Assembly: GCA_037442825.1 (NCBI GenBank)
Contig: JBBIPN010000014.1
Location: 1-24,258 of the forward strand
Source: Sulfurihydrogenibium sp.
Lineage (GTDB): Bacteria > Aquificota > Aquificia > Aquificales > Hydrogenothermaceae
DNA length: 24,258 bases
Reading direction: 5' to 3'
Shown: piece after piece, positions 1 through 24,258 of the stretch
Position numbering within the stretch: the stretch's first letter is position 1
Layout of the letters: every line of letters starts with the position of its first letter
Program-made: the position numbers and the translations under genes
The notes under the pieces: generated by a model
Database searches by the model: none
What the model was told of the DNA's origin: nothing
What the model saw: the letters and a program-made list of their open reading frames with translations, nothing else

Positions 1-350
1 GCTTAGGTCATCAATCTATAGGTCAAGCTTTTGGTGGAAATATAGTAAAAGCAAAATGCTTAATGCATGGAAAAACTTCAAAAATATTCCACAATCAAAA
101 AGGTCTTTTTGAAGGTATACCAAATCCGTTTAATGCTGTTAGATATCACTCATTAGTTATTGATGAAAGTAGTTTACCAGAAGATATAGAGATAAATGCC
201 CGTTCAGAAGATGGTGAAATAATGGCTATAGAACACAAAAAATATCCTATATGGGGTGTTCAGTTTCATCCAGAATCTATACTTACTGAGTATGGACACA
301 AACTTTTAGAAAATTTTTTAAATCTTGCAAAATCAAAGGTCAGACAGTAA
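1..350 (+). CDS. trpG: Anthranilate/aminodeoxychorismate synthase glutamine amidotransferase component II (5'-partial)
   Basis: Frame is open from the window edge: (C)LGHQSIGQAFGG...MHGKTS...RYHSL...GVQFHPES, the class I GATase Cys-His-Glu motifs. trpG and pabA cannot be distinguished. Confidence 0.9.
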   Translation, partial: LGHQSIGQAFGGNIVKAKCLMHGKTSKIFHNQKGLFEGIPNPFNAVRYHSLVIDESSLPEDIEINARSEDGEIMAIEHKKYPIWGVQFHPESILTEYGHKLLENFLNLAKSKVRQ

Positions 351-518
351 CTTTCCACCTTTTCCCCAGTTTTCTCTATCAACTTCATCAATTACAATAT
401 AAGTAGAACTTGGTGGTTTACCTGCTACCTCTTCTAATAATTTTGTTATTCCTTCAACAATCTTTTCTTTTTGTTCTTTTGTAAGTTTTCCTGCAACCTT
501 CACGTTTACATAAGGCAT
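333..518 (-). CDS. 4-oxalocrotonate tautomerase family protein (DmpI-like)
   Basis: 61 aa with catalytic Pro-1 after Met, the KEQKEKIVEGIT helix and the EVDRENWGKGG tail. GGAGG RBS lies in the end of the upstream gene. Confidence 0.9.
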   Translation of the reverse strand: MPYVNVKVAGKLTKEQKEKIVEGITKLLEEVAGKPPSSTYIVIDEVDRENWGKGGKLLSDL

Positions 519-520
519 AT

Positions 521-1873
521 TTAATCCTCCAAATTGTACTGTTTTATCTTTCTATACAAAGAAGATAAATCTATATCTAAAGCTTTAGCAACTTCTTTTA
601 AATTATTATTATATACTTCCAAAGCTTTTTTAATAACTTTCATCTCTACTTCTTCTTTTACATCTTTTAAAGGTTTTATTGTCAGTTTAATAGCGTCTTC
701 TTTTAATATTATATTTCCAAACATATTTGGTGGTAAATCTCTATTGTATACAACAGATTCACTGTTTAGTATAACAATCCTTTCCATTAAGTTTTTTAAC
801 TCTCTAACATTTCCAGGCCAAATGTAGTTTAAAAATGTTTTTTTAACTTCCTCAGATAAAATTGGTGGTTCTACTTTATTTTCTAAAGAAAACTTTTTTA
901 TAAAGAAATCAGCTAAAAGTAATATATCTTCACCCCTTTCTCTAAGTGGTGGGACAGTTATAGGTATTACAGACAATCTAAAAGCTAAATCTTGTCTAAA
1001 TTTACCACTTTCTACTTCTTTTTGTAAATCTTTGTTTGTTGCTGAAATAACCCTTAAATCTACTTTTATATTAGTATTACTTCCAAGTCTTGAAAACTCT
1101 TTTTCTTCAAGAACTCTAAGAAGTTTAGCCTGTGCTGAAAGACTCATATCAGCAACTTCATCTAAAAATAATGTTCCTTTATCTGCCAACTCTAACTTTC
1201 CTATTTTTCTTGTAAATGCATTTGTAAAAGCTCCTTTTTCATATCCAAAGAATTCAGACTCAAAAAGTTCATCAGGAATAGCAGCACAGTTTACATCAAC
1301 AAATGGATAATCTTTTCTATTGGAAAGATAATGTATAGATTTTGCTACAAGTTCTTTACCAGTCCCATTTTCTCCAAGTATTAAAACCCATGCATTTGTT
1401 TTTGCTACTTTTTCAATCTGTCTTTTTAACTCTTGTATTTTTGGACTGTTGCCAACTATCTCAATCTGAGACTCTTCCTTTCCTTTATAGTATTCTAAAC
1501 TTTGCTTTACTTTTATCTCTTTTTCTATCTTTTCAATAACAGCAAATATTGTATCTGTTGACAATGGTTTTTCTAAAAAATCAAATACTCCTTCCTTTAT
1601 TGCTTCAACTACAATAGGTATATTTGCATGTCCAGAAATCATTACAATAAATGTATCCTTTGAATGCTCTTTTATAAACTTTATAAGTTCTAAACCTTCA
1701 CCATCAGGTAACCAAACATCAATAAAAGCAATATCAAAAACTTCTTTTTTAATCAGCTCCTTTGCACCGACTAAACTTGAAGCTGTTAAAACGTTATAAC
1801 CTTCATCAGAAAGTATACCTTTTAAAAGACTTTGGATATTTTTTTCATCATCTACAACAAGTATATTAAGCAT
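521..1873 (-). CDS. Sigma54-dependent two-component response regulator (NtrX/NtrC family)
   Basis: Receiver domain (VVDDE, DVWLPD, ISGH, FLEKP), AAA+ domain (GENGTGKE, GAFTNA, FLDE, WPGNVRELKN) and a Fis-type HTH. Confidence 0.92.
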   Translation of the reverse strand: MLNILVVDDEKNIQSLLKGILSDEGYNVLTASSLVGAKELIKKEVFDIAFIDVWLPDGEGLELIKFIKEHSKDTFIVMISGHANIPIVVEAIKEGVFDFLEKPLSTDTIFAVIEKIEKEIKVKQSLEYYKGKEESQIEIVGNSPKIQELKRQIEKVAKTNAWVLILGENGTGKELVAKSIHYLSNRKDYPFVDVNCAAIPDELFESEFFGYEKGAFTNAFTRKIGKLELADKGTLFLDEVADMSLSAQAKLLRVLEEKEFSRLGSNTNIKVDLRVISATNKDLQKEVESGKFRQDLAFRLSVIPITVPPLRERGEDILLLADFFIKKFSLENKVEPPILSEEVKKTFLNYIWPGNVRELKNLMERIVILNSESVVYNRDLPPNMFGNIILKEDAIKLTIKPLKDVKEEVEMKVIKKALEVYNNNLKEVAKALDIDLSSLYRKIKQYNLED

Positions 1874-2945
1874 TTTTTACCTCAAATCTTAAAACTCTCT
1901 TTGATATTCCACACATTATCTCATATGGTATAGTTCCTACCATATCAGCAACTTCTTTAAAACTAATTTTTTCATTATTATCATATCCAAAAACAGTTAC
2001 ATAATCTCCAACTTTAACATCTTCAAAATCTGTTACATCTATTATTGTCATATCCATAGTAACGTTTCCAACAATTTTAGCTTTTTTTCCTTTATAAAGG
2101 ACATAACCTTTATTAGATAATAATCTTGGCATACCATCTGCATAACCAAATGCAACAACTGCTATCTTCATATCTCTATCTGCTATAAATGTCCCATTAT
2201 ATGATATGCTACTACCTTTTTTTATGTTTTTAACTGATATAATTTTAGCCTTAACAGTCATAATCTGTTTTAAATCAATTGGAAAATCTTCTGAAGGTTT
2301 TTCTCCATACATTGCAATACCAACTCTAACAGTATTACAAAAATCACATTTATAAACCAACCCTGTAGAGTTTTGTGTATGTATGTATTTAGGGTTTATA
2401 TTCAAATTATCTAAAATATATTTAAGCATTAAAATTTGGTTATTTGTTAGTTCCTTATTTGTATCAGCTGATGGAAAATGAGAAAGAACACCTTCAACAT
2501 TAAAATAATCTAGATGCTTTTTTATATTTTCTATATCTCCTTTACAAAAACCAAGTCTACCCATACCAGTATCAAATTTTATATGAATGTTATTATTTTT
2601 TAGAAACTTAGCATTTTCTATCTGCGTAAAATCGTAAACAACAGGTGTTAGATTATATAGATTGTAAATATCTACTTCCTCTTTAAATAATCCACCTAAA
2701 ACTAAAATTTTCTTATTTATACCTTCTTCCCTTAATTCCTTTCCCTCAATAGGTGTAGCTACACAAAAACCTTCTATAAAATCTAAATTTTCTATATTTT
2801 TTGACACAATTACACTACCATGACCATATGCATCTGCTTTTACTACAGCCCATATTTTCTTATTGGAAAGTTTATATATTTTTTGTAAGTTATCCTTTAA
2901 AAAATCAACATTAATTTCAGCAAAGCTTCTATATATTATTTTCAA
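1866..2945 (-). CDS. alr: Alanine racemase
   Basis: AVVKADAYGHG (PLP lysine), KFDTGMGRLG, GYADG and TIPYE motifs. Start moved to TTG at 2945, which follows GAAGGAGG; the longer ORF-track extension overlaps the divergent gene. Confidence 0.95.
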   Translation of the reverse strand: MKIIYRSFAEINVDFLKDNLQKIYKLSNKKIWAVVKADAYGHGSVIVSKNIENLDFIEGFCVATPIEGKELREEGINKKILVLGGLFKEEVDIYNLYNLTPVVYDFTQIENAKFLKNNNIHIKFDTGMGRLGFCKGDIENIKKHLDYFNVEGVLSHFPSADTNKELTNNQILMLKYILDNLNINPKYIHTQNSTGLVYKCDFCNTVRVGIAMYGEKPSEDFPIDLKQIMTVKAKIISVKNIKKGSSISYNGTFIADRDMKIAVVAFGYADGMPRLLSNKGYVLYKGKKAKIVGNVTMDMTIIDVTDFEDVKVGDYVTVFGYDNNEKISFKEVADMVGTIPYEIMCGISKRVLRFEVKNA

Positions 2946-3007
2946 TTTCCTCCTTCTTTTTATGTTATTATAGTTTAACAAAAATTTAATATGTATGCGA
3001 GGGTAGT

Positions 3008-4069
3008 ATGCCCGAAAAAAACCCTGCTGTAGTTGGATATGAAAAAGCAATTGACAAATTAAGTAATATAGATATAGGAGCAATTGTCTTTTTACTTTTT
3101 TTAGTAATAATAATCATTTTAGCAGTTTTAATATTAAATGTTTTATCTAAAAAACTAAAAGCAAAAGCACAATGGAATGAGTTTGTAAAATATGCAAAGG
3201 AAAGAGAACTAAATAACAAGATGATTCTAATTCTTTGGGAATATTCAAAAAAAATGGGAAGGGATCCATTTTTAGCTTTAGAATTTAAATCACCTTTTGA
3301 GAAAGTCATAGATCTTTATATAAAAGAAAATCTTGATTTTGATGAAAATTTAATAAAGGAAATGAGAGAGAAGCTCGGATTTGATTATTTACCTTCTTTT
3401 GTACCTATTACAACCACTAAAGATATAGACCTTTTTCAAGGTGGAATTATTAAAACTGAAGAAGGGAGAACTTACAGAGCTTCCTTGTATGATAAAGATG
3501 AATTATATATGTACTGGGTTATAACTGATAAAACATCTCCATCTATAAAACCAGTAGATAAAATAAAAGTTGTTTTTACAAGAAAATCAGATGCTTCTTA
3601 TATTGTTGAATCTACAGTTGAAGATGTTGTAAATCAAGGTGGAAACATAATATTAAAACTTTTACATACATTTGAAATTACAAGAATACAAAGAAGAGAG
3701 CATCCGAGAGTTGATATAGATATGGAGGCTATAGTAGGTAAAAAATATACTGAAAATAATCAAGAGATTACAAAATGGATTGTTGGAAAGATCTATGATA
3801 TTAGTGCTTCTGGAACAAAATTCTGCATAGATTCTGAAAATAAAGAAAGTATTAACTTAAAGATAAGCGATGAAGTTTTAATAACATTCTCTCTAAATGA
3901 AAAGGATTTTCAACTAAAAGGAGAAATTGCAAATATTTACGAAAAACAAAAAACAGTATGTTATGGTATTAAATTTATAGAAATAAAAGAATCTCAACAA
4001 AGATATATATTTGATTTTGTTAGAAAAGAGCAGCAAAAGTTGTTGAGTCTCTATAAAAAACAATCTTGA
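3008..4069 (+). CDS. Membrane-anchored PilZ-domain (YcgR/flagellar-brake-like) c-di-GMP receptor
   Basis: N-terminal hydrophobic helix, QRREHPR (RxxxR) and DISASG (DxSxxG) PilZ motifs, GAGGG RBS at 2999-3003. Confidence 0.85.
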   Translation: MPEKNPAVVGYEKAIDKLSNIDIGAIVFLLFLVIIIILAVLILNVLSKKLKAKAQWNEFVKYAKERELNNKMILILWEYSKKMGRDPFLALEFKSPFEKVIDLYIKENLDFDENLIKEMREKLGFDYLPSFVPITTTKDIDLFQGGIIKTEEGRTYRASLYDKDELYMYWVITDKTSPSIKPVDKIKVVFTRKSDASYIVESTVEDVVNQGGNIILKLLHTFEITRIQRREHPRVDIDMEAIVGKKYTENNQEITKWIVGKIYDISASGTKFCIDSENKESINLKISDEVLITFSLNEKDFQLKGEIANIYEKQKTVCYGIKFIEIKESQQRYIFDFVRKEQQKLLSLYKKQS

Positions 4070-4093
4070 AAAAAGTAGATATTTTTATATTAT
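4066..4093 (+). promoter_or_regulatory. Putative sigma70 promoter for the dksA-like gene and lspA
   Basis: TTGAAA (4066-4071), 16 bp, TATTAT (4088-4093); GGAGG RBS at 4110-4114. The AT-rich background limits confidence. Confidence 0.4.
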
Positions 4094-4123
4094 AAAGAGC
4101 TAAAACGTTGGAGGTTTTTTATT

Positions 4124-4555
4124 ATGGATTTAAACAAAATTAAAAAAGATTTATTAAAAAAGAGAGAACAGATATTAAAATCCTTAGATGAGTTTTCAAA
4201 AAGTGATATAAATGAAAAAACAGGTGTTGGTGATGATGCAGATAGTGTAACAGAAGAGTTAAGTAGAGAAACACAGTATAGATTAACTCAAGCTGATAGA
4301 GAAACGTTATTTTTAATAGATTTAGCATTAAAAAAAATAGAAAATGGTACATATGGCATATGTGAAGAATGTGGAGCACAGATAAATGAGAAAAGATTGA
4401 AAGCTATACCTTGGGTAAGGTTATGTATAGATTGTAGTCAAAATGAAGAAATTGTTAGAGCTTTCAAACAGAAAAATGAAGAAGAGATGCTTTACAACAT
4501 CATACCTCCAACATTAGGGGAAGAGGAAGAATCTAAGAATACACAGACAGAATAA
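4124..4555 (+). CDS. dksA: TraR/DksA family C4 zinc-finger transcription factor
   Basis: Coiled coil with a DDADSV tip, ALKKIENGTYGICEEC...RLKAIPWVRLCIDC. Confidence 0.88.
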   Translation: MDLNKIKKDLLKKREQILKSLDEFSKSDINEKTGVGDDADSVTEELSRETQYRLTQADRETLFLIDLALKKIENGTYGICEECGAQINEKRLKAIPWVRLCIDCSQNEEIVRAFKQKNEEEMLYNIIPPTLGEEEESKNTQTE

Positions 4556-5046
4556 TGAAGAATAAAATAAATATATTTTTTTTCATAGCGGTTTTAATAA
4601 TATTTTTAGACCTTTTGACTAAAAGTATAGCTGAAAATAATCTTAACAACCTTATTATAGAGGTAATACCTGGATTTTTTAATCTTGTTTTAGTATGGAA
4701 TAAAGGAGCTGCTTTTGGCATTATTGCTAATGCTCCAGATATTATTAGGAAGATTATACTTATAGGTTCTTCTACTATTGCAGCTGTTATAACAACTGTA
4801 TATGTTATGAAATCAAAAGAAAAATTATCAATGTTTGAAGTTGTCAGTTTATCTCTTATAGCAGGTGGATCTGTTGGAAATCTATATGATAGATTTTTTA
4901 TTGGTGCAGTTAGAGATTTTTTAGATTTTTATATAGGTCAACATCACTGGCCAGCTTTTAACATTGCTGATGCTTCTATATCTATTGGTATCTTCTTATT
5001 TATTTTTTATGAAATATTTTTAAAAAAAGAAGCATTTAGAAAATAA
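4555..5046 (+). CDS. lspA: Lipoprotein signal peptidase II
   Basis: DLLTK, NKGAAFG, GNLYDR, VRDFLD and AFNIAD motifs; hydrophobic. Confidence 0.96.
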   Translation: MKNKINIFFFIAVLIIFLDLLTKSIAENNLNNLIIEVIPGFFNLVLVWNKGAAFGIIANAPDIIRKIILIGSSTIAAVITTVYVMKSKEKLSMFEVVSLSLIAGGSVGNLYDRFFIGAVRDFLDFYIGQHHWPAFNIADASISIGIFLFIFYEIFLKKEAFRK

Positions 5047-5089
5047 AGGGTTATAATATATTCTAAGAACTTTTTGGAGGAAATATAGA

Positions 5090-7879
5090 TTGATAGGTTA
5101 TTTAGTAAAAAAAATATTTGGGACTAAAAACGATAGAGAAATAAAAAAGTTAAGGGAAATTGTAAATAAAATAAACAAATTAGAACCTCAACTTGATGAA
5201 CTTACAAATAAACAGCTTATGGAAGAAAGTTTAAAACTAAAGGAAAAAATTCAATCAAATTCACATATTTCTGAAGCCATAACACAAGGAGAGATAATAG
5301 AAGAATTACCAGTTGCTTTTGCTATAGTAAGGGAAGCAGCAAAAAGAACGATTGGTCTTAGACCTTTTGATGTACAGTTGATAGGTGCTTTAGCTTTACA
5401 TAAAGGTATGATTGCAGAGATGAAAACAGGTGAAGGTAAAACGTTAGTTGCTGCAATTGCTATATACTTAAATGCATTAACAGGTAAAGGGGCACATCTT
5501 GTTACAGTAAACGATTATTTAGCAAAAAGAGATGCTGTTTTAATGGGTAGTATATATAAATTCTTAGGTTTATCAGTTGGTGTTATAAATACAAACAGTA
5601 TATCATACCTAATAGACTGGACTGATGAAGAAAAGTTTAAAAAAGCTGTAGAACTTGATAAAAGAGTTTGGGAAAAAGGATATGTCGGTGAACTTTTACC
5701 ACCTGAAAAATACGATGTTGAAGCAAAAAAGGACTTCTTTACAGTTGCTGTAGAATCTGATAGAAGATCTGCCTATGAGTCAGATATTACATATGGTACA
5801 AATAACGAGTTTGGTTTTGATTATCTAAGGGATAACATGGTATTCTCAAAAGATCAAATGGTTCAAGTAAAAGGTCATCATTTTGCAATTATAGACGAAG
5901 TAGACTCTATACTTATAGATGAAGCAAGAACACCACTTATTATTTCTGGTCCATCTGGAGAAGATGTATCTATATACTACTCAACAGATGCATTTGTAAA
6001 AACCCTTACGAAAGATGAAGATTTTACTGTTGATGAAAAAAATAGAAATGCAGTTTTAACAGAAAAAGGTGTAGAAAAAGCTGAAAAATACTTTGGAATA
6101 GAAAATCTTTATGACCCAAGGAATGTAGATATACTACATGCTATAAACCAATCTTTAAGAGCCAACTATCTCTATCATAGAGATAGGGATTATGTTGTTA
6201 AAGACGGGGAGATTGTTATTGTAGATGAATTTACAGGAAGATTAATGCCTGGTAGAAGATGGTCAGATGGATTACATCAGGCAATAGAGGCGAAAGAAGG
6301 GTTAAAAATACAAAGTGAAAACCAAACATTAGCTTCAATAACATTCCAAAACTACTTTAGAATGTATAAAAAATTAGCAGGTATGACAGGAACAGCAGAA
6401 ACAGAAGCATTAGAATTTAAAGAAATATACAACCTTGATGTACTTGTTATACCTACAAATAAACCAGTAAAAAGAATAGACTATCCTGATTTAGTCTATA
6501 AAACAAAAAAAGAAAAGTTTAACCAAGTTATTGAAGAGATAGAAAGGTTACATAAAGAAGGTAGACCTATTTTAGTAGGTACAGTTTCAGTTGAGACATC
6601 AGAATACTTATCAGGATTACTAAAGAAAAAAGGAATTTCTCATAATGTATTAAATGCAAAAAATCACGAGAAAGAAGCAGAAATTATAGCCCAAGCTGGA
6701 AGAGTTGGAGCAGTAACGATATCAACAAATATGGCAGGAAGAGGAACAGACATACTTCTTGGTGGTAACCCAGATTTTTTAGCAAAAGAAATTTTAAAGA
6801 AAAAAGGATTAACACCAGAAACAGCTACAGAAGAACAGTATAGTCAAGCACTTAAAGAAGCTCAAAAGATAACATTAGAAGAGAAACAAAAAGTTATAGA
6901 ACTTGGTGGGCTTGCTGTAATTGGTACAGAGAGACATGAAAGTAGAAGAATAGATAACCAGTTGAGAGGTAGAGCTGGAAGACAAGGAGATCCTGGAAGT
7001 TCGAGATTTTTCTTATCTTTAGAAGATGATTTACTTAGGCTTTTTGGTGGTGATAAGTTAAAAGCTCTTATGGATAGATTAAAAATACCAGAAAATGAAC
7101 CAATAGAAAGTACTATGGTATCAAAAGCTATAGAAAATGCACAAAAAAGAGTAGAAGGTCAAAATTTCCAAATAAGAAAGAGACTTCTTGAATTTGATGA
7201 TGTTATGAATAAACAACGTCAAGTTATCTACTCTCTAAGAAGAGATATATTAGAGGGAATAAATCTAAAAGATGAAATCAAACTATGGCTTACAGATGTA
7301 CTTCTCTACTATTTAGACAAATATGCACCTGCAGAAGAGTATCAAGAAAAATGGGATTTAAAAGAACTAAGAAATTCAATGAAAGAGTGGTTAGGAATAG
7401 ATGTTGATATACAGCATAAAGAATGGGATAGGAAAGAACTTGAAGAGCATATTTTAAAACATTTGGAAGATTTTTATAATCAAAAGGAAGGAAAATTAGG
7501 CGAATCTTTAATGAGAGAATTTGAAAGGTATATAACATTACAAGTTTTAGATAACTTATGGAAAGAACACCTGCATAACTTAGATAGATTAAGAGAAAGT
7601 GTTTATTTAAGAGGTTATGCTCAAAGAGATCCACTTGTTGAATACAAAAAAGAATCTTTTGAACTTTTTGAAGGTATGATGTTTAAACTCAAATCAAACA
7701 CTTTAGAATATTTATACAAACTTCAAATTCAGTCTGAAGAAGTATTGGAAGAAGAGAAAGTAAAGAAAGAAAAAGAGTCTGAAAAGTTATTAAGAAAATC
7801 TTCTCAAAATATACAACCAGAAGAAAAAAAGAGGAAGGTTATAAAGTATAAAAATAGAATGGAGAGAAGGAAAAAGTAG
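5090..7879 (+). CDS. secA: Preprotein translocase ATPase SecA
   Basis: MKTGEGKT, DEVDSILIDEARTPLIISG, TNMAGRGTD and QLRGRAGRQGDPG motifs. TTG start after GGAGG (5076-5080); TATAAT at 5052-5057. Confidence 0.98.
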   Translation: MIGYLVKKIFGTKNDREIKKLREIVNKINKLEPQLDELTNKQLMEESLKLKEKIQSNSHISEAITQGEIIEELPVAFAIVREAAKRTIGLRPFDVQLIGALALHKGMIAEMKTGEGKTLVAAIAIYLNALTGKGAHLVTVNDYLAKRDAVLMGSIYKFLGLSVGVINTNSISYLIDWTDEEKFKKAVELDKRVWEKGYVGELLPPEKYDVEAKKDFFTVAVESDRRSAYESDITYGTNNEFGFDYLRDNMVFSKDQMVQVKGHHFAIIDEVDSILIDEARTPLIISGPSGEDVSIYYSTDAFVKTLTKDEDFTVDEKNRNAVLTEKGVEKAEKYFGIENLYDPRNVDILHAINQSLRANYLYHRDRDYVVKDGEIVIVDEFTGRLMPGRRWSDGLHQAIEAKEGLKIQSENQTLASITFQNYFRMYKKLAGMTGTAETEALEFKEIYNLDVLVIPTNKPVKRIDYPDLVYKTKKEKFNQVIEEIERLHKEGRPILVGTVSVETSEYLSGLLKKKGISHNVLNAKNHEKEAEIIAQAGRVGAVTISTNMAGRGTDILLGGNPDFLAKEILKKKGLTPETATEEQYSQALKEAQKITLEEKQKVIELGGLAVIGTERHESRRIDNQLRGRAGRQGDPGSSRFFLSLEDDLLRLFGGDKLKALMDRLKIPENEPIESTMVSKAIENAQKRVEGQNFQIRKRLLEFDDVMNKQRQVIYSLRRDILEGINLKDEIKLWLTDVLLYYLDKYAPAEEYQEKWDLKELRNSMKEWLGIDVDIQHKEWDRKELEEHILKHLEDFYNQKEGKLGESLMREFERYITLQVLDNLWKEHLHNLDRLRESVYLRGYAQRDPLVEYKKESFELFEGMMFKLKSNTLEYLYKLQIQSEEVLEEEKVKKEKESEKLLRKSSQNIQPEEKKRKVIKYKNRMERRKK

Positions 7880-8431
7880 TTATTCTCTCCATTTTATAGA
7901 ACAACCAAAAGAAGGTGGTTGATTTTCATCGATAGGTTTACCTTGTGCTAAGTTTGTTATAGCTTCTTTTAGATATTCTTTTTTTGTTTTTGTCTCATCC
8001 TGCCAGTTGTCATCTAATAAACCGTGATATACCAACCTTTTTTGATTATCAAAAAGATATATATCAGGTGTACACTGTGCTTTAAAAGACTTTGCCACTT
8101 CTTGTGTTTCATCTATTAAGTAAGGGAAAGGAATATTCCATTCTTTTATCTTTTCTACCATCTTTTCTGGTGCATCTTCTGGATAGTTTGGATGAATGTT
8201 TGGATTTATAGCTACTGTATTTATGCCAAGTTCTTTTGCATACTGGGATAATCTTATAACTCTTGGCCATACAGCTAAAGCATAAGGACAGTGATTACAC
8301 GTAAATATAACCAGTAAACCTTTTTCACCAAAAAGGTCGTCACTTTTATAAACTTTTCCAAAAGGATCTTTCAACTCAAAAGATGGAATCTCACTACCAA
8401 GTGGAATATCAACAGAGTACATTAAAGCCAT
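7880..8431 (-). CDS. Thioredoxin-fold AhpC/TSA (PRX-like) protein
   Basis: FTCNHCPY, AQCTPD and GCSIKW motifs. ATG at 8431 is 9 nt from GGAGG and is preferred over TTG at 8437. Confidence 0.88.
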   Translation of the reverse strand: MALMYSVDIPLGSEIPSFELKDPFGKVYKSDDLFGEKGLLVIFTCNHCPYALAVWPRVIRLSQYAKELGINTVAINPNIHPNYPEDAPEKMVEKIKEWNIPFPYLIDETQEVAKSFKAQCTPDIYLFDNQKRLVYHGLLDDNWQDETKTKKEYLKEAITNLAQGKPIDENQPPSFGCSIKWRE

Positions 8432-8433
8432 TT

Positions 8434-9123
8434 TCAAACACCTCCTTTAAAAAATTCTAAAAGCTCTTTCAACTTATTAATCTCTATCTGTCCAGGAGCA
8501 AAAGATTCCCCAATATAAGTATAGGTTATCAAACTACCAAATACAAACCCGGCAACTCTACTTATTTTCCCAATATCTCCCATAGCTATTGCAACAATAT
8601 TTTTATATCTATTTTTATGTGTGATATATAAAATCTTTGCTACATCTTCAAAACTGTTTGATTTAAAAGCATACTTTACTATATCTGCCCCTTGAGATTT
8701 AGCATTGTCTATTAGATTTTGAATAAAATCTTCAGAAGGTGTTTTTTCAAAATCATGATAGGACATAAGCAATATTTTATTATTATTTTTAACTAATTCT
8801 ACAACAGTTGGTTTTAAAGCTTCAGATGTATACTCTATATCTACAATATCAACATCTTTTACAATACTATTAAAAATCTTTAATCTATCTTCATCAGGTA
8901 TATCACTACCACCTTCTAGTTTAGACCTAACAGTTGCTAAAGCTTTAAAGTTATAATCTTTTACTTTTTTTACAATACTGTTTATGTGGTCTAAATTTTT
9001 ATTTTTAAACTGATCTATTCTTAATTCTATGATATCTATATTTTTTTCTTTAGCTTTTTGTAATGTGTTATCTATGTCAGTATCTGTAATAGGCAAAGCT
9101 ATCAATGGCATTTTTTCAAACAT
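8434..9123 (-). CDS. aroD: Type I 3-dehydroquinate dehydratase
   Basis: ELRID, TVRSKLEGG, SYHDFEKTP, Schiff-base Lys (VKYA), AMG..GKISR and APGQ motifs. Confidence 0.95.
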   Translation of the reverse strand: MFEKMPLIALPITDTDIDNTLQKAKEKNIDIIELRIDQFKNKNLDHINSIVKKVKDYNFKALATVRSKLEGGSDIPDEDRLKIFNSIVKDVDIVDIEYTSEALKPTVVELVKNNNKILLMSYHDFEKTPSEDFIQNLIDNAKSQGADIVKYAFKSNSFEDVAKILYITHKNRYKNIVAIAMGDIGKISRVAGFVFGSLITYTYIGESFAPGQIEINKLKELLEFFKGGV

Positions 9124-9295
9124 CTACCAGCCTCTATTTGTTTTTTTCTATAAAAATTTTATCATAGTGGGAATTATATATAGAAGTATCTTTAGAAATT
9201 TTTTGTTTGCAAAAGAAAAATTTTTTGCCATAATATTTTTGTAACTTGGCAATTAAATAATAAGCAGGAAAGGTTTTTTTGTTTATAAAAAAGAT

Positions 9296-9338
9296 TTGTC
9301 GTTGACATTAGATAGCACAAAAAACCCTGCAACGACAA
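9296..9338. repeat. Perfect 9-bp inverted repeat TTGTCGTTG / CAACGACAA with a 25-nt spacer
   Basis: Arms at 9296-9304 and 9330-9338, read directly from the sequence. Confidence 0.85.
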
Positions 9339-9516
9339 GTTAAGTTATTGATAAATAAACATTTGCAGGTTATTTACTTTTTGTTTTGTAGTGAAAAAAG
9401 AATCAATCTATAAACACAACTTTCATCTATATATCAATATATCCTAATCCTTCACTCTAATATTTTTCATTAAAACCACAAAACCTAAATGTAATTTTAA
9501 ATCTATAAAATTTTTA

Positions 9517-9525
9517 TGTTATAAT
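9517..9525 (+). promoter_or_regulatory. Extended -10 promoter of rplU-rpmA
   Basis: TGtTATAAT, followed by an AAGGAGG RBS at 9548-9554. Confidence 0.65.
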
Positions 9526-9562
9526 ATTTTTTCTAATTTTGAATCAAAAGGAGGTTTTATAT

Positions 9563-9853
9563 ATGTATGCTGTTGTAAAAACTGGAGGAAAGCAGTATAG
9601 AGTAGAACCAGGAACGTTGTTAAAAGTTGAAAAACTATGTGCAGAAGAAGGTCAATCTATAGAGCTTCCTGCTATATGTGTAAAAACTGATGATGGAAAT
9701 TTAAAAACTGAAGGAACTGTAAAAGCTACTATTTTAAGACATAACAAACACAAAAAAATCTTAGTATTCAAATACAAAAGAAAGAAAAACTACAAAAGAT
9801 TAAAAGGACACAGACAACCTTATACATTAATTAAGATTGAAGAAATAGTTTAA
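9563..9853 (+). CDS. rplU: 50S ribosomal protein L21
   Basis: MYAVVKTGGKQYRV...KGHRQPYT; start reset to ATG 9563 behind a strong RBS. Confidence 0.97.
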   Translation: MYAVVKTGGKQYRVEPGTLLKVEKLCAEEGQSIELPAICVKTDDGNLKTEGTVKATILRHNKHKKILVFKYKRKKNYKRLKGHRQPYTLIKIEEIV

Positions 9854-9867
9854 GGAGGTAATATAGT

Positions 9868-10131
9868 ATGGCATCTAAGGCAAGTGGTGGTTCAACACGT
9901 AACGGTCGCGATAGTATATCTAAACGTCTTGGTGTAAAAAGATACGATGGTCAAACTGTAAGAGCTGGAAACATATTAGTAAGACAAAGAGGTACAAGGA
10001 TTTATCCAGGAAAAAATGTTGGAATGGGTAAAGATTATACACTCTTTGCACTTGTTGATGGTAAAGTTAAATTTGAAACATCAAAAGGTAAAAAAGTAGT
10101 TAGTGTTTATACTGTAGAAACTGCAGCATAA
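9868..10131 (+). CDS. rpmA: 50S ribosomal protein L27
   Basis: [16 protein letters not shown]...RQRGT...[18 protein letters not shown]. Confidence 0.98.
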
Positions 10132-10134
10132 CAA

Positions 10135-10161
10135 AAAGGCTCTATAAAAGAGCCTTTCTTT
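10135..10161 (+). terminator. Intrinsic terminator after rpmA
   Basis: 9-bp stem AAAGGCTCT (10135-10143) / AGAGCCTTT (10149-10157), 5-nt loop and a T-rich tail. Confidence 0.75.
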
Positions 10162-10166
10162 CTAAA

Positions 10167-11090
10167 ATGTTCTACTTTGAAAAATCAAAAATTTTAAAGT
10201 CTATAAGAGATTATTTTTATAAAACACAAGCAATAGAGGTTTTTACAGATATACTTCAAGATTTTCCAAACTTAGACAACAACATCTACCCTATAGAGTT
10301 AGAAGTATTTAATGAAAAAAAAGAAAAACTAAAAAGATATCTACACACATCTCCAGAACCACAGATGAAAAAAATTCTATCAGAAATAAAATCTGATATA
10401 TTCCAAATAACAAAAGTGTTTAGAAACTTTGAAGGTTCTTTTAAACATAAAATAGAGTTTACAATGTTAGAATGGTATAGAGTAGGTTATAATTTACAAG
10501 ATTTAATGGACGATACAAAAAATATATTTATAGAAACTACTATATCTTTATATAAAAAACCAAAGATAGTATACAAAGGAAAAACTTACGATTTAACGAA
10601 GTGGGAAAGTATCACAGTAGATGAAGCTTTTTATAGATATACTTCTATCTATCCAGATGATATTGACAAAATGAATAAATTTTTAAAAGAAAGAGAAAAT
10701 TATTTTATAGAAACTGAAGATTTTGAAGAACTATTTTTTAGAATATACGCTTTTTATGTAGAACCTTATTTAGGTTTAAAAAATCCTACATTTATATATG
10801 AATATCCGCCAGTACTATCTGCTTTTGCAAAAGTAGAAAACAGTAAAGGAAAAAGATTTGAAGCTTATATACATGGTATAGAACTTGTAAATGGATACTG
10901 GGAACTAAATGATTCAATCGAACTTGAAAGGAGATTAAAAAAAGATTTAGAAAAGAAAAAGTTAGAAGGTTATAGTTACAGTATAGATTATGAGTTTGTA
11001 AAAGCATCAAAAAATCTGCCAGAATGTAGTGGAGCATCCTTAGGTATAGACAGGTTAATTATGGTTTTACTAAATAGAGATTCTATCTAA
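10167..11090 (+). CDS. epmA: Elongation factor P lysyl transferase (EpmA/GenX/PoxA)
   Basis: LysRS catalytic-domain paralog without an anticodon domain: LHTSPE..MKK, FRN.E, EFTMLEWYR, ELVNGY.EL, LPECSGASLGIDRL. Confidence 0.9.
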   Translation: MFYFEKSKILKSIRDYFYKTQAIEVFTDILQDFPNLDNNIYPIELEVFNEKKEKLKRYLHTSPEPQMKKILSEIKSDIFQITKVFRNFEGSFKHKIEFTMLEWYRVGYNLQDLMDDTKNIFIETTISLYKKPKIVYKGKTYDLTKWESITVDEAFYRYTSIYPDDIDKMNKFLKERENYFIETEDFEELFFRIYAFYVEPYLGLKNPTFIYEYPPVLSAFAKVENSKGKRFEAYIHGIELVNGYWELNDSIELERRLKKDLEKKKLEGYSYSIDYEFVKASKNLPECSGASLGIDRLIMVLLNRDSI

Positions 11091-11671
11091 TCATGATATA
11101 TAGGTTCTAAAAACATAATATCAGCTATTTGGTTATTTTTTAAAGAGTATAAACAACCATCTATAGATATAGAACCAACAACAGGTATAGAATTTTTCCA
11201 GTTAAGATTAAGATTTTTTTCAACAACAACTAAATTATCTTTTCCAAAAAATCTATTTTCGAAATCATCTAAAGATGAGATAATCATATCTTCATTGTTT
11301 AGTTTATAAGCTACTTTACCTTTTCCAATATTTACTACAGCAACTACATCTCCACAAAAATAAGAATATTTCCAAACGAGAACATCTAAAGTTTTATAAT
11401 AATAAATTGGTACACTAAGGGAATAAGCCAAGGCTTTAGCTGTAATAACACCTACCCTTAAGCCAGTATTTGACCCAACACCAATATTTACAGAGATACC
11501 CTTTAAATCAGAAAGATTTATTTTTACTTTTTTAAAAGCTTCATCAATTTCTGGTATTAAAATCTCAGAAAATGGTTTTGGTTTTAAATACTCCCTTCCT
11601 AAAACTACTTTAAATTCATCTATCAACGATATTCCAAAATTATCTGAAAAGGTATCTATACTTAATATCAA
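11087..11671 (-). CDS. tsaB: tRNA t6A biosynthesis protein TsaB (YeaZ)
   Basis: ILSIDT, G.GS.TGLRVG...AKALAY and C-terminal LEPIY; TTG start. Confidence 0.9.
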   Translation of the reverse strand: MILSIDTFSDNFGISLIDEFKVVLGREYLKPKPFSEILIPEIDEAFKKVKINLSDLKGISVNIGVGSNTGLRVGVITAKALAYSLSVPIYYYKTLDVLVWKYSYFCGDVVAVVNIGKGKVAYKLNNEDMIISSLDDFENRFFGKDNLVVVEKNLNLNWKNSIPVVGSISIDGCLYSLKNNQIADIMFLEPIYHD

Positions 11672-11684
11672 ACTAACCCTCTTA

Positions 11685-11712
11685 TAAAGTTTTTTATTAC
11701 ATAAACCGAAAA
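11685..11712 (+). promoter_or_regulatory. Putative sigma28 (FliA) promoter of flgM
   Basis: TAAAGTTT (11685-11692), 12 nt, ACCGAAAA (11705-11712), versus the consensus TAAAGTTT-N11-GCCGATAA. Confidence 0.6.
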
Positions 11713-11745
11713 TTTATTATAACTGAAAAAATTTAGGTAAATGTT

Positions 11746-11931
11746 GTGAACAAGATAGATAAGGAGAAAGATATAGAAGAAATGTTAGAAAATTTATTAA
11801 AGGAGCAAGAGATGACTAAAGAGAAAATAGAAGAATTGAAAAAATTAATTCAAGAAGGAAACTATAACATACCTGTTGAAGAAGTTGTAGAAAAGATGTT
11901 AGAAAAATTTAGAAAGAACAAAAAACCATAA
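11746..11931 (+). CDS. flgM: Short anti-sigma28 factor FlgM-family protein
   Basis: EKIEELKKLIQEGNYNIPVEEVVEKML matches the FlgM C-terminal pattern. GTG start 7 nt after AGGT, with a sigma28-like promoter upstream. Confidence 0.78.
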   Translation: MNKIDKEKDIEEMLENLLKEQEMTKEKIEELKKLIQEGNYNIPVEEVVEKMLEKFRKNKKP

Positions 11932-12807
11932 AGGAACAGTTATAAAACTAAAAATTATTCCTAACGCAACAGAAGAGACTGCTAAATCTTTATCTAAATC
12001 AGCTTGAATAACATAAATAGAAGCTAATACCATAGGTGGCATAGCAAGTTGCAAGATGGATACTTTATAAGGTAAAGACGTATTAAAACTTAGTAATATT
12101 AAAATTGTTAATAAAATTAATGGAGAAAGAAAATGTTTGACAAATAAAATAAGAGCTGTAAGTTTTAATCTATTTTTGACATTAGAAAACCTTAAATTTA
12201 ATCCAACTGCAAAAAGGACAAGAGGAATTACAGTCATTCCTAATTTATTTAAAAGGTTTAAAAATATATCTGGGACAGTAAAAGGTTTTATTAAAATTGC
12301 AACTACCAAAGCTATAAAAGGCGGAAACAGTAATAAATCTTTTAAATTTATCTTTATAGCACCTTCTTTTGCATAAGATATAATAAATGGAGCAAGTAAA
12401 AATATAGGTAAAAACATAGAGATATTATCAAAGATTACTGCATACCTCAAACCTTCATCACCATAAAATGAATGTATAAAAGGATAACCTAAAAACCCAG
12501 TATTTGCAAAAGTAGACATTAAAATAAATGTAGATGTTGTTTCCTTATTTAGCTTTAATATCTTAGAAATAATAATAGAAACCACTATTGTTAAAAAAAT
12601 GGAAATCCAGCCAAATATAACAATACCTACAACATCAAAGCCAAACTTTAAATTGTAGATATTGTATATAACTAAAGCTGGAAATCCTATATTCATTATA
12701 AAATCTACATAAGCCTGTGAGTAAGTTTGTGGAATAATATTTAGCTTTCTTGCTATATATCCAATTATAAAAAACACAAATATCTGAAAAATATTTTCAA
12801 TCAGCAT
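11899..12807 (-). CDS. AEC (auxin efflux carrier/Mem_trans) family permease
   Basis: Multiple TM helices with FPALV, FANTGFLGYP, PLVLFAVG and QLAMPP motifs. ATG 12807 preferred; TTG 12813 is possible. Confidence 0.88.
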   Translation of the reverse strand: MLIENIFQIFVFFIIGYIARKLNIIPQTYSQAYVDFIMNIGFPALVIYNIYNLKFGFDVVGIVIFGWISIFLTIVVSIIISKILKLNKETTSTFILMSTFANTGFLGYPFIHSFYGDEGLRYAVIFDNISMFLPIFLLAPFIISYAKEGAIKINLKDLLLFPPFIALVVAILIKPFTVPDIFLNLLNKLGMTVIPLVLFAVGLNLRFSNVKNRLKLTALILFVKHFLSPLILLTILILLSFNTSLPYKVSILQLAMPPMVLASIYVIQADLDKDLAVSSVALGIIFSFITVPLWFFVLSKFF

Positions 12808-12816
12808 TTCCAAACC

Positions 12817-15800
12817 TTAACTATTTTTTAAACCGGAAATTTTATCATAAACAAGTTTATAAACAACAGGAAGAATAAGTAGTGTTAAAACTGTTGATGT
12901 AAAAATACCACCTATTACTACAACAGCAATAGGTTTTTGAGTTTCTGAACCTATGTCGTTTGTTAGTAAGATAGGTAACAAACCAAGAGATGCTGCTGTA
13001 GCTGTTATTAAAATAGGTCTTAACCTTAATCTTGTCGCTTTTTCTATAGATTCATTTATATCAAATCCATTTTGTAAAAGTTGCCTTATGTAGGATATTA
13101 AAACTACACCGTTTAAAGTAGCTATACCAAACACAGCTATAAAACCAATAGCAGCTGGAACAGATAAATTAAAGCCGGATAAGTAAAGAGATAAAATACC
13201 ACCAATAGTTGCAAAAGGTACGTTTAACATAATAATCAAAGCATCTTTTACAGAGTTATAGTTTATATACAACAAGATAAATATCAAAAATATCGCTATT
13301 GGGACAATAATAGAGAGTTTTTTCATAGCCCTTTCTTGGTTTTCAAACTGACCTGCAAACTCAATAAAATATCCTTCTGGTAGTTTTATTTCCTTTGATA
13401 TTTTTGTTTTGATTTCATTTATAAAACTTCCCAAATCTCTTCCTTCAAGATTAGATTGAACCAATGCATACCTTATACCATTTTCATGTCTTATTTTATA
13501 AAAACCTTCTGAAATTTCTATATTTGCAACATCAGACAAAGATAGTAAATAACCGTCTTTTGTTATTATAGGTATGGTTGATATTTTTTCTAAATCGTTA
13601 ATCTGATCTTCTAACCTTACTATGATTGGAAATGTTATTAATCCTTTTTTCAATCGGTTAACTTCATAACCAGAGAAATATTTACCTACTATTGCTAAAA
13701 CTTCTTCCCCTGTTAAGCCATACTTACTTAAAACCTCATTTTTTGGAATAATTTTCAATTGTAGTTTACCACTTTGACTTTCTGTTTCAACATCTACAGA
13801 ACCTTTTGTGTTTTTCAATATCTCTTCTATCTTGAAGCCTATTTTATTTACAGTATTTAAATCATCTCCAAAAACTTTTATAGCTACTGTCGATTTTACC
13901 CCAGAGAGAAGCTCGTCTATTCTCATCTGAATAGGTTGAGTAAAACTAAAATCTACACCAGGAAAATCTTTAAGTTTTTCTCTAAGTGCATTTTCATACT
14001 CATCTCTTGATTTAAAATTTTTCCATTGGTTGTAAGGCTTTAAGGTTATAAATGTTTCTATATAACTTACATCTTCAGGTTCACCCTTTTCAGCTCTTCC
14101 TATATTTGAAAATGCATTTTGAGTTTCTGGAAAAGATTTTGCCATTTCCTCAACAAAATTAGCAACTTTTTTAGCATCATCTAAAGAAACGTTTGGATTT
14201 AGAAAACTTTTTACAAGAACTGCACCTTCATCTAAAGTAGGGGCAAACTCTGTACCTATTCTACTCAATAGAAATACTGAAAAGAAAAAAACAACAACAA
14301 CAGATGTTAATACTATTTTTGGAAATTTAAGGAAAATATTGAGTAATTTATGATAATAGTTATTTAAAATTTCCATAATTTTTGTCTCTTCTTTATTACT
14401 TGGTTTAACAAAGTAGTAAGATAAAACTGGTATAAATACAAATGCAACTATTAAAGATGAGAAGAGAGCAAATATTATTGTTAATGCAAGTGGTTTATAG
14501 TATTTACCTTCTACCGATTCAAAACTAAATATTGGAAGAAAAACAATAGATATAATCAAAATAGCAAATACAACAGGTTTAAAAACTTCCTCTACAGATA
14601 AACTAACAATTTTTAATTTAAAAGGTTTATCTTTTAAACTATCTTTAGAATGGAAAAAATGTCTATAAATATTTTCTACTACTACAACAGTAGCATCTGC
14701 AAATAGACCTATACCAATAGCAAGCCCAGCTAAAGACATAAGATTTCCACTTATATTAAACCATTTCATAAAAATAAAAGCCATAAGTAATGTAATAGGT
14801 ATAGATATTACAACTAAAATAGCAGTTCTAACATTACCAAGATAAAAAATCATAGCAATAGTTATTAAGATTATCCCTTCAATTAATGCTTTTGTTATTG
14901 TATTTATAGCTTTTTCTGTAAGATAAGATTGATCGTAAAGGATTTTTATATCTACATCTTTTGGTAATATCTTTTTTACTTCTTCAAATCTATTGTAAAG
15001 TTTTGAAACTAACTCTTTTGTATTTGTATTTACTCTTTTTAAAACAATGTTTCCTTGAACTTCTTCGCCATTTAATGTAAAAGCTCCCCTTCTGTTTGGG
15101 ACTTCCAATTCAAAAACATCAGAAACATCCCCAACATTTATATATACACCATCTATAGATTTTATTGGTATATTTTTAATATCTTCTATCTTTTCTAAAT
15201 AATTAATACCTCTTACAATAAGGTCACCTTTAGATGTTTTTGAAAAACCACCACCTGAAACTATACCATTCTTTTCTATTGCTAAGGATAAGTCTTCTAA
15301 AGATAGACCTAAAGAAATAAGTTTATCAATGTTTGGTTTTACAATAAAAGCCTTATCAGGTCCCCATTGACTAATCTCTTCAACACCATCTACAGATTTA
15401 AATAAAGGTTTAATCTTCCATTCTTCTAATGTTTTTAAGTCAGTAAGTGTATAATTTTTTGATGTTAACGCATATATCAAAACATTGCCAAGTCCAGAAG
15501 AGTTTGGACCCATTACTGGATTATAATTGGATGGTATAAAAGCTTTAGCATCTGAAAGTTTTTCCATAACTAATCTTCTTGCAAAATATATATCTGTTCC
15601 ATCTTTGAAAAAGACAGATATATAAGATAATCCAGGTAAAGATACGCTTCTAACAGTACTTACATCCTTTAGACCTGACATAACTGTTTCAATATTTTTA
15701 GTAATAATGGTTTCAACTTCTTCAGCAGACAAACCTGGAGCTTCGGTATATATGTTCACTTGTATAGGTGTTGGATCTGGAAAAGTATCTATTGGCAATG

Positions 15801-15885
15801 ATTTATATGAATATATACCTATACCAATAAGAATAGTTAGAAAAAAAATAACAATAAATCTATACGTTAAAATTATGTTTATCAT
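12817..15885 (-). CDS. Heavy-metal efflux RND permease (CzcA/CusA family)
   Basis: LPIDTFPD, GPNSSGLG, NLMSLAGLAIGIG..AD....VEN, QPIQMRIDELLSG, RLRPILITA and QKPIAVVVIGG motifs. Confidence 0.95.
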   Translation of the reverse strand: MINIILTYRFIVIFFLTILIGIGIYSYKSLPIDTFPDPTPIQVNIYTEAPGLSAEEVETIITKNIETVMSGLKDVSTVRSVSLPGLSYISVFFKDGTDIYFARRLVMEKLSDAKAFIPSNYNPVMGPNSSGLGNVLIYALTSKNYTLTDLKTLEEWKIKPLFKSVDGVEEISQWGPDKAFIVKPNIDKLISLGLSLEDLSLAIEKNGIVSGGGFSKTSKGDLIVRGINYLEKIEDIKNIPIKSIDGVYINVGDVSDVFELEVPNRRGAFTLNGEEVQGNIVLKRVNTNTKELVSKLYNRFEEVKKILPKDVDIKILYDQSYLTEKAINTITKALIEGIILITIAMIFYLGNVRTAILVVISIPITLLMAFIFMKWFNISGNLMSLAGLAIGIGLFADATVVVVENIYRHFFHSKDSLKDKPFKLKIVSLSVEEVFKPVVFAILIISIVFLPIFSFESVEGKYYKPLALTIIFALFSSLIVAFVFIPVLSYYFVKPSNKEETKIMEILNNYYHKLLNIFLKFPKIVLTSVVVVFFFSVFLLSRIGTEFAPTLDEGAVLVKSFLNPNVSLDDAKKVANFVEEMAKSFPETQNAFSNIGRAEKGEPEDVSYIETFITLKPYNQWKNFKSRDEYENALREKLKDFPGVDFSFTQPIQMRIDELLSGVKSTVAIKVFGDDLNTVNKIGFKIEEILKNTKGSVDVETESQSGKLQLKIIPKNEVLSKYGLTGEEVLAIVGKYFSGYEVNRLKKGLITFPIIVRLEDQINDLEKISTIPIITKDGYLLSLSDVANIEISEGFYKIRHENGIRYALVQSNLEGRDLGSFINEIKTKISKEIKLPEGYFIEFAGQFENQERAMKKLSIIVPIAIFLIFILLYINYNSVKDALIIMLNVPFATIGGILSLYLSGFNLSVPAAIGFIAVFGIATLNGVVLISYIRQLLQNGFDINESIEKATRLRLRPILITATAASLGLLPILLTNDIGSETQKPIAVVVIGGIFTSTVLTLLILPVVYKLVYDKISGLKNS

Positions 15886-16925
15886 TCCAAACCCCCAAAA
15901 ATCTCGGTTTTAAGGAATAAAACACCATCTATAACAACTTCATCACCTTCATTTAAACCAGATACAACTTTTAAATACTTACCACTTCCTTCTACTTTAA
16001 CCTCTTTTAGCTTAAAAGAGTCATTCTCTTTTACAAAACAAAAAGTTTTTCCATTTTCTTTAAACAATGCTACCGAATTTACCATCAACCCTTTATCACG
16101 ACTAACAGGAACTTTTATATTTACAAACATGTTTGGTTTCAAATTTTCTTTTGGATTGTTTACTACAACTCTTATATCATTTCTCCTTGTTTTTGGATTT
16201 ATATCATGATTGATTAGTGATATTATTCCTTCTAAATCTTGACCTGTAGGAGATACAACTTTAACCTTCTGACCCTTTTTCAAGTTAAATGCTGTCTCAT
16301 AAGGTAACTGTCCTATAATCCATAGTCTTTCATGGGAATGGACCTTCATTATTTCTTCAGCTACCCTTACTGAACTACCTTTAATAACCTTTAAATCTGA
16401 TACATAACCATTAACTCTACTTCTTAATATAACTTTACCATCTGAGACTTCTCCATAAGAATTTAACATTTTAACAAGGGCGTTATATTCTCCAAGATTT
16501 TTCTCATACTCTATTTTTGCATTGTAGTATCTAACATAGGGGATAACCTCTTCTTTATATAACATCTCTTCCCTTTCTAAAACATCTTTTGAAGCTTTTA
16601 GTTTGACCTTTGCCATCTCAATATTTGATTGAATGTTTACTACAGTTGGAGAGTATATTCTTAAAAGAATCTGTCCTTTTTTTACGTCATCTCCTTCTTT
16701 TACATAAATATCATCAACTACACCATCTAACGTTGAAGATACAGAGAGACTTAAAGAAGGGTCTTCTTTTACTTCTGCTGGGAATATTTTATAATCAAAA
16801 AACTCACCATACTTTACTTTTTCTGTTTTTATATTTAGCTTTTTTACAACTTCTGGTTTTAATTTTATTTCCTGTGAAAAAGAAAAAGAAGAAATAACCA
16901 TTAAAATTAAGATTATGAATCTCAT
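15882..16925 (-). CDS. RND periplasmic adaptor (CzcB-like membrane fusion protein)
   Basis: Signal peptide, lipoyl-like VKEGDDVKKGQ, LKPNMF and GLNEGDEVV; 4-bp overlaps with both neighbours. Confidence 0.92.
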   Translation of the reverse strand: MRFIILILMVISSFSFSQEIKLKPEVVKKLNIKTEKVKYGEFFDYKIFPAEVKEDPSLSLSVSSTLDGVVDDIYVKEGDDVKKGQILLRIYSPTVVNIQSNIEMAKVKLKASKDVLEREEMLYKEEVIPYVRYYNAKIEYEKNLGEYNALVKMLNSYGEVSDGKVILRSRVNGYVSDLKVIKGSSVRVAEEIMKVHSHERLWIIGQLPYETAFNLKKGQKVKVVSPTGQDLEGIISLINHDINPKTRRNDIRVVVNNPKENLKPNMFVNIKVPVSRDKGLMVNSVALFKENGKTFCFVKENDSFKLKEVKVEGSGKYLKVVSGLNEGDEVVIDGVLFLKTEIFGGLE

Positions 16926-18085
16926 AACATTCCTCCTAATTCAATATAACTTCCATAAACTTTATGAATCTGATTTAAAATATCTAATCTGTACTTAAGT
17001 GTTTCATAATATTGATTTTTAACAGTAAAAAATTCAAATAAATTTATCTCCTTCAGTTTATAAGCTTTTTCGCTAAGTAAAAACTGATTTTTCATTGGAG
17101 TTAAAACATTCTTATCAATCTCATCTAACTGATTTTTTAATATCTGATAACTTTCTTTTATACTTTCATATTTATATTTGAGATTTTCTATCTCATAATC
17201 TTTTAGATTTTTAAAACTTACTTTCTCGTTTTGGATAGAAACTATCTCCCCTAAATTTCTATAAAACACAGGAATTGAAAAATCTATTGTAAAACCATAA
17301 CTATACTTTCTATTGGAAATTTCATTTGCAACTAATCCAAAAGTTATCTGAGGTTTTGATAAAGCTTTTTGATACTGATAGGCATAGTTTAGAGATTCTA
17401 TCTTTTTTTCTATAGCTTTTATCTTTGGATTATTTGATATATCTATATCCCTAATTGTTGGTAAACTTTCTATATTCCCTTCAACATCATCTACACTTAA
17501 TCCTGTTAAAGAAGAAAGTTTTTTTAAACTTTCTAAATAGTTATTTTTAGACAGATTTAGTTTAACAATAGATAAGTTATATTCTCTCTCCGCTCTTAAA
17601 AAATCTAATTTACTTACCTCTCCAAGTTGATACATCTTTTTAACAAATTCATACGTTTTTTTATTTAAATCATTTTCTTCTATAACTAAGTTGTATAGAG
17701 ATCTTAAATATAAACTTTCGTAAAAAAGTGTGTATATTTCAGATAAATAGCTATTTTTAAGAGATTCAAAGTTAAGATAATAATAATCTAAATCTTTTAA
17801 AAACATATTTTTTTCATAACTCATCTGGTGGTAGAGTTTCAAAGGTTGAGATATAGAAAGCTGTGTTATACTAAATCCACTATTGTTCCCAAAAACCCTT
17901 CCAAACTCTATATACCCTTTTGGATTTTCAAAGGATGAAGCTTTTATAATACTTCCTTCAAAAGATTTAACTTCAAACTCTTTACTTTTTAAAAAATTAC
18001 TATTTAAACTTTTCTCTTTAATTTCGTCAAAAGTCATTGAGTAAGCAAAACTAAAAAGTAAGAAAATTAGAAAAATAAAATACAT
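16922..18085 (-). CDS. TolC-family outer membrane efflux protein (CzcC-like)
   Basis: Signal peptide, YQLGEVSKLD, SIPVFYRN.GEI and AYKLKEINLFE; AGGAGG RBS at 18093-18098. Confidence 0.88.
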   Translation of the reverse strand: MYFIFLIFLLFSFAYSMTFDEIKEKSLNSNFLKSKEFEVKSFEGSIIKASSFENPKGYIEFGRVFGNNSGFSITQLSISQPLKLYHQMSYEKNMFLKDLDYYYLNFESLKNSYLSEIYTLFYESLYLRSLYNLVIEENDLNKKTYEFVKKMYQLGEVSKLDFLRAEREYNLSIVKLNLSKNNYLESLKKLSSLTGLSVDDVEGNIESLPTIRDIDISNNPKIKAIEKKIESLNYAYQYQKALSKPQITFGLVANEISNRKYSYGFTIDFSIPVFYRNLGEIVSIQNEKVSFKNLKDYEIENLKYKYESIKESYQILKNQLDEIDKNVLTPMKNQFLLSEKAYKLKEINLFEFFTVKNQYYETLKYRLDILNQIHKVYGSYIELGGML

Positions 18086-18131
18086 GTCGATTCCTCCTTT
18101 GGAAAATTATTTTAGATAGTAATATTATTAT

Positions 18132-18431
18132 TTATGCAGTGATAGGAGGCTTAAAGATTTCTTTTTTTAAGATTTTTAGATTAATTTGATACTTTAAAAT
18201 CGGTTTTTGAGATATTGAAAATTCTTTAAAAGAAAATGTTTTGTTTTGATTTTCAATATAGTGCATATGTAGTGTTTCATGAACATTTTCTAATGAGTTT
18301 GGTATTTCAGTTTCTTTCTCATATGTATAAGAAGATTTTGAAATACTTTCCTCAGCAACAATAATCACATAATCATGAAAAACATTAAACCCTATAGCAA
18401 ACAAAAATAAAACTATAAAAATTTTTTTCAA
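18132..18431 (-). CDS. Small exported His-containing protein upstream of the metal RND operon (CzcI-like leader)
   Basis: 99 aa with a signal-peptide-like N-terminus (MKKIFIVLFLFAIG), VFHD and VHETLHMH His motifs, C-terminal IFKPPITA; TTG start. Confidence 0.7.
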   Translation of the reverse strand: MKKIFIVLFLFAIGFNVFHDYVIIVAEESISKSSYTYEKETEIPNSLENVHETLHMHYIENQNKTFSFKEFSISQKPILKYQINLKILKKEIFKPPITA

Positions 18432-18461
18432 GTTAGTTCTCTAAATATTAATCCTAATAAA

Positions 18462-18470
18462 ATTATACCA
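18462..18470 (-). promoter_or_regulatory. Extended -10 promoter for the leader ORF and RND operon
   Basis: TGgTATAAT on the minus strand, ~30 nt upstream of the leader ORF start. Confidence 0.55.
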
Positions 18471-18545
18471 TTATTAAATTAATTAAAGCAGAAAAATTTA
18501 TTGAACTTTATAATATTTATTCTAAAAAAAATTAAAGAGGTGATG

Positions 18546-19307
18546 ATGGTAGTAATTTTTGATGTAGATGGTGTTTTAATTGATGTTACAAAATCTTATC
18601 ACAATGCAATAAAAGATACTGTTGATCACTTTTCAAATAAAAACACACCACTAAATGAACTTCTTGATATAAAACTAACATTTGGTATAAATAACGATTG
18701 GGATGCATCTGTTGCTGGTATAATTTATGCATCATCTTATAAAGATTTAAATACATTTAAAGAGATTTTTAAACCATACAGCCAAAAACTTGAAGATTTT
18801 TATAAACTTGCAAAAGAATTAGAAATCAAACTTACATCTTATCAAGAACTTGTAGACTATTTTGAGTCAAGATATAAAATACACAGAGATAAAGAAGAGT
18901 TAATAATTCCTCATAATGTGCTATCAAATATTAGACAAATATCAGAAATAATGGGTGTTATTACTGGAAGACCATTTTCTGACCTTGACTATACATTTAA
19001 ACTTTTTGATTTATATAAGTACTTTGACTTTATAATAACAGAAGATGATATTCCTAATCCACATCTAAGAAAACCATCTTCCTATCCTCTAAAAATATTT
19101 TTTGAAAAGATAGAATACAAAAATCCTGTTTTTTATATAGGAGATACAGTTTCTGATTTAATGATGGTTTATAACTACAATAAAGAAGAAAATAAGAATG
19201 TTGAATTTATTCTTTACAAAAATAAACACAACTACAATTTACCTTCAAGGTACAAGGTAGAAAATCCAGAAGAAATTTTAAATATTATTAAAGGAGTAAA
19301 AAAATGA
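18546..19307 (+). CDS. HAD-superfamily IA hydrolase (TIGR01548-like)
   Basis: FDVDGVL.DV.KSY, NNDWD, ITGRP, KP and YIGDT..D motifs. Start is likely ATG 18543 or 18546 after GAGGTG, not TTG 18501. Confidence 0.85.
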   Translation: MVVIFDVDGVLIDVTKSYHNAIKDTVDHFSNKNTPLNELLDIKLTFGINNDWDASVAGIIYASSYKDLNTFKEIFKPYSQKLEDFYKLAKELEIKLTSYQELVDYFESRYKIHRDKEELIIPHNVLSNIRQISEIMGVITGRPFSDLDYTFKLFDLYKYFDFIITEDDIPNPHLRKPSSYPLKIFFEKIEYKNPVFYIGDTVSDLMMVYNYNKEENKNVEFILYKNKHNYNLPSRYKVENPEEILNIIKGVKK

Positions 19308-19951
19308 TAATAGCAATAGATGGCCCTGCTGGTTCGGGGAAAAGTACAGTCGCAAAACTATTAGCAGATAAGTTAGGTTATACGTATATAGATACTGGAG
19401 CTATGTATAGAGCAGCAGCTTTAAAGTTATCAAAATTAAACGTAGATTTAAACAATGAAGAAAAAATCATAAACATTTTAGAAAATACAGATATCATTCT
19501 TAACCAATCTCAAGTTTTACTTGATGGAGAAGATGTTTCTAAACTTATAAGAACGGAAGAAATAGGAAATATAGCATCAATAATAGCAAGATATCCAAAG
19601 GTTAGAAAATGGATGGTTAACCAACAGAGAGAATTAGGGTTAAAAGGGGAAGATGTAGTAATAGAAGGAAGGGATGCAGGAACAAAAATATTTCCAGATG
19701 CAGATTTAAAAATCTTTATGACAGCTTCACCAGAAGTTAGAGCAAAAAGGAGAGTAGAACAACTTAAAGAAAAAGGCTTTATAGTAGATTACAACCATAT
19801 ACTTCAAAAAATCATTGAAAGAGATAAACTTGATTATGAAAGAAAAGAATCTCCACTAAGACCTACAGAAGATTACATTAATATAGATACTACTGATAAA
19901 ACTATTGAAGAAGTTATTGATTTTATAATCTCATTGATAGAGAAAAAATGA
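19304..19951 (+). CDS. cmk: Cytidylate kinase
   Basis: IAIDGPAGSGKST, DTGAMYR, EGRD.GT.IFPDA and RD..D..R..SPL motifs. Confidence 0.97.
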   Translation: MIIAIDGPAGSGKSTVAKLLADKLGYTYIDTGAMYRAAALKLSKLNVDLNNEEKIINILENTDIILNQSQVLLDGEDVSKLIRTEEIGNIASIIARYPKVRKWMVNQQRELGLKGEDVVIEGRDAGTKIFPDADLKIFMTASPEVRAKRRVEQLKEKGFIVDYNHILQKIIERDKLDYERKESPLRPTEDYINIDTTDKTIEEVIDFIISLIEKK

Positions 19952-20712
19952 AAACTGTAGCATTACTTACAGATTTTGGCACAAAAGATGGTTTTGTTGG
20001 TTCTATGAAAGGCGTAATTTTAAATATAAATCCAGAAATAAATATTGTTGATATATCCCATGAAGTAGAGTCTTTTGACATTTTAGAAGGAAGCTTAATA
20101 ATCTATGCAACATATAAATACTTTCCAAAAGGTACTATATTTGTAAGTGTAGTAGATCCAGAGGTAGGTACAGAAAGGAAACCAATTGTTGTAAAAACAA
20201 AAGATTATACATTTTTAGCACCAGATAATGGAATACTTACATTAGCATTAAAAGACCAAAAAGTTGAAAAAATAGTAGAAATTAAAAATGAAAAATACAT
20301 ATTAAAAACAGATACAAACACATTTCATGGTAGAGATATATTTTCTCCAGTTGCAGCATACATTAGTAAAGGAGTAGATTTATCAGAAGTTGGTCCTGAA
20401 GTAGAAGACTTTATAAAATTAAATTTTCCTACTGTTTATAAAGAAAAAGATTTCTATGTAGCTAAAATAATAAAGTTTGATAAATTTGGTAATGCTATAA
20501 CAAATATAGAAACATTACCAGAAAATTTTGAGATAGAGTATAAAAACTTTACTATTACTAAAATTTCCAAAAATTTTTTAGAAGGAGATAAAAATAAACC
20601 AAACTTAATAAAAGGTAGTTTTGGCTTTTATGAGCTATTTGTTCCAAAAAATAGCTTTAAAGACAAATTTAGTGCTAAAGAAATGGAGAAAATCATTTTA
20701 AAAATTAAGTAA
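19948..20712 (+). CDS. SAM hydrolase / SAM hydroxide adenosyltransferase (DUF62, halogenase-fold family)
   Basis: LLTDFG..D, VVDPEVGTER, APDNG, TFHGRDIF and DKFGN motifs. The Asp-Arg-His triad indicates a hydrolase, not a fluorinase or chlorinase. Confidence 0.9.
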   Translation: MKTVALLTDFGTKDGFVGSMKGVILNINPEINIVDISHEVESFDILEGSLIIYATYKYFPKGTIFVSVVDPEVGTERKPIVVKTKDYTFLAPDNGILTLALKDQKVEKIVEIKNEKYILKTDTNTFHGRDIFSPVAAYISKGVDLSEVGPEVEDFIKLNFPTVYKEKDFYVAKIIKFDKFGNAITNIETLPENFEIEYKNFTITKISKNFLEGDKNKPNLIKGSFGFYELFVPKNSFKDKFSAKEMEKIILKIK

Positions 20713-20998
20713 CAGCAATTATCCAGTTATCTCCTAAGTCTCCAATTACTTCAAGTGTTGGATCATAGTTCTTTTTTAAATCATCTAAAATTAAGTATAA
20801 ATCTTCTATAAAATCTGGTGACGTTATTAAATCAAGTATTCCTTCTTTTCCATGTCTCGTTCGTGGCAATGTAATCCTATCATAACCATTCATAACCATA
20901 GATATAAAATTCATCTTTTCTGAATTACATTTTATAACCAAGTTGACACTTTTTTTAGGTACATCTTTTAATTGTTCCAATAAAGATTCACCAAACAT
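20705..20998 (-). CDS. Small conserved protein, DUF4911-like
   Basis: 97 aa with a GAGG RBS; the pattern F...M.GYD...RT.....G.L.L..SP recalls DUF4911 (from memory). Confidence 0.6.
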   Translation of the reverse strand: MFGESLLEQLKDVPKKSVNLVIKCNSEKMNFISMVMNGYDRITLPRTRHGKEGILDLITSPDFIEDLYLILDDLKKNYDPTLEVIGDLGDNWIIAVT

Positions 20999-21086
20999 TC
21001 AGTTAACCTCAATTATATTTATAAAACATTATTTTATCATTTTTTTAGCTTAGAATTTAGATTTTATAATTTTTTGCTATTTTTAC

Positions 21087-21115
21087 TTGACTTAAAAATC
21101 AAACAGTGTTATATT
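21087..21115 (+). promoter_or_regulatory. Sigma70 promoter of icd
   Basis: TTGACT (21087-21092), 17 bp, TATATT (21110-21115) with TG at 21107-21108; AAGGAGG RBS before ATG 21150. Confidence 0.7.
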
Positions 21116-21118
21116 TTT
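21094..21118. promoter_or_regulatory. Palindromic operator-like site, copy 1
   Basis: AAAAATCAAACA-G-TGTTATATTTTT; near-identical to the reverse complement of 23456-23480. Confidence 0.65.
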
Positions 21119-21149
21119 ATGCAAATTTTATTAAAAGGAGGTATTTTGT

Positions 21150-23390
21150 ATGTCAAAGGCAACTATATTGTGGACAAAAATCGATGAAGCTCCAGCGTTA
21201 GCAACTTATTCACTTTTACCAATCATGAGAGCATTTACAAAAGATTATGAGTTAGAGATAGAATTGAGAGATATTTCGTTAGCAGGTAGAGTTATAGCTC
21301 TATTTCCAGAATACCTAAGAGAAGACCAAAGAATATCTGATGAATTAGCTTATTTAGGAGAACTTGTTTTAAGACCTGAAGCAAACATTATTAAACTACC
21401 TAACATATCTGCATCAATTCCTCAGTTAATAGCTACAATAAAAGAACTTCAATCTCAAGGCTATAATTTACCAGACTTTCCAGAAGATCCAAAAACAGAA
21501 GAAGAAAAAGCTATTAGAGATAGATATATGAAAGCTGTAGGTTCAGTAGTTAACCCAGTTTTAAGACAAGGAAACTCTGACAGAAGATTGTCAAAATCTG
21601 TTAAAGAGTTTGCTAAGAAATATCCTCATAAAATGAAAGCTGTAAATCCAGACTCAAAGACTCATGTAGCTCATATGGTAAGTGGTGATTTTTATGAAAA
21701 TGAAAAATCAGTAACCATTAAAAAAGATACTGCAATAAGGTATGAATTTGTTGATGAAAATGGAAATGTCATAGTTTTAAAAGATAATCTTAAAGTTGGT
21801 ATTGGAGACGTAGTTGATGGTACATTTATGAGCAGAAAGAAGTTAAGAGATTTTTATGAAAAAGTATTACAGATAGCAAAAGAAGATGATATTTTATTTT
21901 CATTACACTTAAAAGCTACAATGATGAAAGTTTCAGACCCTGTAATGTTTGGAGATGCCATAAGAGTATACTTCAAAGAACTTTTTGAAAAACATGGTAA
22001 AGAGCTTGAAGAAATTGGATTTAATCCAAACAATGGATTATCAGACTTAGAAAGCAAACTTTCTAAACTACCAGAAGACAAACAAAAAGCTATTAAAGAT
22101 ACTATAGCTGAAATTTACAAAAAAAGACCAAGAATTTATATGGTAGATTCTGATAAAGGTATCACAAACTTACACAAACCAAATGATGTAATCGTTGATG
22201 CATCTGTACCAGCAATTATTAAAAATGGTTTACAAGGATGGGGGCCAAATGGTGAAGAAGATTATTGTGTAATCACAATCCCAGATAGAAACTATGTAAC
22301 TATGTACAAAGAAATAGTTGAAGACATCAAAACAAATGGGCAATTTGACCCTGTAACAGTAGGTAGTGTAGCAAACGTAGGATTAATGGCAATGGGAGCT
22401 GAAGAGTATGGTTCTCATGATAAAACATTCTTCCCACCAGCAGATGGAACTATCAGAATAGTAGACGAAGAAGGAAATGTACTAATCGAACACAAACTGG
22501 AAGCTGGTGATATATACAGAAGCTGTATTACAAGAGATATAGCAATTAGAGATTGGATAAAACTTGCAGTAAACAGAGCTAAAGAAAGTGGAGAACCTGT
22601 AGTATTCTGGTTAGATAAATACAGAGCTCACGATAGAGAACTTATAGGAAAAGTAAAAGAAGAGTTGCCAAAATACGATCTTTCTGATGTTGAGTGGTAT
22701 ATAAAAGCACCTGAAGATGCTATGAAATTTACATTAAAAAGATTTAGAGCTGGATTAAACACTATATCTGTTACAGGAAACGTTTTAAGAGACTACCTAA
22801 CAGACTTATTCCCAATTATTGAAGTTGGTACTTCTGCAAGATCTTTATCTATCGTTCCATTAATTGCAGGTGGTGGCGTATTTGAAACTGGAGCTGGTGG
22901 TTCTGCACCTAAACACGTAGAACAGTTTTTAAAAGAAGGACACTTAAGATGGGATAGCTTAGGAGAGTTTTTAGCATTTGTAGAATCATTAAAGTTAGCT
23001 TATAAACAATTAAAAACATTACACGGAAAAGATAATCCTAAAATCTTAGTTTTAGCTGAAACATTAGATCAAGCAATACAAAAATACCTTGAAAATAATA
23101 AAACTCCAGGTAGAAAAGTTGGTCAACTTGACAACAGAGGCTCTCATTTTTACCTTGCTATGTACTGGGCAGAAGCATTAGCAAACCAAAATAAAGATTC
23201 AGAACTTGCTAAAAAGTTTGAGAAAGTATTTGCAGAATTAAAACAAAATGAAGAGAAAATTTTAAAAGAAATTGCAGAAACTGAAGGAAAACCACAAGAT
23301 ATAGGTGGTTACTACCATCCAGATAATACAAAAGCTGAAAAAGCTATGAGACCAAGTGAAACATTCAACAAAATAATTGACTCAATATAA
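21150..23390 (+). CDS. icd: Monomeric NADP-dependent isocitrate dehydrogenase
   Basis: 746 aa with DEAPALAT, KLPNISAS, VNPVLRQGNSDRR, KATMMKVSDP, FETGAGGSAPKH and HLRWDSLGE motifs. Confidence 0.97.
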   Translation: MSKATILWTKIDEAPALATYSLLPIMRAFTKDYELEIELRDISLAGRVIALFPEYLREDQRISDELAYLGELVLRPEANIIKLPNISASIPQLIATIKELQSQGYNLPDFPEDPKTEEEKAIRDRYMKAVGSVVNPVLRQGNSDRRLSKSVKEFAKKYPHKMKAVNPDSKTHVAHMVSGDFYENEKSVTIKKDTAIRYEFVDENGNVIVLKDNLKVGIGDVVDGTFMSRKKLRDFYEKVLQIAKEDDILFSLHLKATMMKVSDPVMFGDAIRVYFKELFEKHGKELEEIGFNPNNGLSDLESKLSKLPEDKQKAIKDTIAEIYKKRPRIYMVDSDKGITNLHKPNDVIVDASVPAIIKNGLQGWGPNGEEDYCVITIPDRNYVTMYKEIVEDIKTNGQFDPVTVGSVANVGLMAMGAEEYGSHDKTFFPPADGTIRIVDEEGNVLIEHKLEAGDIYRSCITRDIAIRDWIKLAVNRAKESGEPVVFWLDKYRAHDRELIGKVKEELPKYDLSDVEWYIKAPEDAMKFTLKRFRAGLNTISVTGNVLRDYLTDLFPIIEVGTSARSLSIVPLIAGGGVFETGAGGSAPKHVEQFLKEGHLRWDSLGEFLAFVESLKLAYKQLKTLHGKDNPKILVLAETLDQAIQKYLENNKTPGRKVGQLDNRGSHFYLAMYWAEALANQNKDSELAKKFEKVFAELKQNEEKILKEIAETEGKPQDIGGYYHPDNTKAEKAMRPSETFNKIIDSI

Positions 23391-23411
23391 TTTAACAATC
23401 TTTCATTTCTC

Positions 23412-23451
23412 AACCCTTCCCTTAAAAATAGGGAAGGGTTTTTATTTTTTT
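23412..23451 (+). terminator. Intrinsic terminator after icd
   Basis: Perfect 11-bp stem AACCCTTCCCT (23412-23422) / AGGGAAGGGTT (23430-23440), followed by TTTATTTTTTT. Confidence 0.9.
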
Positions 23452-23455
23452 CTTA

Positions 23456-23480
23456 TAAAATAAAACAGTGTTTGATTTTT
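23456..23480. promoter_or_regulatory. Palindromic operator-like site, copy 2
   Basis: TAAAATAAAACA-G-TGTTTGATTTTT, overlapping the aclB -35. Confidence 0.65.
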
Positions 23481-23501
23481 TACTTAATAGTATGTTATAA
23501 T
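23472..23501 (+). promoter_or_regulatory. Sigma70 promoter of aclB
   Basis: TTGATT (23472-23477), 18 bp, TATAAT (23496-23501) with extended TG (23493-23494). Confidence 0.7.
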
Positions 23502-23516
23502 TTTAATCATAAAATA

Positions 23517-23581
23517 CCGCCTGCTGGGTTTTAAAGATACGGCGGAATAAAAGTAGCCCAGCCTGTAGTAAAAAACTACAG
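23517..23581 (+). ncRNA. Candidate structured 5' leader (pseudoknot plus hairpin) of aclB
   Basis: Three complementary pairs: CCGCC/GGCGG, GCTGGGTT/AGCCCAGC (crossing the first) and CTGTAGT/ACTACAG. GC-rich relative to the flanks. Confidence 0.55.
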
Positions 23582-23595
23582 ATGGAAGGGACAAA

Positions 23596-24258
23596 ATGGC
23601 ACAGAGAGGAATAAGAGAGTATGATGGAAAAAGAATTATAGCTCAAAATTGGAAAGATTACTTCCAAGATGCTTTTAACTATGAATTTAAATCTGTTTTA
23701 GTAACACCAGAGACAGATTTTGAAAAACTTCCTGAAGAATATCCTTGGTTAAAAGATACTCCATTAGTTGCAAAACCAGATATGCTTTTTGGAAAAAGGG
23801 GAAAGCTTGGATTAGTTCTTTTCAAAATTAATAAACCTGGTGATGTTACATATGAAGATGCAGTAAAATGGATTAAACAAAAAATGCAAGAAGAAGTAGA
23901 AATAAACGGTGTAAAAGGACATTTAACACATTTCCTTATAGAACCATTCGTACCTCATAAGCCAGAAGAAGAATACTATGTATCATTTTCTATGGGAGAT
24001 GATTATGATACTGTATATATGTCCGCCTTTGGTGGTATAGATGTAGAAGAAAACTGGGATAAAGTCGTAGAAGTTAAAATACCACCAACAGCATCAGATG
24101 AAGAAATTGAAAAATTAATAAAATCTAATACACCAAAAGAGATAAAAGATAAAGAAAAGTATAGTGATTTTGTAGTAAGAGCTTATAAAATGTTTAGAGA
24201 TTTACATTTTGTATACTTTGAAATAAACCCTCTTGTATTGGTTGGAAACAACGCTCAT
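23596..24258 (+). CDS. aclB: ATP citrate lyase beta subunit (3'-partial)
   Basis: Open frame to the window end: MAQRGIREYDGKR...PWL....LVAKPDMLFGKRGKLGLV...LTHFLIEPFVPH..EEYY...GGIDVEENWD...FEINPL. Confidence 0.93.
   Translation, partial: MAQRGIREYDGKRIIAQNWKDYFQDAFNYEFKSVLVTPETDFEKLPEEYPWLKDTPLVAKPDMLFGKRGKLGLVLFKINKPGDVTYEDAVKWIKQKMQEEVEINGVKGHLTHFLIEPFVPHKPEEEYYVSFSMGDDYDTVYMSAFGGIDVEENWDKVVEVKIPPTASDEEIEKLIKSNTPKEIKDKEKYSDFVVRAYKMFRDLHFVYFEINPLVLVGNNAH

Follow-up and report, generated by a model that had tools for sequence, protein, structure and literature searches.

A predicted pseudoknot in the leader of the ATP citrate lyase gene of Sulfurihydrogenibium is related to the right ends of insertion sequences

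The 5' leader of aclB in Sulfurihydrogenibium sp. contains a compact predicted pseudoknot that probably represents a domesticated fragment of an IS200/IS605-type right end, now acting as a constitutive structural leader. The predicted RNA module to which it belongs is absent from Rfam and connects mRNA leaders of the host with putative guide RNAs of transposons. The analyzed DNA (the window) comprises positions 1 to 24,258 of the forward strand of contig JBBIPN010000014.1, assembly GCA_037442825.1. The features of the leader and its surroundings are as follows.

21150–23390: open reading frame (ORF) of the upstream gene, monomeric isocitrate dehydrogenase (ORF list)
23412–23440, + strand: intrinsic terminator of the isocitrate dehydrogenase gene, an 11-pair stem with a T run on its 3' side (terminator scan)
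23472–23501, + strand: predicted sigma-70-type promoter, TTGATT at 23472, an 18-nt spacer, and TG-TATAAT at 23496–23501; 10 of 12 matches
23512–23564, + strand: motif core; 61 bits with covariance model R1, model positions 1–59 of 59, E 3e-10 in the genome
23517–23521, + strand: S1 5' strand, CCGCC; read from the sequence and unchanged in 72 of 73 distinct family members
23522, + strand: L1, a single U (T in DNA); A or G in some relatives
23523–23530, + strand: S2 5' strand, GCTGGGTT in DNA and GCUGGGUU in RNA; all seven modelled pairs covary
23531–23540, + strand: L2, a variable A/U-rich loop
23541–23545, + strand: S1 3' strand, GGCGG; read from the sequence
23546–23554, + strand: L3, A-rich, AATAAAAGT in DNA and AAUAAAAGU in RNA; family consensus AAUAMAAAUA
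23555–23562, + strand: S2 3' strand, AGCCCAGC; read from the sequence and from covariation
23563–23581, + strand: P3 hairpin, CUGUAGU-AAAAA-ACUACAG (CTGTAGT-AAAAA-ACTACAG in DNA)
23584–23590, + strand: Shine-Dalgarno (SD) sequence, GGAAGGG; read from the sequence
23596–24258, + strand: 5' part of aclB, ATP citrate lyase beta subunit (ORF list); the frame is still open where the window ends

On its 5' side, the aclB transcription unit is bounded by the predicted isocitrate dehydrogenase terminator, and a transcription start near 23508 fits the position of the promoter, as judged from its consensus match. TATAAT is located 15–17 nt 5' of ACCGCC in all eight motif-bearing aclB leaders, and the terminator scan found no terminator 3' of the pseudoknot in the aclB leader. 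The G+C content is 35/74 over positions 23517–23590, compared with 9/76 in the preceding 76 nt and 28% in the whole window. S2 in the window consists of eight pairs, one of them G-U, and crosses S1 in the H-type order, while P3 and 2 nt stand between S2 and the SD. Every coordinate and string that the sequence-only reading had assigned to the leader anatomy (S1, S2, L1, L3, hairpin, ribosome-binding site [RBS], ATG, and G+C content) is present in the sequence. The CCGCC 5' strand of S1 could alternatively pair with the SD, leaving room for a switch.

The MFE of the single aclB leader was −22 kcal/mol (z = −2.0), and 6 of 200 shuffles were equally good, only modestly above chance by a measure that is unable to represent a pseudoknot. 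The better-than-chance structure is indicated by comparative evidence rather than by the single-sequence fold. The covariation set included 79 matches (73 distinct rows) in an alignment that was fitted to S2 and hence favors it; here all seven S2 pairs changed on both sides, 97.6% of cells were paired, and none of 500 shuffles reached the observed covariation. An independent MAFFT alignment, A2, revealed the same trend, with pair 14-60 being UA 35 times and CG 9 times without exception. G-U pairs also occur in the family alignment; for instance, pair 13-68 has 8 of them and pair 19-62 has 14. S1 is 100% complementary, with a single compensatory swap of C-G to G-C among the 73 distinct rows, and its predicted pairing is backed by complementarity and invariance but is weak as covariation. 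The element is thus predicted to be an H-type pseudoknot, both crossing helices of which are supported. In small H-type pseudoknots, an A-rich L3 can occupy the minor groove of a G-C-rich S1, and the element probably contains such a triple helix. L3 is nearly invariant across phyla. Near-invariance of S1 and L3 on this scale is also expected of a protein-binding site, and a trans-acting partner is compatible with it. Helix P0, of at least 6 bp, was found in 51 of 53 members with L2 of 15 nt or longer. The L2 site holds the P0 3' strand in these long-form relatives, and P0 has been lost in the window, where the best helix at its site was equalled by 116 of 200 shuffles.

Rfam 15 yielded no match to the motif: none in the window at the gathering score, none among 20 related loci with an E threshold of 0.01, and, with the threshold relaxed to 1, none in the rpoA leader, the Firmicute copy, or two full insertion sequence (IS) copies. 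In region 23380–23700, searched at E up to 10, none of the matches overlapped positions 23508–23595 on the + strand. The weak matches in this region, to the PyrG and L10 leaders, coincide with the isocitrate dehydrogenase terminator and lie outside the aclB leader. In the accessible portions of the literature, nothing was found on the motif or on SD-targeting ISs; likewise, nothing bearing on the motif was found in the accessible portions of the work on Sulfurihydrogenibium transposases. The clade may already be covered by the large sets of omega-RNA models compiled in published TnpB surveys. The earlier expectations of a conserved pseudoknotted RNA with an A-rich L3 and of the absence of a known Rfam family both held, the former being supported by the covariation of S2, the R1 score, and the selection on aclB leaders described below.

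Copies of the motif were searched for with an exact pattern and with R1, a covariance model built from relatives. The pattern scan yielded 36 genome loci and 23 metagenome loci. Eight of these 59 loci are chance matches in GC-rich coding DNA without the S2 3' strand; the others carry the S2 3' strand and the hairpin, both unconstrained by the search pattern. The family core reads ACCGCC-U-S2, then GGCGG-AAUAMAAAUA-S2', and then the hairpin. R1 matches were present in 43 of the 50 genomes of the family, and the copy number in same-genus genomes reaches 20, 10, 7, and 7. A DNA search of the window's own genome with the 91-nt leader found only the leader itself, as did the strict pattern, and a second copy, a standalone one before rpoA, was detected by the covariance model only. 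The motif occurs in three settings: at IS right ends, in many copies; in deletion derivatives of 365–420 nt; and standalone before an RBS. Every standalone copy is located inside a predicted transcript, directly before the RBS, and the SD sequence differs among motif copies. The genes that follow standalone copies are aclB, rpoA, a napA-like gene, infC, and genes for DUF2173, LigB/Memo, and CN hydrolase, as well as ribH, lysA, an Iso_dh gene, and genes for a PLP decarboxylase, RNR, an HTH protein, and an AAA protein. No coherent pathway or transport function was found among the genes downstream of motif copies, which comprise at least a dozen unrelated genes as well as whichever gene comes after each IS copy. 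The earlier proposal was of a new cis-regulator or riboswitch serving specifically the key CO2-fixation enzyme; this view was not borne out because the same core occurs on TnpB-related IS ends and before these unrelated genes, and the supposed enzyme-specific riboswitch became an RNA module of wider reach.

The ISs carrying the motif at their right end are about 1.8 kb long and were found in the same genus and in thermophilic Firmicutes. Most R1 copies lie about 560–640 nt downstream of matches to TIGR01766 (TnpB-related) on the same strand, and the motif occupies the place of the guide (omega/re) RNA scaffold. The IS ORF matched the profiles TIGR01765 (2.5e-25) and TIGR01766 (5.4e-18); its match to guided_TnpB of NCBIfam (1.3e-17) was below the cut-off, and that to Pfam Cas12f1-like_TNB was a sub-threshold match of 28 residues to the model start. 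A PDB sequence search with the IS protein returned only E values above 0.09. According to all-against-all BLAST, by which the IS left ends were located, the copies share about 1.84 kb ending in ...CCAGG(T), and the flanks beyond are unique. The terminal CCAGG is invariant, and in IS copies it has its complement in a loop farther upstream that reads CUUGG or CCUGG. In 19 of the 21 copies with a visible left end, the left flank adjoins an SD-like GGAGG(T), and the start codon of an ORF of at least 60 aa was found 2–13 nt past CCAGG at 22 of 30 loci. Together, the GGAGG(T) left flanks and the AGG before start codons suggest that these ISs form a transposon and nuclease system with the RBS as its target-adjacent motif. 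Five mini-elements of 365–420 nt with both left and right ends (L172, L174, L175, L184, and L187) were found in the same genus, and full ISs, mini-elements, and leader-sized copies form a decay series.

Several details connect the aclB leader with these right ends. R1 scored 61 bits in the window and 64–72 bits for same-genus IS copies. The latter have CUGUAG...UACAG where P3 stands in the aclB leader, and the predicted P3 corresponds to the subterminal hairpin of the IS right end. The SD of aclB, GGAAGGG, takes the position of the IS terminus ...ACCAGG, and a common tail is found in aclB leaders and ISs (AUG-R-AAGG vs. UUGACCAGG). These comparisons show that the predicted aclB leader module is homologous to the right-end RNA module by descent, not in function, and, being unrooted, they do not fix the direction, from IS to host or by capture of a host leader by an IS. 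Neither a left-end remnant nor a GGAGG or SD-like target was found upstream of the aclB promoter. The possibility that this promoter is itself an IS left-end remnant, and the entire upstream region a mini-IS, had been raised by two resemblances, a shared AAAACAGT and a −10 context that is similar. This reading was rejected because the sister genus has the same promoter and palindrome before aclB without the knot and because no GGAGG target precedes it.

The leader might still be a binding site for a TnpB-family protein encoded elsewhere, or for a host RNA-binding protein, that recognizes the S1/L3 core and regulates aclB, rpoA, the napA-like gene, and others, or directs RNA-guided cleavage of alleles that lose the element. 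The sequences of S1, L1, and L3 are kept from Aquificota to Firmicutes beyond the needs of pairing, and TIGR01766 genes are present in seven of the eight other genomes of the genus. In addition, according to the accessible text of one study, IS200/IS605 derivatives that encode no protein often specify omega RNAs that TnpB would use in trans (10.1101/2023.03.14.532601). However, the aclB copy has no upstream stem-loop, and the terminal CCAGG is now GGAAGGG, so the scaffold pairing of reRNA cannot form in it. In the window's genome, three queries found no TnpB match in a draft of 137 contigs, in which multi-copy ISs are often unassembled, yet two copies of the motif are kept; genome G046 likewise keeps four R1 matches with TnpB only as a sub-threshold fragment. 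No candidate host protein was found either, and we regard a protein-binding site as doubtful.

Among the Hydrogenothermaceae genomes compared, the element in the aclB leader is confined to one genus, where it was found in eight of nine genomes; genome G042 of this genus and all other genera examined do without it at aclB. The test for covariation among aclB leaders of the Hydrogenothermaceae, which the sequence-only reading had proposed, could thus draw on the leaders of a single genus, and compensatory changes were found there in S2 and P3. The variants of P3 are CUGUAGC/GCUACAG, CUACAAACC/GGUUUGUAG, and CUGCAAAC/GUUUGCAG. S2 and P3 change by compensation only, whereas L2 and the flanks vary freely. 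The 24 core positions of the eight leaders are on average 93% identical (28 pairs, range 88%–100%), compared with 52% identity at four-fold degenerate sites of aclB in the same 28 pairs and 0.28–0.55 between clades, which is near saturation. These contrasts show that the predicted leader element is under purifying selection. They also speak against a neutral relic, a view in which the element survives from an old insertion without any present function and owes its conservation to recent ancestry or repeated insertion. Its clear derivation from a transposon and its absence from aclB in G042 and the other genera could suggest this view, but we consider it improbable. Repeated insertion is further argued against by the element boundaries, which are identical in all eight motif-bearing leaders, and a neutral relic by the retention of the rpoA and napA-like copies across two and five genera, respectively.

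The 1-nt L1 and the A-rich L3 over a G-C-rich S1 resemble preQ1-II and SAM-II riboswitches, and the core nucleotides are conserved. A small molecule, an ion, or temperature could therefore stabilize the S1/L3 region and control the access of CCGCC to the SD, and a weak pairing between CC.CC of S1 and GG..GG of the RBS is seen in the nested MFE fold. A general signal such as Mg2+, polyamines, or temperature could suit the mixed gene set. Nevertheless, we consider a riboswitch or thermosensor quite improbable: the motif has no Rfam family even at E up to 10, the downstream genes have no common pathway, and most copies are located on transposon ends. Moreover, P3 parts the knot from the RBS, no RBS-sequestering (anti-SD) element covaries with the pseudoknot, and the pairing of CCGCC with GGAAGGG is weak while the SD varies among copies. 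A ligand-specific, metabolite-sensing riboswitch is unlikely. Finally, a function at the DNA level, with top-strand hairpins of single-stranded DNA serving the Y1 transposase and the leader being a mobilizable or transposase-bound solo right end, is hardly credible, although IS200/IS605 ends are recognized as such hairpins according to the accessible text of 10.1101/2023.03.14.532601, P3 is subterminal, and a Y1 transposase is present in genome G043 and a broken fragment of one in the window's genome, since the aclB element has neither left end nor target motif, the pseudoknot core is not known to be part of transposase recognition, the standalone copies all lie in predicted transcripts directly before an RBS, and the G-U pairs fit RNA, though G-T pairs in single-stranded DNA are possible.

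Domestication of an IS right end would account for the leader as follows. In intact ISs, the module (S1, S2, the A-rich L3, and P3) would be the 3' half of an RNA at the guide-RNA scaffold position, preceded by P0 and a stem-loop with a loop complementary to the terminal CCAGG. The parent ISs would insert directly 3' of SD sequences, and their right end would supply an AGG 2–13 nt before the host start codon. According to this reconstruction, an IS inserted before aclB in the ancestor of most of the genus, after which tnpB and the 5' half of the RNA were deleted; such an insertion and deletion would leave the promoter, about 8 nt, the pseudoknot, the hairpin, the SD, and ATG, as seen. The fragment would since have been kept by purifying selection without the need for TnpB, of which the leader is presumably independent. 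Placed at the very start of the mRNA, the compact H-type pseudoknot may act in cis by protecting the transcript or by keeping the RBS free of upstream pairing. The approximately 8 unpaired nucleotides predicted before the knot are more than is typical of classical 5'-terminal stabilizer hairpins. The earlier suggestion of mRNA stabilization or translational control still names the most likely kind of role. The covariation gives no sign of an element that would sequester the RBS.

It is conceivable, and we propose this tentatively, that the scaffold fragment has been domesticated repeatedly as a self-sufficient, TnpB-free leader for core genes of thermophiles, with the parent ISs homing to SD sequences and bringing a replacement SD. 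The fragment would serve, for example, as a 5' structure that resists nucleases or insulates the RBS. A homing IS with its own replacement SD could sit before essential genes without killing the host. The genes concerned are aclB, rpoA, the napA-like gene, and infC in the Hydrogenothermaceae, as well as others in Firmicutes and Thermodesulfobacteriota. If domestication is true, part of an omega-RNA scaffold has been exapted for a job outside RNA-guided DNA targeting and would provide a small, heat-stable leader element. As a caution for annotation, GC-rich pseudoknots before genes in the AT-rich genomes of thermophiles may be IS footprints.

Among known systems, the intact relatives resemble the TnpB omega RNA/reRNA of IS200/IS605 and IS607 elements: the module lies 3' of a TnpB-related gene and ends at the transposon boundary, and a unique flank follows at the guide position. 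In TnpB reRNA, as described in the accessible text of PMC10711439, five nucleotides flanking the guide form a pseudoknot with the apical loop of stem-loop 1, and the intact relatives have a similar complementarity between an apical loop and the five nucleotides flanking the guide position. In contrast, the aclB copy is an internal sub-module only, without tnpB, the upstream stem-loop, or CCAGG, and the gene upstream of it encodes isocitrate dehydrogenase. The guide role of the parent RNA itself is putative. The protein of the parent element falls below the guided_TnpB cut-off, and the RNA has no Rfam match. The aclB copy also resembles PATEs, protein-free derivatives of IS200/IS605 described in the accessible text of 10.1101/2023.03.14.532601, in deriving by deletion from the same type of element, and mini-elements of 365–420 nt occur in the same genus. 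Unlike a PATE or MITE, it has no left end, target motif, or complete right-end scaffold, and it is fixed at one locus across species, under selection and not mobile.

With the preQ1-II, SAM-II, and guanidine-III riboswitches and with viral triple-helix pseudoknots, the aclB knot shares its crossing helices, its 1-nt L1, and its A-rich L3, and the location of the aclB knot directly upstream of the RBS is also a feature of H-type pseudoknot riboswitches. The aclB motif differs from these systems in having no Rfam match, in being transposon-borne, in its incoherent gene set, and in leaving the RBS outside the knot. Like the ompA 5' hairpin, the Bacillus aprE leader, STAB-SD, and exoribonuclease-resistant pseudoknots, the aclB leader would combine a strong SD with a stable structure at the predicted start of the mRNA. 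This analogy with known 5'-UTR stabilizers is functional only, and about 8 nt separate the aclB knot from the predicted 5' end.

The leader of aclB comprises a pseudoknot core (helices S1 and S2, loops L1, L2 and L3) and a hairpin, P3, located directly before the ribosome-binding site (RBS). The following features were found in this part of the window:

21150-23390, upstream of aclB: monomeric isocitrate dehydrogenase gene (ORF list)
23412-23440, upstream of aclB: terminator of the isocitrate dehydrogenase gene (terminator scan)
23517-23521 and 23541-23545, forward strand: S1, CCGCC paired with GGCGG (sequence)
23523-23530 and 23555-23562, forward strand: S2, GCTGGGTT paired with AGCCCAGC (sequence)
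Within the leader, forward strand: L1, a single T, and L3, AATAAAAGT (sequence)
23563-23581, forward strand: hairpin P3 (sequence)
23584-23590, forward strand: RBS, GGAAGGG (sequence)
23596 (ATG) to the window end, forward strand: 5' part of aclB (ORF list)

The sequences and coordinates of S1, S2, L1, L3, the hairpin and the RBS, as well as the G+C count, had all been given correctly in the sequence-only reading. The leader element contains 35 G+C in 74 nt, the preceding 76 nt hold 9, and the G+C content of the whole window is 28%. A sigma-70-like promoter predicted by consensus match only (TTGATT, an 18-nt spacer, and TG-TATAAT ending at 23501) fits a transcription start at about 23508. The single-sequence fold of the leader was modest (z = -2.0) by a method that is blind to pseudoknots. 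The palindrome AAAACA-G-TGTTT (core AAAC-N3-GTTT) at 23462-23477 overlaps the -35 hexamer of this promoter and recurs before aclB in genera g1 and g6 and in one g2 genome (L006-L016, L018, L019, L032), sometimes in two copies and with or without the pseudoknot; it is a candidate operator for a transcription factor controlling aclB. The last 42 codons of the aclB fragment (24133-24258) recur with 100% identity at the beginning of a second contig from this assembly (G000:C86:2-127); the two contigs probably overlap, with aclB running on into the second.

The pattern ACCGCCTGCYGG, 4-30 nt, GGCGGAATAMAA was searched in two public collections, and 36 loci in genomes and 23 in metagenomes were found. 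Eight of these 59 were rejected as chance matches in GC-rich coding DNA with no 3' strand of S2. The other 51 had a complementary S2 3' strand and a subsequent hairpin, neither of which was demanded by the pattern, and fell into two classes. Multi-copy loci, often at contig ends, were found in Thermovorax, Fervidicola, Thermovenabulum, Tepidanaerobacteraceae, and Aquificaceae; they share conserved upstream sequence, and their downstream flank becomes unique past ...CCAGG. Standalone loci lie directly 5' of the RBS of unrelated genes (LigB/Memo, CN hydrolase, HTH protein, ribH, an Iso_dh gene, DUF2173, PLP decarboxylase, RNR, and AAA protein). Rfam 15 had no match to the aclB leader at the gathering score or, on the leader's own strand, at E up to 10, and no match on the motif was obtained for 20 of the scan loci.

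Forty-four distinct core sequences were used to build a covariance model, R1, whose structure was S2. Of 50 Hydrogenothermaceae genomes searched, 43 contained R1 matches, the maximum being 20 copies in a single genome. In an alignment of 79 matches (73 distinct rows) fitted to S2, each of the seven S2 pairs showed changes in both strands, and the paired fraction of cells was 97.6%, against 24%-52% in slid controls. This covariation was reached by none of 500 shuffles, a significance that is overstated because relatives are not independent. S2 may differ wholly between members (GGUUCGG/CCGAACC, GCUAAAG/CUUUAGC, and GCAGACC/GGUCUGC), and the only change in S1 across the alignment was a single C-G to G-C swap, found in an infC leader. 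Long forms contain an additional helix, P0, in which L2 pairs with the stretch immediately 5' of the core; among the 53 members with an L2 of 15 nt or longer, 51 have a P0 of 6 bp or more, and P0 sequences are unrelated between members. Neither the aclB leaders nor other minimal forms have P0. Minimal forms, whose L2 measures 1-3 nt, fold as a textbook H-type pseudoknot with a 5-bp S1, a 1-nt L1, a 7-8-bp S2, and a 10-nt A-rich L3, in which L3 and S1 may form a minor-groove triple helix.

Most R1 matches were located about 560-640 nt downstream of matches to TIGR01766 ("IS200/IS605 family accessory protein TnpB-related protein") on the same strand. The full-length ORF of this insertion sequence (IS) in Thermovorax encodes 487 aa and matches TIGR01765 (2.5e-25) and TIGR01766 (5.4e-18) of NCBIfam; the match to guided_TnpB (1.3e-17) was below the cut-off, and Pfam contributed a single sub-threshold match, in which 28 residues align with the beginning of the Cas12f1-like_TNB model. 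The Thermovorax genome and G043 each contain a Y1 transposase. IS copies in two complete genomes of the window's genus have about 1.84 kb in common and end with ...(A/U)ACCAGG(T). Their right-end RNA consists of a stem-loop (loop CUUGG or CCUGG), P0, the S1/S2/L3 core, P3, and CCAGG, and the loop is complementary to the terminal CCAGG. Because of this order and complementarity, the IS-borne RNA is read, from its position and architecture, as the omega/re RNA scaffold of the element. The leader had been regarded as an element dedicated to aclB; this view is not supported, since the same core occurs at IS right ends and before unrelated genes.

The IS copies include L168-L179 and L184-L201 (genomes G041, G043, G044, G045, and G047). 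Of the 21 copies whose left end could be seen, 19 abut on that side a Shine-Dalgarno (SD)-like GGAGG(T) or a sequence close to it. A start codon (ORF of at least 60 aa) was found 2-13 nt past CCAGG in 22 of the 30 loci whose motif precedes CCAGG; of the eight misses, four were artefacts of the ORF rule (a TTG inside P3 was picked) and three were standalone copies with a chance CCAGG. Judging by first residues, the genes behind these copies include rpsM, rpsN, adk, trpS, lexA-like, hslU-like, rplU, and atpC-like. From both flanks, the IS appears to target ribosome-binding sites, inserting between SD and start codon with its own AGG as the substitute SD. Deletion derivatives of 365-420 nt kept the left end and right-end RNA and lost tnpB (L172, L174, and L175 in G041; L184 and L187 in G045). 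Two deletion derivatives were observed in a ribosomal-protein operon, before genes whose products start like S13 and S14. Full-text literature searches found no description of an SD-targeting IS.

Sequence evidence identifies the aclB leader as a homologue of the 3' sub-module in the IS right-end RNA: under R1 the window reaches 61 bits and IS copies from its genus 64-72 bits, P3 (CUGUAG...UACAG) is common to both, and the leader tail AUG-R-AAGG matches UUGACCAGG of the IS in the same register. The simplest history would start with an IS inserting at the SD of aclB in an ancestor shared by most of the genus; tnpB would then have been deleted together with the RNA's 5' half, and selection would have kept the remaining fragment at aclB.

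AclB was found in 45 of the 50 family genomes, and upstream DNA was analyzed for the 30 best loci. The element was present in eight of these leaders, all from the window's genus (8 of its 9 genomes, G042 being the exception), and was not found at the 21 loci of other genera; across the 50 genomes, R1 matches adjoin aclB in the same eight only. The proposed covariation check on aclB leaders revealed compensatory changes in this one genus, both in S2 (GCUGGGUU/AGCCCAGC, GCCGGAAU/AUUCCGGC, and GCUGGGGU/AUCCCAGC) and in P3 (CUGUAGU/ACUACAG, CUGUAGC/GCUACAG, CUACAAACC/GGUUUGUAG, and CUGCAAAC/GUUUGCAG), while L2 varied from 3 to 14 nt. Mean identity over the 28 pairs was 93% for the junction, S1, L1, and L3 (24 positions), against 52% in the adjoining aclB gene at its four-fold degenerate sites (28%-55% between clades). 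The leader is therefore under purifying selection, and its interpretation as a neutral relic was rejected.

Standalone copies are also shared between genera. The window's genome contains a second copy (G000:C3:13799-13855, L148:301-357; R1 49.6 bits), in which P0 is short (CCCC/GGGG) and L3 is a variant, UAAACAAAUA. It is located after the stop codon of the preceding ORF, probably rpsD from its place in the ribosomal-protein operon, and before the start of rpoA; the same rpoA leader was found in 11 genomes of two genera. The motif also precedes a gene for a TAT-signal molybdopterin oxidoreductase, which we take to be napA-like from its N-terminal CRFCG motif, in five genera (g1, g3, g5, g7, and g8; L158-L160, L162, L164, L165, L132, L134-L136, and L147), some copies being long forms with P0 and others minimal. 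One further genus has the infC leader copy (L156:301-357, G049) with the only S1 variant seen, the compensatory GCGCC/GGCGC; it precedes an IF3 reading frame without a canonical start codon nearby.

TIGR01766 was found in 37 of the 50 family genomes, including 7 of the 8 other genomes of the window's genus, and was not found in the window's own genome, a 137-contig draft in which three different queries detected no TnpB. This genome, otherwise without a TnpB match, retains a relic of an IS200/IS605 element: a Y1 (IS200-type) transposase fragment at G000:C9:2733-2885 (L182), broken by six stops (one TAG and five TAA).

Judging by its position and fold type, the leader could protect the 5' end of the mRNA or insulate the RBS by a very stable knot. 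Binding of a protein partner is possible, given the near-invariant sequences of S1 and L3. The riboswitch put forward as a candidate in the sequence-only reading is unlikely in a ligand-specific form, since the downstream genes have no common pathway and most copies ride on transposons. Searches of the full-text literature and of Rfam found no description of the motif, although supplements of published omega RNA surveys may include this clade.

In TnpB reRNAs, according to PMC10711439, scaffold pairing joins five nucleotides flanking the guide with the apical loop of stem-loop 1. Unlike these scaffolds, the aclB leader has neither the upstream stem-loop nor the CCAGG terminus, which makes such pairing impossible. 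For this reason, and because the leader has been kept in a genome where TnpB is not detected, we favour a role in cis that is independent of TnpB.
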